A stretch of DNA of 64,000 bases, from the NCBI RefSeq assembly GCF_012295525.1, contig NZ_CP051167.1, positions 5,941,299 through 6,005,298 of the forward strand. The letters run 5' to 3'. The notes beneath the pieces were generated by a model. It had not been told where the DNA came from. It did not search any database and saw only the letters and a program-made list of their open reading frames with translations. Positions within the stretch are counted from its first letter, which is position 1. Each line of letters begins with the position of its first letter. The translations under genes were made by a program, and so were the position numbers. Shown here in pieces: positions 1 through 64,000 of this stretch. The DNA is from Oxynema aestuarii AP17 (GTDB lineage: Bacteria > Cyanobacteriota > Cyanobacteriia > Cyanobacteriales > Laspinemataceae).

Positions 1-838
1 CAATTTTCCGATCGCCGATAACCTCAAAGCCAGTATTTTCGCCAACGCAGGCGGACACCATTTTTACGCCCCCACCCTCAACCCCTATTTAGAAGCAGGT
101 GGCGGCGGAACCGGAGCCCTTTCTCGCTTTGGCGAACGCAACCCGATTTTCCGCACGACCCTCGGCGGCGTCGGGGTCGGGTTTCAGTACAAAGCGGGCA
201 ACCTTCTCGAAGTCAATGCCGGATATTTGAGCAACGAAGGGAACACCCCCCAGCGATCGCAAGGTCTGTTTGACGGCAACTATTCCGCCCTGACTCAGGT
301 GATTTTCGGCGATCGCTTCAAAATCGGCCTGACCTACATTCACGGCTACGACGGCACCAGTAACCCCCGCTTCGGCTTCGGCGGAACCGGAACTGCTTTA
401 GGAACCTTAAACCCCTCCGCCCTCGGCTTGCGCGCTACTCCCGTCGTCAGCAACTCCTACGGCGTCCAAACTTCTTTGAGAATTAGCCCCCAACTCATTC
501 TCGGCGGTTGGTTGGGGAAAACCAGCGCCCGTCTGATTGGTTTGGGAGATGCGGATATTTGGAATTATGCGGTCACCCTCGCTTTACCGGATTTGGGTAA
601 ACAAGGATCCCTCGGCGGTTTGATCTTCGGCGCCGAACCCTATTTGAGCGATCTCGACGTGCCGGGAAATCCCGATTTTCCTACAGATATCCCGTTTCAT
701 GTCGAAGGATTCTACAAATATCAAATGAGTGACAATATTGCCATTACGCCGGGTTTAATTTGGTTGACTTCTCCCAATCAAAATAAGGACAACGATGATG
801 TTTTTATTGGCACGGTGAGAACGACATTTTCGTTTTAA
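1..838 (+). CDS. Partial (5'-truncated by the window edge) C-terminal part of an OprB/cyanobacterial-type porin beta-barrel.
   Basis: The frame is open from position 2 to the stop at 838. The sequence is Gly/Asn/Ser/Thr-rich with alternating residues, as in beta-strands. The C-terminus ...GTVRTTFSF ends in an aromatic residue, the OMP beta-signal. This is typical of the C-terminal half of SomA/OprB-like porins. Confidence 0.65.
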   Translation, partial: NFPIADNLKASIFANAGGHHFYAPTLNPYLEAGGGGTGALSRFGERNPIFRTTLGGVGVGFQYKAGNLLEVNAGYLSNEGNTPQRSQGLFDGNYSALTQVIFGDRFKIGLTYIHGYDGTSNPRFGFGGTGTALGTLNPSALGLRATPVVSNSYGVQTSLRISPQLILGGWLGKTSARLIGLGDADIWNYAVTLALPDLGKQGSLGGLIFGAEPYLSDLDVPGNPDFPTDIPFHVEGFYKYQMSDNIAITPGLIWLTSPNQNKDNDDVFIGTVRTTFSF

Positions 839-1184
839 GGCACAAGGTAAAAGGGGGTGGGAGTCAAGGGTCGGGGGGCAACACGAGCGCCATACTCCTC
901 CCTCATTCCTCTTCTTTGTTGCCTCAATCTATATGGTTTAAATTGGGTTGAAATGTAAGAGGATAGAATGGGAAGCCGATTCTCAATTCGATTAAGTCCG
1001 AGTGCTGTGGGTGAATTCGCTGTTAATTCTCTTATCGTTTGATGATTTTCGGATATGATTTATCTTGCTCGCTTCTCGATCCAAAATCCAAAACCTCCGA
1101 GGGTTGTATCGATTTGTACTGTATTTGACGATCGATTCAGTTATGCTTGAAAAATTGACTTAAAATGAAACTGAATTTATAACA

Positions 1185-2174
1185 ATGCGCCTAGAGCAGT
1201 TACAAGCCTTTCTGGCTGTTGCTGAGACGGGAAGCTTTCAGCAATCCGCGCGTCAATGTGGGGTGACCCAATCGACGATCAGCCGACAAATTCAGGCACT
1301 CGAAGCAGAATTGGGTTTGCCACTGTTTCATCGGGCTGCTCAGGCTAAGTTAACATTGGCGGGCGATCGCTTTTGGCCGCGCGCCCGTAAAATTTGCCAA
1401 GAATGGGATAACGCCCGTCAAGAATTGGCGGATTTACTGGCAGGAAAACAGCCGGAATTGTGCGTGGCGGCAATTCATTCGGTTTGTGCGTATTATTTAC
1501 CCCCGGTTTTACAAAAGTTTTGTCAAAGTTATCCGGAAGTACAGTTAAGAGTGACGGCGTTGGGCAGCGATCGCGCACTGAAGGTTTTAAAGGATGGGTT
1601 AGTGGATTTGGCGATCGTCATGAACAACCGTTTTTTAACCGCCAGTCCGGAAATGGTGGTCGATATTCTTTACGAAGAAACCATCGAGGTGTTGATGGCG
1701 GTGGATCATCCCCTCGCCCAATACGATCGCATTCCCTGGTCGGAATTAGCTCGTTTTCCTCAAGTGGTGTTTAAAGATGGTTACGGGATGCAACGGTTGG
1801 TACAAGATTTGTTTTTAAAACAAGGAATTCCCTTGCGTGCGGTGTTGGAATTAAACACGCCGGATGCATTTCGTGGGGTAGTACGTCAGGGGGAAACGAT
1901 CGCCCTGCTGCCGGAATCGGCTCTGGTGGAAGCCCGACACGATCCGACGTTGGCGGTGCGATCGCTGGCCCCTCTATCGTCGCAGGTAGCGGTTGACGCC
2001 GAAAAAAACGGGGAAAATAGCCAGGTTCCCTGGAATCGCCAAGTGGCAATCGTGACGACGCGCGATCGCTTGCAAATTCCTCCGATCGAATACTTTTGGC
2101 AGTTGGTTCACGAATGCGTTCCCGAACAGCAGCCATGTCATCCCCGGGAGAGTGCGACTTTTCCCGTGTCGTGA
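1185..2174 (+). CDS. LysR-family transcriptional regulator.
   Basis: The N-terminal HTH MRLEQLQAFLAVAETGSFQQSARQCGVTQSTISRQIQALE is the canonical LysR signature. The C-terminal part is a substrate-binding domain of about 200 aa. Confidence 0.85.
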   Translation: MRLEQLQAFLAVAETGSFQQSARQCGVTQSTISRQIQALEAELGLPLFHRAAQAKLTLAGDRFWPRARKICQEWDNARQELADLLAGKQPELCVAAIHSVCAYYLPPVLQKFCQSYPEVQLRVTALGSDRALKVLKDGLVDLAIVMNNRFLTASPEMVVDILYEETIEVLMAVDHPLAQYDRIPWSELARFPQVVFKDGYGMQRLVQDLFLKQGIPLRAVLELNTPDAFRGVVRQGETIALLPESALVEARHDPTLAVRSLAPLSSQVAVDAEKNGENSQVPWNRQVAIVTTRDRLQIPPIEYFWQLVHECVPEQQPCHPRESATFPVS

Positions 2175-2292
2175 ACGAGAACAATCGGGCGATCGCGGGG
2201 AAATCTTGATTGAAAATGAGAGAAAAATAGTTTTCAAGCTGGATTTAGCCTAAAATCTCAAATCTGAAGCCATCTAAAATTCCATTTTCGCC

Positions 2293-3348
2293 ATGAGTGA
2301 TGCTTTTCGCGAACTTCTCAAAAAAATTGGCAGTGGTCCCCATACCGGACAAGCTCTCAACCGGGAAGAAGCAGCCAGTGCGATGCGAATGATGCTCCTC
2401 GGCGAAGCGACTCCAGCCCAAATCGGGGCGTTCTCGATCGCCCATCGAATCAAGCGTCCGACGGGGGAAGAGTTGGCGGGAATGTTGGATGCTTACGACG
2501 AGATCGGACCGCAGTTAGGGGCGATCGCGGGAATTGAGGCGATCGTCTTGGGGGTGCCTTATGACGGGCGATCGCGCACGGCCCCCGTAACCCTCCTGAC
2601 GGCGTTAATTTTAGCCAATGCGGGGGAATGGGTGGTCGTACACGGGGGCGATCGAATGCCGACGAAGTACGGCGTCCCTTTAATCGATCTCTGGCAGGGA
2701 TTGGGGATTGACTGGCGATCGCTCGATCTGGCACAAACTCAGGCAGTCTTTGAAAAAACCGGGATCGGTTTTGTGTATGTACCCGCTCATTTTCCCGAAG
2801 CGGCGAGTCTGATTCCCTACCGGGAGCAAATCGGCAAGCGCCCCCCGATCGCCACGTTGGAGTTAATCTGGTGTCCTTATGCCGGAAAGGCCCAGATCGT
2901 CTCGGGTTTCGTCCATCCTCCCACGGAAAATATGTTTCGCGAAGCGTTCCGGTTGCGCGGACAAGCCCATTTTACGACGGTGAAGGGGTTGGAAGGGAGT
3001 TGCGATTTACCGCGCGATCGCGCCGCGATCGTCGGGGTGAAGCAACCGGAACGATCGCCCCACGACGACTTAGAACGGTTGCTGCTGCACGCCCGCGATT
3101 ACGGTTTTAGCAGCGTTAACGTGCCTCTGTGTTCGGAAGCCTTTTTAATCGAGCAAATGCAAGCTATTGTCAAGGGCGAGGAAAGCGATTTGCTGCCGTC
3201 GGTGTTGTGGAATGCGGGCTTTTACTTGTGGCATCGCGGTATTGCCTCGAATTTGGAAATCGGCACGCAAATCGCTAAAGAAGCGTTGAGCGAAGGTCAA
3301 ATAGCCGCTAAAGTGGGGGCGATCGCCGAAGCCGTCGCCGCTAGTTAG
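2293..3348 (+). CDS. Anthranilate phosphoribosyltransferase (TrpD)-family protein, paralogue type.
   Basis: The N-terminal helical domain motif LLKKI..G..L..EEA..AM..ML.GEATPAQIGAF..A.R.K and the glycosyltransferase family 3 fold length (351 aa) match the TrpD family. Confidence 0.75.
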   Translation: MSDAFRELLKKIGSGPHTGQALNREEAASAMRMMLLGEATPAQIGAFSIAHRIKRPTGEELAGMLDAYDEIGPQLGAIAGIEAIVLGVPYDGRSRTAPVTLLTALILANAGEWVVVHGGDRMPTKYGVPLIDLWQGLGIDWRSLDLAQTQAVFEKTGIGFVYVPAHFPEAASLIPYREQIGKRPPIATLELIWCPYAGKAQIVSGFVHPPTENMFREAFRLRGQAHFTTVKGLEGSCDLPRDRAAIVGVKQPERSPHDDLERLLLHARDYGFSSVNVPLCSEAFLIEQMQAIVKGEESDLLPSVLWNAGFYLWHRGIASNLEIGTQIAKEALSEGQIAAKVGAIAEAVAAS

Positions 3349-3380
3349 AATGTAGGTTAAACGCAAAAAATAACTGTTAC

Positions 3381-3400
3381 TCTACAATCTACAATCTACA
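3381..3400. repeat. Tandem heptamer CTACAAT x3 immediately upstream of the mobA start codon.
   Basis: actctacaatctacaatctacaATG. Each unit resembles a -10 hexamer. Confidence 0.6.
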
Positions 3401-4009
3401 ATGCTCAAAAATCGCCTCACTGCCTTGGTTTTAGCGGGCGGTTCGAGTTCGCGGATGGGGCAGGACAAAGCCCTCTTAACTGTTGGAGGTCGGACATTTT
3501 TGCAGAAAGTCTGCGAAGTCGCGCGCCAGTGTTGCGATCGCGTCTGCATCCTGACCCCGTGGCCCGAACGCTATCAATTTTTAAATGAATTGCCCTCATG
3601 GGGAGCAGGGGAGATCGCCTTTCTCGACGAACTCCATCCCGGAGAAGGACCGTTAGTGGCGTTATGCGACGGTTTGGCGCAGGTCGAGAGCGAGTGGGTA
3701 TTGTTGCTGGCGTGCGATTTGCCGTTCTTGGACGGGGCGATCGTGGCACGCTGGGCCGCCCAATTAGATGCCCTTTCCCCGGAGATTCTGGCGTCGGTTC
3801 CGCAACAGGACAGTTTGTGGCAGCCGACATGTGGTTTTTACCGATCGCCGATTCTACCGCACCTGCAAGGGTTTGTCGCTCGGGGCGGGCGATCGTTCCA
3901 ACGGGGGTTGAGGGAGCTTCCGGTGCAGGCGATCGCCTTGAACTCAGCCGAGTCACAAATGTTGCTTAATGTCAATACCCCGGAAGCGTTTCGATCGCTG
4001 CAAAATTAG
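3401..4009 (+). CDS. mobA: Molybdenum cofactor guanylyltransferase MobA.
   Basis: The N-terminus carries LTALVLAGGSSSRMGQDKALL, the MobA nucleotide-binding signature. The length is about 200 aa. Confidence 0.8.
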   Translation: MLKNRLTALVLAGGSSSRMGQDKALLTVGGRTFLQKVCEVARQCCDRVCILTPWPERYQFLNELPSWGAGEIAFLDELHPGEGPLVALCDGLAQVESEWVLLLACDLPFLDGAIVARWAAQLDALSPEILASVPQQDSLWQPTCGFYRSPILPHLQGFVARGGRSFQRGLRELPVQAIALNSAESQMLLNVNTPEAFRSLQN

Positions 4010-4194
4010 GGTTTTGGGGGGCGATCGCACCGCCGAGGATCCTCGAATGAGTAAAAAAACTGACTTTGGTTCCGAGTTCCCAGGGATTCTTTGGAAAGAT
4101 TTTGGAATCCTTGCTTATAATCTGTACAGGAATCTATAGATTTCTCAATAGGTTACTTGCGAACCTTTACAAACTCAGTAGTTCAAACCCTTGA

Positions 4195-4938
4195 ATGATG
4201 CCCCGGATACTCGTCATCGACGATGACCCTGCGATTTCCGAATTAGTTGCCGTCAATCTCGAAATGGCTGGCTACGAAGTCAGCCAAGCTGAAGATGGCA
4301 TCAAAGGTCAGGCTCTAGCGCTCCAGCTTCTGCCGGATTTGATCATGCTCGATCTGATGCTGCCTCGCGTGGATGGATTTACTGTCTGTCAGCGTCTGCG
4401 CCGCGACGAACGAACTGCCGACATCCCCGTATTAATGTTGACGGCTTTGGGTCAAACTCAGGATAAAGTCGAGGGCTTTAATGCAGGGGCTGACGACTAC
4501 CTGACGAAACCGTTTGAAGTTGAGGAAATGCTCGCTCGGGTACGCGCTTTGTTGCGCCGAACCGATCGCATTCCCCAAGCGGCGAAACATACGGAAATTC
4601 TCAATTACGGCCCGCTCACCCTGGTTCCGGAACGATTTGAATGTATTTGGTTTGGCCAAACGGTGAAGTTGACCCATTTGGAGTTTGAGTTACTGCATTG
4701 CTTGCTCCAACGTCACGGTCAAACGGTGTCGCCGAGTGAAATTCTCAAGGAAGTGTGGGGTTACGATCCCGACGATGACATCGAAACGATTCGCGTTCAC
4801 GTCAGACATTTGAGAACGAAGCTCGAACCGGATCCGCGTCATCCTAAATATATCAAAACCGTTTATGGGGCGGGTTATTGTTTGGAGTTACCCAATACCC
4901 CCGTTAGCGAACGCCAGGAAGATGTAGAAGCCGGGTAG
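4195..4938 (+). CDS. rpaA: OmpR-family two-component response regulator, RpaA-like.
   Basis: The receiver domain [26 protein letters not shown]...[15 protein letters not shown] and a winged-helix C-terminus are present. From memory the sequence closely resembles the circadian-output regulator RpaA. The OmpR-family call is secure; the rpaA identity is recollection, not computed. Confidence 0.6.
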
Positions 4939-5025
4939 GGCGATCGAGATAGAGAAGGGAAAGGCAATGAAAGATAGCTTTCACGGCGATCGCCCGGATC
5001 GATCTCGGTCGAGCCACAGAAACAA

Positions 5026-5066
5026 ATACAGCTAGACAGATTGGTCTAGCTGTATTTTACGATTTT
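5026..5066 (+). terminator. Rho-independent terminator downstream of the response regulator.
   Basis: A perfect inverted repeat ATACAGCTAGAC-agattgg-GTCTAGCTGTAT is followed by TTTACGATTTT. Confidence 0.6.
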
Positions 5067-5332
5067 ATGGGGGGTCTGGGCGATCGCCCTTTGCCTGCCT
5101 TCGCGCGGCGATCGGGCGATCGGCTTCCAATTCGGTCTGTTTTCTTGGATCGTTTTATATACTATATATAACTTTAGTTAATAAATATTTCAGATCGAAT
5201 TCACCGCCCTCACCCTCAGATTCATCGGCGACCCGCGATCGGCGATCGGTCGGAATGACGGGTGCTAAAACCCGCATTCCGACCGATCGTTACCGAAAAT
5301 ATCAGCGATGGAGAAAGGGTTCCCAAGCCCCT

Positions 5333-6553
5333 CTAAGGCGCTAACGCATTTCCTCGCAGCAAGCTACCGATGGTTTTCGCCGTAATCTTGAGCTGCACCA
5401 AAGGATTGGCGGGAACGACGGTTTTGTAGAGATAGCTATCAAAGGTCAGCTTCTGCACGTCGAGGTCGGCGCACATTTCTACAAACGCTTCCCGGGTAGC
5501 GTCGGAACGGTAGAAGACCCGTTGCAAGATGTCGAGCACCTTGTAGGTCATGCCGTATTTCTTATCCCAACGCTTGATATAAAGCTGCAAGTCCGCTTCC
5601 GTCGGAATGCGCTGTCCGGCGTTGGTGGTTTCGACGATCGTTTCGGCGCACATCCGGGCGGATTTGGCGGCGAAGTAGATCCCTTCTCCCGAGGATTTGG
5701 TCACGGTTCCGGCAGCGTCTCCGACGAGAGCCACGCGACCGCGAACCCGGTGCGGACGGGGATGTTCGGGAATCGGGTGCGCTTCGACTTTGATGATTTC
5801 GCCACCTTCGAGGCGTTTTGCGGCCCGGGCGCGGATTCCAGCTTGAAGCTGTTTGATGCGCGCTTGGTTGACTTTCATCGTACCCGTTCCCACGGCGACG
5901 TGGTCGTATTTGGGGAACACCCAGGCGTAGAAGTCGGGGGAGACGTCGTTACCGACGTACATTTCCGCTAAATCTTGGTAATACGCCATTTTGTCTTCGG
6001 GCAGACGAATGCGCTCTTGGAAGGCGATCGCGTAGTTGTAATCTCCGGCTTCGATCGCCTTGGCTACCCGAGAGTTGGCGCCGTCCGCACCGATGACGAC
6101 ATCGACTTTCAGGGTTTTTTGAGTGCCTTCTAAAGTGCCGTCGGAATGATCGGCGTAGTGAATTGTATAAGGGTCGGTATTATTGGAGGGAATCTCAAGT
6201 TTGTGAACCGTGCCGTTAATCAGGTTAGCCCCTAATTTGGCGGCGCGATCGCGCATGAACCCATCGAGAATTTCCCGACGGCACATGCCAATATATTCGT
6301 CTTGATTGGGTAAATGAATATCGACTTCGATATTAGACGGGGAGATCATTTTCATATTTCTCACCCGCCGATCCACGATTTCGGGAGGTAGATCGAACTC
6401 GCTGACCATGCACAGTGGAATTGCACCGCCACAAGGCTTGGCATTATTGAGCTTGCGCTCGAACAGGAAGGTTTCAATACCCGCTTTTGCAAGTGTCTCG
6501 GCGGCGGAGGAGCCTGCGGGGCCTCCTCCCACGACAGCAACCCTTAGTCCCAA
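5333..6553 (-). CDS. chlP: Geranylgeranyl diphosphate reductase ChlP (chlorophyll/tocopherol phytyl tail).
   Basis: The FAD-binding N-terminus VAVVGGGPAGSSAAETLAKAGIETFLFERK and the CGGAIP motif are present. The 406-aa length matches the ChlP family. Confidence 0.9.
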   Translation of the reverse strand: MGLRVAVVGGGPAGSSAAETLAKAGIETFLFERKLNNAKPCGGAIPLCMVSEFDLPPEIVDRRVRNMKMISPSNIEVDIHLPNQDEYIGMCRREILDGFMRDRAAKLGANLINGTVHKLEIPSNNTDPYTIHYADHSDGTLEGTQKTLKVDVVIGADGANSRVAKAIEAGDYNYAIAFQERIRLPEDKMAYYQDLAEMYVGNDVSPDFYAWVFPKYDHVAVGTGTMKVNQARIKQLQAGIRARAAKRLEGGEIIKVEAHPIPEHPRPHRVRGRVALVGDAAGTVTKSSGEGIYFAAKSARMCAETIVETTNAGQRIPTEADLQLYIKRWDKKYGMTYKVLDILQRVFYRSDATREAFVEMCADLDVQKLTFDSYLYKTVVPANPLVQLKITAKTIGSLLRGNALAP

Positions 6554-6901
6554 AGCTGTTCTCCCTATGTCTGTTTGCGGTTACCGCCAGTCATGGTATC
6601 ACGGACTTCTAAGTCGCGCTTCTCTCCTCTCCCAGATATGACAAAAATGAAACAGACCTTAATATTTCGATACAATTTCTCGAACCCGTCAATCTCGACC
6701 ATCAGCAATTTTGAATGACAGGCGATCGCATTTATGGTATTAGGGCATGAGTCGGGCAGAAAAAAAGGCGACCGGGACGGTCGCACTCGGGAAAATTGGC
6801 AAGCTTGCGATTCTGGAAAAAATGCTAGACTTGCGTCTTTTTAGAAGGGGGGATTTTATGCTCCCTTTCGTTAAGCCAGGGCAAGATTATATAAAACAAG
6901 A

Positions 6902-7273
6902 TTAGTTTTCAGTATAAGCTTTGACCGCTTTTTTAACCTTCTGTTCTACAGAATTATCCTCTTGTGTATCTTCCGGACTAATCATTTTATTTTTGCTGGC
7001 GGCGCCTTGAACTTCGTTAATCCCTTCCTGCGCCTTTTTCTGAGTTTCTTTTAAAGACATCGGACTATCTTTGGCGACTTGTTCCGATCGCTGACGGATT
7101 TCGTTCAAATTCGCTTCGCCTTCCGTCGGCTGACTTTTAGCCGCAAAAGCCGGAAACGCACTACTCAAAATGAGTAAGCCCGCGATCGCGATCGCCAACA
7201 GAAAACGGATCGGACGGACGATCGCAAAATTAAAAGCACTAAAATTCATACAAAAAAACCTCCAAAATTTCAA
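6902..7273 (-). CDS. Small secreted hypothetical protein.
   Basis: A hydrophobic signal-like segment LLAIAIAGLLILSSAFPAFAA is followed by a charged low-complexity tail. The start is uncertain. Confidence 0.35.
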   Translation of the reverse strand: MKFWRFFCMNFSAFNFAIVRPIRFLLAIAIAGLLILSSAFPAFAAKSQPTEGEANLNEIRQRSEQVAKDSPMSLKETQKKAQEGINEVQGAASKNKMISPEDTQEDNSVEQKVKKAVKAYTEN

Positions 7274-7781
7274 AAATAAAATTCGCTTGGGGAGCGATGG
7301 TATCGACGGCCAATCCCCACTCGGGGAATTGAGTTCGATACAAATGAACTAACTTTAATTTAACGGAATTCGTGCGATCGCCAATCCCCCTAGAGAGAGA
7401 TTTGAAAAAGCGGGCGGTCTCTCTGTAGAGTGAGACCGATCGGTTTGGGACGATAGCCCTCTCGGAATCCAACAGTAGCCGAGACGAACACCAGCCGATA
7501 GAGTAAAAGCAATTTCCCTGTTTTCACTAATTTAGGCGATCGCCTCTACGCTTCCCTTGTATGTTATTCGTAGTCTGGTGGAAGACGATGAACCGCTCTG
7601 TCCGCTTCGGTCAGGTGAAGCTGGCGTGTCCCTTGTGGGAGATTCGCAAAACGAACACCTCGGATTCTTAGTCTCCGGTTCGATCGCGGCGATCTCCGTA
7701 TCTAGGGGAGAATTTGGATTGCCGGGTCGATCGGCTCCGTGCAATTAACGTCTATATCGTAAGATTTAGAATTCGAGGTTT

Positions 7782-9473
7782 ATGGATCTGGGGGATATGT
7801 CAAAGTTGAATTTCGTTCGTACGATCTGCGCTTGGGGAATGGCGATCGCGCCGAAGTCGCGGCGGCGGCGATCGCGCCTCCGATTTGTCGCACTGTTTGC
7901 CACCTGCTGCTTGTTGGCGGTCAGTTGCGGATCGCGAGAAAGCACGCAAGTCACTGAATCTCCGGGGGAACCCGGACGAATTACGATCGGCACGATCGCC
8001 AAAGTGCGAACCCTAGATCCGGCAGATGCTTACGAAAATGCGGCGGGAACCTTTCTCTACAATTTGGGCGATCGTCTCTACACCTACAAAACCGGGACGA
8101 CCCAGATCGAACCCCAACTCGCCAGCGCACTCCCCACCATCGGCGAGGACGGTTTGACCTATACGATTCCCTTGCGCGAAGGGGTGAAGTTTCACGACGG
8201 AAGCGCTTTCAACGCCGAAGCGATGAAGTTTTCTTTAACTCGGTTTATCGAAAATGGCGGGATTCCCTCGTCGATCTTAGGGGAAGTGGTCGAGGCGATC
8301 GAGGCGACCGGAGAATATGAGCTAACCATTACTTTGAAAAAGCCGTTTGCCGCCTTTACTTCCCTCTTGACATTTACTGGAACTTGTGCAGTCTCCCCCC
8401 AGGCTTACGAAATTGGCGACGGTAAATTCCAACCGGATCGATTTGTCGGAACCGGACCGTATAAATTAGCCAGTTACGGGACCGATTCGATCCAATTCGA
8501 CGTTTTCGAGGACTATTGGGGCGAACAACCCGCCAATCTCGGCGTCGATGTTCGGCGTTATTCTAGTGCTTCCAACGTGTACAATGCCTTGCAAACCGGG
8601 GCGATCGATTTAACCTACGGGACGTTAGATCTCGATCAAATTGCTCAGTTGGAAAAAGAGGCACAAGCGGGTAAGTTTAAAGGGGTTACCGGACCGGGAA
8701 ATGGCATTTATTATTTAAGTTTGAATTTGCAAAGCGAACCGTTAAACCGTCCCGAAGTGCGACAGGCGATCGCGGCGATCGTCAACCGTCCTTTACTGCA
8801 ACAACGAGTTTTTCGCGGACAAATCGAACCGATTTACAGTCTTTTACCCGCCACCTTAGACGAGTATTACAAACCCGTCTTTCAAACTTACGGCGATGGC
8901 GATGGCGAAAAAGCCTTAGCCCTGCTCGTACAAGCCGGATATTCACAACAAAATCCCTTGAATTTAGAGTTGTGGTATCGCTCTAATATTACCAGCAATG
9001 GTTTAGTTGCCACCACGATTAAAGCGGCGGCAGAACAGCAATTAAAAGGCTTCGTCAATATCGACCTGAAGAGTGTGGAATCGGCGACAGCTTATCAAAA
9101 TTTGGATAAAGGGGTTTATCCTATTTTCTTATTAGATTGGTCTCCGGACTTTCTCGATCCGGATAACTATATCCAACCGTTTATGGACTGCGATCGCGGC
9201 TCGGCGGAAACCGGATGTCAGGAAGGGGCGAGCAAATTACAAGGATCGTTTTATTACAGCGATCGCGTTAACGAGTTAATCGATCTCGAACGACAAGAAC
9301 GAGACCCGGTAAAACGTCAGGCAATTTTTGCCGAATTACAAGATATTTTAGCCCGCGACGTGCCGTTCGTTCCTTTATGGCAAAGTCGGCAATATCTGTT
9401 CGCCCAACCCAATCTTGAAGGGGTTGCGCTTCAACCCACTCAACACGTCAATTTTGCGACAATTAAAGAGTAG
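7782..9473 (+). CDS. ABC transporter substrate-binding lipoprotein, family 5 (oligopeptide/dipeptide/nickel type).
   Basis: A signal peptide with a lipobox LLAVSCGS is followed by a periplasmic binding-protein fold of about 540 aa typical of DppA/OppA/NikA. The start could be 7782 or 7797. Confidence 0.8.
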   Translation: MDLGDMSKLNFVRTICAWGMAIAPKSRRRRSRLRFVALFATCCLLAVSCGSRESTQVTESPGEPGRITIGTIAKVRTLDPADAYENAAGTFLYNLGDRLYTYKTGTTQIEPQLASALPTIGEDGLTYTIPLREGVKFHDGSAFNAEAMKFSLTRFIENGGIPSSILGEVVEAIEATGEYELTITLKKPFAAFTSLLTFTGTCAVSPQAYEIGDGKFQPDRFVGTGPYKLASYGTDSIQFDVFEDYWGEQPANLGVDVRRYSSASNVYNALQTGAIDLTYGTLDLDQIAQLEKEAQAGKFKGVTGPGNGIYYLSLNLQSEPLNRPEVRQAIAAIVNRPLLQQRVFRGQIEPIYSLLPATLDEYYKPVFQTYGDGDGEKALALLVQAGYSQQNPLNLELWYRSNITSNGLVATTIKAAAEQQLKGFVNIDLKSVESATAYQNLDKGVYPIFLLDWSPDFLDPDNYIQPFMDCDRGSAETGCQEGASKLQGSFYYSDRVNELIDLERQERDPVKRQAIFAELQDILARDVPFVPLWQSRQYLFAQPNLEGVALQPTQHVNFATIKE

Positions 9474-9618
9474 CGATCGTCGCGGATTCCCGCTTTTGTG
9501 GGAATCCATCACCTCGTTTATTCGCCAACCGATTCAGAACTCCTGTAGCGAACATCAATCATCTAGACGAGCGATCGAATCTAATAATCTAAAAAAATCT
9601 AAACTCTAAACGCCCAAC

Positions 9619-10644
9619 ATGTCTCGTTCAAAAGCCTTACAATCTTATATCCTCATTCGCTTATTGCTGGCGCCGTTGATGTTGTGGACGATTACCACCT
9701 TGGTTTTCCTCCTCCTACGGGCGACTCCCGGGGATCCCATCGATGCGATCCTCGGACCGAAAGCGTCGGACGAATTTAAAGAGCAAATGCGCGAACAGTT
9801 GGGATTGGGCGATCCGTTGTGGTTGCAATATGTCAATTACATGGGACGGTTGCTCAGTTTTGACCTGGGGACTTCGATTACCAGTCGCGGACAAAAGGTG
9901 TGGGAAATTATCGGCGACTTTTTCCCAGCGACGGTAGAATTGGCAGTGGTGAGTATGGCGATCGCCCTGATTGTCGGAATCGGGGTGGGGATGATGTCCG
10001 CTTCCCGTCCCAATACGGTTTGGGATGCGGGGGGACGCCTGTTCGGGATTTTGACTTATTCGATTCCGATGTTCTGGTTTGGGACGATCGTGCAATTGGT
10101 GTTTGCGGTTCAACTGCGTTGGTTTCCGTTGGGAACCCGCTATCCCACCGAGATTCCCGTTCCGAAAACGATCACCGGACTTTATACGATCGACAGTTTG
10201 CTGACGGGTCAGTTCGACCAATTTTTCGCCGCCTTGCACCATTTGGCGCTTCCCTGTCTGACCTTGGGAATTCTGATTAGCGGTATTTTCGAGCGCATTG
10301 TCCGGGTCAATCTCAAGCAAACATTGCAAGCGGACTATGTAGAAGCAGCACGGGCGCGCGGCATCCCGGAAGGTCGCATTTTAGTCGCCCACGCGCTCAA
10401 AAATGCCATGATTCCGGTGATTACGGTCATGGGATTGACTTTGGCGGCGCTCCTCGGCGGTGCGATTTTGACGGAAGTGACGTTTTCCTGGCCCGGATTG
10501 GCGAATCGACTGTACGAGGCGATTTCCCTGCGCGACTATCCGACGGTGCAGGGGATCGTGGTCTTTTTTGCGGCGATCGTGGTGTTGGCGAGTATTCTCA
10601 TCGATATTTTAAATGCGTATATCGACCCGCGCATTCGCTATTAA
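9619..10644 (+). CDS. ABC transporter permease, DppB/OppB type.
   Basis: It has multiple transmembrane segments and the EAA-like loop ...YVEAARARGIPEGRIL.... The C-terminus ends ...YIDPRIRY. Confidence 0.85.
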   Translation: MSRSKALQSYILIRLLLAPLMLWTITTLVFLLLRATPGDPIDAILGPKASDEFKEQMREQLGLGDPLWLQYVNYMGRLLSFDLGTSITSRGQKVWEIIGDFFPATVELAVVSMAIALIVGIGVGMMSASRPNTVWDAGGRLFGILTYSIPMFWFGTIVQLVFAVQLRWFPLGTRYPTEIPVPKTITGLYTIDSLLTGQFDQFFAALHHLALPCLTLGILISGIFERIVRVNLKQTLQADYVEAARARGIPEGRILVAHALKNAMIPVITVMGLTLAALLGGAILTEVTFSWPGLANRLYEAISLRDYPTVQGIVVFFAAIVVLASILIDILNAYIDPRIRY

Positions 10645-10653
10645 TTGATGGAG

Positions 10654-11460
10654 TTAACTATCGGGACGGGCGATCGTACTCAAGATTTGGTCGACGCGAT
10701 TCGCGGATTGGGTATTGCCTTGGAGTTCAAATAAATCCCGGGCATTTGTTAAAACTATTTGTGCTTCTTGCTCTTGACCTTTTTGATATAAAATAATGCC
10801 TAAATTGGCGTGAGCTTCGGCAAATTCAGGCTCGATCCGAATGGCATCGCGATAGGCGGCGATCGCGGCATCTTCTTCGCCTAAATTGACCCAAGCATTG
10901 CCCATGTTGTAATAAGCTTTGCTGTAGTTTGGCAAAATTTCGATCGCCCGTTTGTAGGCTTCGATCGCCTCGAAAAAGTTTTCATTTTTAGCCAGGGCAT
11001 TGCCTAAGTTGTAATGAGCGGCTGGCAATTGCGGATCGATTTGGATCGCCGTTTCATACGCTTCGATCGCGCGATCGATTTCTCCTCGATTGACAAAAAT
11101 AACGCCGGAATTGACGTGAGCTTCGGCTAAATTGGGATTGAGGCGGAGTGCTTTTCGATACTCTTCTAAAGCCCCTTCTAAGTCCCCTCGTTCTTGTAAG
11201 GTCGTGCCGAAGTTATAATGTTCTTCGGCTTCGTCGAGCTCGTTATTTTCGGGTTGTTGGGCGACGGTAGCGGGGAAATTCTTAAGTAACATTTCCCGAT
11301 CGCTTGTGGGGACGTGAGGCGGCCATTGTCTTTGAGAAAGAGGCGTCAAACGGGCGATCGCCGGAGTGGAAATCGCACAACTGAAAGCAAATATCGTGGC
11401 GGCGAACCAGTAAAATTGACGCAGCATTGGGTGGGATTTTTTATTGTCTATAAAGTTCAT
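10654..11460 (-). CDS. Tetratricopeptide repeat (TPR) protein with N-terminal signal/TM segment.
   Basis: There are about six tandem 34-aa repeats with the W-LG-Y / A-F-P pattern (AIEAYKRAIEILPNYSKAYYNMGNA...). Confidence 0.7.
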   Translation of the reverse strand: MNFIDNKKSHPMLRQFYWFAATIFAFSCAISTPAIARLTPLSQRQWPPHVPTSDREMLLKNFPATVAQQPENNELDEAEEHYNFGTTLQERGDLEGALEEYRKALRLNPNLAEAHVNSGVIFVNRGEIDRAIEAYETAIQIDPQLPAAHYNLGNALAKNENFFEAIEAYKRAIEILPNYSKAYYNMGNAWVNLGEEDAAIAAYRDAIRIEPEFAEAHANLGIILYQKGQEQEAQIVLTNARDLFELQGNTQSANRVDQILSTIARPDS

Positions 11461-11629
11461 TATTGTAGCATTTTTTAGTAAAAATTAAAACGTAGCTTTG
11501 GCGAGAAATGATTTTCTCCTTGAGTAAATTTATCGCCACAATTCAAGGGTTGAAAAGTGGCGACGATCGCCCTTATTCTCCCTTATAACCCCGGCGAGGC
11601 GATTGTCCTGGGCAGACGGTAAGCACAAA

Positions 11630-11689
11630 GCGCGAAGCCATGCCGTAGGCTATGGCGCACCCTCCGCGAAGCGCGAAGCCATGCCGTAG
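11630..11689. repeat. 19-bp direct repeat GCGCGAAGCCATGCCGTAG, two copies 22 bp apart, upstream of anmK.
   Basis: The copies at 11630-11648 and 11671-11689 are identical. An inverted GCCAT/ATGGC motif lies between them. Confidence 0.7.
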
Positions 11690-11891
11690 ACGAGATCGCG
11701 GCGATCGCGCGGTTTCGCTCAAAAACTAGCTTCAAAACTTATAAAAGCGACAAACCCTTTGAAACCATCTCGCGATAGAATTTTCACAGCAGCAATCTAG
11801 ACGATCGACGATCGACCCTACTCGAATCCATGACCGACCTTGCTTTCCCTTATCTTCTCGTTCGCGACGATCGCGAGGAACCCCAAACCGT

Positions 11892-13100
11892 ATGACCCGA
11901 GTCATTGGCGCCATTAGTGGCACGTCGGTGGACGGGATCGATGTTGCATTAGTAGAGATCGCGGGAACCGAACTCGATTTAGAAGTCAACTTACTCGCCG
12001 CTCGGACCCATCCCTATCCCCACGCCTTACAAGAGGAAATTTTAGCCGTTTGTGGGGGGAAACCGTTAACGATGGCGGCTTTGGCAGAACTCGACGATGC
12101 GATTGCGGGCGAATTCGCCCGGGCTGCCCTCTCCTTGCTCCCCCAACAGCCCCCCGTAGACCTGATCGGCTCTCACGGTCAGACCGTCTATCACCGACCG
12201 CCTGTCGGTTCCCGGGACAATGGCTCGCGCCGTCTCGGCTACAGTTTGCAACTGGGACGGGGGGAGGCGATCGCCCAGTTGACCGGAATCACCACAGTTT
12301 CTAACTTCCGGGCTGCAGATATTGCCGCAGGGGGGGAAGGCGCGCCCCTCGTCCCCAAAGTCGATCGGGCGTTGTTGGGCGATCGTCAGAAAACGCGCTG
12401 CATCCAAAACCTCGGCGGGATCGGCAACGTGGCATATTTGCCCCCGCGATCGGATCCCCACGAGACCCCGGAACCGATCCTCGGTTGGGATACCGGCCCG
12501 GCGAATAGCCTCTTAGATCTCGCCGTGCGGCGTTTGAGTCGGGGTCAACAAAGTTACGATCGCGGTGGCGCCTGGGCGGCCACCGGAACCCCCTGCGAAC
12601 CCCTGGTCGAACAGTGGTTGCAAGAACCGTTTTTCCAACAACCTCCGCCGAAGTCTACCGGACGCGAACTCTTCGGCCCGGACTATCTAGACCGATGTTG
12701 GCAAGAGGCGCAATCCTACGCTCTCTCCGACGAGGATTTCCTCGCTACCCTCGTCGAATTTACCGTCGCCTCGATTGTCGTCAATTACCGTGCGTTTCTT
12801 CCGGTTCAACCGGATGAGGTCTTGCTTTGTGGGGGCGGAAGTCGCAATCTGTATTTAAAACAACGCTTGCAAGCACGCTTGGCGGCGACGTCGAACCAAC
12901 CCGTCTCGGTGCTGACCACCGATGAGGTCGGTCTCAATGCGGATTTCAAAGAAGCGATCGCCTTCGCGGTTCTCGCCTACTGGCGGGTGCGAGGCATTCC
13001 GGGAAACCTCCCCGAATGTACTGGAGCCGAAACGCCCATGTTGCTGGGTGATATCCATCGGACCCCTCGGCGATCGCGTGCTAGCATAGAATGCCAGTAA
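11892..13100 (+). CDS. anmK: Anhydro-N-acetylmuramic acid kinase AnmK.
   Basis: The N-terminus [20 protein letters not shown] is the AnmK signature. The length is 402 aa. Confidence 0.85.
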
Positions 13101-13134
13101 CGGCAGTCAGTCGTGCAATTTAAGGAATTGTGCC

Positions 13135-13596
13135 GTGACTCACACCTTTTTATTAGAACCCGGTCGGTGGACTTTGGAAGGCACTTGGCTCGAACGAAAC
13201 GGAATGCTCGTGCCTGTCAAGGGTAAAACCTTGGTCGCCTGGTCGCGGGAAGATTGGTTTAATATGGTGACCAAGTTGATTTTTCCGGGCAGCGATCGCC
13301 ACGAAATTACACTACAGTACCGGGGTCATTTCGATTTAGGGGAGCGTCAGTATACTTTTGTCCTCCAACACAGCGATCTCGGTCGGGTCGAAGGGGAAGG
13401 CTGGATCGCCCCGGAGTCGATCGTCCAGCGTTTCTGGGTGCTCGGCGATCGCAAGCACCGCCGCAGTGGCTTTGAAACCCTCCACCGCCTCAGTCCGAAT
13501 ACCTACCATCATTCGAGCGGTCTGATGGCGGGGCATTACTTGGTCAGTGCGATGGAAGCCACCCTAGAACGGATTGCCACCGAACAAAACCAGTGA
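13135..13596 (+). CDS. Hypothetical protein.
   Basis: An ORF of 153 aa with coding-like composition. I recognise no family. Confidence 0.4.
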   Translation: MTHTFLLEPGRWTLEGTWLERNGMLVPVKGKTLVAWSREDWFNMVTKLIFPGSDRHEITLQYRGHFDLGERQYTFVLQHSDLGRVEGEGWIAPESIVQRFWVLGDRKHRRSGFETLHRLSPNTYHHSSGLMAGHYLVSAMEATLERIATEQNQ

Positions 13597-13701
13597 ACTG
13601 GGATCTTCGGTTCACTCCCATCGACGAATAAGGCGACTGAGTCCGGCGATCGTACCGTTTCAGTCGCCTTATTGGCGATCTTTAAAAATAACGCCGAATT
13701 T

Positions 13702-14583
13702 TTAATCTTGATGGGCCGGGAAGAAAATAATCGGTTCGCAACTGCGGCGCAGCAGTTCCCGGCGGAAGGAGGGCAGCCAGTCCCACAGATTGCTCAGGTT
13801 GTCTGCGGACACGGCGATCGCGCAAATATCCGACATCTGCGCCAATTCCAAAATATCGACGATTGGCTCGCCCAAGCGCACTTCCACATCGACTTGCAAG
13901 CCGAGGGCTTCGAGATCCGCTTTAATCGGGACGAGGGTTTCGTTCGCTTTACGCAATTGTTCGTCTTTGGGAATCTTATGCAGGACCCCCGCATCGACGA
14001 CCCAGGCTAGCAAACAGCGTTCTAGGGAGTTGGCGGGTCGATCTTTTGCGTAATACTTGAGCCGTTCCACCGTCTCGCTAGAGCGATCGCCCCCGTCGTA
14101 GGGAATCGCAATGTAACGCAATAAGTGTTGGCAACGTAAGGCCAATTCTTCGCTGGTCAACGCCGAAATTAACTCGGTCGGGAAGGTCATCAAGGGAATG
14201 CGCGTCCGTCCCGACAGCTCGATAGTCGTGCTACCAAACAGGTTTTCGCTGAGGGAATTGCGGTGGGACGTACCGAGGACGATTAAATCACTTTGGTACT
14301 TTTTGGCGATTTTGACAATTTTGTCGCTCGGTGGACCCGACAGCAATTCGACCGCGACTTCTACGCCCTCCGGCACGGTTTCGGGGATCGAACGGCTCAG
14401 GCGATCGCGTGCCCGCTCCATTTTTTCCGTATCTTCGCGAGGAATTTGACCTTTTGTCCACAAGGGAACGGCGTGTAGAAAAACTACTTGCTCGATCCCC
14501 CCTGCCGCCAAGTTGGGGAGGAAGTTCCCCAAACGATGCAGACCATCCGCAAAATCCGTACAAACTAAAAGCCGCCTAAACAT
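13702..14583 (-). CDS. Universal stress protein family protein (tandem Usp domains).
   Basis: Two UspA-like halves are present (LLVCTDFADG... and ...DLIVLGTSHRNSL...). The start is set at MFRRLL (ATG at 14583) rather than the longer ORF. Confidence 0.65.
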   Translation of the reverse strand: MFRRLLVCTDFADGLHRLGNFLPNLAAGGIEQVVFLHAVPLWTKGQIPREDTEKMERARDRLSRSIPETVPEGVEVAVELLSGPPSDKIVKIAKKYQSDLIVLGTSHRNSLSENLFGSTTIELSGRTRIPLMTFPTELISALTSEELALRCQHLLRYIAIPYDGGDRSSETVERLKYYAKDRPANSLERCLLAWVVDAGVLHKIPKDEQLRKANETLVPIKADLEALGLQVDVEVRLGEPIVDILELAQMSDICAIAVSADNLSNLWDWLPSFRRELLRRSCEPIIFFPAHQD

Positions 14584-15292
14584 TCTGTTTTGATTAAGAT
14601 TTAACTTTGAAGCTCTCAAATGCAGACATCGAGCGACGCCTGAAATCGCTGGGTCATGCCACGATAGGACTCGATTCGATCGCCGATCTCTTGTAGATCT
14701 AGGCGCGATCGGGGCGATTTGTTTCAAATTCTAGCACTTCTCATTGCCGCTCAGTCCGGCTCCGGTTCGGGCGATCGCCGTTCGTGGCGCTCTGATTACA
14801 TCGGCGATCGCCCCGGCTTTCAGCGTCCGATCGTCACTCAAAACACTTAATTTGCCGATCTTTTGAGGGCAAAAACCCTCAGTTCTCGCCGTTTTTAATC
14901 CCTGTGGCAGCTTATTGGTTTTATCAGATATTTTTAGAACAACTCTCGTTGGCTTCGATCGCCGCGATCTTCACCGACTCGCGACTCGATTCTCTCAAAA
15001 AGATCGACGGTCGATCGCCAGGTGCCCGTCCCACGTCTCGTTCTCCTTTTGAAGGGCGATCGGAGAACAATAGCTATCGCAACAGTCAAATTGAGCCCTG
15101 AGAAGGAGCGATACTCGACACCCGATCTTCGTTAACTCTCTCGGCAGTATGCGCCGTGCTTCTGACGCGATCGCGGGGAGTTAAACGCCCCGACATCCCC
15201 AGCTTTAGGTTCTCTCAAACGGAGAACGGAGCAAGAGAAGGAGGTCGTTGACTCGGTTGACCCACGGAAGGGATGACAACCCGTAAACCGGG

Positions 15293-15472
15293 TTATAAGT
15301 CCCACTCTTGTTTGAGGAAATGCCGATACATATTTTCGCGCATCAACATTTGCTTGTACAGTTCTTTGAGGAAGTATTGGGCTTGATCGCGGCTCATGCG
15401 ATCGACTTGATCCTCAAAGCTGCGGACGTTAAATTCTTGTTCTAAGGAGAGTTCTAAAGGTACTTGTTCCAT
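15293..15472 (-). CDS. nblA: Phycobilisome degradation protein NblA.
   Basis: The roughly 60-aa product MEQVPLELSLEQEFNVRSFEDQVDRMSRDQAQYFLKELYKQMLMRENMYRHFLKQEWDL matches the NblA family pattern (ELSLEQ.F..RSF...V..MS.DQA...L..LY.QM..RE..Y...L...W.L). Confidence 0.75.
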   Translation of the reverse strand: MEQVPLELSLEQEFNVRSFEDQVDRMSRDQAQYFLKELYKQMLMRENMYRHFLKQEWDL

Positions 15473-16080
15473 TGGTAACCTCCAAGTTCTATCGGTCGGT
15501 TTTGACAAGCGCTATCCAGCCGGATTGACTGGATTTGTCTCTTGTTTCGGGAGTCCTTCTTAGGGGTCAGGATTCCCTGTTGCCCCGGTGGCAGTTTCCC
15601 GATGTTACAAATTATAACAATCGTTTGACAAGTTGCCCACTTTAGGGGGGTAGTCTTGTGAATAAAAGATGACACGAATCGCCGAAAAGTTTCCGAACGG
15701 AGGGGTTCTGATGTCCTTTTATCAACTCGACCCGAGTAAAAATGCTCGGATTGAACGGAACGGGAGTGAATCCCGGGGTCAAGGGTTAAGAATCCCGGAC
15801 AAAACCGGGAAATCGAACGGCGATTCCGTCGGGATCGGTGCGAGAAGTGAAAGGGTTAGGGTGTGGGAAAAAAATAAACGCGCGGCGATCGCCCGACAGA
15901 CAATTTAAGCGATCGGGGCGAACCGGATCTCCCTACGAAAGCACGACGATCCGAGTCGAATGCAGCGTTTTCGACTCGGATCGAGGGGAGAGGCGATCGG
16001 CGCCCGTCAATGACAAAGTAGCCTGTCTCCAGCCCTAAAATTGGGGGGAATACGACCGTGGGGGGGTAGCGAAATTCCGT

Positions 16081-16818
16081 TTAAGTGACATTTTCGAGGG
16101 TAATGGCGATCGCGGTAATATTATCCCGCCCACCTTTATCTTTAGCGGCGCTGACGAGATTTTTAACCGCTTGGTCTCCGGCGCGGATCGATTTGAGGAT
16201 CGATTCGATCTTTTTATCCGAAAGTTCTTCCGTCAAGCCATCACTGCACAACAACAGGCGATCGCCCGGTTGTACGTCCAACCTCTGCACCTCAATTTCC
16301 TGAATGTCCTGTCTGCCCAAACATTGAGATAACACGTGGCGCCAGGGGTGAGTCCGCACCTCATCCGAGGTCAAATGTCCCGCCTTGAGGGCGCGCGCCA
16401 CCCAGGTATGATCTTCGGTAATCTGTTCGAGGTTCGCCCCACGCAGGCGGTAGAGACGGGAATCGCCGATATGGGAGCACCACGGGCCGTCTTCGTCCCG
16501 GAAAATCACGGCGACGGCAGTAGTTCCCATATCCGACCGTTCGGGATGGTCTAGCTGATCCTGGATAATGGCTTCGTTCGCTTTTAAAAAAGCCGCTTTC
16601 AATAACTCTTCCGAACTTTCCGGCGAGTCCCAATGCTCGATTAAATAGGTTTGAATCGTTTCAGTTGCAATTCGCGACGCTTCTTGACCCCCAGCATGAC
16701 CGCCCATACCGTCGGCGACGATAAAAAATCGTCCTTCGGAGTCGTCGATGTAATATGCATCTTGATTAACGGCGCGAACGAGTCCCGTATCCGTGAGACC
16801 CGCAAAATATCGTTTCAT
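16081..16818 (-). CDS. PP2C-family Ser/Thr protein phosphatase.
   Basis: The sequences GLTDTGLVRAVNQDAYY...FIVADGMGGHAGG are PP2C motifs 1-2, followed by CSDGLTE. Confidence 0.85.
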   Translation of the reverse strand: MKRYFAGLTDTGLVRAVNQDAYYIDDSEGRFFIVADGMGGHAGGQEASRIATETIQTYLIEHWDSPESSEELLKAAFLKANEAIIQDQLDHPERSDMGTTAVAVIFRDEDGPWCSHIGDSRLYRLRGANLEQITEDHTWVARALKAGHLTSDEVRTHPWRHVLSQCLGRQDIQEIEVQRLDVQPGDRLLLCSDGLTEELSDKKIESILKSIRAGDQAVKNLVSAAKDKGGRDNITAIAITLENVT

Positions 16819-16914
16819 AAGTCAACTGTAGGCGTGAAAATACGTGAAAACTAACCAAAATACGCCACGCGCAGCTAAAACGTGCGATCGCGGTGCGCCC
16901 GAGGGAAACCCCCT

Positions 16915-18732
16915 CTAAAACATCTTATCGGAGCGCTCGACACTCATGAGTAAGCGAATCAAGCTCCCCGCCAGGGCGATCGCCACTAAAGCTACCACCA
17001 ACGCCAGCCAAATTTTATCGTTGACTAACAAAATTGTCGCCGACAGGGTAAACGCACTGACCAACAAAGCTAAATTCGTTCCCATTTGGATGCTACCGAG
17101 GCGACGCAGCACGCGATCGGTTTCGATCGAGCGTACCCGTACCCGGACGTCACCGCGTTCGAGTTTTTCGATCGTATCTTCGATGCGACCGGGTAAACCC
17201 AGGGCCGTACTACTCACTTGAGCTGCTTGGCGTCCGAGTTCGTCGAAAAAGGTATTGCGATCGCTGGAATTGGCGTTACTCATAATTTGCATTGCAAAAG
17301 GTTTGGCAACCTCCATAAAGTTGAAGTCCGGATCTAACCCTTTTCCGACCCCTTCTAACGTGGAAAAGGCGCGCATGACAAACGTAAAAGTGGCGGGAAA
17401 CCGGAAAGGTTGGTCGTAGGCGATCGCGTAGAGATCGTCGCTAATCGCCGTCACCGACTGTTCCTCGAACGGCTTATCCATCAAGTGATCGAGAATGTAT
17501 TGAATCGATCGCCTCACCGGCCCCATATCGTCCATCGGCGAGAGGGCTTCCAATTCCACCAACGCCGTCACCACATCTTCGGCATTTTTCTTGGCAATCC
17601 CAAAAAACAAGTCGAGCATTTTCACGCGGATATCCCGGCGAACCCGTCCCATCATGCCGAAATCGTAGAAAATTAACGCCCCTTCCGGACTGACCGCCAC
17701 ATTACCGGGATGGGGGTCGGCGTGGAAAAAGCCGTGATTGAGTAACTGGCGTAAATAGGCTTCGGCGCCAAGTTGGGCGAGGACTTTGCGATCGAGTCCC
17801 GCCGCTTCGAGGGCTTCGTAGTGGCTGATTTTAATCCCGGGAACGTATTCGAGGGTGAGGACGCGGGGGGACGTGTAGCGCCAGTAAACGCGCGGAACCC
17901 TCACCCAGTCGCGATCGCGGAAATTGCGCCGGAAGGTGTCGGCGTTTTGTCCCTCGTTGAGATAGTCGATTTCTTCGTAGAGGATTTTATAACATTCGTC
18001 GTAAATGCCGATCCAATCGCGGCCCCGTCCCCATTTCGGGTGGTTATCGAAATACCGGACCACCGTTCGCGCGATCGCCAGATCGATTTGAAACAAGCGC
18101 TTCAGTCCGGGACGCTGCACCTTGACGACCACTTCTTCCCCGGAATGCAACTGCGCCTTGTGAACTTGCCCCAAACTGGCTGCGGCGAGGGGGATGGGCT
18201 CGAAGGCGCGAAACAGTTCGCCGACCTGGCGCCCGAAATCTTGCTCGACAATCGCTTCGGCTTGTTCGTAGCTAAACGCCGGAACTCGGTCTTGCAGTTT
18301 GGACAGTTCCTCGACATATTCCGCCGGGAATAAATCCGATCGCGTCGAGAACAATTGACCCAATTTGATAAAGGTCGGACCGAGTTGCAACATCGACTCG
18401 CGAATCCAAATCGCCTGTCGCTTGCGCCGTCGCGCCCGTTTTTCCTCGCTGTAACCGCCGCGATAGGTCCACGGTTTGCTGTCGTACCACAACTCGAACA
18501 GAAAGCGCAAAACGAACGCCCAAATTTCCAGGCGTCGCCGATTGCGCGAGTAGTTCGGGCGATTCCAGCGATACGCCCCTTGTTGATGTACGCTCAGTTG
18601 TATTTGTTCTATGGGTTCGATTTGAGATGAACTCTCTCCACTGACCGAACGCGCATTCTCTCGGGAATGATGCTGCCGGGAATGCTGGCGGTCGAGGGAA
18701 TCGTCAGAGATAGCAGACACGCGGGTTTCCAA
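16915..18732 (-). CDS. ABC1/UbiB/AarF-family atypical kinase.
   Basis: The segment AAASLGQVHKAQLHSGEEVVVKVQRPGL is the ABC1 kinase signature. C-terminal transmembrane helices follow. Confidence 0.85.
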   Translation of the reverse strand: METRVSAISDDSLDRQHSRQHHSRENARSVSGESSSQIEPIEQIQLSVHQQGAYRWNRPNYSRNRRRLEIWAFVLRFLFELWYDSKPWTYRGGYSEEKRARRRKRQAIWIRESMLQLGPTFIKLGQLFSTRSDLFPAEYVEELSKLQDRVPAFSYEQAEAIVEQDFGRQVGELFRAFEPIPLAAASLGQVHKAQLHSGEEVVVKVQRPGLKRLFQIDLAIARTVVRYFDNHPKWGRGRDWIGIYDECYKILYEEIDYLNEGQNADTFRRNFRDRDWVRVPRVYWRYTSPRVLTLEYVPGIKISHYEALEAAGLDRKVLAQLGAEAYLRQLLNHGFFHADPHPGNVAVSPEGALIFYDFGMMGRVRRDIRVKMLDLFFGIAKKNAEDVVTALVELEALSPMDDMGPVRRSIQYILDHLMDKPFEEQSVTAISDDLYAIAYDQPFRFPATFTFVMRAFSTLEGVGKGLDPDFNFMEVAKPFAMQIMSNANSSDRNTFFDELGRQAAQVSSTALGLPGRIEDTIEKLERGDVRVRVRSIETDRVLRRLGSIQMGTNLALLVSAFTLSATILLVNDKIWLALVVALVAIALAGSLIRLLMSVERSDKMF

Positions 18733-18852
18733 CTTGATTGATTCGGGCGATCGGAATGGATACGGAGAAATGGAGCAATGCGGGGAGTTCGCGGTTCAGT
18801 TGTCGGGAAAATTCAGGGATAGACGTCTTCCTACATGGACAGGAAAACAACC

Positions 18853-19185
18853 CTACTGCGATCGACTGCGATAGCGTTGCAATTCGGCTCTGACCCGAGC
18901 AATTTCAGCGCGTAATTCGTCGATGGTCGCTTGCAAGTCGCCTTCGGGTTCGTTGGCGAAGTTAAAGTCGCCTTCAGCAGAGTTAGCACTCCCTTGGGTC
19001 TGCGCCGCTTGCTGTTGGGCGCGTTGCATGACCTCTTCCATGAAGGCGTGCAAGCGCTCTCGTTGTTCGGCATCGAATTTCCCTAAATCGCTGAGGGCTT
19101 GGGTCAGCGTTTTTTCTACTTGTTCGCCAATGGCTTGAGCCAGCGCTCGACCGACGAAAAAGGCGTTGACTTCAGGTTTACTCAT
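18853..19185 (-). CDS. Conserved hypothetical small protein.
   Basis: An ORF of 110 aa with a helical, charged C-terminus. I recognise no family. Confidence 0.45.
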   Translation of the reverse strand: MSKPEVNAFFVGRALAQAIGEQVEKTLTQALSDLGKFDAEQRERLHAFMEEVMQRAQQQAAQTQGSANSAEGDFNFANEPEGDLQATIDELRAEIARVRAELQRYRSRSQ

Positions 19186-19283
19186 GCTGACGAAAGCTCC
19201 CTACATGCATCTCGCCAAAGATTATAACTTGGTTGCTCGATCTGATGTCGGCTTGGCGACGCAGAAGCGCGGATCGATCGCCT

Positions 19284-19697
19284 CTAAAACAGTTTGATGC
19301 CAATTTGTCCGTTAATTCCGCGAATGCTGTGATACCCGGCCCCGAAAAAAATATTGCCTTCCGGGAAGACCTGGACGCCTCCAGAAAAGGCAATGTCGCG
19401 ATCGTCGGAGTCGGGATCGTCGTAGAGTCCGACGCCGACATAACCGGATACTTGACTGACAAATGGCGGGTTGATGAATTTCATCACATCGACGCCGACG
19501 GTACTGTCATTGGTCAAGCCGAGTTCGGCGCCAAATCCGAGGGCGCGAACGCCGACGGAAAAGGTCGGTTCGCTGTCTTCAATACCGACGGATACCCAGG
19601 GACGGGGGACGAGTTGGGCGATCGCCTGTCGCTCGGATCCGAGCAGGATCGCGGCGATCGCCGCGATCGCCATACTGGTGTTGGCGAGGGATTTCAT
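19284..19697 (-). CDS. Small secreted, possibly outer-membrane beta-barrel protein.
   Basis: The signal peptide is MKSLANTSMAIAAIAAILLG. The protein is Gly-rich with alternating residues and ends ...IGIKLF, an aromatic terminal residue as in the OMP beta-signal. Confidence 0.5.
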   Translation of the reverse strand: MKSLANTSMAIAAIAAILLGSERQAIAQLVPRPWVSVGIEDSEPTFSVGVRALGFGAELGLTNDSTVGVDVMKFINPPFVSQVSGYVGVGLYDDPDSDDRDIAFSGGVQVFPEGNIFFGAGYHSIRGINGQIGIKLF

Positions 19698-19700
19698 TGG

Positions 19701-19727
19701 GGAGTTTGGAGTTTAGAGTTTAGATGG
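19701..19727. repeat. Tandem heptamer repeat (GGAGTTT/GAGTTTA, reverse complement TCTAAAC) directly upstream of the start of the 19284..19697 gene.
   Basis: ggagtttggagtttagagtttagatgg. Confidence 0.6.
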
Positions 19728-19763
19728 AGCAATATTATACTTTTTGACCGTTAAAATATCTTT

Positions 19764-20948
19764 TTAACGATCGCCCGCCCACTGCAGCAAGAACTTGGCG
19801 GCGCGATCGCAGACCCCGACTTCCCCCAAGGCTTCCTTCATGCGGGCGTAATCGGCGAACATTGCCTCGCGGGTTTCGCGATCGCGCAATAACTGCAGCC
19901 CTTCCCGGGCGATATTTTCCGGCGTCGCTTCTTCCTGCAACAACTCCGGAACCACCGATTTCATCAACACCAAATTCGGCGGCGACATGAACGGAATCGA
20001 GAAGCGCAACAGGTGGCGGGCGATCCACGCCGTAAGCGGACTGACGCGGTAAAGCACCACTTGAGGCACCCCGGCGAGGGCAATTTCGAGGTTGACCGTA
20101 CCGGATTTGGTCAGGGCCAAATCGGCGCAGGCGATCGCCCACGGCGTGTCCTCGCGGTCTACGACGGTCGCCTGCAAGCCGTAGCGGGCGATCGCCCCTT
20201 CGATCGCCTCCCGGTACGTCCCCAGAGACAGGGGAACGTAAAAGCGCACTTCGGGTAGGGCCGCTTGAATCCGACGCGCCGCCTCGAACAGGGGGGGTAG
20301 CAAGTAGCGGATTTCTTGAATTCGAGATGCTGGTAATAAGACGATCGCGGGGGTTTCCGGGGCGATCGCCCATTTTTCCCGGGCGCGATCGCGTGCGGGC
20401 CATTGGGACTGGCGATCGAGCAAGGGATGGCCCACCCAAGTCACCGAAGCGCCTTTCTCCCGGTAATAGCGGGCTTCTTCGGGGAAAATCGCCAAAATGC
20501 GATCGCACAGACGGACGATCTCGCTGGTGGTGCGATCGCCCAGAGACCAGACCCACTCTTGCGGCGCGATATAGTAAATCACCTTAACTTGGGGTAAATG
20601 CCGCTTCACAAAATTGGCGATCGCCAAATTCGGCCCCATATAATCGATCGCCACGACCAGATCCGGCGGATTCTCCCTCAAATACCGTTTGGCGCGCCGT
20701 TGAATCTGCAACGTCGGCCACACAAACGGCAGCGACTCCCACAATCCCACCGATCCGATCGCCGTCGTATCGGCGAGCAATTCGGCACCCGCGCGCGCCA
20801 TTTGCGCCCCGCCTAACGCCACGATTTGCAAGTCGATCCCCTGCCTCGCCGCCTGCTGGAATAACGACTCGACCAGGATCGCCCCTTGTAAATCCCCGGA
20901 GACCTCTCCGGTACAAATAAATATCCGCACCGCGCGCCCTCGATCCAT
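19764..20948 (-). CDS. lpxB: Lipid-A-disaccharide synthase LpxB.
   Basis: The N-terminus RIFICTGEVSGDLQGA is GT19-family. It is the last gene of the lpx cluster. Confidence 0.85.
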   Translation of the reverse strand: MDRGRAVRIFICTGEVSGDLQGAILVESLFQQAARQGIDLQIVALGGAQMARAGAELLADTTAIGSVGLWESLPFVWPTLQIQRRAKRYLRENPPDLVVAIDYMGPNLAIANFVKRHLPQVKVIYYIAPQEWVWSLGDRTTSEIVRLCDRILAIFPEEARYYREKGASVTWVGHPLLDRQSQWPARDRAREKWAIAPETPAIVLLPASRIQEIRYLLPPLFEAARRIQAALPEVRFYVPLSLGTYREAIEGAIARYGLQATVVDREDTPWAIACADLALTKSGTVNLEIALAGVPQVVLYRVSPLTAWIARHLLRFSIPFMSPPNLVLMKSVVPELLQEEATPENIAREGLQLLRDRETREAMFADYARMKEALGEVGVCDRAAKFLLQWAGDR

Positions 20949-20950
20949 TC

Positions 20951-21766
20951 CTACGAACGCGACCCCTTCGAGCCGGAGGTCGGACCGCGCCGTCCTTCGC
21001 CGAGAGAAGCGACTAAAAAGCGCTGCAGGTGGGCGACATATTCGTTCTCCGGGAGTAAATCCAACTGTTCGAGAGCGTGCTGTAACGTGTCGCCACTGCG
21101 GTAAAGGATGCGAAATGCCTTTTTTAGCAATTGGTGGTCTTCTCGGGTCAATGCCGCCCGTTTTAAGCCCACCAGATTGAGCGATCGCACCCGGCAGGGA
21201 TTGCCTTCGACGAGCATGTACGGCGGCACGTCCCGGTCTACCCGACTCATGCCGCCGATCATCGCCAACCGACCGATATGCACGAATTGGTGAATCCCCA
21301 AAACCCCGCCGAGAACGGCGCGATCCTCAATTTGGACGTGACCCGCCAGGGCGACATTATTGGCAATCACCACGCGATCGGCGATGCGACAGTTGTGGGC
21401 AACATGAACGTAAGCCATCAGCAAATTATCATTGCCGATCGCCGTCACTTCGCCTTCTCCCGTCGCCCGATTGATCGTCACGTATTCCCGAATCGTATTG
21501 CCGTCGCCGATTTTGGTCAGACTCGGCGCGCCGTCGTACTTTAAATCTTGAGGTTCCAGACCGATCGCCGCCCCCGGATAAATGCGATTGGCTGCCCCGA
21601 TTTCCGTCTGACCGTCCAACACGACATGCGCGCCGATCTTCGTTCCCGGACCGACCTTGACTTGCGCTGCGATCGTCGCGTAAGGACCGACCTCAACAGT
21701 GGGATGAATCTGGGCATCCGGATGGATGACCGCACTCGGGTGAATCAGTGTCCTCATAATTTTCAA
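20951..21766 (-). CDS. lpxA: Acyl-ACP--UDP-GlcNAc O-acyltransferase LpxA.
   Basis: It has hexapeptide repeats (IHPSAVIHPDAQIHPTVEVGPYATI...) and is 271 aa long. Confidence 0.9.
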   Translation of the reverse strand: MKIMRTLIHPSAVIHPDAQIHPTVEVGPYATIAAQVKVGPGTKIGAHVVLDGQTEIGAANRIYPGAAIGLEPQDLKYDGAPSLTKIGDGNTIREYVTINRATGEGEVTAIGNDNLLMAYVHVAHNCRIADRVVIANNVALAGHVQIEDRAVLGGVLGIHQFVHIGRLAMIGGMSRVDRDVPPYMLVEGNPCRVRSLNLVGLKRAALTREDHQLLKKAFRILYRSGDTLQHALEQLDLLPENEYVAHLQRFLVASLGEGRRGPTSGSKGSRS

Positions 21767-21829
21767 GAGTAAAAAGCCAAAAATAAAAAGAACCCGTTAT
21801 CAGCCGGGGTCTTTTTACCTTTGCTCCGG

Positions 21830-22339
21830 TCAATCCACGAGGGAAAACATTAATTCCCCTTCTACAGCCAGTTGGCCCTCAACTTCGGCGCGCGCTTTCA
21901 TTTGAGCGAACCGCCGCCGCATTCTCATTAATTCCGTGGTCATAATCAATTGGTCGCCGGGAACCACCGGACGACGAAAGCGGACTTTATCAATTCCGGC
22001 AAAGAGGAACAAAGCGCCTTCCATTCCCGGCAGTTGGGTTAAAACGACGCCGCCGACTTGGGCCATCGCTTCGACCATCAGCACTCCCGGCATAATCGGG
22101 CGTTGGGGAAAATGCCCTTGGAACTGGGGTTCGTTAAAGCTAATATTTTTCAACCCCACGGCCCGTTCGCCGGGGACGTATTCGAGGATGCGATCGACGA
22201 GGGCGAAGGGATAGCGATGGGGAAGGAGTTTGTGTATTTCTTCGATCGATAATTGGGAAGGCGTCGGCTTGCTCTCCTCATCGGTTTGAGGTTCGGTTTG
22301 ACGGTGGGCAGAATTGTTAAGGTCGGTCGAACTGGACAT
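21830..22339 (-). CDS. fabZ: 3-hydroxyacyl-ACP dehydratase FabZ.
   Basis: The hotdog-fold signature [16 protein letters not shown]...HFP..P.MPGVL is present. Confidence 0.9.
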
Positions 22340-22369
22340 GGTAGATTGCTTTGACTTGCGACGCCCGTA

Positions 22370-23284
22370 TCAGGTGAGTTGGGCTGTGGATTGAGTTGGA
22401 GTCGAACAGTTGCGAGAGCTTCCGGACTCGGCGATCGCCCGCGCGAGCCGGACGTGCAGCTTGTGACTGGCTTTGTAGGCGACGAGATGAGCTTGGGGCA
22501 GCACCCCGAGCAAGCTGAGATCTCCTACTAAGTCTAAAATTTTATGACGCACGGGTTCATTTGCAAATCGTAACGGTCCGTTGAGCCAGCCGTCGGCGCT
22601 GCAAACGAGGGCGTTGTCCAAGCTGCCGCCTTTGATTAAACCTGCATTGCGTAAGGCTTCGATTTGGTCGGCAAAACCGAAAGTCCGGGCCGGGGCGATC
22701 GCCCGTGCAAAGTCGGACGGCTCGATTTGACCGGGATCCGGGGACCAACTGTACCACTGATTGCCGATCGCCGCATAGGGAAAATCGATCCCGTAACTGA
22801 TTCGCACTCCCTCGTCGGGAAACGCCGCCACGAAGGCATCGCCGTCGCGCAGGACAATCGGTTCGTCCAACACGACGGGTTGGACGATCGCCTCGGGAAC
22901 CGCCACTCGTCCGACCCGGGCGATCGCCTCCACCCAGGGTTGGGCGGAACCGTCGAGTAACGGCACTTCCGGGCCGTCGATTTCGATGCGGGCGCGATCG
23001 ATCCCCATCCCGACCAGGGACGCTAACAGGTGTTCCACGGTTCGCACCTCGGCCCCGTCCGCTTTCAATTCCGTCGAAAGGGTGGTTTGGCTCACCGCTT
23101 CCACCCGCGCCGGAATCGTCGGTCCGTTGGGGAGATCGCGGCGCACGAACACCCGCCCCGGGGTCGTCCACTCCGGTTTGACCGTCACCGTGGTGATTTC
23201 GCCGCTATGCAAGCCGACCCCGGACAGGGTAAATTCCCCGGCCAAAGTGTACGCACTCCGGTGCTCTGTCCGTTCTGCTGTCAT
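22370..23284 (-). CDS. lpxC: UDP-3-O-acyl-GlcNAc deacetylase LpxC.
   Basis: The motifs [17 protein letters not shown]...HLLASL and the HKxL motif are present. Confidence 0.9.
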
Positions 23285-23289
23285 TCCCC

Positions 23290-25605
23290 TTAAAACCGCT
23301 CGCCGATGCCGAAGTGAAAGCGGCTTTCGCCTTCGTCGTTGAAGGCGTAATCGACGCGGATCGGGCCGAGGGGAGACTGCACCCGAACGCCGACGCCGTA
23401 GCCGAAGCCGCTACCGGGTTTGTCGCGCACCCCTGCCGGATCTCCGGGAACGTCCCCTCCGGTGCCCAAATCGGTCGCCGCGTCGAAAAAGAGCGCGCCG
23501 CCGACGATCGCGTAAATCGGGAACCGATATTCCGCCGTGGCTTGCACGAAACTGCGCCCGGTTCCGAGTTCCCCTTCCCCGTAACCGCGCACCGTGGTAC
23601 TCCCTCCCAAGGAAAAGGCTTCGTAAGGGGGCAGATCGCCGATCGTCGTGCCGCCTTGCACGCTCAGGGCGAGGGTTTCGGCGCCGTCGGAGAATTTGAC
23701 GATATCGAGGGGGACGTAGTAGCTGTAGCTGCTACGCAGTTGAGTCATAAAAATATTGCCGAGTCCGATGGGAACCGACTGTTCCGCACTGACTCGGAAG
23801 AGACTTCCGGCGGTGGGTTGCGCTCGGTTGTTGCGGCGATCGCGCGAGGCGGCTAACTGCACGGTCAACAGGTCGTCTTCCCCGTCGCCGCTAAAGCTCA
23901 AATCGTTGCCGAGTTCGTCTTCCGGTTCGATGTCGCCGTCGGAATCGCGAATGCTGACGCGCTGGTATTTGGCCCCGAGGGAAGCCCGCCAGTCGTTTTC
24001 TAAGGGACGGGAGAAGGTGACGCCGCCGCCCAACCGCAGCACCCGAGGGCGATCGCCATTATCGAGCTCGACGTCGTTGTCCCCGCCGTCAAAAATCAGA
24101 GAAATCGATCGCCGTCGGAAGGCGTTGACCGTGTACGAGGTACGATTTTCATCCCCGGCAATCCACGGGTCGGTAAAGTTCACGTCGAACAGCAATTCGC
24201 GTTGACCGACTTGCAATTCCGCCCCGAGTTTGAGGTTGCGTCCGAGTAAGTTCTGCTCTTGGTAGCTGACCGTTCCAAATAACCCGCTTGCGGAACTAAT
24301 CCCGGCCCCGGCGGCGATCGATCCGGTGTTTTTCTCCAGAACATTAATCACGACCACCACATTACGGGGGTTTTCGCCGGGATTGAGGGAAATCTGCACG
24401 TCTTCAAAGATGCCCAAACCGAACACCCGTTGCAAATCCCGTTCGACTTGTCCCCGGTTGAACACTTCCCCGGGTTCTAACTCCAACTCCCGGGTGATGA
24501 TATATTCCCGGGTTCGCCCTTTAATCGGTTGCCCTTCTTCATCGACGGTTTCGCCGTCTTCGTTAATAAAGCGAATTTGGATATCTTCGACTACCCCTTC
24601 GGCGACTTCGAGAATCGCGGTGCCTTCCGGGGTCACTTGGGGGGCGTCGATCACCTGGGCCAGCACGTAGCCGTTGGCTTGATACCACTCGTTGAGTTCT
24701 TTAATCCCGTTTTGGAAGCGGCGCAGGTTGAGGATTTCGCCGTACTGTTCGCCGAAAATTTCGTCGATGGTGGTTTGGGGTAAAACTTGGTTGCCGCGTA
24801 TTTCGACCGCCTGTAAGACCGGGTTGGGTTCGACGACGAAGGTGACGCGCACCCCTAACGGCGTGTCTTCCGGTCGGGCTCGGACGTTGGAGAAATATCC
24901 GGTGGCAAAAATGGCGTTGATGTCTTCTTGCAGTTGCGATCGCGTCGTGGTCCGTCCCGGTCGCAGGGAAATGGCCCGGTAAACTTCATCTTCGAGTTCC
25001 GGTTCGCCTTCGACTCCTTCGACGACCACTTCGGCGACGAGGACTTCGGGTTCGCTCGTTTGGCTTCCCTCCGGTTGGGTTTCCGGTTCGTCTCTCGGAA
25101 TCGGTAAGGGCGCTTGCGGACGGGAACGGGTCGGTTCGTCTTCCGTATCCCTAATCACTTCGGGGCTTCCGGTTCCGTCTTCCGTCGTGTCCGGCGTTTC
25201 GGTTTCGGTCTCGGCTTCCGGTTGGCTCCCTTCAGGCTCTCCGTCGGCTTCCTCCGCCGCCGAGGGCGCGTTGGTCGGGGGCTCGCCGGGTTCGTCGGGA
25301 ACGGGAGGGTCGCTGACTTGTGCTTGCAGCCTCGGGGACGCCCCAGGGGTTAGATGGCTCTCCCCTGGGGCGTTCTGGGTGGCTTCGATCGCTTGCCATT
25401 CCCGGGAGATCGCCTCCCAATCCACCCTCCGAGCGCTCGTTGCGGACTCTGGGGCGATCTCGGGATCGGCGTCGGCGTTCCCGGCGGCGGCAGGGGTTTC
25501 GGTTCCACGGCCCCCTTCACCGAGGGATTGGGTTTGACCCGGTTGCGAGAAACTGAGAAGGGCTGAGGCAGCCAGAAGGGCTCCCCAGACTGGAGATAAG
25601 CGCAT
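23290..25605 (-). CDS. bamA: Omp85/BamA outer-membrane protein assembly factor with Pro/Glu/Thr-rich N-terminal extension.
   Basis: The signal peptide is [22 protein letters not shown]-like segments are followed by a D15 beta-barrel. The C-terminus ...FHFGIGERF ends in Phe. A proline-rich low-complexity N-region like this is typical of cyanobacterial Omp85. Confidence 0.85.
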
Positions 25606-25689
25606 TTGTCGAGTTTTTGGCACGTCCACACACCACAGACAGAATACTATTGGGCTGCAAAGTCTGCATTCTTTGCCGTTTTTTGCCGT

Positions 25690-26433
25690 TTAATGGGGAG
25701 CTGACGGGGGCGTTTGAGCGAGAACCCGCTCTAACACTTTTTGATAGGCTCCTTCAACATTGCCCAAATCTTGCCGGAATCGGTCTTTGTCCATTACCCG
25801 TGCTTCGGGATCGCTTTGGCTGTCGTCCCACAACCGACAGGTATCGGGACTGATTTCGTCGGCTAAGATGAGGCGATCGCTCCCATCAATGCCGAATTCT
25901 AATTTGAAATCCACCAAGGTAATACCACATTGGTGGAAAAAGTCTTTGAGGATCTCGTCGATCCGCAGGGCCATGGTTTGGAGTTGTTGGAGCTGTTCGG
26001 CGGTCGCCAGCTCTAAGAGGAGCAGTCGGTCGCGCGTCAGGAGGGGATCTCCTAACTCGTCTTTCTTATAGAAGAACTCGACGAGGGGATGTTTCAAGAC
26101 GGTGCCGACGGCTAACCCGGTTTGCTTGCACAAACTTCCGGCAGCAATATTCCTGACTACAACTTCTAAGGGCAAAATCCGCACGCGCCGGACTTTCATG
26201 CGATCGCCTGCCGTTTGCTCGACGAAATGGGTGGGGATTCCCGCCGCTTCGAGATGTTTGAATAAGGCGGCGGACAGGGTGCAGTTGACTTGCCCTTTCC
26301 CGACGATGGTTCCCCGTTTTTGGGCGTTGAAGGCGGTCGCGTCGTCTTTATAGTACGCCAATAAAATCTCTGGATCGTCGGTGGGATACAGGATTTTGGC
26401 TTTCCCTTCGTAAAGTTTTTCTGGCACGGACAT
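25690..26433 (-). CDS. purC: Phosphoribosylaminoimidazole-succinocarboxamide synthase PurC.
   Basis: The N-terminus LYEGKAKILYPTDDPEILL is the SAICAR synthetase signature. Confidence 0.9.
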   Translation of the reverse strand: MSVPEKLYEGKAKILYPTDDPEILLAYYKDDATAFNAQKRGTIVGKGQVNCTLSAALFKHLEAAGIPTHFVEQTAGDRMKVRRVRILPLEVVVRNIAAGSLCKQTGLAVGTVLKHPLVEFFYKKDELGDPLLTRDRLLLLELATAEQLQQLQTMALRIDEILKDFFHQCGITLVDFKLEFGIDGSDRLILADEISPDTCRLWDDSQSDPEARVMDKDRFRQDLGNVEGAYQKVLERVLAQTPPSAPH

Positions 26434-27567
26434 CGGTGATAATGCTCGATTTTGATGGAACTGGGGTGGGGGTTGTCTCGCGATCGCGAGCCGTCATTTT
26501 TCCCCAATCATTCTATCGCTAGCTGGCGATCGCCCGATCGCTGGCGATCGCTTGCCCGATTTTTTGGTCTTTATTTCTCTTTTCTACCCGTTCTCGCTTC
26601 TGGGTTCCCTGATAGCATCGGGCAGATTGATTTTTTTGAGAATTAGCGATGTTATGGGGACGATTCTTGCGGCGCTCTTTCCCGGGGGCTTTTCCCGGGC
26701 GATCGCCCTTCACTCTGAAACCGATCGAATCGACGATTTAACCCACAATGAAAGGAGATCGCTCCCGATCGCCTTCTGCCTCGATCGCGGTGTTTAAAAG
26801 CCTGTATTTCTGTAACTTCCGTTACCTTAAAATATCTATTTCAAGAATAGACTAAAGATCGAATGACACATCAATCTCGTTCGTTAATTAATATTATGAA
26901 AATCTCAATTGTATTATCAAAAATTGACTCAATTCACCCCAAAATGCGATCGTCGAGCCTAAAAATCCTTAATTAAAGTTATTTCAACCGGGATTTAAAT
27001 TCGGCAGAGTAGCCTATAAATCGAGAAGCGATCGCCCAAACTCTACCTAGATTACGCCGATGTTTCCAAACTTTTCTGAACCCTAGATCTTGCACTTGTA
27101 GCGGCTACGGTTCTCCCAAAAGAAAACCCCGAGACTTGTCAAGTTTTGGTGACCCTCGCGATCCCTATCCAAATTCTCTATAAAATCTATACCGAGAGCT
27201 CTTTTACCTCGTCGTTCTCCTCGGTGGCATCGTACCCTCGGGAGGGGGCGATCGCGAGGATCCCCCAAAAGTGCAAAGTACAAAAATCTTCAGATCGATC
27301 CTGGTAACTTTTCAGCGCTTTAGGTTAAGATTGAGTTAAAAGGCGTTAACCTTCAGTTAAAATACCGAGAAGACAGGTTTCAAAAGACCTAAATTCCATA
27401 GATTTACCCAGAAAAAATACCCAAGATATCGAACATTTTGATAACCGTCAGTTCCCGGGATCGTCGCGGCGAGTACAACGAACAAATAGGAATCGTCAAA
27501 TCAGGATCGAGCGGGTAAATCCAGGCGGTCTGAAGCGCGCTCAAGCACTTATCAAGGAGAGATTGCC

Positions 27568-27837
27568 ATGAACAGCTATGACTTCTTTTATCCTCGCAGT
27601 CGCTATCGCGGACCGTTTACCCCAGAAAATCTCGTCTTTGATGCCAACTTGCAAGAGTTCGCCCAAAAAGTGACGACGATTAGCTGTCTGGAAACTGGGG
27701 GAAAATTATCCCCCGAACAAGCCTATAACGAAATCGAGGCGCTCTGGCAAAAATTGCAAACTGCCAAACAAGAATTAGGCATCGGCGATAACGGTCACGA
27801 CGGTCGAAGCCAACCCCGGGGGGGTGGCGCCCGGTGA
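27568..27837 (+). CDS. Small hypothetical protein.
   Basis: An 89-aa ORF follows a 1.1-kb AT-rich non-coding region. Its C-terminal tail runs into the cyclase gene's 3' end and may be partly non-genuine. Confidence 0.35.
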   Translation: MNSYDFFYPRSRYRGPFTPENLVFDANLQEFAQKVTTISCLETGGKLSPEQAYNEIEALWQKLQTAKQELGIGDNGHDGRSQPRGGGAR

Positions 27838-27842
27838 ATTGC

Positions 27843-30431
27843 TCACTTCGTGGTCATCGTATGCACCCCATCCCAATCTTCGGCGGGGGGATGTTCGAGA
27901 TAATCGAGGGCACGTTGGAGGTGGATCTCGGTAGCGCGATCCTCGGGAAACAAGCGCGCTGCAGCGCGAAACTGCTCGATACAGGCGTCGAAGTCCCGCT
28001 TGATATAGGCATCCCGTCCGGCGCGGTAAAAGTCTAAAAAGCGCCGTTTCTCGTCGCTGAGGGGCATGGAGCGATCGCCGATCAACTCGTAAATGCTGAC
28101 GGCTTCATTTTTGCCTTTGACCCGAATTTTATCTAACTCGCGCACCCAGAGGCGATCGCCGCACAGGTGATAGGTAAACTCGCTCAAAATAATATCGCAA
28201 TGATATTCCTTAGTGACGCTTTCCAAACGCGCACTGAGGTTCACCCCGTCGCCAATCACCGTATAGTCCATGCGTTTTTGGCTGCCAATATTCCCCGAAA
28301 CCACCTCCCCGGAACTAATACCGATCCCGATCCGGATTTTATGTTCCGGTTGGCGGCGGTTGAACTCGCGCAGGCGGCGGCGCATGTCCAGGGCCGACTG
28401 AACCGCCATCCAGGCGTGTTCTTCCAAGGGTAGGGGCGCGCCGAACACCGCCATCAGGGCATCGCCGATAAACTTATCGAGGGTTCCGTCGTGGTTGAAC
28501 ACCGCCTCGACCATGGTCTCGAAATATTGGTTGAGCAGGGAAACCACTTCCGACGCTTCCAAATTCTCAGTCAACGTCGTATAGCCGCGAATGTCGGAGA
28601 ACAAGATCGTCACTTCCTTGCGTTCGCCGACCATCAACGAATCTTCTCCCAGGGCCATCACCCGTTCGGCGACCCCGGGGGTCATGTAACGGTACATGGT
28701 CGTCTTCATCCGTTTTTCGCGGCTGATATCTTCCAACACCACCAAACCGCCGCGTACCCCCCCTTCGGGATTGGTCAGGGGATTGACGGTCAAATTGAGA
28801 CTGCGTTCGATTTCTTTGACCTGCTGTGTAGGAATCGGCTCGACCCCAGGGTTGGCGGGGTTTTCGTTCCAGGGAATGTAAAGACTGGGGTCGGCGCGAT
28901 CGCGGATCGCCAAAATATAGCGATCGCCGTGCCGTTCGCCCTCGGACTCGCCCCCGGATGCGCCCGTTGCCGCTCTCGAACTCGGTTCTAGATACAACCC
29001 CACCGTCACACTCTGTTCCGGCACGTAGTGACGCGCCGCATGGCGCAAGCTGTCTTCCAACCGAAATTGCAAATTTTCGATCGGCACCACCTCCCAGACC
29101 GATCGCCCCTGTAATTTTTTCTCCCAGAACTGTAATTGAGACTTGTTCGACCCTTCCGCCGTCGGACAACCGAGCAGTTCTAAAGCCGCCTCGTTAATCG
29201 TCACGATCCGTCCTTGCATGTCCGTCGAAATCACCGCATCGGAAAGACTTTCGAGCATATCTTTCTGATACTGTTTTTCCAGCAGCACATTTTCAAACAG
29301 TTGGGCATTTTGCAGGGCAATCCCCGCTTGAGCGTTAAACGCCCGTAAAAAGGCTTCGTCGGCGGTGGTAAAACTGCCTTGATGCTTGTTAATCAACTGG
29401 GTGACCCCGATCAAATCTCCGGCAGCATTAAAGACGGGCATACAAAGAATATTGCGAGTTTGATATCCCGTGCGGCGATCGGTCGTCGGGTCGAAGCGGG
29501 GGTCGAGATAGGCGTCGGGGATGTTGAGGGTTGCCCCGGTGGAGGCGACGTACCCCGCAATCCCTTTATTGGCGGGGATGCGAATTTCGACCATCGTTTT
29601 GCCGTCGGCTTTGGCGACTTTCGTCCACAACTCGTTCGTTTCTTTACTGAGGAGAAACAAGGTGCTGCGATCGGCCTGCATCAAGTCTTTAGCCCGATCC
29701 ATGACCGCGCGCAAGGTGGTTTCGAGGTCCAAACTCTGGCCCAAGGTCGTCGTCGCTTCTAACAGGGCGCTGGCGGCGCGTTGGTTGCGGGCGGCGACGT
29801 AGAAAGACTGACAGCTTTCGAGGATAATACCGATCGCGCTGGCGAATTCGCGAAATTGCTGCTCGTCCGCCTCGTCGAAAGGGATGCCATTTTCCTTGTT
29901 GAGCAGTTGGACGACCGCCACGGCGCGATCGCCGTCCTTACTGCTGAAAATAGGAATACAGAGTATATTTCGAGCCTCGCATCCCGGCGGTTCGTCCACT
30001 TCGCGATCGAACAGAGGATGGTTCGCCGCCTCGGTAATATTGAGTTCTTCCCCAGTTTTGGCGACGTGACCGAGAATCCCCACATTCATCGGCAGCCGAA
30101 TTTCCGTAGTTTTGCCCGTTTCGCTGTCGCTAACTTGAGACCACAATTGCTCGCGATTCTGGTCTACTAAAAAAATGGTCGTCCGTTCGGCTTTGAGAAT
30201 TTGACCGATTTTGAGGGTTAACGCATCGAGAATCTGATTGAGAATCGTTTCGAGGGCTTCGTTGCCAATCAGATCGATCGCCCGAAAATACTGTTGAAAT
30301 TCCGCCGTGATAAAGTCGAGCAGGCAGACAAATTCACCAACTGGTAAATTACTGACCAGATTGGCAAGGACGCCACTTTGATTAACTTGCGTTAACCTAG
30401 CCAGAATGCTACCAGTCGGAGAAAATTGCAT
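27843..30431 (-). CDS. cyaB: Class III adenylate cyclase with tandem GAF domains and a PAS domain (CyaB1/CyaB2-like).
   Basis: Two GAF domains are present. The second carries the NKFDE-type cyclic-nucleotide-binding motif (LINKHQGSFTTADE). A PAS region follows, then a CHD cyclase domain (ILFSDIRGYTTLTE...FIGDALMAVFGAP). The 862-aa length is comparable to Anabaena CyaB1. Confidence 0.8.
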   Translation of the reverse strand: MQFSPTGSILARLTQVNQSGVLANLVSNLPVGEFVCLLDFITAEFQQYFRAIDLIGNEALETILNQILDALTLKIGQILKAERTTIFLVDQNREQLWSQVSDSETGKTTEIRLPMNVGILGHVAKTGEELNITEAANHPLFDREVDEPPGCEARNILCIPIFSSKDGDRAVAVVQLLNKENGIPFDEADEQQFREFASAIGIILESCQSFYVAARNQRAASALLEATTTLGQSLDLETTLRAVMDRAKDLMQADRSTLFLLSKETNELWTKVAKADGKTMVEIRIPANKGIAGYVASTGATLNIPDAYLDPRFDPTTDRRTGYQTRNILCMPVFNAAGDLIGVTQLINKHQGSFTTADEAFLRAFNAQAGIALQNAQLFENVLLEKQYQKDMLESLSDAVISTDMQGRIVTINEAALELLGCPTAEGSNKSQLQFWEKKLQGRSVWEVVPIENLQFRLEDSLRHAARHYVPEQSVTVGLYLEPSSRAATGASGGESEGERHGDRYILAIRDRADPSLYIPWNENPANPGVEPIPTQQVKEIERSLNLTVNPLTNPEGGVRGGLVVLEDISREKRMKTTMYRYMTPGVAERVMALGEDSLMVGERKEVTILFSDIRGYTTLTENLEASEVVSLLNQYFETMVEAVFNHDGTLDKFIGDALMAVFGAPLPLEEHAWMAVQSALDMRRRLREFNRRQPEHKIRIGIGISSGEVVSGNIGSQKRMDYTVIGDGVNLSARLESVTKEYHCDIILSEFTYHLCGDRLWVRELDKIRVKGKNEAVSIYELIGDRSMPLSDEKRRFLDFYRAGRDAYIKRDFDACIEQFRAAARLFPEDRATEIHLQRALDYLEHPPAEDWDGVHTMTTK

Positions 30432-30639
30432 GTTTGCGAGGGTTTAAGGGGCATTCACGGGGGGACGACCGGGGTGTTGACACTTTTAAAACTCGTAGAA
30501 CATCCCGTCTCGATAGAGAGGAAGCGAAACCAAATCTTTTCGACGTTCTTGCTTACGTTTAAATCGCCGTCAGTTCCGGCTTTTCATATCTTTTAAAGGG
30601 TCGAGTTTAGAGAGGAGTACAAGAGGTGCATAGAGCAAA

Positions 30640-32463
30640 ATGACTTCAATTCGCGCAGGACGCCGTATATTTCGGCAACTGCTGTCAGCCTTCCAATATA
30701 GTACCCGAGCTGTCGGCTTGGTGTGGTCGAGCAGTCGAGCGCTGACGGTGGCCCTCGCCGTTTTAACCGTACTCGCCGGGTTGTTACCTGCGGGGGTGGC
30801 TTACCTGGGTAAGCTCATCGTCGATAGTGTGGTACGGGCCGCCGAAACTGGATTGGCGAGCGATCGCACCACCGCGATCGCCTACGTCGCCCTCGAAGCT
30901 GCCGCCGTTATGCTTTTAACCCTAACCCAACGGGGTCTGAATGTCTGCCAGTCGTTGCTACGGGTTCTACTCGGTCAACGGGTCAATGTTGCCATTTTAG
31001 AAAAAGCCCTCACCCTCAGCCTCCGTGATTTTGAGGATTCTGAATTGTACGACAAAATGACCCAGGCGCGCCGCCAAGCCTCCAATCGTCCCCTGTCTTT
31101 GGCGAATCGAACCTTTCGCCTGGTTCAAGATGTACTGGCGTTAGGCAGTTTTAGCGGCTTATTGATTCAATTTTCGCCGTTGGCGGTGGCGATCCTGGCG
31201 ATCGCCGCCGTTCCGCCGTTCGTCGCCGAAACCCGCTTTGCGACCGAAGCCTTTCGCCTGTTTCGCTGGCGATCGCCCGCCACCCGCGCCCAAATCTATC
31301 TCGAAACCTTAATCGCCCGAGAAGATTACGCCAAAGAGGTTCAACTCTACCAACTCGGTTCCAACTTCCTGCAACGCTACCGCAATATTTTCGACGAACT
31401 CTACGGCGAAGACCGCGATCTCACCTTGCGTCGCGGCTTTTGGGGCTATTTACTCAGTTTGCTCAGTACGATCGCCTTTTACGGCGCCTATACCTGGATC
31501 GTCCTCGCCACCATTTACGGGCGCATTTCTTTAGGGGAAATGACCATGTACTTGACCATTTTTCGGCAAGGACAAACGACCTTTTCCGATGCCCTGACCT
31601 CGATCGGCGGCATGTACGAAGATAATCTTTATCTGTCCAATCTTTACGAATTTCTCGAACGACCGACCCCGCCCGAAGCCGGAATCTTTACCCGGGGCAG
31701 CCATCCCCAAGATGGCATTCGGTTCGAACGAGTCGGGTTTACCTATCCGGGGAGCGATCGCCCCGCCGTCAGCGATCTGTCTTTGCATCTCAAACCCGGC
31801 GAAAAATTAGCGTTAGTCGGTAAAAATGGTTCGGGAAAAACGACGTTAATTAAACTGCTTACCCGGCTTTACATCCCCAGTGAAGGGCGCATTTTACTCG
31901 ATGGCGTCGATTTACAAGAGTGGGATATCGATGCCTTACGCCGTCGCATGGCGGTGATTTTTCAAGATTTCGTTCGCTATCATTTCACCGTCGGCGAAAA
32001 TATCGGCGTCGGCGATGTCGATCGCCTCCAAGAGGAATCCCAATGGCACGCCGCCGCCGAAAAAGGGATGGCGCGATCGTTTGTCGAAACCTTGCCGGAA
32101 AAATTTAAAACCCAGTTAGGACGCTGGTTTAAAGGGGGTTTTGAATTGTCGGGGGGTCAATGGCAAAAAATCGCGCTTTCGCGGGCGTTTATGCGCAGCC
32201 AAGCGGATATTTTAATTTTGGACGAACCCACCGCCGCGATGGATGCGGAAGCGGAAATCGCCGTGTTCGAGCGCTTGCAAGCATTGGCGAGCGACGCAAT
32301 AGTAATTTTAATTTCTCATCGGTTTTCGACCGTTCGCATGGCGGATAAAATTGCGGTGATGGAAGGGGGAAAAATTATCGAACAGGGAACTCACGAGGAA
32401 TTACTCGCCGCCGACGGACGCTATGCGAAGTTATTCACGATGCAAGCGTCGGGATATTTGTAG
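30640..32463 (+). CDS. ABC exporter, fused permease/ATPase (MsbA-like type I exporter).
   Basis: An N-terminal six-helix transmembrane domain is followed by an NBD with Walker A GKNGSGKTT, the signature LSGGQWQKIALSRA and Walker B ILILDEPT. Confidence 0.85.
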   Translation: MTSIRAGRRIFRQLLSAFQYSTRAVGLVWSSSRALTVALAVLTVLAGLLPAGVAYLGKLIVDSVVRAAETGLASDRTTAIAYVALEAAAVMLLTLTQRGLNVCQSLLRVLLGQRVNVAILEKALTLSLRDFEDSELYDKMTQARRQASNRPLSLANRTFRLVQDVLALGSFSGLLIQFSPLAVAILAIAAVPPFVAETRFATEAFRLFRWRSPATRAQIYLETLIAREDYAKEVQLYQLGSNFLQRYRNIFDELYGEDRDLTLRRGFWGYLLSLLSTIAFYGAYTWIVLATIYGRISLGEMTMYLTIFRQGQTTFSDALTSIGGMYEDNLYLSNLYEFLERPTPPEAGIFTRGSHPQDGIRFERVGFTYPGSDRPAVSDLSLHLKPGEKLALVGKNGSGKTTLIKLLTRLYIPSEGRILLDGVDLQEWDIDALRRRMAVIFQDFVRYHFTVGENIGVGDVDRLQEESQWHAAAEKGMARSFVETLPEKFKTQLGRWFKGGFELSGGQWQKIALSRAFMRSQADILILDEPTAAMDAEAEIAVFERLQALASDAIVILISHRFSTVRMADKIAVMEGGKIIEQGTHEELLAADGRYAKLFTMQASGYL

Positions 32464-32549
32464 GACGGGAATTCGCGACGATCGCCGTCGCGATCGAAGT
32501 CGCGATAACATAGGGGCGAGAAGTCGCAAGAAAAAGCAACAAAAAATCG

Positions 32550-33260
32550 ATGAATTCCCGAAAAGTAACCGACCGACAAAGCCAACGAGTTTTAATTACT
32601 GGAGTCAGTCGCGGTTTGGGTCGGGCGATGGCGGAGAGGTTTATTGAATTGGGACATACGGTGTGGGGATGCGCGCGATCGCCTGTGGCGATCGAAGAGT
32701 TACAAAAACAATTCGATCGCCCCCATCAATTTGCCGTTGTCGATGTCTCCGACGATTCCCAAGTGCGCGACTGGGCCAGGGAATTATTAACCGAAAAAAT
32801 TGCGCCGGATTTGTTAATCAATAATGCAGGAGTGATTAACCGTCCGGCTGTATTATGGGAACTCGACGATCGCGAATTTTCCCAAACGATCGATGTCAAT
32901 GTTAAAGGCGTTGCCAATACGATCCGGCATTTCGTGCCGTCGATGGTGGCGAACGATCGCGGGATTATTGTCAATTTTAGTTCGGGATGGGGACGCTCGA
33001 CTTCCCCGCAAGTCGGACCGTATTGTGCGACGAAATGGGCGATCGAAGGGCTGACGCGATCGCTCGCTCAAGAATTACCGACGACGATGGGGGCGATCGC
33101 CCTCAATCCAGGAATTATTCATACCGAAATGCTCGAAATTTGTTTTGGAGAAAGTGCGGCTTCCTACACTCCAATCGCCCGGTGGGTCGATCGGGCCGTT
33201 CCTTTTTTATTGGATTTATCTCCTCGGAATAATGGGGCTGCATTGACGGTGGGGGTGTAG
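32550..33260 (+). CDS. SDR-family short-chain dehydrogenase/reductase.
   Basis: The Rossmann motif VLITGVSRGLGRA and the active-site YxxxK motif (YCATKWAIEG) are present. Confidence 0.8.
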   Translation: MNSRKVTDRQSQRVLITGVSRGLGRAMAERFIELGHTVWGCARSPVAIEELQKQFDRPHQFAVVDVSDDSQVRDWARELLTEKIAPDLLINNAGVINRPAVLWELDDREFSQTIDVNVKGVANTIRHFVPSMVANDRGIIVNFSSGWGRSTSPQVGPYCATKWAIEGLTRSLAQELPTTMGAIALNPGIIHTEMLEICFGESAASYTPIARWVDRAVPFLLDLSPRNNGAALTVGV

Positions 33261-33367
33261 GGAGAAACCCGTCTATGACAGCTAGAAAACTGGCAATTTT
33301 AGCTCCCGGTTAACGGTTTTTTTCCCTGAAAATATGGATAAGTGGGATAACAGAGGAGTGTGATTCA

Positions 33368-33565
33368 ATGGACGAGAGAACGCAACCCCAACCGGATCGA
33401 AAACCATCGGAGGTTTCGCCAGAGTCGGAAATGCTTACGGAACTCGATCTCATGTCTAAGGACTTAGCCCGGGCTTTGACCGTTTATTTTACCTGGAAAA
33501 GTTCCGGATTACTCGACGAGAAGCGACCTTCTAGGGAGGTTCAACACCCCGATCGCGCGGAGTGA
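33368..33565 (+). CDS. Small hypothetical protein.
   Basis: A 65-aa ORF ending just before a strong bidirectional terminator. Confidence 0.35.
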   Translation: MDERTQPQPDRKPSEVSPESEMLTELDLMSKDLARALTVYFTWKSSGLLDEKRPSREVQHPDRAE

Positions 33566-33572
33566 AAGGGAA

Positions 33573-33635
33573 TAGAAAAAGGGCGATCGCGCAGTTGTCG
33601 AGTTCGAGACGCGATCGCCCTTTTTCTATTTTTAT
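33573..33635. terminator. Bidirectional rho-independent terminator between convergent small genes.
   Basis: A 17-bp perfect stem GAAAAAGGGCGATCGCG...CGCGATCGCCCTTTTTC is flanked by A-runs and T-runs on both sides. Confidence 0.7.
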
Positions 33636-33679
33636 GGCTATTTTATGGCTATTTTACGGCCACGATCGGGCCTGGGAGT

Positions 33680-33895
33680 TTAGCCGATGGTAGAGAGGTC
33701 GTCCACGATTTGAACGCGACCCCGGCAGATCGAACGCAGGAGGCGGTCGAGACAGCGCCGATCGTCTTCGGCTAAGGATTCGTCTAACACCGCAGCCATC
33801 AAGCCGTAGCGGTCGGCTTTGGCGATTTGTTGAGTTTCGCGGACGCAGGCGAGTAATTCAGGAATGGCGCCGGGGAGAAGATTGAGCGTAATCAT
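33680..33895 (-). CDS. Small hypothetical protein.
   Basis: A 71-aa ORF terminated by the bidirectional terminator. Confidence 0.4.
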   Translation of the reverse strand: MITLNLLPGAIPELLACVRETQQIAKADRYGLMAAVLDESLAEDDRRCLDRLLRSICRGRVQIVDDLSTIG

Positions 33896-34079
33896 GGGAC
33901 GATCTCGAACTCGATATTTATATCGTCGCTAGAATTCAAGGCGATCGCCGCGATCGCGCGACCCTCGAAGAGGCGATCGACTTCGGCAAGGGAAGCGATC
34001 GCGCTTAGATTATGACGCGATCGCCATCACAAAATCAATCGGCATCCTTGCGGGTCTCGGCGAACGAGATCGGCAATTT

Positions 34080-34754
34080 TTATCGGGACGTTCCGGGAGA
34101 GGCGATCGACGGGCGTTTCCGAAAAACTACGGAAAAGTTATTGGCAGGCATTTCTACCAGTTCGTTCAAATCGAGACAGGCGCCCTCGGCGATCGCCACC
34201 ACTTCATCTAAATCGCGCACTCCCCAACTCGGATTTTGCTGCTGCAAGATTTCGTCAAACGCCGCATTACTCGCCGCCGTATGCCGACCGCCGCGTTTAA
34301 ACGCCCCGTAAATGTACAGAACGCCATCGGGGGGTAATAGGCGATTCGCCCCCGCCAACAAGCCGAGGGTCGTTTCCCAGGGGGAAATATGCAGCAAATT
34401 AATCGCCACGATCGCCGTCAGAGGCGGTTTTCCCGTCGCCCATTCCCGATCGGTTTCGATCGCCCATTGCGACGCCCGCGCATCCACAGCCAACGGCGGA
34501 TATAAACTTTTACAGGGACGAGCCATTTGCCACGCTTCGATACTGCGGCGCAACATGGCTTCCGGTTCTGTAGGCTGCCAACCTCGCGGCTGCAACTGGG
34601 GCGCGAAATAAACCGCGTGTTCCCCCGTTCCACTGGCAATTTCCAACACCGTCCCCGTCGGCGGCAGCACTCGCTTCAAGACCGTTAAAATTGGGTCTCG
34701 GTTGCGCTGGGTCGCGGGGGCGTATTTTCTAGCATCTTCCGAAAGTTGAGTCAT
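34080..34754 (-). CDS. DUF938-like SAM-dependent methyltransferase-fold protein.
   Basis: The N-terminus YAPATQRNRDPILTVLKRVLPPTGTVLEIASGTGEHAVYFAP is the DUF938 signature. The start is taken at MTQLSE (ATG at 34754). Confidence 0.55.
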   Translation of the reverse strand: MTQLSEDARKYAPATQRNRDPILTVLKRVLPPTGTVLEIASGTGEHAVYFAPQLQPRGWQPTEPEAMLRRSIEAWQMARPCKSLYPPLAVDARASQWAIETDREWATGKPPLTAIVAINLLHISPWETTLGLLAGANRLLPPDGVLYIYGAFKRGGRHTAASNAAFDEILQQQNPSWGVRDLDEVVAIAEGACLDLNELVEMPANNFSVVFRKRPSIASPGTSR

Positions 34755-35214
34755 CGGGGCTTGATTTTGCCTCGGGCAAAATGCGAACGGTTCGTCGCGA
34801 TCGAGCTTAGAAGCCGATGGCACAATTGACAATTATTTGGCGCAAATCGCGTCACCTCCATGAGGTTCACCCAATTGGGGGATTGGCGATCGCCCGGTCG
34901 GTCGATGTTGGAGCAGCCTAGATTCGGACATAATAAAATCAATCGCGGTTAACCAAACAAGCGAACCTTTTCATACCCCTGGAAAGGACCCCCCAGTTTG
35001 GTAATAGGAAACCGCTAGCTTTGGCTAACCCCCCCTTAGCCAATTCAAAAATCCTACCCTATTTCAAAGACAGCCCCAGTGATTTAAACATTGGGGCTTC
35101 TCCTTATTTAAGGCTCTTTTTTAACCTTGAGAAGGGGAACTTCTCGAACGACTTGGCTTTAATCCAACAAGTTCGGTTCCTCATGACGATCGAAAAGGCT
35201 ATAACTGAAAGAGT

Positions 35215-35550
35215 TTACCCGCGAATTCCGAAATAGGTCACGACTAAGTTTTCTTGACTATCATTGATGAGTTCGTGAATTTCTCCGGGTTCCACGGCGA
35301 TGCAGGTTCCCGGTGCTAAAGGATAGGCGCGATCGCCGATCCGAATCGTTCCCCTCCCTTCACTAACAAAAAACACCTCATACATATCGGAGTGAGCGTG
35401 ACCGTCGGCAATTTCTCCTGGCGGAAAAGTCGCTTGAGAAAAATAGACTAAGTTAGGCAACTCTCCCGGTTCGATTATTACTTTTTTGTTGATTTTTTGA
35501 TTATGAGAAACGGGTTTTACTGCCAAATCTTCGAGACGAATATATTTCAT
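35215..35550 (-). CDS. Cupin-domain protein.
   Basis: The two-His cupin motifs HAHSDMYEVFFVSEG ... PGEIHEL are present. Confidence 0.7.
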   Translation of the reverse strand: MKYIRLEDLAVKPVSHNQKINKKVIIEPGELPNLVYFSQATFPPGEIADGHAHSDMYEVFFVSEGRGTIRIGDRAYPLAPGTCIAVEPGEIHELINDSQENLVVTYFGIRG

Positions 35551-35671
35551 GTTTTGAGGTTAATTTGACTACAAATAGTTTTAATTTCAAACTAACAGAG
35601 GATAAAAGTAGGGGCGAAACATGTTTCGCCCCTAAATACAATTGGTTCCGATCGCCGTGAACTTAAAAAGA

Positions 35672-35920
35672 TCAAAGATACTCTCGATTCTCTTCATCTT
35701 CCAAGGCTTGAATTGCCAATAATAGCTCTTCCTCTTGGGCTTCAAATTCTTCCTCAGAAAGATCGCCGAGGTCGAAAGCTAACTGTAAAGACAACAAGCG
35801 CTTTTGTAGGTTTTCGCGATCGTCGAGTTCTGCATTGGCGCGGTCTAAAATTTGTTCGCCAATCCAGGTAATGCCTTCGAGTGGGCCGAGTACGGGGAAC
35901 GTGAGCAAGCGCAATAACAT
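35672..35920 (-). CDS. GvpG-like small protein (gas-vesicle protein G family fold), orphan.
   Basis: An N-terminal hydrophobic helix MLLRLLTFPVLGPLEGITWIGEQIL is followed by an acidic coiled region, the pattern of GvpG. No other gvp genes are nearby. Confidence 0.45.
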   Translation of the reverse strand: MLLRLLTFPVLGPLEGITWIGEQILDRANAELDDRENLQKRLLSLQLAFDLGDLSEEEFEAQEEELLLAIQALEDEENREYL

Positions 35921-36190
35921 AATGACAATTGGGGATTCTAACGAGACGGATAGACAAGCGGATTTTCGGTCAATTTTCGCTCAAAACGATCGCCCCTGGG
36001 GGGATTGGGGGAAACAATTTCGCCCAATACAGGGGTGATATGTAACAAACTTTGGCAAAATGTCGATTTATTTCCCAATGCCTTCAAAATAGCAAGTAAC
36101 CCACGTTAACGCAGTACATCGAACTCGCCGATCTCGATCCGCGAAGGCGACGATCGCCACTGAGGGCTGGAGACAGGAAACTCCCCCAAT

Positions 36191-36952
36191 ATGCCGCGAG
36201 TTCGCTGCAATGTCTCATCCAACCTTGCGCTTTTGAATCGTTCGATGAATAACTCGGTGCAACTCGATCCCCTCGACAGTCCCCATCCGATCCCGTGGAG
36301 TTGGATTGTCGCCATTCAAACCCAAGCGTCGGCGAGAAAATTGTGTGCTGTTCGTCACTATCGCAGTAGTTCTCTGATTTCGCCGGACGGTTGTTATGCA
36401 GCTTACAGTCGCATTTCGATGAAAGTCGATCCGGTGATGGTTCGTTCTCGGGTCAGCAGTGTGGCGATCGTCGAAAATCTGAAAACGGGTCAGTTACGAA
36501 CCCTCTGTCCGACGTCACCGCTAGCAGAAAATCCGTTCGATCGCGAGAGGGGGGCGCCTGTCTCGGGGACGATTTCGATCGCCGTTCCGATTTCTTGGTC
36601 CCATCGGGGCGATCGCCTGTTAGTCAGAGTCTTTGAATCCTTATTCTGTTCCGATATTGCCTCGGATTATGCCTTAGTTTGGGATCGAGAGTCGCTCAAC
36701 AGCAATACGGTAGCCCCTACGGAAATTCAATACACCCATGCAGTGTTATTGGGGTGGAGCGATCGCGCGCCGGATTCTATCTTATTCCGTGCGGGTAAAA
36801 TTGGCGGCGATTTGTGGTCCGAGTGGCGGGTGGAGGTCACCGGAAAAACCTCGTTGGCGAAAGGCGATCGCCCGGTCATCATAGGGGAAAAGGTGAATAC
36901 AGTCTGGAGTGGACCGCAATTGGGCGAGTCGTGGGGTGTGGGCCATGGCTAG
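36191..36952 (+). CDS. Hypothetical protein.
   Basis: A 253-aa ORF with coding-like composition. The start is uncertain. Confidence 0.4.
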   Translation: MPRVRCNVSSNLALLNRSMNNSVQLDPLDSPHPIPWSWIVAIQTQASARKLCAVRHYRSSSLISPDGCYAAYSRISMKVDPVMVRSRVSSVAIVENLKTGQLRTLCPTSPLAENPFDRERGAPVSGTISIAVPISWSHRGDRLLVRVFESLFCSDIASDYALVWDRESLNSNTVAPTEIQYTHAVLLGWSDRAPDSILFRAGKIGGDLWSEWRVEVTGKTSLAKGDRPVIIGEKVNTVWSGPQLGESWGVGHG

Positions 36953-37055
36953 GTCTACCGGGAGGATGTCGGCATGGCGCAGATTTTATCCCAAAAGTGG
37001 ACCACGGCAACTTAAACTCTAAAAGCTCAATAAAAGCTCAATATCCCTATCCAAA

Positions 37056-38954
37056 ATGCCTCCTCTCGAATGGAATACCCTACTACTTGTTGTCGCTTTA
37101 TTGGGATTGACGGCAATTTTAATGGGGGTTTATCGCCGTCGGTTTTATATCGTCCCCAAACCGCCGTTTTCAAAACGCCCCCCTCCGATTGCTGAAGACG
37201 ATGTAGGGCAATTACTCGATCGCGACAATCTCATTGCAGCACGAGCACTTTACCAACCGATCGCCCCGTGGACGGGTCGGCTGATTTTACCGACCCCGGA
37301 TCGCCGTCAACGGTCGGGGGCGATCGCCTTTGAAGTCCACAACAGCCCGCCGGAGTGGGCATTTTTGCGCGATCGCGTGGTGACGTTGAAATGGAGAGAC
37401 ACGCCGGAAGTTCGCGATTACCTGCAACAAGTCACGGTGGATCTGCGCTTCGGTCCTCAACTCAAACTGGCGCGGAAACTCGGGGCGATCGTCCCGAAGC
37501 GCCTCGACGGGTGGGATCGGGTCGGACCGTTGGAATCGTTGGCGGGGGGACGACCGGAAAACGATGTCGCGGTCAAACTGTGCGATCCGCAGGTCGAAAA
37601 AGACGCAGAGGCGATCGCCTTGACGATCGATCGCGAACCGATCCAAATAGCGGGTCGGTTGAAAGCCTTAGTCACGTTAATTCAACGGTTAGAAGCAGGG
37701 GAGAGCGATCGCTTTTTAGTACGTCACTACGATCGCGAGACCGGAGGATTCGACGGCCCGTTCGAGGCGATCGCCATTCCCCAAGTTCCGCGCAACCGTC
37801 AGGGAGTGTATCCCTCTACGAATCGGGATTTAGAACGATCGCCGTTCAATGCAAGCGGTTGGTACGTTTACGGGAATCGAGAGGCGGACGGGATCTTTGT
37901 GGTCGAAGCGATCGAACCGCGCGCCCTGACTTGGGTGCAATGCGATCGCGCGATCGTCACGGCTAAAGCGGCGATCGCCCATTTACGAAAGCACAACTGG
38001 TCCGATACTGCGGCGAAAAAAGGCAGGGGGTCGGCGGTGTTATTGGATACGACCTCGGAAGGACCGCAAGGGGCGATCGCGCGGTGGCGAGGGGGCGATC
38101 GCGCGATCGTCATCCATCTCTTCGGCGGAATCGGCGGTCAAAACGCCGAACCCGCGCCCTTGGGTCTAGTGACGGGTCATTTTGCCTACGGTTTCGCCAC
38201 GGCGATCGAAGATTCGTTTACCGGAGAATTGCGCTTCGCGATCGAATATCGCCAAATTTACGCCCACAATCGCGAAGGCATTATTTCCGGGGCGATCGAT
38301 TGGTCCGAGTACATGGGCAATTTGCGCCGGGGATGGTTGGGGTTGCGGCCCGTATCCGATATTTTGGTCAAATTCGAGACCGTGACCGAAGCGTTTGAGT
38401 TTGACGCGATCGAACTGTCGCCGATCGCCTATCTCGACCGGGAATTGACGACGATGTGCGCCCGCTACCGAACCGGAGACGGGACGGGGGTTTCCCTGGT
38501 CAATCCGGCGAGTTCGTGCGTGCAGGACTCGAATCAGGCGCTTTACGTCACCATCAAACGTCTGGAAGAGGCGATCGCCACCAGCGCCCCGATTCAAAAT
38601 TGGCTGGCGCGCCACCTCGACCACCCGCAAAGGGTACAACTGAGTCAATTAGACGATTTAGCGAAAGTTCTCGAACGCAATCTCGTTCCGTTCGGTATCG
38701 TACAGCCCGACTGGCGGCGAAATGTCGAGCGAGTGGCGGCGAGTCGGGGATCTAAAGACCCGATCGCCGTGTTGCTCAAAACGATCGCCACCTGGCGGAC
38801 CTTGCTCCCCCGTCGCGCCCACGACGAAATTGCCGCCATTTTGCTCAAACGGGGGGCCGCTTTGTGGATTTTGCGAACCAATCAGATCGGCGGCTTCGAT
38901 CCGGAGATCTTGCCGGAAGCACCGACGGCGTTACTCGGGCCTCGCCTGCGCTAG
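37056..38954 (+). CDS. Large conserved hypothetical membrane-anchored protein.
   Basis: An N-terminal TM helix LLLVVALLGLTAILMGVY is followed by a 600-aa soluble region. I recognise no family. Confidence 0.6.
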   Translation: MPPLEWNTLLLVVALLGLTAILMGVYRRRFYIVPKPPFSKRPPPIAEDDVGQLLDRDNLIAARALYQPIAPWTGRLILPTPDRRQRSGAIAFEVHNSPPEWAFLRDRVVTLKWRDTPEVRDYLQQVTVDLRFGPQLKLARKLGAIVPKRLDGWDRVGPLESLAGGRPENDVAVKLCDPQVEKDAEAIALTIDREPIQIAGRLKALVTLIQRLEAGESDRFLVRHYDRETGGFDGPFEAIAIPQVPRNRQGVYPSTNRDLERSPFNASGWYVYGNREADGIFVVEAIEPRALTWVQCDRAIVTAKAAIAHLRKHNWSDTAAKKGRGSAVLLDTTSEGPQGAIARWRGGDRAIVIHLFGGIGGQNAEPAPLGLVTGHFAYGFATAIEDSFTGELRFAIEYRQIYAHNREGIISGAIDWSEYMGNLRRGWLGLRPVSDILVKFETVTEAFEFDAIELSPIAYLDRELTTMCARYRTGDGTGVSLVNPASSCVQDSNQALYVTIKRLEEAIATSAPIQNWLARHLDHPQRVQLSQLDDLAKVLERNLVPFGIVQPDWRRNVERVAASRGSKDPIAVLLKTIATWRTLLPRRAHDEIAAILLKRGAALWILRTNQIGGFDPEILPEAPTALLGPRLR

Positions 38955-40369
38955 AAGCCGTCCCAGGGGCTGACTTCGGGAACCCCCGTGGGTCTGAAGA
39001 CCACTCGAAATTGAGCGATCGCGGCGGGGGTGACGGTGTTGTTGCTGCGAACGACGGCGGCGGAGGGCTGATGGAGTTCTTGGAGGGGGGTTTTGTCCAA
39101 ATTCTCCTCGGAGAGGCGATCGACGGCCTCGTAATCGACAATGGTGCCATCTTCGATGACGCCGACCCGGTAGGTGAGGGGGCGAACGAAGTCCCGAGAA
39201 GCGGGCAAGGCATCGATTAATTGACCTTGGAGGGTGTAAACGAGATCGTCGATGACGGCGCGATCGGTAATTTCCGGGGCGTCGCCGAGATCGATGGCTT
39301 CCTCACGCTGTTGGTTTTGCCAGGGATCGACTTGCAGTCTGCCGTCGGGTTGAAAGATGACTTCAAACAGGGCGACGGGTTCGGGGGCGCTGCCCCCTTC
39401 GACGGGTTTGTAAACCAGTTGGCTCAAGGGGGTCCCGTCGCTGTATTCGCGGGCGAGATCGTTTTGAGCTTCGTAACCGACGATCGCCCCGTCTGCACCG
39501 ACGCCGACTCGATAGATTAAATCGAGATCGAACTCGGGGCGGGTTTGCCACGCTTCATCGATCTGGTCGTAGAGTTGGTCTTCGAGGGTTGCTAAGGTTT
39601 CGGGGTCGGTAATGGTGGGGGTCGCCGGGGCGCTGGTGCGGCTCAACTCGTCCGGAGACGGCGGCGAGGGGCGATCTTCCGGCGGATCGCTCCCGGCGGG
39701 GGTCGTGTCTTGAGAGTCTTGCAGTTGTTCGGAGGTCGGTTGGGGTTTGGGATCTTCGACGGGTCGTTCGATGTCCGGGACGGGGACGAAGAAGAACGCC
39801 ATGGCGGCGATCGCCAAACTGGAAACCCCGATTGCCGCAGGTAAGGCGCGCTGGGTGACGGGTATTTGAGTTTTGGCCTCGCTTTTTGAGACCGATCGCA
39901 ACTGCAGCGCCAATTGGGGTAGGGTTTCGCGATCGGCTAAAAATTGATCGACTGCTTCGACGAGATCGAACAACTGCACCGAGTTGAGATCGATGGTCAG
40001 GGGAGGGCTTCCGGGACGGTCCGGCGATCGTACCAGCAAGCGATGTAAGTTGGTATCGAGGGGTTTGAACTGCACCAACGCCGACTCGCTCTCGTCTTCG
40101 TCGCCGTGCGGATCCCCCAAACGCCTGTAAGCTCTTACGCCACTTAAGAATTCTTGCGCGTAACTACTGACCGCCATCACCAAGGCTTGGAAGAATTCCA
40201 TCCCCCCGGAAAGCGGTTGCTCTTTCCCCGCCACGTAACAGTCCGCATTGACTAAAATTGACAGGGTGTTCGCAGAGGTCGAACTTCCCGACCCGGAGCT
40301 TTTCTCGTCACTCAAGCCTTCTAAAATTAGCTTGCAATTGGGCAGGATATATTCACGTTGAATGCTCAT
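38951..40369 (-). CDS. DUF4335-like conserved cyanobacterial protein.
   Basis: The N-terminus MSIQREYILPNCKLILEGLSD resembles the DUF4335 start, followed by a central Pro/Ser-rich linker. The family name comes from recollection. Confidence 0.5.
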   Translation of the reverse strand: MSIQREYILPNCKLILEGLSDEKSSGSGSSTSANTLSILVNADCYVAGKEQPLSGGMEFFQALVMAVSSYAQEFLSGVRAYRRLGDPHGDEDESESALVQFKPLDTNLHRLLVRSPDRPGSPPLTIDLNSVQLFDLVEAVDQFLADRETLPQLALQLRSVSKSEAKTQIPVTQRALPAAIGVSSLAIAAMAFFFVPVPDIERPVEDPKPQPTSEQLQDSQDTTPAGSDPPEDRPSPPSPDELSRTSAPATPTITDPETLATLEDQLYDQIDEAWQTRPEFDLDLIYRVGVGADGAIVGYEAQNDLAREYSDGTPLSQLVYKPVEGGSAPEPVALFEVIFQPDGRLQVDPWQNQQREEAIDLGDAPEITDRAVIDDLVYTLQGQLIDALPASRDFVRPLTYRVGVIEDGTIVDYEAVDRLSEENLDKTPLQELHQPSAAVVRSNNTVTPAAIAQFRVVFRPTGVPEVSPWDGF

Positions 40370-40974
40370 CAGACCTCTCCATCAAACAGACTCGTCCACA
40401 ACCGTTGCATTCCTGCGGTTCCCGTGCATAAGAGCAGTTGACCGAGCAGGGAAATGGCCAGTTCGTCGAGCTTCTCGTTGGAGTTATAAGCCATTACTCC
40501 CGCCCGTCGGGGATTCATCCGACTACGAAAGTGGGCTCGAAATCGTTCTAAATAGTTCGACAGGCGCAGGTGTTGCTCGATCGGAATCTGCTTGACTTGT
40601 AATTGGTGGTAGTCGAGTAAGAGTTGGCGGATCGTTACGGTCAAGCGACGGGCTAGGGAGCAGGCGATCGCCACGAGGGCTTTGGCTTCGAGCAAGCTTA
40701 AGGGACGCCGTTGGCTGTAGCGTCTGAGGGGATTGCTACTGCGAAGTTGCCACAAAAATACCCGGTTTTTAATAATGTGGTCTAGCTGTTGTTCTTTCGC
40801 CACCGCTAAAATTGCCTCGGAACCTCCTAGATATAAGGCTTCAATGGCCAGTAAAATCAGGTCGATTTGCAACCGGGTACTGCGAGGACAGCCGATTTCC
40901 CAGTGTCCTGGCGGATCGGGCAGACTTTGTAGAAGATCTGGGATAGTTTTGTCTGGTGGACTCTTAGATTGCAT
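40369..40974 (-). CDS. DUF3038-like conserved cyanobacterial protein.
   Basis: It is adjacent to and co-directional with the DUF4335-like gene, with start/stop overlap. The assignment relies on recollection of this recurring gene pair. Confidence 0.45.
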   Translation of the reverse strand: MQSKSPPDKTIPDLLQSLPDPPGHWEIGCPRSTRLQIDLILLAIEALYLGGSEAILAVAKEQQLDHIIKNRVFLWQLRSSNPLRRYSQRRPLSLLEAKALVAIACSLARRLTVTIRQLLLDYHQLQVKQIPIEQHLRLSNYLERFRAHFRSRMNPRRAGVMAYNSNEKLDELAISLLGQLLLCTGTAGMQRLWTSLFDGEV

Positions 40975-41023
40975 GAGGGTTACTGGACCATTCATTCCTA
41001 ACGGACTCGGCACGCGATCGGCA

Positions 41024-41258
41024 CTAAGTTGACATCCTCTGCGGCCTCAAGGCGCCCAGATCCCCAGACCTCACGATCTGAGTTTCTGTTTCGTAGCACC
41101 AGCATAAGCGAGATTTACGCTCTTCGGGTCTTACGATCGCGACCCAGATTGACACCGCTTGCCCGGCGGCCAAGACATTGATAGCAGCATTGACATCGCG
41201 ATCGGGGTTGCAACTACATTCAGTTGGATAGAAACGATATCGGAACGCCTTTTTAGTC
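41024..41258 (-). pseudogene. Internally deleted IS200/IS605-family tnpB relic (miniature element).
   Basis: The 78-aa ORF fuses a TnpB N-terminus MTKKAFRYRFYPT directly to a TnpB C-terminal RuvC-III/Zn-finger remnant ECSCNPDRDVNAAINVLAAG. The roughly 350 aa normally between them are missing. Confidence 0.65.
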
Positions 41259-41628
41259 ATGCTCACATTATGGCGCGGACAATGTAAAGCTGCCCTACAA
41301 GGCTTGCCCTGAGCTGAGCCGAAGGGGCGGGGTTTCAGAACCAGGAGTTTTGATGATAACAGAAGCCGTGTAGATTTTAGGTTTCGGGGGATTGAACCGC
41401 TCAATTTACGCGGCCTACACCACCAGCCAAATCAAGGATTATAGCTGGAGTACGGGTCGGTTCTTGACCGTTGATTGTATCAAGATCGCCGCCAACTCCT
41501 ATCGCAACAACCGTTTTCAGCTATAATTTGCACTTTAAAGCTTAGAGCGTCCGGACTTCAAAATCTTCTCCCGATCGCTGCTTAATTCTGTGTTCTGTAG
41601 GGACGGCTGAATCCACACCAGTTTTGAT

Positions 41629-42144
41629 ATGGATCTTAAATCTCTGATTCGCAACATTCCAGATTTTCCCAAACCCGGTATTGTTTTTCGCGATATTACG
41701 ACTCTGCTGCGCGATCGCGAGGGTCTGCGATTCGCGATCGATGCCATGGCTCAAACTTGCCAAGCTTGGGAACCCGAGTTTATCGTCGGGATGGAATCTC
41801 GTGGCTTCATGTTTGGCGTGCCCCTCGCTTACCAACTCGGCGTCGGTTTTATCCCCGTTCGCAAACCCGGCAAACTCCCCGCAGACTGTCACTCGGTCGA
41901 GTACGAACTCGAATATGGTAGCGATCGCCTCGACATGCACAAAGATGCCCTCGATCCCGGTCACCGCGTCGTCGTCGTCGATGACCTGATCGCCACTGGA
42001 GGCACTGCCAAAGCCACCGCCGACCTCCTCGAACGGGCGGGCGCCCACGTGGCAGGGTTCTGTTTTGCTGTAGAACTGCGCGAGTTGGGCGGACGGGAAA
42101 AACTGCCGTCCAACGTGCCAATTGTTAGTTTAGTGCAGTATTAA
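41629..42144 (+). CDS. apt: Adenine phosphoribosyltransferase.
   Basis: The motifs [19 protein letters not shown] and the PRPP-binding [14 protein letters not shown] are present. Confidence 0.9.
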
Positions 42145-42308
42145 GAGGATTAAGAACAATCTTAAGACTGTCGTATCGAACGCTACGACCCCGTTAGCGC
42201 AGCGACGCCGACCGGCGTTAGGGGAGGCTGAGGTTGTCGGACTGGGCTGATTTCCGTGTCCCTCGTCCCCAACGCCTCTTCCGGATTGAGACTATACGCG
42301 ATCGCCTT

Positions 42309-43349
42309 ATGACTTTTTCGACTAAAAAGAGCGCCGCTTTACACGAGAGCTTGTCTAATTTGAAAACTCATCTCCTCGGTTTAGCTCAAAGCGAAACCTT
42401 TTTCTACATCCTCAAGCGATTATTACAAGCGCTCTTGACGCTGTTTCTCGCCTCCGCTTTGAGTTTTTTTATCATTCAATTAGCCCCTGGAGATTATTTA
42501 GATAACCTCCGTCAAAATCCCCAAATTTCCAAAGAAACTCTCGACCAACTTCAAGCTCGATTCGGCTTGGACCGATCGCCGATCGCTCAATATTTTCTCT
42601 GGCTGAAACAAGTCCTGACCCAAGGCGATTTTGGCACCAGTTTCGTCTACCGTCGCCCCGTCGCCGAACTCCTCTGGGAACGCATCCCCAATACCCTCTT
42701 ACTCTCGATTTCATCCCTCCTGCTCACTTGGGCGATCGCCCTCCCCCTCGGTATCGTCGGCGCCGTCAATCAAAATCGCTGGCTCGATCGCGTCCTGCGC
42801 GTCCTCAGCTATACCGGACAAGGGTTTCCCAGCTTCATCACCGCCTTACTCCTCCTCCTGTTCGCCCAAATCACCTCCCCCCTCTTCCCCGTCGGCGACA
42901 TGCGCAGCGTCTACCACGACCAACTCACCCCATTGGGTCAAATCGTCGATATCGCTTGGCACATGATTTTACCGACTCTCGCCCTCAGTATCACCAGTTT
43001 TGCAGGATTGCAGCGCATCACGCGCGGCGAATTACTCGACGTTCTGCGCCAAGAGTACATCCAAACTGCCCGCGCTAAAGGTTTACCAGAAAATCGCGTG
43101 ATCTACGTCCATGCTTTACGCAATGCGGTCAATCCTTTAATCACTCTCTTGGGTTTTGAGTTTGCCAGTTTGCTCGGCGGTGCATTTATTGCTGAATTTT
43201 TCTTTAACTGGCCCGGGTTGGGGCGCTTGATTTTACAAGCGGTTCAATCCCAAGATATTTATTTAGTTATGGCCAGTTTGATGATGGGAGGCATGATGTT
43301 AATTGTCGGTAATTTATTGGCTGATTTCAGAAGTGTTGAACGGTACTAA
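42309..43349 (+). CDS. ABC transporter permease, DppB/OppB type, 3' end replaced by IS sequence.
   Basis: It has multiple TM segments and the EAA loop YIQTARAKGLPENRVI. The last seven codons (RSVERY*) are encoded by the left end of the IS4-family element. Confidence 0.8.
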   Translation: MTFSTKKSAALHESLSNLKTHLLGLAQSETFFYILKRLLQALLTLFLASALSFFIIQLAPGDYLDNLRQNPQISKETLDQLQARFGLDRSPIAQYFLWLKQVLTQGDFGTSFVYRRPVAELLWERIPNTLLLSISSLLLTWAIALPLGIVGAVNQNRWLDRVLRVLSYTGQGFPSFITALLLLLFAQITSPLFPVGDMRSVYHDQLTPLGQIVDIAWHMILPTLALSITSFAGLQRITRGELLDVLRQEYIQTARAKGLPENRVIYVHALRNAVNPLITLLGFEFASLLGGAFIAEFFFNWPGLGRLILQAVQSQDIYLVMASLMMGGMMLIVGNLLADFRSVERY

Positions 43350-44503
43350 TGAATTAGCATAAAATAGATACAAGAATCCTATGAAAAGCTGATTTCAGTG
43401 ATGGAAAACTAGCTCTCTAAACCAGTGGACATAACTAATCTTTTCACACATAAAAGCCTGTAAATATCGCAACTTATCTAATAATGATGAACCCCATTCT
43501 TGGTTAATTTTTACTAATTTTAAAATTAGATATCCGATTAAACAGCAATAAATCTGGATTTCCATTCCATTCACATTTTTCGTGATAAATTTATCCAACT
43601 TTAAGTGCATTTTCAAGAACTTCCACAGCAATTCAATTTGCCAGCGTAGTCGATAAAATTCACCAATTTCTTCGTTACTTATTCCTCCTTCTCCTGTCTC
43701 TGGCAAATTCGTCACTAAGCGAAATTCAGTTTTTTCTTCCCGGTCGCAAAACATTACTACTCTTCCTTGTACTTGTGCTGTTCCTGTCCCCATTAAATAT
43801 TCCCCATTCTCTAACATTTCTAATTTAATGTTTTTTCGGATTCTCAAGACGAAGTAGCGATTTTTTTGAGCTTGAAGTTGGGCAATTCTTTCTAAGCTGC
43901 AAAAACCTCTATCCATTACGGCGACTCCGTTTTCCGGCGTGGCTTCTATCGTTTCATTTCCATATTTGCTATCGTGTCCTTGACCCAAATGAATTGATAT
44001 TCCTCCTGGGTTTCCTGTCACTAAGTTAATGCCACTAAACAGTTTCAATTGGTGATATCCTTGATGCCATAAGAGTTTACTCGTCAAAGTGATAATGGTT
44101 GAATCTAAAGGAAATATCATCAACTCTTTATCTGAATTTTGGGATTTTTTGGCTACTTCTTTTTTCAATTCATCCCACAATCGATGAAAAACTTCTGGAC
44201 TACGAGTTTTACTGGCTTTTGAGAAGGTTGATATATCTACGGATTCTCCGCGAATATTTAGTCTTTTAAACAAACTTCTCATCGTTGTTTGACTCTGGTC
44301 TAAAATGAAATTTAGCCAAATTGAGACAAACTTGAAAGTGTCTAGTACTGGATAATCGTCTTGGGGCAGATGACTTAGATGTTTTTGGAGAATTTCAGGA
44401 AAGTTTGATACAATCATTGTTAAGTATTTATCGAAATATTGCCCCTATTTTACTTGATTAGGGACTTTTTTTGTCAAATTTCTCTTAACATTCAACACTT
44501 CTG
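43328..44503. mobile_element. IS4-family insertion sequence (1176 bp) with 13-bp perfect terminal inverted repeats and 9-bp target-site duplication.
   Basis: The left IR is CAGAAGTGTTGAA (43328-43340). The right IR is TTCAACACTTCTG (44491-44503). The TSD GGCTGATTT lies at 43319-43327 and 44504-44512. The interior is AT-rich. Confidence 0.8.
43395..44417 (-). CDS. IS4-family DDE transposase.
   Basis: The 340-aa product has the C-terminal Y-x2-R-x3-E-x6-K motif (YRLRWQIELLWKFLK) typical of IS4-type transposases. Confidence 0.85.
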   Translation of the reverse strand: MIVSNFPEILQKHLSHLPQDDYPVLDTFKFVSIWLNFILDQSQTTMRSLFKRLNIRGESVDISTFSKASKTRSPEVFHRLWDELKKEVAKKSQNSDKELMIFPLDSTIITLTSKLLWHQGYHQLKLFSGINLVTGNPGGISIHLGQGHDSKYGNETIEATPENGVAVMDRGFCSLERIAQLQAQKNRYFVLRIRKNIKLEMLENGEYLMGTGTAQVQGRVVMFCDREEKTEFRLVTNLPETGEGGISNEEIGEFYRLRWQIELLWKFLKMHLKLDKFITKNVNGMEIQIYCCLIGYLILKLVKINQEWGSSLLDKLRYLQAFMCEKISYVHWFRELVFHH

Positions 44504-44504
44504 G

Positions 44505-44561
44505 GCTGATTTATTACTCAAAGCCGTCGATCCTCGCATTAAGTTGAGCAATCTTAAATGA
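44505..44561 (+). other. Displaced native 3' end of the permease gene (ADLLLKAVDPRIKLSNLK*).
   Basis: It reads in frame from the right TSD copy. The DPRI motif matches the C-terminus of the paralogous permease (...YIDPRIRY). Confidence 0.7.
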
Positions 44562-44798
44562 AATTTGAGGTGAGGACAGTTAAAAGCTAAAAGGGTTGAT
44601 TTTTCAAGTTGAAACAACAAGAAAAATGATGATTTTTTGAACAATAAAACATTGCTGCCTGTAGCCATTTTTAAAGGACCATATAGCAATCGTAAATCGG
44701 TTGTAAAATTTAGGGCTTTCTGGGGACAGGGAACTGCCGTTTTCCTAAGGGGATTTGGCGACTTTCCCGGGTCGATCTCAGATTCAATTGAGGATTGC

Positions 44799-44822
44799 TA
44801 TAAAATCTAAAATCTAAAATTC
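44799..44822. repeat. Tandem heptamer repeat (CTAAAAT x3) directly upstream of the start codon at 44829.
   Basis: ctataaaatctaaaatctaaaattcc. Confidence 0.7.
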
Positions 44823-44828
44823 CCAAAA

Positions 44829-45125
44829 ATGTTATCGCAAACTTATTATTTAGTTCGTTCTAAAGTAGACGGGCAATATTTAACCGCCAATCCCGATCGC
44901 CCGTCAGAACAAGTCAATAAGATAAGTTATCTGCTATTATTTTCAGAACATTTTGACGCTTTAACTTATCTGAATAAATATGGGGAAGATTTGCGCGATC
45001 GCCTCGCCGTAGAATCGATCCCCGGTTCGCAACTTCCCGGACTGCTCAAACGTTGGAGTTATTCGGGAATTGCGATCGTTCGCGATCCACTTTTACCTCA
45101 AGTTGAGTTTTTAGAAATGACTTGA
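44829..45125 (+). CDS. Small conserved hypothetical protein.
   Basis: A 98-aa ORF preceded by the heptamer repeats. Confidence 0.45.
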   Translation: MLSQTYYLVRSKVDGQYLTANPDRPSEQVNKISYLLLFSEHFDALTYLNKYGEDLRDRLAVESIPGSQLPGLLKRWSYSGIAIVRDPLLPQVEFLEMT

Positions 45126-45184
45126 ATGTTCAAATATCAGCGATTTTAAATAATTTATACAGCATTTTCCTCTGTCATTTAAGA

Positions 45185-45330
45185 CATTTAGAGCCCCCTA
45201 AATCTCCCTTAAAAATCCCCCTAAATCCCCCTTAAAAAGGGGGACTTTCCTCGTTCCCCCCGAAATCCCCCCTTCGCCCCCCTTTCAAAGGGGGGTTGGG
45301 GGGATTGGGGGATCGGCACTGTTGTACCTC
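45185..45330. repeat. C5-6/G5-6 nested-palindrome repeat cluster (MITE-like).
   Basis: There are successive CCCCC(C)-AT-GGGGG(G) hairpins, for example CCCCCTTAAAAAGGGGG and AATCCCCCC-ttcg-CCCCCCTTT-c-AAAGGGGGG-tt-GGGGGGATT. The same architecture recurs inside tnpB at 60468-60513. Confidence 0.7.
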
Positions 45331-45382
45331 ATCAGACGCCCGAGTGCTGTAAATCAATCAGGGAGCAAGATGCTCGCCCTAG

Positions 45383-46082
45383 TTAGTCATTTTCTCCAGA
45401 GGCGATCGCCTCCAAACTTTCACGATCGCCGATCGTGATTTTGCCGCCGCGACGGTAGGTAATCGCGGGTTTCATAGTTTTAATTAAGCGCACGCATTCT
45501 TCATAAGTAATCCCGACGGTGCGCGCCATTCGATAGTAAGATAACTCAATTTTCAATAGTTCTCCCCCCGGAACGCGATCGGTACCGTGGAGGGTGGCAA
45601 AATAAAGAATTAAGCGCGCCAAACGAACGATCGCCCGTTCCGAAACCAAACCGTGTACGGTGTCGTGTAACTGCTGCAAACGGCGGTTAAAAACGACTAA
45701 TAAACGCAATGCCAATTCTGGATTTTGGGCGATCGCGTCGAGCAATCCCTGACGGTCGAGCAGCAGCACTTGAGTATCACATAAAGCGATCGCCGTCGCC
45801 GGAGCGCTGCGATCGCCAAATAACGCCGGAGCGGCAAAAATTTCGCCAGAATGAATATTCCGTAAAATTGTTTCTTTTCCGGTTGGAGCAATTTTTTTAA
45901 CTTGCAATTCTCCCTCGATTAAAGCGTGTAAAGCTTCCGGGAGGCGATCGCCTTCATGAATGACAATTTCGCCACTGTGATAGTCTTGAATGCGCGCGTG
46001 GGGTTGCAACCGTTGCAGTTCGGCGGGTTCCAACCCACTAAAAACCGCAATCTTTGCTAATGTTTCGACAGTCGCCTGCATG
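45383..46082 (-). CDS. Crp/Fnr-family transcriptional regulator (cNMP-binding domain plus HTH).
   Basis: An N-terminal cNMP-binding fold (FSGLEPAELQRL...GEIFAAPALF) is followed by a C-terminal HTH (YRMARTVGITYEECVRLIK). The start is set at MQATVETLAK. Confidence 0.8.
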
Positions 46083-46204
46083 GTCGAGCTTCCCGATTCA
46101 ATCGAGGCATTTTGAAACGATCGCCGCCGGGATCGACCCGATCGCGATCGGATCGAAGCACCGCCAAACAAGGCAAAAGCGCGATCGCATCGCTTTTGCC
46201 TTTT

Positions 46205-47350
46205 CTACGAACTCGATCGCGCAGCAGAAGCTAAGCGCTGACCTTGCAAAACCCCTTGATAATATTGACTTAACTGACGGGTCGCGGCGGCCCAACTCCA
46301 GCGTTGCGCTTCAGTGCGTGCGTTGTGGCGCAAACTGTCGCGTTCCGACCCATTGGCGAGCAAGCGTCGAGTCGCGGCGATCGCCCCATCGTCGTCATCC
46401 GGGTCGAACAAGTAACCATTGACGCCGTCGGTGACGATATCGAGAATCCCACCGCGTGCGGCGGCGACCACCGGACACCCGGCAGCCATGGCTTCCAACA
46501 GCACTAACCCCAGAGTTTCCGTGCGCGACGGGAAGATAAACGCATCCGCCGAAGCAAAAGCGCTGGCGAGTTCTTCCCCGTGGAGGTAGCCGACAAAATG
46601 GGTCGCCGTTCCGGCGAAATAGGCTTCGAGTTGGGCGCGGTTGGGACCGTCGCCGACCAACGCCAGACGGGCGCCGGGAATCGCTTCGAGGACGGGTTTA
46701 ATCCGATCGATCTCTTTTTCCGCCCCCAGGCGTCCGACGAACAGTAGTAAAGGACTGTCCGGGTGACCTTGAGAAAGGCGCGATCGCATGTCGCGGCTGG
46801 CTAATTCCGGGCGGAACAGTTCCGTATCGACTCCCCGTTGCCATAAATCGACCCGCTCGATCCCGTGAGCGCGCAACTCTTCCACCATTGCCATCGACGT
46901 ACACAAATTGAGTGCGGCTTGGTTGTGCGCGCCTTTGAGCAGTTCCCACAACAACGGTTCGAGCATCCCGAATCCGTAGTGATGGAGATATTGGGGTAAA
47001 TGAGTGTGGTAAGAGGCGACTAAGGGGATTTTGAGGTTTTTTGCGTAATAGATACCGCCAAGACCCAAAATTGCCGGGTTGACGACATGAATGAGGTCGG
47101 GGTCGAACTTTTCGAGAACCCGTCGAATCGAGGGAGTCGGCAGGGCGATTTTGAGTTCGGGATACATCGGTAAGGGATAACCCGTTACCCCGTACACCTT
47201 AGCCCCTTGGTACTCGTCGATGCCGTAATCGGGGGAGAACACGAGGACGCGATCGCCAGCACGCTGTAAGTGTTCGACGGTTCGGCACAGTCGCGTCACG
47301 ATCCCATCTACTTTGGGATAAAAGGTTTCGGTGAAAAGGGCTACTCTCAT
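46205..47350 (-). CDS. sqdX: Sulfoquinovosyl diacylglycerol synthase-type GT4 glycosyltransferase (SqdX-like).
   Basis: A GT4 fold (MRVALFTETFYPKVDGIV ... EAMAAGCPVVA) lies immediately downstream of sqdB, the arrangement seen in cyanobacteria. Confidence 0.75.
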   Translation of the reverse strand: MRVALFTETFYPKVDGIVTRLCRTVEHLQRAGDRVLVFSPDYGIDEYQGAKVYGVTGYPLPMYPELKIALPTPSIRRVLEKFDPDLIHVVNPAILGLGGIYYAKNLKIPLVASYHTHLPQYLHHYGFGMLEPLLWELLKGAHNQAALNLCTSMAMVEELRAHGIERVDLWQRGVDTELFRPELASRDMRSRLSQGHPDSPLLLFVGRLGAEKEIDRIKPVLEAIPGARLALVGDGPNRAQLEAYFAGTATHFVGYLHGEELASAFASADAFIFPSRTETLGLVLLEAMAAGCPVVAAARGGILDIVTDGVNGYLFDPDDDDGAIAATRRLLANGSERDSLRHNARTEAQRWSWAAATRQLSQYYQGVLQGQRLASAARSSS

Positions 47351-47535
47351 AAAAAATTTCCAGACAACCGACGGTCCGAGCGGCTGGTTAACACGGCTCA
47401 CGAACGACAGAAACGAGCGATCGTGGCTCTTAAAAAGCTAGAGGGGAGGGGGCGAATCGCGATCTCGAACCCGCCGGAAGATCGCGAAATCGGCGATCGC
47501 CCCGAGAAGACCCCTCAAAGGTCAACGGCGGACGT

Positions 47536-49453
<1,918 letters not shown>

Positions 49454-49562
49454 TTCTATGCTTAAACTTCAATTAACCCATCCATGCTCTCCTCATCGTT
49501 GAGGGGGCAAGGAGGACGAACATTCCCTCTATTTTAGAATGACTGGCGATCGCCGATCCCCT

Positions 49563-50798
49563 TTAGATCCCGATCGCCTCGTCAGTTTTCACCCGCAATA
49601 GCAAAAACTGGGTGAGGCGATCGTCACTAAAATTATCGTCGCTGACCACGATCAAACTGACCGACCCATCGGGCAATCGCGGACCGAAACTCATCCCCTC
49701 CAAATTGTGAATCGGAACCCCCAACTCGGCAAAATCTAAGACTAACTTCTTCTCAATCGGAGCAACTTTCGTTAACTGCCCTTTCAAACTGGCAATTCTC
49801 GACGTATCCGTCGCCGAACCCAGGGTAATTTGAAAGATCTTCGCTTCGTAACCGAGAAAGCCAAAAGAACGCTCTAAACTCAACAAGTGACCGCCGCGAT
49901 CTAATGCCAGCAAATCGGTTAATCCCGTAAATAAACTCCATCGTTCGTCCGTGTCGAGTTCGTAGAGGTGCTCGGCGATCGGAATCGGCGGTCCGTCGCC
50001 GATCAGATAGTGCAGCAGGCGATTTTTCGGCTTCAATCCCGCCTCGGGATCGTCTAAATCTTGTACGAGGGGGGCTTCGGTCGCCGTAAATAACCGAATC
50101 GGATCCACACTCGGATCCCCGAAGCTGCGGGCGTTGAGGGTGAGCGATTCAAACCCTAAATTCTCTTGAACTCCCCGGGTTTGACCGTTTTCGGTCTCGT
50201 CGGGGAGATAGGTTTTCGGAATCGGGACGCCCCGTTGCCATTGTCCGGTTTCTAGGTCGTACTCGGCGACGAAAGGAGCAATCTGTTTGCGATTGACCCC
50301 TTCGCTGGAGATGTAGAGTTGGTGGGGTGGGGCGAAGGCGATTCCTTCGGGATTGATTTCGCCGATGGGATAGGGACGATTGTTTTCGTTGCGGATTTCG
50401 GTAACGTTCTCGATTTCGAGCTTTTGAATGCCGATCGCGTCAGGATTGCTAGAATCCAGGGTAAGTTTGAGGGTGTAGAAACGGGCCGGTCCGTAGTTTC
50501 CGCGATCGTCGGAAATGGCGTAGAAGCGATCGCGCCCGCGATCGTAGGTTATCCCGGATAACCCGCCGATTTGGGTTCCCTGAAAACTGCTCCCGGTTAA
50601 TTTATATTCGTCTAAAAATTCTAGGGAAAGGTCGAGAAACATCCGATCTTGCGCGGAGACTGCAGGTAATGTACAGCCACTCAAGAGATTGGAGATCGCT
50701 AAAACTAATGCGACTAGGGCGATCGCCCCTTTGCGAAAACCAAATTTTACGAACTGCTTCCCTTGCTGCAACACTCGAACCTCTGAATTATTACCCAT
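49563..50798 (-). CDS. Lipoprotein of the 'esterase-like activity of phytase' family.
   Basis: A lipobox LLSGC is followed by the motif ISDDRGNYGPARFYTL typical of that family. Confidence 0.55.
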   Translation of the reverse strand: MGNNSEVRVLQQGKQFVKFGFRKGAIALVALVLAISNLLSGCTLPAVSAQDRMFLDLSLEFLDEYKLTGSSFQGTQIGGLSGITYDRGRDRFYAISDDRGNYGPARFYTLKLTLDSSNPDAIGIQKLEIENVTEIRNENNRPYPIGEINPEGIAFAPPHQLYISSEGVNRKQIAPFVAEYDLETGQWQRGVPIPKTYLPDETENGQTRGVQENLGFESLTLNARSFGDPSVDPIRLFTATEAPLVQDLDDPEAGLKPKNRLLHYLIGDGPPIPIAEHLYELDTDERWSLFTGLTDLLALDRGGHLLSLERSFGFLGYEAKIFQITLGSATDTSRIASLKGQLTKVAPIEKKLVLDFAELGVPIHNLEGMSFGPRLPDGSVSLIVVSDDNFSDDRLTQFLLLRVKTDEAIGI

Positions 50799-51135
50799 TA
50801 GCTATCTTACCGAAAATTTGGGTTTAAAGCCCCGGCCTGCTAGGACGGTTTTTCTTCTTGTAATCTGTCAATCTAATCTTCAATCATCTGAATCATTGTC
50901 TTGCGTTTTTGCTTGGAAATTCTTCTCAGTTTTGTGAGTCTTTCACTGTCAAAATGCTCGATCTTTCCTCGATCGTCCTACCCACTGGCTACCGATCCAC
51001 GTTATCATAAATCCCATGAAGATATTGAAGTTTAAGTTATACAGCCACAAGCACAATAGGCACCTCAAGCGGTCAATTAATGCGGCTGGGGTTTTTTATA
51101 ACCATTGCATTGCTCTCCATAAACCGTACTAGCGT

Positions 51136-51453
51136 ATGGGGGGTAAGCACTTGAACTGTGCAAAACTTCAGTCTCATCTGGTCAAGTTGCGAAAGCGTAA
51201 TCCCTGCTGGAAATGGGTTGGCTCTCAGGCGGTGCAGGAAAGCTGTCAACGTATTGAGAAAGCCGATGGATGGTTCTTCAAGCCTCATAAAAAAGGAGTT
51301 AGATCCCCCGGATTTAAGAAGGTTAAAAAGTACAATTCCTGCACCCTGAAGCAAGCTGGATACAAGTTTCTAGGCGGTAATCGGGTCAAGATTGAGAATC
51401 GAGTCGATCGGTTTTGGAACTCCAGAGAAATAGAAGGGGTGAAACTGTCTTGA
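51136..51453 (+). pseudogene. Internal fragment of an IS200/IS605-family tnpB.
   Basis: The fragment ...SQAVQESCQRIEKADGWFFK...GVRSPGFKKVKKYNSCTLKQAGYKF...NRVKI parallels the SQ-L..AF.NFF...G.P.FK.K....S..Y region of the full TnpB at 60078..61304. It has no N-terminus and no RuvC domains. Confidence 0.5.
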
Positions 51454-51515
51454 AGAGTCACAATTTGTTTCAATTTGCGTTTTTCTGGCATGATTTAGCC
51501 CATTTTGCCAAATTT

Positions 51516-52790
51516 ATGTACAAATTACCCCCGATTTTGACAAAAACCCGTTTTCAACGGTTTACAGGCTGTTTTGGTTTCGCTCAGATTCCCATTAGTC
51601 TGCTGGCGATCGCCCTATGGAGTGGGGCGCCCGCCCCGGTTGGCGCCCGTTCGGAAACGACGGAAGCACCGCCGATTCCGGCGACGGAGTCTTCGGAAAT
51701 GGCGCCGGATCCCCTGTTGCCCAATCCTCCTGAAGACGGTGTATTGCCTCCAGAACGCCGTCAATCTCTGGAATTGGCGTTGGATCGCCTCAATGCGGAA
51801 GCGTTGGCTCAATTGGCGGCGGGAAATGGGAAAGAGGCGTTTAAATTGTGGAATCGGGAATTACGGTTGCGTCGCTATCTCGGCCCGATCGCCGAAGTGC
51901 AGGCGTTGAGTCGGGTGGGGGCGATCGCGTGGCAACAGGAGGAGTTAACTCAAGTCGAAATTGTCGAGACCCGCTTGGAGGCGATTCACCAGGAGTTTTG
52001 TCCGGGGGGTCAGTTATGCGATTTGGCGCTTTTGCGGGAGTTGGGAGGAGCATTCGAGCAGGTGCGATCGCGGGATCTCGCTATTCGCGTCTACAGCAAA
52101 CTGTTGGGTAATGCCCGTCAACGGGAAGATATTGAGGAAATTAAGCTTAATTTAGAAAAAATTGGACAATTACAGGTAGAAAATCTCGACTATCGAGCTG
52201 CCGCTCCCTATTACGAAGAATTGCTTGCTCATGCGACAGCACGAAACGATCGCGAGGCTCAAATCGGTTATATCGAGCGCTTGATTTTCGTGTACGCCCA
52301 AGGACGCGATCGCGAACGGGCGATCGTCATGCGCCAACAACTGATCGCCCACTATTTAAACGTGCAGGATTTACGCAAAGTTCCGCAGTTGAAAGTGGCG
52401 GTGGGCGTCAATTACCAACTGCTGGGCAAACTGCCGGAGGCGATCGAAAATTACCGCGAAGCTTATACGATGGCTTGGTCGCTCCAACAATTCCAAGTGG
52501 CTCGCGAAGCCCTGCAACAATTGGCGGACTTGTATTATTCTTTAGAGAAAGTTGATGAAGCGTTGCAAGTTTACGAGGCGATGTTAGTTGTCGATCGCCG
52601 CGCCACCAATCTTTACGGATTGATGGAGAGTTTCGATCGCATCGGCCAAATTCAGCGCGATCGTGGGGCCTATCCGGAAGCGCTCGCCGCCTTCCAAAGC
52701 GCTTTAGAATTGGCTCAACGCCTCGATGCCCCCACGGATCGATTCAGCCGCCAAATCGAGGAAATCGTCCGCCAATCTGCTCAACAATAA
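51516..52790 (+). CDS. Secreted TPR-like hypothetical protein.
   Basis: A signal-like ISLLAIALWSGAPAPVGA is followed by helical repeat-rich sequence. The start is set at MYKLPP. Confidence 0.5.
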   Translation: MYKLPPILTKTRFQRFTGCFGFAQIPISLLAIALWSGAPAPVGARSETTEAPPIPATESSEMAPDPLLPNPPEDGVLPPERRQSLELALDRLNAEALAQLAAGNGKEAFKLWNRELRLRRYLGPIAEVQALSRVGAIAWQQEELTQVEIVETRLEAIHQEFCPGGQLCDLALLRELGGAFEQVRSRDLAIRVYSKLLGNARQREDIEEIKLNLEKIGQLQVENLDYRAAAPYYEELLAHATARNDREAQIGYIERLIFVYAQGRDRERAIVMRQQLIAHYLNVQDLRKVPQLKVAVGVNYQLLGKLPEAIENYREAYTMAWSLQQFQVAREALQQLADLYYSLEKVDEALQVYEAMLVVDRRATNLYGLMESFDRIGQIQRDRGAYPEALAAFQSALELAQRLDAPTDRFSRQIEEIVRQSAQQ

Positions 52791-52924
52791 GCGGCGACGG
52801 GCTAAAAATTTGAGTTTAATTTTAGAATTGATGGGTTACACTTTTCGGCGATCGGGTTGGGTGGCGCTCAGGGGTTGGCGATCGCTGCCGAAGGATGCGT
52901 ACACCACAGCCTGTTGAGTGGCAA

Positions 52925-52968
52925 TCTAAAATCTAAAACCTAAAACCTAAAATCTAAAATCTAAAATT
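52925..52968. repeat. Tandem heptamer repeat (CTAAAAT/CTAAAAC x6) directly upstream of the decarboxylase start codon.
   Basis: tctaaaatctaaaacctaaaacctaaaatctaaaatctaaaattcc. Confidence 0.75.
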
Positions 52969-52972
52969 CCTC

Positions 52973-54451
52973 GTGTCATCTACCCACAATCCTAAAAAAG
53001 CTCCCATTCTCGAAACCCTGCAAGCGTGTACTCAGCGTTGTCATGCGCCGTTTTATACCCCCGGTCACAAGCACGGGCGGGGAATGCCGCAGGAGTTGAC
53101 GGCGTGGCTGGGGTTGCCCGTATTTCAGGCGGACTTGCCGGAATTGCCGGAACTCGATAATTTGTTTTCGCCCCAAAGTGTGATTCAAGAAGCCCAGGAG
53201 TTGGCGGCAGAAACATTTGGAGCCGATCGCACCTGGTTTTTAGTGAATGGGTCTACCAGTGGTATTGTGGCGGCGATTTTGGCGACTTGCAGCAGTGGGG
53301 ACAAAATCATTTTGCCGCGCACGGTCCACCGTTCGGTGATTTCCGGTTTAATCCTTTCCGGGGCGATGCCGATTTTTATCAATCCGGAATACGATCCCGT
53401 GTGGGATCTGGCGTGGGGGATGGGGCCAGAGGCCGTGGAAGGGGCGTTAAACGAGCATCCGGACGCTAAAGCCGTGATGGTGGTTTATCCAACCTATCAG
53501 GGGGTTTGTAGTGACATCGAGGCGATCGCCCGTGTTTGCCGCGATCGCGACGTTCTCCTGTTGGCCGACGAAGCCCACGGACCTCATTTTACCTTTCATC
53601 GAGACTTGCCGATGGCGGCGTTGGCGGCGGGGGCGGATGTCAGCGTGCAGTCGATCCACAAAGTCCTCGGGGCGTTGACCCAAGCTTCGATGGTACACGT
53701 AAAAGGCGATCGCCTCGATCCGGACCGCCTCAGTGCGAGTTTGCAACTGCTGACATCGAGTAGTCCGAGTTACTTGCTGTTGGCGTCCCTGGATGCGGCG
53801 CGGCGACAGATGGCCCTCGACGGCGAGGCGCTGATGGAGGAGACGTTAAGATTAGGGCGATCGGCCCAAGCGCAAATTGCGGCGATTCCCGGGTTGAGGG
53901 TGTTGGACGGGCCGAGTGCGCCGACCTCGGGATTTACGGCACGCGATCGCACCCGCATCGTCGTCAACGTCAGCGAGTTGGGATTGAGCGGTTACGAAGC
54001 GGACGAGCTTCTCGACGAAAAATTCGGCGTAGTTTGCGAATTGCCGTTACCGAAAACGGTGACTTTTATCGTCAGTTTGGGCAATACTCAAACCGATATC
54101 GATCGCCTCGTAGCGGGATTGGAGGGGTTAGCTCGGCAGTTTCGACGGGAGGGCGCCTGTGGTGGCGATCGCCCCCCCCTCGCCTTTCCCGAATTGTCCC
54201 CGAAACCGTTGTGCCTGTCTCCACGGGATGCCTTTTTTGCTCCGGTGGAAACGATTCGCGCGATCGATGCCGTCAACCGCATCAGTGCGGAGTTGGTCTG
54301 TCCCTATCCGCCTGGAATTCCGATTTTGATGCCCGGAGAGGCGATTTGTGCAGCCGCGATCGATTACTTGCACGCCGTCAAGACCCGAGGAGCCCTGCTC
54401 ACCGGATGTAGCGATCCGAGCTTTCAAACCGTGCAAGTCGTGCAAGAGTAG
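52973..54451 (+). CDS. PLP-dependent Orn/Lys/Arg decarboxylase family protein.
   Basis: The N-terminus FYTPGHKHGRG and the major-domain motif WFLVNGSTSGIVAAI...SIHKVLG (PLP Lys) are present. Confidence 0.85.
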   Translation: MSSTHNPKKAPILETLQACTQRCHAPFYTPGHKHGRGMPQELTAWLGLPVFQADLPELPELDNLFSPQSVIQEAQELAAETFGADRTWFLVNGSTSGIVAAILATCSSGDKIILPRTVHRSVISGLILSGAMPIFINPEYDPVWDLAWGMGPEAVEGALNEHPDAKAVMVVYPTYQGVCSDIEAIARVCRDRDVLLLADEAHGPHFTFHRDLPMAALAAGADVSVQSIHKVLGALTQASMVHVKGDRLDPDRLSASLQLLTSSSPSYLLLASLDAARRQMALDGEALMEETLRLGRSAQAQIAAIPGLRVLDGPSAPTSGFTARDRTRIVVNVSELGLSGYEADELLDEKFGVVCELPLPKTVTFIVSLGNTQTDIDRLVAGLEGLARQFRREGACGGDRPPLAFPELSPKPLCLSPRDAFFAPVETIRAIDAVNRISAELVCPYPPGIPILMPGEAICAAAIDYLHAVKTRGALLTGCSDPSFQTVQVVQE

Positions 54452-54457
54452 GGAAGA

Positions 54458-54516
54458 TGAGTGAAAAGTGAAAAGTGAAAAGTTACTCTTCACTCACTAT
54501 TCACTATTCACTTTTT
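54458..54516. repeat. Heptamer tandem repeat GTGAAAA x3 followed by inverted TTCACT copies (hairpin-forming).
   Basis: gagtgaaaagtgaaaagtgaaaagttactcttcactcactattcactattcactttt. Confidence 0.7.
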
Positions 54517-54553
54517 AGCTCCGTATCGAAATTTTTCAACTGCTGTAACGATT

Positions 54554-55156
54554 ATGCCTTCTACTTTGTGGCCCTACATGACCCCTGGAATTCCCGACCA
54601 TTTGTTCGAGCGACTGCCGGGAATTCCGATGAGCAAGCGCGAAATCCGCGTCTTGTTACTCTCCCACCTGAGATTGATGCCGGATTCGGTGTTGTGGGAT
54701 ATCGGCGCGGGAACGGGGACGATTCCGGTAGAAGCTGGGTTGAGTTGTCCTCAAGGGCGAATTGTGGCCGTAGAACGGGATGAGGAAGTAGCGGCACTGA
54801 TTCGCAAAAACTGCGATCGCTTCGAGGTGACCAATGTGGAAGTGATCGAAGGCAGTGCGCCGGAATGTCTCGCCGAGTTGACGACTCGACCCGATCGCGT
54901 TTGCATCGAAGGGGGGCGATCGATTTCCACGATTCTCAAAGAAGTCTGGCCCTATCTCAATTCCGGCGGTCGCGTCGTCGCTACTGCCGCCAATTTAGAA
55001 AATCTCTACAGCATTTCCGAAAGTTTCGCGCAGTTGCACGTGCGAAATGTCGAAGTCGTGCAATCGTCGATCAATCGCTTGGAAACGCGCGGCACCCATC
55101 AAACTTTTGCCGCCGTGGATCCGATTTTTATCCTGAGTGGAGAAAAGCTCGACTGA
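54554..55156 (+). CDS. cbiT: Precorrin-6Y C5,15-methyltransferase (decarboxylating) subunit CbiT.
   Basis: The sequences MSKREIRVLLLSHLRL...VLWDIGAGTGTIPVEA (a SAM-binding methyltransferase) and the 200-aa length match CbiT. Confidence 0.8.
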   Translation: MPSTLWPYMTPGIPDHLFERLPGIPMSKREIRVLLLSHLRLMPDSVLWDIGAGTGTIPVEAGLSCPQGRIVAVERDEEVAALIRKNCDRFEVTNVEVIEGSAPECLAELTTRPDRVCIEGGRSISTILKEVWPYLNSGGRVVATAANLENLYSISESFAQLHVRNVEVVQSSINRLETRGTHQTFAAVDPIFILSGEKLD

Positions 55157-55554
55157 AGTCGGTGCGAGACTCCGATGGCTTTTGGCTCGACCGTTTCCCT
55201 CCCCGACGGGGAAGGTTCCACGGTCGAGGACGACTCGAAACCCGTGGCGTTAGGAAGGCGATGCCAACGATCGCGGCATCGAACCCCTGAATTGGCTTGA
55301 GGGAGTTCGTGTATCCCCGCCGTCAAACATTGCTCGTCTGGACGACTCGCCCATTTTTGCATTTTTGAGGACGGGGTTTTATAGCTCCCTCAATCTCCCT
55401 GGTTCGGATAAAATTAAGCTTCGGTTAACTCCGATTTTCGCTACGGTTAATAGAGTAAGCCGGATGGGTCAGTCTGGCTCCCCGTGCTTGCTTAGCTGGC
55501 TTGTTCTATTCGATCGCCTAACTCAACGCCAACTCTACTCGAACAACCCTTTTT

Positions 55555-56433
55555 ATGCCTTGGTCCCGGATTCTCAGTACGATTGTCGCTAGCCCCCTCG
55601 CTTTAGGGGCGATTTGGCTGGGGGGTTGGTACTACACCCTCGGTTTTGCCATCCTCGTTTACCTCGCCCATCGCGAATATCTCAATTTAGTTCGCGCCAA
55701 GGGAATTATCCCGGCAGGGAAAACGAGTCTATTTTTAACGATTTGTCTGGTCTGCTGCGCCAATATCAACCCGCAGTTTGCCGATGCACTCTTGCCTCTG
55801 GCTGGAACGTTTATCTGTTTTTATTTATTGTTCAAACCGAAAATGGCGACGATCGCCGATTTGGCGGCCTCCATTCTCGGTTTGTTTTATATCGGCTATT
55901 TACCCAGTTTTTGGGTCCGTCTGCGATCGCTCGGGCGCAGTCTGACCCTCAACGATTCCGTGTTTCCTTTCCCGGAAACCTGGCAGTTGGGCGCCGACGG
56001 GGTGCGCCACCTCTCGGAAGGCTTGACCCTGACCTTAATCGCGTTCGGCTGTATTGTCGCCGCCGATATCGGCGCCTACGTGTTCGGGAGATGTTTCGGT
56101 CGCACGCCGTTGTCCGATATCAGTCCCAAGAAAACCGTAGAAGGGGCGATCTTCGGCATCGCTAGCAGTGTGGCGGTGGCGACTGCCGGAGGCTGGTATA
56201 TCCACTGGCCTGCATGGCCGGAAACGGGGGTCGCCTTGGGGCTGTTAATCGGGATTGCCAGTTTGCTCGGGGATTTAACCGAGTCGTTGATGAAGCGCGA
56301 TGCCGGGGTGAAAGATTCGGGACAGTTGATTCCCGGTCACGGCGGCATTCTCGATCGCGCCGACAGTTACGTGTTTACCGCGCCGATCGTTTATTATTTC
56401 GCGACCTTAGTGCTGCCGTTGTTACGAGGTTGA
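55555..56433 (+). CDS. cdsA: Phosphatidate cytidylyltransferase CdsA.
   Basis: The C-terminal signature SLMKRDAGVKDSGQLIPGHGGILDRADS is on a multi-TM protein. Confidence 0.85.
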   Translation: MPWSRILSTIVASPLALGAIWLGGWYYTLGFAILVYLAHREYLNLVRAKGIIPAGKTSLFLTICLVCCANINPQFADALLPLAGTFICFYLLFKPKMATIADLAASILGLFYIGYLPSFWVRLRSLGRSLTLNDSVFPFPETWQLGADGVRHLSEGLTLTLIAFGCIVAADIGAYVFGRCFGRTPLSDISPKKTVEGAIFGIASSVAVATAGGWYIHWPAWPETGVALGLLIGIASLLGDLTESLMKRDAGVKDSGQLIPGHGGILDRADSYVFTAPIVYYFATLVLPLLRG

Positions 56434-56531
56434 GCGTTTGCCCCTGGCGGGGATTGACCCCGGTGCGATCGCCGGACATCGAGGCGGCCCGAGGGTCGCC
56501 CGATTGACTTGATTCTCGATGGGCGAATCGC

Positions 56532-57218
56532 TTAAGACGGTTGGCTTTGGGAGTCCGGCGCGACGAGCTTTTCGCCGATGCGCGGTTCGGTTCCGGCGAG
56601 CAAGCGCTCGATGTTGGTGCGATGCCGCCAGATCACGTACAGCCCTCCGACGATCGCAAAGACACAGTAGGGCGCGGGTTCTCCGAATAACACCATCAAG
56701 CCGGATACGGCGATCGCTCCGGCGATCGAACTGAGGGAGACAATTCGGGAAATAGCGACAAAGACCGCAAATACGCCCAAGGTTCCCAAGCCGACGGGCC
56801 AAGACATCGCCAGCAAGACGCCGAGGCTGCTGGCGACTGCTTTTCCGCCTTGGAAGCCGAGCCAGACCGATTTACTATGACCGATTAAGGCGGCAAAAGC
56901 GGCGATCGTACTCATCCAGGGCAACCACTGGTCCGCGTCGGCGGTCGGCGGTACGAACGGGGCGATCGCCTCCCAACCGTAGACGGCGCGCACGAGGGCG
57001 ATCGCGGCGGCTCCTTTTAAAATATCCACGAGTAATACGGCGATCGCCGGACCTTTGCCGATCGTTCTGAGCACGTTGGTGGCTCCGGTCGAACCCGATC
57101 CCTCTTGTCGCAAATCGATCCCTTTGAGCAGTTTGCCGACGAGGTACCCGGTCGGAATCGAGCCGAGTAAGTAGCCCGCCAGCCATAATCCAGCATTAAG
57201 TGTCAGCCAAGCAATCAT
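56532..57218 (-). CDS. plsY: Glycerol-3-phosphate acyltransferase PlsY.
   Basis: The N-terminus GYLLGSIPTGYLVGKLLKGIDLR..GSGSTGATNVLRT is the PlsY signature. Confidence 0.9.
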   Translation of the reverse strand: MIAWLTLNAGLWLAGYLLGSIPTGYLVGKLLKGIDLRQEGSGSTGATNVLRTIGKGPAIAVLLVDILKGAAAIALVRAVYGWEAIAPFVPPTADADQWLPWMSTIAAFAALIGHSKSVWLGFQGGKAVASSLGVLLAMSWPVGLGTLGVFAVFVAISRIVSLSSIAGAIAVSGLMVLFGEPAPYCVFAIVGGLYVIWRHRTNIERLLAGTEPRIGEKLVAPDSQSQPS

Positions 57219-57273
57219 GTTTTTTGTGTTTTGTCAACTGTATTCAAGGAGTTGGGGGAGTGGAGAATAAGGA

Positions 57274-58518
57274 TTAAAACTGCCCTCCCGGCATTTCTGG
57301 ATCCGGGGCGAATGCCAGCCATAAAGGAAATTGCAACAGTGCCAAACTGATGCTGTTTTCCGTTTCGTCGATCGCGATGAATGGTAATTGACCTTGTTTG
57401 ACCAGGCGATCGGCTCTTTGTGCTAGCACTTCGGGTTCTTCAAATAAAATCACCCCGCGTTCCGGTCCGAAATCCCCGCGCGAAATGCCCAGACAATCTT
57501 GCAGACCGCGCCGCCATTCCCCCAGGCGTTCGGGACTGTTGGCTAAAATTAACGTCCGAAAACGGTTCCCGTAAAGGGTTTTGAGGACCGACATCGCCGC
57601 CGAAGCGATCAAGATATTTTGCAGGCGAGAACCCATCGTGCGGATCGCACCGCGTCCCCCTTGCACGAAAAACCAATCGGAGAGGCGATCGGCATGAATC
57701 GGCTCGAAGGTTCGCCGCAACTGCCATGCAGGCCCGTAGTAATCGGGCATGGTGCGATATTGGTCGAGCAGTTGGCGAATTTGCTTGACCCGATCTTGAA
57801 ACCGTTGTTTGGCAAATTTCGGGGCGGCGATCCGTTCGGGGGGTTCCGGGGTCGGACTTGGGGGGGCGCTTCGTTGTCCTTGCCAATTGGGCGCTTGGCT
57901 CAATTCCAATTGTTCGGCGGCGGTGGCTAAATCTTGCAAGCTGCCGACTAAATATTCTTTAAATCCTTGGACGCGAATCGCTAAATCTTGGGAAACTCCG
58001 GCGAAGCTGGTTTTCATTTCTTCGCGGATGCGTTCTTGTCGCCGTTCGAGTTGCTCGACGGTAATTTGTAGGTTGTGTTTGCGCTGTTCGAGTTCGCTGA
58101 GGGACTCTTGAATCAGGCGTCCCATCGCCCCTTGAGTTTGGGTGAGTTGGTCTTGCAGTAGTTGGGCGCGGCTGTCTTGCAGTTGGGCGATTTCTTCTTG
58201 AAGGGCGCGGTGTTGGGCTTCAAGCTGGGCAATGCGATCGCCCCACTGCGCGGCGATCGCCTCTTCTGTCGGGGCGCTTTCCGGTTCTGCCGGGGGTTCG
58301 GTGTCGCTGGCGGTGTCGGTGTCGGCTTCTTCCTCGGCGGCGCTTGCGGCGGCGATCGCCTCTGAAGCGTCTGTTTCTGGCGCGGATTCCTGTTCTGGCG
58401 CGGGTTCTGCCTCGGTGGGCGTTTCCGCGATCGCCGGATCCTCGTCGGTCGTTTGCTCTTTCGTAGCTTCCCCTTGGGGGTCTAAGGCTTCTGGATTGTG
58501 GATATCGTCCGAACTCAT
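57274..58518 (-). CDS. Conserved hypothetical protein with an acidic N-terminal region and a coiled-coil.
   Basis: An Ala/Glu/Pro-rich N-terminus is followed by the heptad-rich segment QLEAQHRALQEEIAQLQDSRAQLLQDQL and a globular C-terminal domain. The start is uncertain. Confidence 0.5.
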   Translation of the reverse strand: MSSDDIHNPEALDPQGEATKEQTTDEDPAIAETPTEAEPAPEQESAPETDASEAIAAASAAEEEADTDTASDTEPPAEPESAPTEEAIAAQWGDRIAQLEAQHRALQEEIAQLQDSRAQLLQDQLTQTQGAMGRLIQESLSELEQRKHNLQITVEQLERRQERIREEMKTSFAGVSQDLAIRVQGFKEYLVGSLQDLATAAEQLELSQAPNWQGQRSAPPSPTPEPPERIAAPKFAKQRFQDRVKQIRQLLDQYRTMPDYYGPAWQLRRTFEPIHADRLSDWFFVQGGRGAIRTMGSRLQNILIASAAMSVLKTLYGNRFRTLILANSPERLGEWRRGLQDCLGISRGDFGPERGVILFEEPEVLAQRADRLVKQGQLPFIAIDETENSISLALLQFPLWLAFAPDPEMPGGQF

Positions 58519-58617
58519 AGCAAGTACAGTCTCATTTTCAAGCTTTTTTAGCGTACCAGTCAGCCCGAATTCTCCGCGATCGGGCGATCGGGCGATCGCC
58601 TGTGGTTTCAACGGGAT

Positions 58618-59004
58618 TTAGCGATAAGGACAGCGCTGTTCCAAGCAATTTTGCAAGGTTTTCGGGTCGAACAAGACCGGGACGAAGTGAATGCTATTGA
58701 TTTCCTTGAAATAGAGCAGAATCGGCACGGGCGGCCAAAAAATCCGCCAATTTTCCCACTCCCGATAGGGAAAGCGCCGAATCCGCTTCTCTCCGCGATA
58801 GATATCCAGGTCGGTCGCGGTAAATTCTAAGCGCAAGGTCGCCGCCTGCAGCAGTAGAAAGATCGAAAAAGCCAGGATGACAAAGCCGATCCACAGGTTG
58901 AGTAAGGCGACGGGAATCGAGCCGATTAAAATGGCTAAGGGTAAGACGTAACTGGGTTCGAGTCGAACGGTTTGGGTCGGTTGTAAGCCAGAACTGGTGG
59001 TCAC
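58618..59004 (-). CDS. DUF3119-like small membrane protein.
   Basis: Two TM helices are followed by FPYREWENWRIFWPPVPILLYFKEINSIHFVPVLFD, which resembles the DUF3119 signature. The family name is from memory. Confidence 0.5.
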   Translation of the reverse strand: MTTSSGLQPTQTVRLEPSYVLPLAILIGSIPVALLNLWIGFVILAFSIFLLLQAATLRLEFTATDLDIYRGEKRIRRFPYREWENWRIFWPPVPILLYFKEINSIHFVPVLFDPKTLQNCLEQRCPYR

Positions 59005-59198
59005 GAGATTAAAGCCCTCCCGAATTGGTGATACGATACGAGTGAATCTGAAAGCGCTAATTTTATAGCAGTTCTCAATAGAGTCGTGTTGAGTTGCACT
59101 TGAGTTGAGGATAACGATCTCGGTGGATTTCCGTACCCCGGGAAGGGGCGATCGCCTCTAATCGCCTCTATTTTAGAAGGTCGATCGACGGGTCTCAA

Positions 59199-59990
59199 CT
59201 ACAAGCCGCCTCCCTGACCCATTCCTTGGAACATCAGCCAGGAAAGGAAGAAATTCGCAATAAAAATCGCGAGTAAGGAGGTGACGACGGCGGTGGTGGT
59301 GGATTGTCCGACGCCTTTCGCTCCGCCTGTGGTGGTCAAGCCCCAGCTACAGCCGATCGTGGCAATTAAACCGCCAAAAAATAAGCCTTTAATTCCGGCG
59401 CTGAGGATATCCCAAATATCTAAAAAGTTGCGAATCGATTCGAGAAACATGGTTTGCGACAAGCTGTAGAGATTGGTGGCGATGAACAGCCCGCCGACTA
59501 GACCCGTGACTAGAGAAAACAAGGTCAAGATCGGCAACATGATGCAACAAGCGAGAAAACGCGGAATCACGAGGTAATCGATCGGATCGGTTTTGAGGAT
59601 GTAGAGGGCGTCAATTTGTTCGGTCACTTGCATGGTACCGAGCTCGGCGGCGAAGGCGGAACCGACGCGACCCGCGAGGATGACGGCGGTCAGGACGGGG
59701 GCGAGTTCTCTGGCGAGGGCGATCGCGAGGACCCCACCCACCGCACTCCCGGCGCCGAAGTTAATGAATTCTCGCGACACTTGGATGGTGAAGACCATCC
59801 CGACGAAGGCGGCGGTAATTAGGGCGATCAGCAGGGAGTCCGGACCGACGGCGGCGAGTTGTTCGAGGGTGTTGCGACGGTGGATTTTGCCGGAGAGTAG
59901 GTGATAGATGACTTGACCGCCGAGCATGATCGCGGCGAACGATCGCCGCATCCATTGGGTCAAGCTGGATTGAGATTTCTTTTTATTCAA
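59199..59990 (-). CDS. mlaE: MlaE-family ABC transporter permease (lipid asymmetry/phospholipid transport).
   Basis: A multi-TM permease of about 260 aa with the conserved MlaE core (...DALYILKTDPIDYLVIPRFLACCIMLPILT...). Confidence 0.8.
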   Translation of the reverse strand: MNKKKSQSSLTQWMRRSFAAIMLGGQVIYHLLSGKIHRRNTLEQLAAVGPDSLLIALITAAFVGMVFTIQVSREFINFGAGSAVGGVLAIALARELAPVLTAVILAGRVGSAFAAELGTMQVTEQIDALYILKTDPIDYLVIPRFLACCIMLPILTLFSLVTGLVGGLFIATNLYSLSQTMFLESIRNFLDIWDILSAGIKGLFFGGLIATIGCSWGLTTTGGAKGVGQSTTTAVVTSLLAIFIANFFLSWLMFQGMGQGGGL

Positions 59991-60077
59991 GGCGACGCCG
60001 AACGTACAATGTTGAATTGTAGCGAATTGAATTGACTCATCTGCAATAATTTTTTTGAGTGAACTACCGCTATTGAA

Positions 60078-61304
60078 TCAAAGATTACAATAGCGGCTTC
60101 CCTCTTCACTGGGGACTGCGCTAGATAGAACTGAAGTTCTACCACCTCGTCTTAGATCCCCTCCAAGGGCAGTAGAGCGAGTTCCTAACTCTAATATCCG
60201 TAAGCCTTCATTTTTGAGATTGATGGCCGCATTGATATCCCTGTCATGATGAGTTTGGCAATGTTCGCAAGTCCAGCTTCTCACATCGAGAGGTAAGGTT
60301 TTGACTTGATTGAGGCATACATGGCAGGTTTTAGAAGAAGGAAACAATCGATCGACTTCTAGATCAACTTTTCCTTCTGATTCAGCCTTGTACTTTAACA
60401 TCGTACAAAACATCCCCCAACCGACATCACTAATCGCTTTGGCGAGTTGGTGATGGCGAACCATGCCTATCCCCCCTTTAGTTCCCCCCTTATTAAGGGG
60501 GGTTAGGGGGGATTCGACCACAATCACTTGGTTTTCGTTCACTATCTTACGGGATAGCTTGTGGAGAAAATCTTCACGACAGCGACTTATTTTGGTGTGA
60601 ATCTTAGCAACTTTTACCCGCGATTTATTGCGGTTGTTGCTGCCTTTCCTTTTTCGAGCGTGTTTTTGCTGTTTTCTTTTTAGGTTTCGCGCGTGTTTAT
60701 CAAAATGCTTGGGATTATTATATTTCGACCCCTCACTGGTCATCGCAAAATCGGTCAGCCCTAAATCAATGCCAATTGCTTTTCCTTCAGTTGAGAGGAG
60801 GGGAGGTTCTTTTTTACCCTCTACCAAAACTGAAGCATAATATTTACCATCTGGATTTTTGGAGAGGGTTACAGTTTTGATTTTTCCCTCAAAACTTCGA
60901 TGCTGACGACAACGCACTAACCCAACTTTAGGCAGTTTGATGTAGTTTCCCTCAAACTTAACATTTTGAGGATAACTGATAGATTGCCTTCCCTGCTTGG
61001 ATTTGAATCGGGGTAATTTTGCCCGTTTCTCAAAGAAGTTTCGATACGCGGTCGATAAGTTCAACGCCACGACTTGCAAGCATTGGGAATAGACATCTTC
61101 TTTAAGCCAAGGGTATTCCTTTTTGAGGGCAGGTAATAATCCCTGAAGATAACCCCTCGATAGACCTTTCCCGGTCGATTGATAAGTCTCTTGGCACAAA
61201 TTTAACGCATAGTTCCAATACCAACGACAGCAACCAAAGCTCTTGGCTAAAGTCGCTTGTTGCTTGTGGGTTGGATAGATGCGGTATTTGTACGCCTTGA
61301 ACAT
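60078..61304 (-). CDS. tnpB: TnpB (IS605 OrfB, RuvC-like RNA-guided endonuclease family).
   Basis: It has the N-terminus MFKAYKYRIYPT, RuvC-I AIGIDLGLTDF, the zinc finger CHVCLN...CEHCQ and RuvC-III HDRDINAAINL. Confidence 0.85.
   Translation of the reverse strand: MFKAYKYRIYPTHKQQATLAKSFGCCRWYWNYALNLCQETYQSTGKGLSRGYLQGLLPALKKEYPWLKEDVYSQCLQVVALNLSTAYRNFFEKRAKLPRFKSKQGRQSISYPQNVKFEGNYIKLPKVGLVRCRQHRSFEGKIKTVTLSKNPDGKYYASVLVEGKKEPPLLSTEGKAIGIDLGLTDFAMTSEGSKYNNPKHFDKHARNLKRKQQKHARKRKGSNNRNKSRVKVAKIHTKISRCREDFLHKLSRKIVNENQVIVVESPLTPLNKGGTKGGIGMVRHHQLAKAISDVGWGMFCTMLKYKAESEGKVDLEVDRLFPSSKTCHVCLNQVKTLPLDVRSWTCEHCQTHHDRDINAAINLKNEGLRILELGTRSTALGGDLRRGGRTSVLSSAVPSEEGSRYCNL
60468..60513. repeat. Nested-palindrome C6/G6 repeat inserted in frame within tnpB.
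   Basis: TATCCCCCCTTTAGTTCCCCCCTTATTAAGGGGGGTTAGGGGGGATT encodes ...VVESPLTPLNKGGTKGGIGMV... where TnpB proteins normally have a short ...VED-LNVKGM... segment. It belongs to the same family as the 45270-45313 repeat. Confidence 0.55.
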
Positions 61305-61371
61305 TATCGCCGATATAGCCAGATGATAAGATTATAACTGATTTGCCGAAGAGTCGCTTTCATCCCCCGAT

Positions 61372-62397
61372 TCACCTTCGGTAGAATCGGGGAATTCCCG
61401 CTCCCATTGTTAAACAAGTTGCGATGCGATATAGCTGTTTAGTCCATCGATCTAAAAGATCTGTGCCGATAGTAGTAATGATAACTGAATCAATTGCATT
61501 CAACTCGACAAGTTTTTTTAAAATTTCTAATGCAGTTCGCGTTTTCCCGGTTCCTGTTGCCATTTCTAAAACACCGTGACAGTGGTCTAGAAATATTTCA
61601 ATTGCTTCGCTTTGGTGTCGCCAAGTATTCTGTTTTTTAGATGATTTTAAATTATAATTATCCCGAGCTTCAGATACCGAAAACTGATTGAATGTTACCT
61701 CATATCTTTCCTCAGTCGGTGGGCGATCGGGTGCCATTCTCAGCAGCGATCGCCGCGCGGCTTCCGGAAATTCAATAACTTCTACATTGTCAGTTCTATT
61801 ATTCCAGAGGCGATCGAAGTCTTCAACTTTTCGTAAAACTCTCGATCGCACTTCTGAAGACCAAGAGCAAAAAACATCGATACATTCAAAATTGGCAATT
61901 AAACCGGAAGAGCTTTCATTCGCAGAACCAGTAAAAGCAACACTGTTATTGTTTCGATCTGTAAAAATTCCCAGTTTTTCATGATAAATTCCATAACCAT
62001 TGACAGCTTTGGTAATCGCTAATTTGATTTCGAGAATATCTCGTGCTAACAACCAAGCCAAACAAGCCAGACGATCGCCTACAATCTTTTCAAATTCTCG
62101 ATCGAGTTCTCTCGCGATCGCCCGCGCAATAATTTCTTCGCGTTGTTGCAATCCCATCGCGATCGCGTGAGTATCTTCTGAAGATAACTTCGGAGACGTA
62201 ATTAATTGCATTTTACCGCCCGAACGAATTAAAGCCGTCAACCCTTTGGCGGCAATTGCCATCGAACTGCTTGAAAAAAAACCGACGGCGCGTCGATAAA
62301 GTATTGCTTTTGCCAAGCAAGGGATGTAAAAATCGTCAATCAAATTATCGCGATCGCTCCGATAATCTTCTTTAAGGTCTAACTCAGCTAAATTCAA
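61372..62397 (-). pseudogene. 3'-truncated gene for a PLD-family nuclease fused to a superfamily-2 (ResIII/DEAD-like) helicase.
   Basis: An N-terminal PLD HxK(x)4D motif (GIYHEKLGIFTDRNNNSVAFTGSANES) is followed by helicase motif I (MATGTGKTRTAL). The ORF stops shortly after, with no motif II-VI or helicase C-domain, exactly where the IS605 element begins. The low GC is island-like. Confidence 0.65.
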
Positions 62398-62526
62398 CTC
62401 GGATACTCCTCCTGTTGAGGCGATCGGTCACCGCGCCAATTGAGTGAGATTAGAGCAAGCTCTAGTTGCACGAAAATGACCGATAAAAGCCTTGTAAAAA
62501 TCTACAATTTATTCCTTGAGATCGAG

Positions 62527-63117
62527 CTACAAAAATCGACTTAAATCGAACTCTTTTTGTCCGTGTTCGTCTTCCTTAAAACGTTCTCCAATCAACAACA
62601 ACGCTAACTTGTCGGAATAATCGATCGCCCCGCGCAGTTCCTCACGCAAGACCTCCAAACCTCCATTGGCGTATTCCTCGAAAATCTGACCGCGTTGAGC
62701 TTCCGCATTCGGATCCGTGGGTGAAATAATATTGGGGTTGCCGAGTTCGACGATCGCCAGTAACTTGAAGAGAAAATCATAGCCGCGCGAAATGAAAATT
62801 TCCGTCGGAATGGGGGAGGGTTCGCGCTTCGCCGCTTGTTGTACCGGGATCCGTTGGTGTCGCTTGGCGCCTAACGCCGCCGCAAAAGCTAACACGTCAG
62901 CATAAGTGGAAAAAGGCCCCTCTTTATTGTCGTCGTCGGTGAGGGCTTTGACTAATTCGGCTTTATCTTTCGCCACTTTAACGCGATAGGAACCCATGAG
63001 GATCGAAATCGGGCTGAACCGAAGGGCAGATGCAATAATAATATATTTACCATATTTGCCGTGATTGAGCATAAAATAGAGCGATCGCCTGTTTTGGCGA
63101 TCGCTCCGATATTGCAA
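62527..63117 (-). CDS. Hypothetical protein co-located with the PLD-helicase gene.
   Basis: An ORF of 196 aa with lower GC than the core genes. I recognise no family. Confidence 0.45.
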   Translation of the reverse strand: MQYRSDRQNRRSLYFMLNHGKYGKYIIIASALRFSPISILMGSYRVKVAKDKAELVKALTDDDNKEGPFSTYADVLAFAAALGAKRHQRIPVQQAAKREPSPIPTEIFISRGYDFLFKLLAIVELGNPNIISPTDPNAEAQRGQIFEEYANGGLEVLREELRGAIDYSDKLALLLIGERFKEDEHGQKEFDLSRFL

Positions 63118-63134
63118 CTCTCCTTTAGTTCGAC

Positions 63135-64000
63135 CTAACTCGATATGCGATACACGGCCACATCATCAACGATAAACTCCGTAGCCCACTGACCGTCATT
63201 ACTGCCGAGAGAGAAGAAAACGTAATCTAAATCCTGAAATTCCAGCCCGTAAGCTTTGTATGTCGCTACTGCACTTTGCGACCCCGCCCGATAGGCGAGA
63301 ATATCGCTCGCTTTGAGGTCGTCTACCCCCGGACTGGCATAATAACTAATCGATCCGTCCTCATTAAATGCCATTCCTAGGGTCCACCAACCCCCGCGCG
63401 TGTGGCGGCGATCGCTCGCAAAAGCATCCTCCCCTTTTTCATTCGCCCGAACTACAAACTGATAGGATTGTTCCCCAGCTTTATTGTTAAACCAAATCCA
63501 AATTCCCGGCCAATAATTCTCGCTTTTGCCATTTTTTTCGCCCGTCGCCCCGACGCGAAAACCGATGTGATACCCTTGGCGATTTTCCCATTCACTTAAT
63601 GGCGGTACGTAAATCCGGGTGACGACACTAACTCCCTTACCTTTTGCTAAATTAACACTCTGATTTCCCGGACGCAGTAACAAGTCATCTTGCTGCAATG
63701 TTCCTCGGGTTACATTGGGGGTCCCGCAGTCTTTAGTCGCCAATCTCAACGCATATTGACTGCCCGGTATACCGCCAGAAGGGGTGGGAACTTGTTCGAC
63801 AATATCCGGTTGTCCGCGTACTTGCCCTTCATGCCATTTATTATTCGTGGACTGACCGAAAGGAGCATTTTTGGCGGGGATTTCGTTGACCCAGCCGGAA
63901 CCGGGATTGTGGTAGCGATTGTAAACTTTGGGGGCGTTATAAGTGTAACTCCAGTTACGGTCTTCAAAATTGTCACTAAATGAATCTACACGGGTACCCG
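63135..64000 (-). CDS. Hypothetical protein, 5'-partial at the window edge.
   Basis: In-frame translation upstream of the listed 63749 start stays open to position 64000 (...YNRYHNPGSGWVNEIPAKNAPFGQSTNNKWHEGQVRGQPD...), so the gene continues beyond the window. The product is Gly/Asn/Trp-rich and probably a secreted beta-rich protein. Confidence 0.5.
   Translation of the reverse strand, partial: GTRVDSFSDNFEDRNWSYTYNAPKVYNRYHNPGSGWVNEIPAKNAPFGQSTNNKWHEGQVRGQPDIVEQVPTPSGGIPGSQYALRLATKDCGTPNVTRGTLQQDDLLLRPGNQSVNLAKGKGVSVVTRIYVPPLSEWENRQGYHIGFRVGATGEKNGKSENYWPGIWIWFNNKAGEQSYQFVVRANEKGEDAFASDRRHTRGGWWTLGMAFNEDGSISYYASPGVDDLKASDILAYRAGSQSAVATYKAYGLEFQDLDYVFFSLGSNDGQWATEFIVDDVAVYRISS

Follow-up and report, generated by a model that had tools for sequence, protein, structure and literature searches.

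A GC-clamped nested-hairpin repeat in place of a loop-coding segment beside the RuvC-II glutamate of an Oxynema tnpB gene

Analysis of a 64-kb window of the Oxynema aestuarii AP17 genome (the window being the whole stretch of DNA analysed, 64,000 nt) revealed a nested C6/G6 hairpin that lies in frame within a tnpB gene, directly after the codon for the RuvC-II glutamate, in place of a shorter segment found in near-identical copies of the gene. Diverged tnpB genes of other lineages have the same hairpin at this codon. In the favoured reading, to which a probability of roughly 60% is assigned, the hairpin would be a selfish, non-autonomous mini-element that is placed by a site-selective, replacing mechanism without duplication, is translated as a Pro/Gly-rich loop, and is borne by an insertion sequence (IS).

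The tnpB gene and its insertion sequence

The features on which the analysis of tnpB rests are as follows.

60059 to 61414, minus strand: complete tnpB-only IS200/IS605-family element of 1356 nt, delimited by a five-copy alignment with unrelated flanks
60078 to 61304, minus strand: tnpB coding sequence of 408 aa, exactly matching QIZ73280.1 / WP_168571426.1 from Oxynema aestuarii AP17
60469 to 60513, minus strand: nested hairpin element of 45 nt, defined by sequence, pattern statistics, fold, and alignment of filled with empty copies
60513 to 60515, minus strand: RuvC-II Glu264 codon GAA (ISDra2 E278), at the left junction of the hairpin element

The IS begins with TTTAAC AATGGGAGCGGGAATTCCCC at its left end and finishes with ...AATAGCGGTAGTTCAC at its right end; alignment revealed that these ends are sharp and conserved at five loci with unrelated flanks, and tnpA is absent from the element. 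The encoded protein scores above the curated cut-offs of three Pfam families (HTH_OrfB_IS605, 73.3 bits; OrfB_IS605, 89.3 bits; Cas12f1-like_TNB, 73.7 bits), and the insert lies in the stretch of residues 265-295 that separates the two C-terminal domains. In an alignment with ISDra2 TnpB (E 2e-63), D180, E264, and D354 correspond to the catalytic residues D191, E278, and D361 of ISDra2 (PMC13639567). None of the Oxynema copies compared departs from this triad or from the four cysteines of the CxxC...CxxC zinc finger (C327/C330/C346/C349). The dN/dS ratio among the tnpB copies compared is approximately 0.3, which is not a measure of selection after the arrival of the hairpin. AP17 possesses at least five distinct TnpB proteins with the hairpin (hereafter "filled") in one 90% cluster, all five of those listed being filled; one of them, P0129, has a stem mutation and reads TKRGIG.

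The first-pass annotation had suggested that the gene might be a domesticated nuclease. This suggestion was abandoned because neither the catalytic triad nor the zinc finger is damaged and because the gene belongs to a tnpB-only IS that has defined ends and exists in multiple copies, at several differing loci in Oxynema sp. CENA135. Regarding the features of TldR and other nuclease-dead domesticated TnpBs, the intact triad, the multiple IS copies, and the flanks that differ from locus to locus all separate the present gene from them.

Sequence and fold of the hairpin

The plus strand of 60469-60513 reads AT-C6-TTTAGTT-C6-TTATTAA-G6-TTA-G6-AT, and the coding (minus) strand reads AT-C6-TAA-C6-TTAATAA-G6-AACTAAA-G6-AT. 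On the coding strand the element starts with the third base of the Glu264 codon, and it encodes SPLTPLNKGGTKGGI, codons 265-279 of tnpB. The 408-aa ORF thus reads ...VVE-SPLTPLNKGGTKGGI-GMV..., in agreement with the in-frame location proposed earlier. The hairpin had been assigned to 60468-60513; the hairpin itself stands, and the span is one base too long at its 5′ end. The flank on the plus strand had been described as AAT; the 5′ flank on that strand is TAT, and the AAT/GAAT end belongs to the coding strand.

A nested C6-N-C6-N-G6 pattern occurs twice in the window, at 60471-60511 and at 45267-45303, and never in 100 dinucleotide-preserving shuffles of it. The second occurrence belongs to the following intergenic features.

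45264 to 45313, plus strand: second nested C6/G6 hairpin of another subfamily (spacers TTCG/TT, loop TTTCAAA), intergenic
45159 to 45352, plus strand: MITE-like repeat unit of 194 nt bearing this hairpin, with ends ACAGCA...TGCTGT

Both hairpins fold in the nested form (tnpB hairpin, -31.5 to -33.8 kcal/mol, z -2.3 to -2.8; intergenic hairpin, -43 to -46 kcal/mol, z about -3), bearing out the architecture that the earlier reading had described as common to them. Copies of the 194-nt unit with 77-80% identity are present in CENA135. Between copies belonging to one subfamily, the loop triplet is found inverted (AAT/ATT, TGT/ACA); judged from the sequences, such inversions are evidence that the DNA would behave as a hairpin and extrude in vivo.

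Two familiar roles were considered and rejected. An intrinsic terminator does not fit, since neither strand has a T-run (U-tract) after the hairpin and there is no terminator-like call at 60469-60513. A known RNA family does not fit either, since the Rfam search gave no match at or above the gathering threshold for the tnpB hairpin and none above threshold for the intergenic hairpin. The latter weakly resembles the DUF1874 motif (28.6 bits, threshold 42), for which a function as an attC-like site of single-stranded DNA has been considered.

Filled and empty copies

Close homologues of the protein are 398 aa long and read VVEN-LNVK-GMV (89-90% identity by BLASTP, 91-95% in alignments), so a difference of about 10 residues exists, as predicted. 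CENA135 contains at least seven tnpB loci without the hairpin ("empty"). Their copies read GTCGA[GAATCTCAATGTTAA]AGGC, and the window copy and the filled CENA135 copy L001 read GTCGA[45 nt]AGGC. The 45 nt stand where near-identical genes have 15 nt (NLNVK), with no target-site duplication; the net gain is 10 aa and sets in at the final base of the codon for the RuvC-II Glu. Of the earlier term "inserted repeat", the repeat copy is upheld and plain insertion is not. In a second pair, from Xenococcaceae, the empty gene L143 reads GTTGAA[GATATTAACTTTAATTCT]TGG and the filled gene L142 reads GTTGAA[45 nt]TGG; these genes are 86.8% identical, and the hairpin replaces 18 nt, again without duplication. 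The replacement is observed in these two filled/empty pairs. Because both show loss of the target instead, a simple insertion with target duplication was rejected. The exchange of an earlier hairpin for the present one was also rejected, as shuffled sequence folds at least as well as the empty sites do (z about 0 to 0.5).

The target resembles the AT-rich skeleton of the hairpin, and the replaced segment contains a TTAAC/TAM-like motif; both were judged indistinguishable from chance in AT-rich sequence.

A native, lineage-specific TnpB loop or an assembly artefact, involving no repeat copy, would be compatible with the open reading frame alone. The homologues that are 10 aa shorter and the recurrence of the hairpin across lineages led to rejection of the native loop; no close homologue has a loop of the same length with unrelated sequence, and the same 45 nt recur in other genera, whose assemblies are independent, and within MITE-like repeats of Crocosphaera watsonii. 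The probability left to this explanation is negligible.

Within Oxynema, the filled copy L001 differs from empty copies of its own genome by only 3-4 nt (dS about 0.004-0.008) and from the filled window copy by 30 nt (dS 0.057), and L001 and the window copy have a common variant 17 nt downstream of the insert. As far as these nucleotide differences indicate, the pattern of L001 is not one of simple vertical descent.

Recurrence at the same codon

The hairpins in tnpB genes of Oxynema, Baaleninema (L027), and Xenococcaceae (L127, L132, L142) are identical at 44-45 of 45 nt and occupy the same codon, whereas their 150-nt flanks are only 41-72% identical. This recurrence in diverged genes is evidence, at the sequence level, pointing toward a hotspot. 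The placement is non-random: either the process that places the hairpin at this codon is sequence-selective, or selection for it there is very strong. Hairpins of the family are found in the segment from Glu to DAGW in further lineages as well, directly after Glu in the three lineages above and before DAGW in L079 and L135, and L079 has another one before the Glu strand. The same family also damages tnpB: the reading frame is broken by the second copy in L027, and L137 has lost the Glu.

A single ancient insertion, inherited vertically or horizontally, could give the same picture if selection or concerted evolution had held the hairpin constant while the gene diverged. The arms of a palindrome can correct each other, IS elements travel between genomes, and a short conversion tract within Oxynema would explain L001 with its shared downstream variant. 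Such correction cannot reach the unpaired spacers and AT ends, which are nevertheless 100% conserved between lineages, and the between-lineage flank identity of 41-58% is too low for homologous exchange. Moreover, the nearest relatives, namely 119 of 120 genes in the Xenococcaceae lineage and the CENA135 loci, are empty and retain an ordinary loop, the loss of a hairpin cannot restore NLNVK or DINFNS, and on a small scale the filled genes are already seen interspersed with empty sisters. A single insertion is therefore regarded as highly improbable.

The hairpin might instead act in cis as a nucleic acid, either as an RNA structure steering tnpB translation, mRNA decay, or omega-RNA processing, or as a DNA recombination or replication signal (cruciform or single-strand hairpin). 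Its stability of -31 to -34 kcal/mol, its perfect conservation against diverged flanks, the loop inversions that point to extrusion, and the sub-threshold resemblance of the intergenic copy to the DUF1874 motif agree with such a role. The missing Rfam family match of the tnpB copy and the lack of a U-tract and terminator-like call argue against it, as does the location approximately 390 nt upstream of the stop codon, which would place the hairpin outside the usual omega-RNA scaffold as known from ISDra2. In addition, empty IS copies have moved to several loci without the hairpin, and most members of the family lie in unrelated housekeeping genes, making a cis-acting function very unlikely.

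Position at the RuvC lid

The site had been placed near the RuvC-II Glu, and the hairpin indeed follows E264 directly. In the alignment with ISDra2, the insert falls at H279-N284, around P282; the insert site is the hinge of the RuvC "lid". An AlphaFold2 model (pLDDT 81, pTM 0.72) was obtained with a diverse alignment, an earlier model from 38 close homologues (pLDDT 55) being unusable. Foldseek found 8H1J, 8IAZ, and 8EXA as its best matches (target-normalised TM 0.78-0.86), i.e., the TnpB fold. In the model, a strand ends at E264, residues 265-294 are coil, and residues 268-293 have pLDDT below 50, so the insert is predicted to be coil right after E264 at the lid hinge, and the 15-residue Pro/Gly-rich loop is probably disordered. 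The segment corresponding to Q259-W296 is 28 or 30 aa long in 130 of 150 representative TnpBs, none of which has an insert here. Because the spacing from Glu to Met is almost length-invariant, tolerance of the insert by TnpB cannot be assumed, and, judging from the alignment, the filled protein may be impaired.

These observations bear on the explanation that the insert is kept for its effect on the protein, with 10 flexible lid-hinge residues attenuating, switching off, or hyper-activating the RNA-guided nuclease. If filled IS copies were better tolerated or retained, repeated fixation in the lid region would be explained. The position around P282, the strong perturbation implied by a 10-aa gain in a length-invariant loop, the clustering of hairpins between Glu and DAGW in several TnpB lineages, and the filled state of all five listed AP17 cluster proteins are in its favor. 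Conversely, identical nucleotide junctions in three lineages speak for targeting by the mechanism and not for selection acting on random insertions, family hairpins also disrupt tnpB (the frame of the second L027 copy and the Glu of L137), and the stem is already mutated in P0129. Retention for a changed TnpB is accordingly considered unlikely.

Distribution of the hairpin family

Pattern searches found matches in at least 120 genomic stretches from Cyanobacteria, Nitrospirae, Planctomycetes, and other phyla, the cyanobacterial hosts belonging to Oscillatoriales, Pleurocapsales, and Chroococcales. Members are 37-47 nt long with four C6-7/G6-7 runs and end in AT-C6...G6-AT in cyanobacteria and A-C6...G6-T in Nitrospirae; GAT...ATC flanks are seen in many of the cyanobacterial members (9 of 26 AT-ended copies). 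Since the search pattern itself imposes the architecture, the similarity across phyla may be partly convergent. In 141 kb of Oxynema sequence, the subfamily of the tnpB hairpin is found only inside tnpB, and neither a donor copy nor a mobilising enzyme came to light, which counts against the selfish mini-element reading. Only three IMG/VR contigs match, and a phage vector is thus deemed unlikely. A protein search with a concatenated SPLTPLNKGGTKGGI query gave no matches, and no description of the C6/G6 nested hairpin family was found in the searchable literature.

It had been asked whether other copies lie in frame within ORFs, and the pattern scan gave 72 of 127 (57%) in frame inside long ORFs, in all three codon phases and both orientations. 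Random windows from the same loci reach 68% by the same criterion, which means that location in an ORF is nearly as frequent for the hairpins as for random positions. The ORFs concerned include those for ValRS, UvrA, kinases, and TnpB, and alignments with solved ValRS, protein kinase, and UvrA revealed that the hairpin coincides with 9-11 additional aa.

Comparison with known repeats

To our knowledge, in-frame selfish palindromes are textbook material for Rickettsia only. The Rickettsia palindromic elements (RPE), reportedly repeats inside protein-coding genes (Ogata et al. 2000, Science 290:347), resemble the C6/G6 hairpin as selfish palindromes in frame in functional genes, including housekeeping genes, that add a peptide and leave catalytic residues in place. 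By their description, RPEs are set apart as elements of about 100-150 bp in Rickettsia and relatives, whereas the C6/G6 hairpin has 37-47 nt, is found in several phyla, replaces 15-18 nt, and recurs at one codon of unrelated genes. RPEs are a cited example of repeats within coding sequences (PMC3184786).

The tiny hairpin-type repeats SDR4-6 of Nostocaceae (Elhai et al. 2008, Genome Res 18:1484, as presented in passages of PMC5861425 and PMC4390886) are often nested in larger MITE-like repeats and insert precisely without duplication, SDR5 entering between nt 3 and 4 of HIP1 (G^ATC). In those passages, SDRs are 21-27 nt long and are reported only in Nostocaceae. The very small size, the cyanobacterial hosts, and the GAT...ATC flanks, comparable to the SDR5 site, are points of likeness; going by that description, the C6/G6 hairpin is set apart by its length of about 45 nt, its hosts outside Nostocaceae and outside cyanobacteria, and its location mostly in ORFs.

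REPs/REPINs (RAYT, HUH Y1) and the ends recognized by IS200/IS605 TnpA are likewise short, GC-rich, imperfect palindromes without target duplication, linked with single-strand hairpin biology and with IS200/IS605-rich genomes. One end of a REP bears a GTAG or CGTC tag (PMC3733652), whereas the C6/G6 hairpin ends in AT-C6 or A-C6 without such a tag. REPs/REPINs are extragenic, in contrast to the 72 of 127 hairpins (57%) in frame in long ORFs, and HUH insertion is seamless, whereas target bases are lost here. Bacterial MITEs (Nezha, MaeMITE, Correia, and others; PMC3184786) are non-autonomous and multi-copy, form stable secondary structures, and in some cases are joined to ORFs, and the intergenic hairpin lies inside a MITE-like unit of 194 nt. 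However, MITEs have 100-400 bp, terminal inverted repeats matching an IS, and direct target repeats, in contrast to 45 nt and the loss of 15 and 18 nt without duplication in the two filled/empty pairs.

Fungal mitochondria are said to contain GC clusters, double-hairpin elements, and byp elements (Paquin et al. 2000; Lang et al. 2014), which are similar as short, mobile, GC-rich (double) hairpins invading protein-coding genes in AT-richer genomes. These elements are organellar, and byp elements are skipped by the ribosome; unlike them, the C6/G6 hairpin is stop-free and in frame and is presumably translated.

Proposed mechanism and implications

According to the selfish mini-element reading, a GC-clamped nested-hairpin repeat would be written into tnpB of a tnpB-only IS200/IS605-family element, in an event that would swap out the 15 nt of the five-residue loop after Glu while keeping the frame and leaving no target-site duplication. 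The hairpin would then be translated as a 15-residue Pro/Gly-rich loop at the lid hinge, with the catalytic residues unaltered, and would have to be tolerated by TnpB. Mobility would be provided in trans by a putative enzyme or a templated repair process, and the filled gene would move with the IS, spreading among IS copies probably by short-patch gene conversion. We know of no transposase (these form target-site duplications) and no HUH enzyme (these act seamlessly) with a replacement of 15-18 nt as its outcome, a point against the reading. As no described transposition chemistry explains both the same-codon copies and the 15-18 lost bases, a writing mechanism not yet known is indicated.

A broader view, which is offered tentatively and with more doubt than confidence, is that the hairpins are undescribed, cross-phylum mobile elements of 37-47 nt, site-selective, target-replacing, and readable in frame, with the RuvC lid as a hot spot. 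If true, the hairpin would be a parasite of a parasite, naturally re-engineering the gate of an RNA-guided nuclease. The habit of in-frame palindromes, here in a much smaller element and in several phyla, would bear on the origin of protein loops. Single substitutions in the lid-hinge region by the catalytic Glu raise the editing activity of TnpB; therefore, the natural TnpBs with a 10-residue flexible hinge would provide ready test cases for lid gating.

Nested hairpins in the window

The C6/G6 repeat under study lies in frame inside a tnpB gene, and a second copy is intergenic.

60469-60513: nested hairpin in tnpB; plus strand, AT-CCCCCC-TTTAGTT-CCCCCC-TTATTAA-GGGGGG-TTA-GGGGGG-AT
60078-61304, minus strand: tnpB ORF, 408 aa, enclosing the hairpin in frame
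60059-61414: tnpB-only element, 1356 nt, with limits taken from the alignment of five copies with unrelated flanks
45159-45352: MITE-like unit, 194 nt, ends ACAGCA...TGCTGT, housing the intergenic hairpin

A scan of the 64-kb window for the C6..C6..G6 nested pattern returned only 60471-60511 and 45267-45303, and 0/100 dinucleotide-preserving shuffles contained it. Since both copies carry the pattern and both fold as nested hairpins (-31.5 to -33.8 kcal/mol in tnpB, -43 to -46 kcal/mol in the intergenic copy), the common architecture proposed in the first-pass annotation is borne out. A cis-acting role of the hairpin as RNA or DNA is rated as improbable beside a selfish mini-hairpin. The MITE-like unit contains three nested C/G hairpins, has diverged copies in Oxynema sp. 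CENA135 (77-80% identity; L001 1100-1285, L004 7760-7946) and matches the Rfam DUF1874 motif at a sub-threshold 28.6 bits (cut-off 42); for this motif, a possible role as an attC-like site in single-stranded DNA has been discussed. About 740 nt from the unit is a gene for a DDE_Tnp_1 (IS4-type) transposase (43395-44417, minus strand). HIP1 (GCGATCGC) occurs 169 times in the 64-kb window, indicating a HIP1-rich cyanobacterial chromosome, and GATC occurs 681 times.

The tnpB gene and its insertion sequence

The ORF product matches the Oxynema aestuarii AP17 protein QIZ73280.1 exactly and has all three TnpB Pfam domains. Alignment with ISDra2 TnpB over 385 residues (E 2e-63) places D180, E264 and D354 as equivalents of its catalytic D191, E278 and D361 (PMC13639567), and the catalytic and zinc-finger residues are invariant across filled copies, i.e., those with the hairpin. 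Comparing the window copy with those of CENA135 gives a dN/dS of ~0.3, a figure that includes pre-insertion history. The element starts with TTTAAC-AATGGGAGCGGG and finishes with ...GGTAGTTCAC; because no tnpA was found within it, it must presumably be mobilised in trans, as judged from IS200/IS605 biology. In the window, it truncates a PLD-plus-ResIII helicase gene: the interrupted ORF (61372-62397, minus strand), encoding a PLD-like nuclease domain and the beginning of a ResIII helicase domain, runs into the left end of the IS at 61414 and terminates there. Beyond the IS the remaining helicase part is absent, and the gene that follows encodes an MlaE permease (59199-59990).

Replacement of the loop following the catalytic glutamate

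Filled and empty forms occur together in a 90%-identity protein cluster. The filled proteins (408/405 aa; five from AP17, one from CENA135 and one JGI protein) read VVE-SPLTPLNKGGTKGGI-GMV, whereas the empty 398-aa proteins from several CENA135 loci read VVEN-LNVK-GMV; the segment is also absent from remoter 398-aa homologues in Geitlerinema and Baaleninema. The expected extra segment of about 10 residues is thus confirmed by alignment. The empty CENA135 copies (L002-L004) have GTGGTCGA[GAATCTCAATGTTAA]AGGCATGG, and the window and the filled CENA135 copy (L001) have GTGGTCGA[ATCCCCCCTAACCCCCCTTAATAAGGGGGGAACTAAAGGGGGGAT]AGGCATGG. From this comparison, 45 nt replace 15 nt (net +30 nt/+10 aa), and the target site is not duplicated. 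Therefore, the in-frame repeat copy described in the first-pass annotation stands, and a plain insertion does not. The empty sites gave no hairpin of their own in the fold test. Both a native loop and an artefact can be discarded, since close 398-aa homologues lack the segment and the same 45 nt occur in other tnpB lineages. The AP17 paralogue P0129 reads TKRGIG in place of the usual TKGGIG at the equivalent of residues 276-277; this substitution alters the outer G6 run, so stem pairing is not kept strictly constant after insertion.

The first base of the insert is the third of the E264 codon, and the insert spans the positions of ISDra2 H279-N284. In an AF2 model from a diverse alignment (pLDDT 81, pTM 0.72), which superposes on TnpB structures, strand 260-264 ends in E264 and residues 265-294 are coil, with pLDDT <50 at residues 268-293. 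Of 150 representative TnpBs with 39-69% identity, 103 have a Q259-W296 segment of 28 aa and 27 have one of 30 aa, and none carries an insert between the Glu and G-M; the post-Glu loop is therefore not naturally variable. Substitutions in this region, the hinge of the RuvC lid, raise TnpB activity (PMC11844463; PMC13639567). An adaptive role for the hairpin as a modifier of the RuvC lid is possible but unlikely, and is given less weight than a selfish origin. The intact ORFs and predicted catalytic residues, together with multiplication of the filled form in AP17, would point to retained DNA cutting, while the lengthening of an otherwise length-invariant, functionally sensitive hinge would point against it.

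The same codon in other tnpB lineages

In Baaleninema sp. E05-001, a fragment of tnpB (L027) encodes ...AVE-SPLTPLIKGGTKGGI-GMV... with junctions GA|ATCCCCCC and GGGGGGAT|AGG. In a third lineage, Xenococcaceae-type tnpB (L127, L132, L142), whose relatives have an adjacent Y1 tnpA, the product reads ...IFVE-SPLTPLNKGGTKGGI-W(S/A)(K/R)G.... Here, the empty L143 (GTTGAA[GATATTAACTTTAATTCT]TGG), 86.8% identical to L142, shows that 18 nt were exchanged for the same 45 nt as in Oxynema.

A single ancient origin is an improbable alternative to a selfish mini-hairpin, and one ancient insertion followed by vertical descent is excluded. Descent is opposed by inserts identical at 44-45/45 positions between lineages amid 150-nt flanks of only 41-58% identity (59-72% inside the Xenococcaceae group), and by the empty state of 119/120 nearest proteins of the Xenococcaceae-type lineage. 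It is further opposed by L001, which differs by 3-4 nt from empty copies of its own genome and by 30 nt from the filled AP17 copy, so that the filled form in Oxynema did not arise by simple descent. L001 and the AP17 copy share a variant lying 17 nt downstream from the insert; short-patch gene conversion among IS copies would fit this pattern. Near-identical inserts, diverged flanks and empty relatives therefore require recurrent site-selective acquisition, or exchange without flanking homology.

Other positions in tnpB are also occupied. In L027, one tnpB contains the identical hairpin twice at a distance of 176 nt (65-105 and 241-281 of the coding strand), the first in frame at the Glu codon and the second replacing part of the zinc-finger region and breaking the frame. 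In the same part of TnpB as the Glu-codon insert, family hairpins lie upstream of the DAGW motif in L079, which has another upstream of the Glu strand, and in L135 (reversed orientation). Elsewhere, L070 and L092 have one at CKK|GYPRFK. By a rough count, an estimate and not a formal test, 7 of ~10 independent events fall within a 45-residue TnpB segment.

A family of C6/G6 hairpins

Scanning 185,579 species genomes with C6-N1-8-C6-TT-NNN-AA-G6-N1-8-G6 gave at least 120 stretches; the matches listed come from many cyanobacterial orders, Nitrospirae/Thermodesulfovibrionia, Planctomycetes, Nitrospinota, Calditrichaeota, one CPR bacterium and two archaeal MAGs. Among the matches listed, 72/127 copies (57%) are in a frame open over 40 or more codons to each side (cyanobacteria 38/70, Nitrospirae 20/31, Planctomycetes 7/11), in both orientations and all three codon phases (39/20/13). 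Since random 41-nt windows of the same loci are open in this sense 68% of the time, the hairpins show little depletion from genes. Their peptides are rich in Pro and Gly (e.g., PPxPPLxKGGxxGG), and host genes among the matches listed include ValRS (three MAGs), UvrA, Ser/Thr kinases, MetRS-like, PrmC-like and WD40 genes. The genes listed next have essential housekeeping roles in Nitrospirae/Thermodesulfovibrionia, in a CPR bacterium and in a cyanobacterium.

L019, L067, L112: ValRS, hairpin in frame
L011: UvrA, hairpin in frame
L016: Ser/Thr kinase, hairpin in frame

Alignment to solved structures revealed extra residues at the hairpin: ValRS has 11 relative to 1GAX, a kinase has 10 that follow the HRD loop and precede DFG, and UvrA has 9 that follow the signature motif and precede Walker B. 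The same ValRS loop is struck in two Thermodesulfovibrionia and one CPR bacterium, in differing phases. In large multidomain cyanobacterial kinases of different genera (L037, L038, L056, L078, L100, L114), one homologous position carries hairpins read in differing phases (PLCPPLSRGDERGV, PPTPPYQGGATGG, SPLAKGGSKGG and others), which suggests that this site was struck repeatedly and independently; a second site is occupied in L013, L026 and L118.

Cyanobacterial copies mostly end in AT-C6...G6-AT, often GAT...ATC, and Nitrospirae copies in A-C6...G6-T. The GAT...ATC flanks of many cyanobacterial copies look as if inserted at G^ATC. The tnpB subfamily (spacers TAA/AACTAAA) is also found within a MITE-like, multi-copy repeat of Crocosphaera watsonii WH 8501 and related metagenome contigs, CAGTTATCAGTTGTGAGAATTAA...[hairpin]ATCTC..AATCTCATGAATCATT (L125-L141, L089, L108, L123). 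Within this subfamily, some copies have the loop triplet in the opposite orientation (AAT/ATT, TGT/ACA), a probable signature of hairpin-mediated minute inversions. Three of 2.9 million IMG/VR viral contigs (L146-L148) match the pattern, one copy being in frame in a 287-codon ORF.

Possible origin and relation to known repeats

The best-supported reading, with a probability of about 0.6, is a mini-hairpin that is selfish and non-autonomous and enters DNA through a site-selective writing process. This process would remove 15-18 target bases and leave no duplication; the hairpin would then be translated through as a flexible loop and, in tnpB, be carried as a passenger of the IS. Candidate mechanisms are HUH-type single-strand recombinases, GATC/HIP1-directed nicking and microhomology-mediated template switching, none of which covers every feature.

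Rickettsia palindromic elements (RPE), reportedly selfish palindromes in frame within genes, are nearest in behaviour, and the C6/G6 hairpin differs from them in size and host. Nostocaceae small dispersed repeats (SDR) are likewise tiny hairpin repeats nested in MITEs; as described in PMC5861425 and PMC4390886, SDR5 inserts precisely at G^ATC of HIP1, with HIP1-directed nicking proposed, and by these descriptions the C6/G6 hairpin differs in size and reported host range. Unlike REP/REPIN, it has no end tag and is not confined to extragenic DNA, and it differs from MITEs in size and absence of duplication. No description of C6/G6 nested hairpins or their peptides was found in full-text searches of a literature with few subscription journals. 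Behaviour as an in-frame selfish palindrome is already known in kind from the RPEs. There is a real chance that the class of element and its mechanism are new.

Follow-up and report, generated by a model that had tools for sequence, protein, structure and literature searches.

The locus described here, in the 64,000-nucleotide stretch of Oxynema aestuarii AP17 that was analysed (the window), is very probably the wreck of a solitary PbeABCD system, centred on a CxC ABC-ATPase, between the resident genes dnd_assoc_4 and mlaE of this filamentous cyanobacterium. The system is of a known type, the copy is degraded, and such a state is an ordinary, well-documented form of defence-system decay. The proposal of the initial annotation that a PLD-helicase remnant at this locus belonged to a degraded defence module was confirmed by relatives that carry the intact operon at the same place. 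The features of the locus are listed in Table 1.

Table 1 Features of the degraded pbe locus, with positions in the window.
Feature	Position	Strand	Basis or remark
mlaE-like ABC permease, core gene, other boundary of the locus	59199-59990	-	Pfam MlaE on the identical L001/L002 gene; GC 0.553
Complete TnpB-only IS200/IS605-family element, 1351 bp	60059-61409	-	BLASTn of L001 against the window
Putative omega-RNA scaffold (conserved 3' region of the element)	60059-60235	-	Alignment of 28 relatives
tnpB, 408 aa	60078-61304	-	NCBIfam and Pfam profile matches
IS-encoded tail of the remnant ORF	61372-61409	-	Window/L001 junction comparison and ORF translation; inside the IS left end
TTTAA target motif (inferred TAM)	61410-61414	-	Directly abuts the IS left end
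pbeA 5' half (pbeA')	61410-62397	-	PADLOC PbeA match and alignment to L001
dnd_assoc_4, 156 aa, intact	62527-62997	-	TIGR04062 match
p338, 3' 288 codons of a 338-aa protein	63135-64000	-	ORF 63135-63998, open to the window end

The pbe operon in sister genomes

PbeABCD was described by Xiong et al. (2019, Nat Commun 10:1688; PMC6459918) and is the same system that Aravind and colleagues (PMC10853773) call CxC ABC-ATPase-centred. In PbeA an HKD nuclease is joined to an SF2 translocase/helicase, and PbeB is small and disordered; PbeC is an ABC ATPase that resembles DndD and has a CxC zinc hook, and PbeD resembles DndE (PMC6459918, PMC10853773). The four proteins jointly stop the propagation of phage or virus DNA, and full protection needs all four genes; in the archaeal system that was tested, deletion of pbeB, pbeC or pbeD abolished protection, and deletion of pbeA left low-level resistance only (PMC6459918).

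We compared the window with a sister genome, L001, whose flanks are 99.6-99.9% identical, and with four relatives at ~98% (L002-L005). In L001 and in L002-L005, the genes dnd_assoc_4, pbeA, pbeB, pbeC and pbeD were found in this order between the same flanking genes. An intact PbeA orthologue of 653 aa is encoded in L002, as it is throughout L002-L005, and the pbeA gene of L001, which carries its own 4-bp frameshift, scored 905 bits against the PADLOC PbeA model. The 63-aa gene that follows pbeA in L001 and L002 matched Pfam Sp-CxC (PF20304, E 5e-12), and the 662-aa ATPase of L001 matched PADLOC PbeC (E 3e-24) and DndD (E 2e-16) and contains a CVC motif (...DECVCGRH...). The fourth gene encodes 155 aa. 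Neither the 155-aa nor the 63-aa gene matched the PADLOC PbeD or PbeB models, and both are putatively assigned as PbeB (63 aa) and PbeD (155 aa) from the Sp-CxC domain, size and position. The published PbeB and PbeD have 66 and 152 aa (PMC6459918). The gene sizes and canonical order of the sister loci (PbeA 653 aa, Sp-CxC protein 63 aa, CxC ATPase 662 aa, fourth protein 155 aa) match those of Xiong et al. and the re-annotation in PMC10853773. The restriction-like or anti-phage fusion initially suggested belongs to a specific known system, PbeABCD, and is not of a generic restriction-like type.

No Dnd, Ssp or methyltransferase gene was found within 10 kb on either side of the locus in L001 and L002 or among the 44 other ORFs of the window, so that a linked modification module (dndCDEA or a methyltransferase) is lacking both at the locus and among the long ORFs of the window. 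The locus also differs from PbeABCD in the extra dnd_assoc_4 directly upstream. Being without dndCD within 10 kb, it resembles the 320 of 553 PbeAC loci that were solitary in the 2019 survey, an arrangement common in the family (PMC6459918). No integrase was found among the called genes of L001 and L002, which argues against an integrase-bounded island. The initial annotation had left it to synteny to show whether the island was strain-specific; the same locus is present in close relatives, and only the truncation is specific to the strain. The refuting case named in the initial annotation did not apply: the syntenic genes carry defence rather than housekeeping annotations, and the compositional deviation, described below, is real.

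Replacement of 4 kb by a TnpB-only element

BLASTn comparison aligned L001 10152-12738 to window positions 64000-61410 and L001 16745-21017 to positions 60058-55786. The 4006 bp of L001 between these blocks (12739-16744) are missing from the window, and the IS in the window is without a counterpart in L001. The replaced segment comprises the 3' half of pbeA, pbeB, pbeC, pbeD and about 320 bp of spacer, and both ancestral breakpoints are located just 3' of TTTAA (L001 ...CGTTTAA/ATCC and ...GTTTTAA/TCAAAAA, breakpoints marked by slashes). Compared with PbeABCD, the window thus keeps the first half of PbeA only. The IS comes after the remnant in place of pbeB, no match to PbeC or DndD was found among the 44 other ORFs of the window, and the 155-aa gene was lost with the deleted segment.

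The remnant ORF (61372-62397, minus strand) has 341 codons, about half the length of 645-663 aa that is the norm in the family. Its pbeA-derived part, pbeA', contains about 329 of 653 codons and matched PADLOC PbeA (PDLC02703) with E 3e-119 and 397 bits at profile positions 2-318 of 626 only. It extends from the HKD (PLD-family) nuclease domain through a linker to helicase motif I; after a single HKD motif (HEKLGIFTD...GSANES), an SF2 helicase begins, with the Walker A motif GTGKT. Pfam comparison of the remnant ORF gave ResIII (E 3e-8, positions 6-75 of 164 only) and PLDc_2 (1e-4), with no match to Helicase_C. Helicase motifs II-VI are missing; the deleted L001 segment contains the DEVH motif and the C-terminal lobe. 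The N-terminal half is unambiguously PbeA, and a complete PbeA with HKD and SF2 motifs I-VI is absent from the window. The aligned block that includes pbeA' is 99.6% identical to L001 10152-12738 and homology stops at 61410, where the IS supplies 12 codons (TMGAGIPRFYRR) and a stop in frame with the remnant.

Without helicase motifs II-VI and without any of its three partner genes, the remnant should be unable to work as a Pbe system. From the missing parts, together with the four-gene requirement published for one archaeal system, we infer that it is functionless; the HKD domain is complete, and residual nuclease activity may persist. The ORF is best annotated as an IS-truncated pbeA pseudogene, and as neither a helicase nor a restriction enzyme.

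The initial annotation had correctly placed the edge of the island at a mobile element, as the TnpB element abuts the pbeA remnant. The left end of the IS spans 61305-61409, and its right end falls on the family-conserved ...GGTAGTTCAC at exactly 60059. The tnpB gene matched NCBIfam guided_TnpB with 335 bits (cutoff 100) and IS200_TnpB with 398 bits, slightly below the 425-bit cutoff, and its product carries the Pfam domains HTH_OrfB_IS605 (E 1e-20), OrfB_IS605 (RuvC, E 3e-25) and Cas12f1-like_TNB zinc finger (E 1e-20). Just after the RuvC-II glutamate (about 60466-60512), a C6/G6 palindromic repeat adds a net of about 10 aa in frame; in an alignment with six relatives, VEN-LNVK-GMV of the relatives is replaced by VESPLTPLNKGGTKGGIGMV in the window TnpB. 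The ends were mapped by comparison with the empty L001 site. As in IS200/IS605 elements, left and right ends with hairpins are defined, the element is inserted 3' of a short motif, and the target is not duplicated. TTTAA was found 8-12 nt before the conserved left-end hairpin at about two dozen loci with 60-76% TnpB relatives, against a background TTTAA rate of 0.002 per nt. Among the 28 aligned relatives, conserved nucleotides and covarying stems extend up to GTAGTTCAC and not beyond. This region overlaps the end of tnpB and has a terminal hairpin with compensatory changes among the relatives, and its conservation and covarying stems are suggestive of an omega-RNA scaffold. Rfam comparison of 59-64 kb gave no match to an omega-RNA family, and only a sub-threshold manA match (E 0.2).

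The element shares with TnpB-only IS200/IS605 elements (ISDra2/IS608-type, peel-and-paste, with omega-RNA) the HTH, RuvC and zinc-finger domains of its TnpB, a left-end hairpin in sub-terminal position beside a short target motif, the lack of a target duplication, and a structured, conserved 3' end with a fixed cleavage site as its limit. The target/TAM is TTGAT in ISDra2 and TTAC in IS608, whereas TTTAA is the one inferred here. The window element differs further in having no tnpA inside it, in the repeat insertion within tnpB and in the coupling of its insertion to a 4-kb deletion. Together, the empty and the filled site establish where this uncharacterised cyanobacterial TnpB element ends and that TTTAA is its target.

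Neighbouring genes and their composition

The gene that was initially reported as an uncharacterised protein of 196 aa could be placed in TIGR04062 (DNA phosphorothioation-associated protein 4), with 175.5 bits against a cutoff of 74.25 over profile positions 2-151 of 151, and should be annotated as dnd_assoc_4. The length of 196 aa results from an upstream TTG (ORF 62527-63117); the true start codon is probably ATG at 62997. PF27807 was found on all 1517 dnd_assoc_4 homologues. The DNA of the gene is identical in the window and L001, and the pN/pS of 0.11 between L001 and L002 indicates that this intact gene is under purifying selection. In cyanobacteria, 573 genome matches were found, mostly beside a TIGR04095 helicase and a DndD-like ATPase, and dnd_assoc_4 is usually the last gene of this cluster in other cyanobacteria; its conservation is explained by this wide distribution independent of Pbe.

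The window gene is orthologous, at 57-65%, to the gene that ends the cyanobacterial TIGR04095 'dnd_restrict_1' helicase/DndD-like ATPase/dnd_assoc_4 cluster. Pbe-type cassettes were found just downstream of that cluster in Microcoleus (L027, L053, L057, L058) and in L168, and match the tandem arrangement of DndD-type and CxC-type systems (PMC10853773). In contrast to that cluster, the lineage of the window lacks the upstream helicase and DndD-like ATPase and has p338, a 220-aa gene and a hydrolase there instead, so that dnd_assoc_4 is an orphan at this locus. The repeated occurrence of Pbe cassettes beside dnd_assoc_4 supports the published idea of DndD-type/CxC-type coupling and adds no new principle to it.

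We considered dnd_assoc_4 as the PbeD of the operon and rejected this, since the sister genomes have a separate 155-aa candidate PbeD. The two are only remotely similar: BLASTP aligned them over 33 aa (E 2e-4) and hhalign over 37 columns (probability 60%), and the similarity is confined to a YA[NH]GG[LF][ED]VL motif. A PDB profile search with dnd_assoc_4 gave one weak match, 2od0 (E 0.02), which was discarded, as the aligned sequence looks TfoX-like and not like DndE.

The partial protein at the window end had initially been regarded as secreted-type and had not been placed in any family. Full-length p338 (P0001; L001 10001-11017) has 338 aa, is 100% identical to the part in the window and has a pN/pS of 0.07. 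It was this protein that led to L001; exact-sequence searches with dnd_assoc_4 (two start choices) and with the pbeA remnant gave no match. A PDB sequence search with its profile gave no match, and the fold search alone placed it: the AlphaFold2 model (pLDDT 88) has an N-terminal helix at residues 23-38 and is otherwise all beta, and Foldseek matched it to calreticulin lectin domains, PL7 alginate lyases and neurotoxin Hc lectin-like domains. The protein is therefore predicted to be secreted or membrane-anchored, with a concanavalin-like beta-sandwich fold, and is probably unrelated to defence. The initial annotation had both dnd_assoc_4 and p338 following the helicase; they are co-directional with it, but both are located upstream of the remnant on the coding (minus) strand.

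Relative to 43 core ORFs (GC mean 0.544, sd 0.033), pbeA' (GC 0.412, z -4.1; GC3 0.336, z -4.7) and tnpB (GC 0.438, z -3.3) are strongly deviating, dnd_assoc_4 is inside the core range (GC 0.499, z -1.4), and p338 (63.1-64.0 kb) is at its low edge (GC 0.493, z -1.6; GC3 z -2.2). The compositional outliers are thus pbeA' and the IS only, with dnd_assoc_4 and p338 outside the low-GC island, and the AT-rich composition initially noted for 61.4-63.1 kb applies to 60.06-62.45 kb only and not to the gene at 62.5-63.1 kb. The GC of the pbe genes is 0.29-0.42 as compared with 0.55-0.57 in the flanks, a contrast that marks the pbe genes as foreign in origin. Their pN/pS of 0.5-1.3, against 0.0-0.23 in the flanks, suggests relaxed constraint.

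Possible routes of decay and alternative explanations

The TnpB-only element is located 3' of TTTAA inside pbeA, and the 4006 bp between this TTTAA and another one immediately upstream of mlaE are missing, which leaves codons 1 to about 329 of pbeA with the 12 IS-encoded codons, and the upstream dnd_assoc_4. The simplest routes would be insertion at each of the two TTTAA sites and subsequent recombination of the two copies, or a single insertion followed by an adjacent deletion mediated by the target motif or by microhomology. No second copy of the IS was found in the 64-kb window, the exact 24-mer of its left end had no match in the metagenome collection, and a protein-based scan gave only TnpB relatives at most 76% identical.

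IS elements are classic sites of mis-assembly, and the truncation could in principle be an artefact or chimera in which a repeated IS was collapsed and two distant TTTAA sites were joined; the missing 24-mer in the metagenome collection would fit this. We regard it as extremely improbable, because both flanks are collinear with L001 (99.6-99.9%) with the missing piece exactly between them, the IS is complete and each of its ends is typical of the family, and even if two IS copies had been collapsed, two insertions must really have occurred, with pbeA disrupted either way. It is also very unlikely that dnd_assoc_4 and the HKD-only PbeA fragment still function together as a reduced defence or toxin module, in which an HKD nuclease freed from its helicase would act with a DndE-like protein as its DNA-binding partner. 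Such a module would be consistent with the intact HKD motif and N-terminal domain, the ORF cleanly closed by the IS-encoded tail, and an intact dnd_assoc_4 that has a low pN/pS and is located upstream of every close PbeA homologue examined. However, the deletion of pbeB, pbeC or pbeD abolished protection, and that of pbeA left low-level resistance (PMC6459918); the remnant has gained four lineage-specific non-synonymous and no synonymous changes since the split from L001; and the Pbe-independent spread of dnd_assoc_4 explains its conservation.

Little probability likewise attaches to the view that 61.4-64.0 kb is a single horizontally acquired defence island with all three genes, the secreted protein included, as one module. 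The genes are co-directional and closely spaced, and a p338 homologue is located between the DndD-like ATPase gene and dnd_assoc_4 in Laspinema-type genomes. In composition, however, dnd_assoc_4 is native and p338 lies at the low edge of the core, whereas the pbe genes are strong outliers. In addition, p338 is a predicted beta-sandwich protein bearing a signal or TM segment, most of its homologues are Planctomycetes 'secreted proteins', and it occurs in only 8 of 82 loci, being absent from the dnd_assoc_4/Pbe loci of Microcoleus and Coleofasciculus and from others. The intact (L002), frameshifted (L001) and IS-deleted (window) loci provide a natural before/after series of defence-system decay.

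The two sister strains, which differ by about 0.1% at flanking sites, carry independent pbeA lesions, the 4-bp frameshift in L001 and the IS-linked 4-kb deletion in the window. An unlikely extension of the PbeABCD reading is that the solitary system is costly and actively purged, for example through self-targeting by an HKD nuclease that would be without its modification partner, and that break-induced mutagenic repair tied to TnpB/TnpA took part. Should the deletion have been driven by TnpB-guided cleavage at the TTTAA-plus-guide 'empty site', the locus would be a natural case in which an RNA-guided transposon nuclease has remodelled a defence locus. The hint of such repair comes from the lineage-specific substitutions, which cluster within 50 bp of the IS junctions.

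A degraded PbeABCD locus beside a mobile element

The truncated ORF adjoining the insertion sequence encodes a single HKD motif (HEKLGIFTD...GSANES) and a Walker A box (GTGKT). Its 341-aa product matched the Pfam family ResIII over profile positions 6-75 only and PLDc_2 weakly, and matched the PADLOC PbeA model PDLC02703 strongly (E 3e-119, 397 bits), with the match limited to profile positions 2-318 of 626. By this PADLOC match, the product is unambiguously predicted to be PbeA. About 329 native codons are followed by 12 codons and a stop encoded by the insertion sequence, and motif II (DEVH) and all downstream PbeA sequence are missing.

Genes at the end of the window, with composition and constraint. 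z scores refer to the 43 core ORFs of the window (GC 0.544 ± 0.033, GC3 0.606 ± 0.057); pN/pS compares L001 with L002, with small counts.
Feature	Position	Strand	GC (z)	GC3 (z)	pN/pS	Remarks
p338 edge ORF	63135->64000	-	0.493 (-1.6)	0.479 (-2.2)	0.07	frame open to window edge
dnd_assoc_4, 196 codons	62527-63117	-	0.499 (-1.4)	0.548 (-1.0)	0.11	156 aa if read from the ATG at 62997
pbeA fragment, 341 codons	61372-62397	-	0.412 (-4.1)	0.336 (-4.7)	0.61 (pbeA)	HKD motif and Walker A
tnpB, 408 codons	60078-61304	-	0.438 (-3.3)	0.423 (-3.2)		IS200/IS605 TnpB by profile matches
mlaE-like permease	59199-59990	-				gene call
pbeC					0.52	
pbeD					~1	
core neighbours					0.0-0.23	

Comparison with relatives showed what the remnant was derived from. 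The ORF open at the window edge matches, with 100% identity, a protein of 338 aa (p338) on a 6.3-Mb JGI contig, from which 21 kb around the protein were taken as locus L001. L001 10152-12738 aligned with window 64000-61410 at 99.6% identity, and L001 16745-21017 with window 60058-55786 at 99.93%. In L001 the two blocks are separated by 4006 bp without a counterpart in the window, and window 60059-61409 (1351 bp) in turn had none in L001. The L001-only segment encodes the helicase half of PbeA (whole L001 PbeA, 905 bits in PADLOC, with Helicase_C), a 63-aa protein with Pfam Sp-CxC (E 5e-12), a 662-aa ABC ATPase with a CVC motif that matched many PADLOC PbeC models (best E 3e-24) and also DndD, and a 155-aa protein. 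Four contigs from other JGI metagenomes (L002-L005), about 98% identical, share the gene order TamB, DUF3110, SIS, M50 peptidase, hydrolase, 220-aa gene, p338, dnd_assoc_4, PbeA, Sp-CxC, ATPase, 155-aa gene, MlaE, DUF3119, DUF3086 and PlsY, and their PbeA is intact (653 aa). The full operon is thus kept between the same flanks in L001 and L002-L005.

The locus in these relatives is the PbeABCD system that Xiong et al. 2019 defined, with PbeB of 66 aa and PbeD of 152 aa (PMC6459918). The Aravind group has re-annotated this system as an HKD-SF2 protein and a CxC ABC ATPase together with a small disordered protein and a DndE cognate (PMC10853773), and the gene set matches that scheme too. Full protection requires each of the four genes; deletion of pbeB, pbeC or pbeD abolishes it, and deletion of pbeA leaves low-level resistance (PMC6459918). 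The window locus is therefore a known system, PbeABCD, degraded and located beside an ordinary insertion sequence. This agrees with the initial annotation, which had proposed a degraded PLD-helicase defence module beginning at a mobile element: half of the PbeA profile is matched, the rest of the operon is present in the relatives' loci and missing from the window, and an IS200/IS605 TnpB element abuts the fragment. No Dnd, Ssp or methyltransferase genes were found within 10 kb in the L001 and L002 loci or among the 44 other long ORFs of the window. In window 1-59000, one ORF each matched PADLOC mad3 (E 2e-29), mad2 (1e-19), several PycC cyclase models (best 4e-26) and PDC-M21C (3e-15), which may be generic domain matches; the remainder is cyanobacterial housekeeping, such as ChlP, AnmK, LpxA/B/C-FabZ, Omp85/IAP75, SqdB, UbiB and CbiT.

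The TnpB element and the loss of 4 kb

The window-only 1351 bp make up an entire TnpB-only element, with TTTAA immediately next to its left end; in L001 the uninterrupted site reads ...CGTTTAA|ATCC. Among 69 loci of TnpB relatives (60-76% identity) examined for left-end context, about two dozen, captured in a 160-nt upstream window, carry TTTAA 8-12 nt before a conserved left-end hairpin. In all relatives the right end terminates on GGTAGTTCAC, which follows a covarying hairpin, and the window element has the same terminus, exactly at 60059. Both of its ends are therefore intact, and its target is typical of the family. L001 and the window give a clean pair of empty and filled sites for this uncharacterised TnpB element, whose target is inferred to be TTTAA. 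The region 60059-60235, into which the end of tnpB extends, shows nucleotide-level conservation across relatives (L088-L119) up to GGTAGTTCAC, with covarying stems (for example, GCTATTG/CAATAGC vs CCAACTA/TAGTTGG), and is probably an omega-RNA scaffold, judging from sequence conservation; an Rfam search of this 3' region matched no family. Compared with six relatives, tnpB carries an in-frame net insertion of ~10 aa directly after the RuvC-II glutamate, derived from a short C6/G6 palindromic repeat (60466-60512; CCCCCCTTAATAAGGGGGG and variants). Related repeats occur intergenically at 45226-45295 (5 matches vs 0.05 expected).

The second ancestral breakpoint is also directly 3' of TTTAA (...GTTTTAA|TCAAAAA). 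TTTAA occurs at 0.36% of positions in the L001 segment, so its presence at both breakpoints is unlikely by chance. We infer that the 4 kb were lost by either of two routes: two copies, inserted at the two TTTAA sites, would have recombined with each other, or a single insertion at the mlaE-proximal TTTAA would have been followed by a deletion reaching the upstream TTTAA. No second copy was found in the 64-kb window, in a metagenome 24-mer scan or among TnpB relatives, which are at most 76% identical. A different, truncated TnpB (274 aa; L002 3936-4760, minus strand) lies between the SIS-domain and M50 peptidase genes of L002 and is absent from L001; TnpB elements are evidently active in this lineage.

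Independent lesions, constraint and composition

Differences between the window and L001 were polarised with L002. The L001 pbeA is frameshifted at codon ~33 by a derived deletion of its own, 4 bp long and with a substitution nearby (L001 11838-11850, window 62298-62314); JGI calls a 611-aa product from an internal ATG. This frameshift is a lesion independent of that in the window, in the same gene of a strain about 0.1% diverged, so that two near-identical strains carry independent pbeA lesions. The pN/pS values fit relaxed constraint on a solitary pbe system. Between L001 and L002, pS of pbeABCD (0.00-0.036) is about three-fold lower than in flanking core genes (0.04-0.10), reflecting either slower mutation of AT-rich DNA here or cassette exchange after the lineage split.

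Also of note is an unexplained cluster of substitutions at the junctions of the element. All four window-derived substitutions in the remnant are non-synonymous, three of them within 38 bp of one junction, and a fifth lies 48 bp past the other; over the 6.86 kb compared, 4/5 (61416, 61427, 61448 and 60010) fall within 50 bp of a junction, where 0.07 would be expected. The insertion or deletion may have been accompanied by mutagenic repair, or the IS allele may have been imported from a third lineage.

The AT-richness reported for 61.4-63.1 kb was confirmed for the pbeA fragment, whereas the gene-by-gene z scores place the low-GC island at about 60.06-62.45 kb. In the relatives' loci, the pbe genes have GC 0.29-0.42 vs 0.55-0.57 in the flanks. 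The lowest GC among the window's long ORFs (0.357, z -5.8) belongs to an IS4-type DDE transposase at 43395-44417 (minus strand; Pfam DDE_Tnp_1, E 2e-25), a second mobile element unrelated to the TnpB element.

Neighbouring genes dnd_assoc_4 and p338

The 196/156-aa ORF, initially described as uncharacterised, matched the NCBIfam family of DNA phosphorothioation-associated protein 4 (TIGR04062) with 175 bits vs a cutoff of 74. This gene, dnd_assoc_4, is common across filamentous cyanobacteria, with 1517 protein and 573 genome matches. In Microcoleus it closes a conserved cluster in which a TIGR04095 helicase (above cutoff at 660 bits) is followed by a DndD-like ATPase and a ~217-aa gene, and an EEP nuclease comes after it; in Laspinema it follows a helicase, a DndD-like ATPase, a 327-aa gene and a p338 homologue. 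Pbe-type cassettes were located just downstream of dnd_assoc_4 at seven loci (L011, L057, L027, L053, L058, L168 and L169), and this adjacency was seen both with and without the helicase/ATPase partners; in the more distant L170 the cassette is not downstream of dnd_assoc_4, and dndC and dndD come after pbeD. The dnd_assoc_4-adjacent loci show the same arrangement as the tandem DndD-type and CxC-type systems described before (PMC10853773), and a functional link between dnd_assoc_4 and the cassette is possible. In the window lineage, dnd_assoc_4 is without its usual upstream partners and has native composition and purifying selection; we interpret it as a resident gene, next to which the cassette inserted, and not as part of the low-GC island.

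The p338 edge ORF had no family match in Pfam, NCBIfam or PADLOC profile searches. Its predicted structure (pLDDT 88) has an N-terminal helix and an all-β domain, whose modelled fold resembles concanavalin-like lectin/glycanase domains (calreticulin, PL7 lyases, neurotoxin Hc-N). Homologues are mostly Planctomycetes "secreted proteins", only 8/82 dnd_assoc_4 loci carry p338, and it is most likely a bystander. In Laspinema, Oscillatoria sp. HE19RPO and Phormidium pseudopriestleyi (L012, L014-L017, L022-L024), homologues of about 60% identity immediately precede dnd_assoc_4, which is also the order in the window, so that the adjacency is conserved across genera; in Laspinema, the homologue is between the DndD-like ATPase/327-aa gene pair and dnd_assoc_4.

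Two of the cassette loci showed further irregularities. In Coleofasciculus sp. D1-CHI-01 (68% PbeA relative; L169 9153-11151), PbeC was called as two ORFs (336 and 340 aa), which suggests another decaying Pbe operon, and an MmeI-like type IIG methyltransferase/restriction gene is just downstream. Microcoleus sp. C2D2 (L057 10482-15075) has a complete copy of the EEP-nuclease gene that follows dnd_assoc_4 and, right before the PbeABCD cassette, a further 3' fragment of it, which looks like cassette insertion into or next to this gene with partial duplication.
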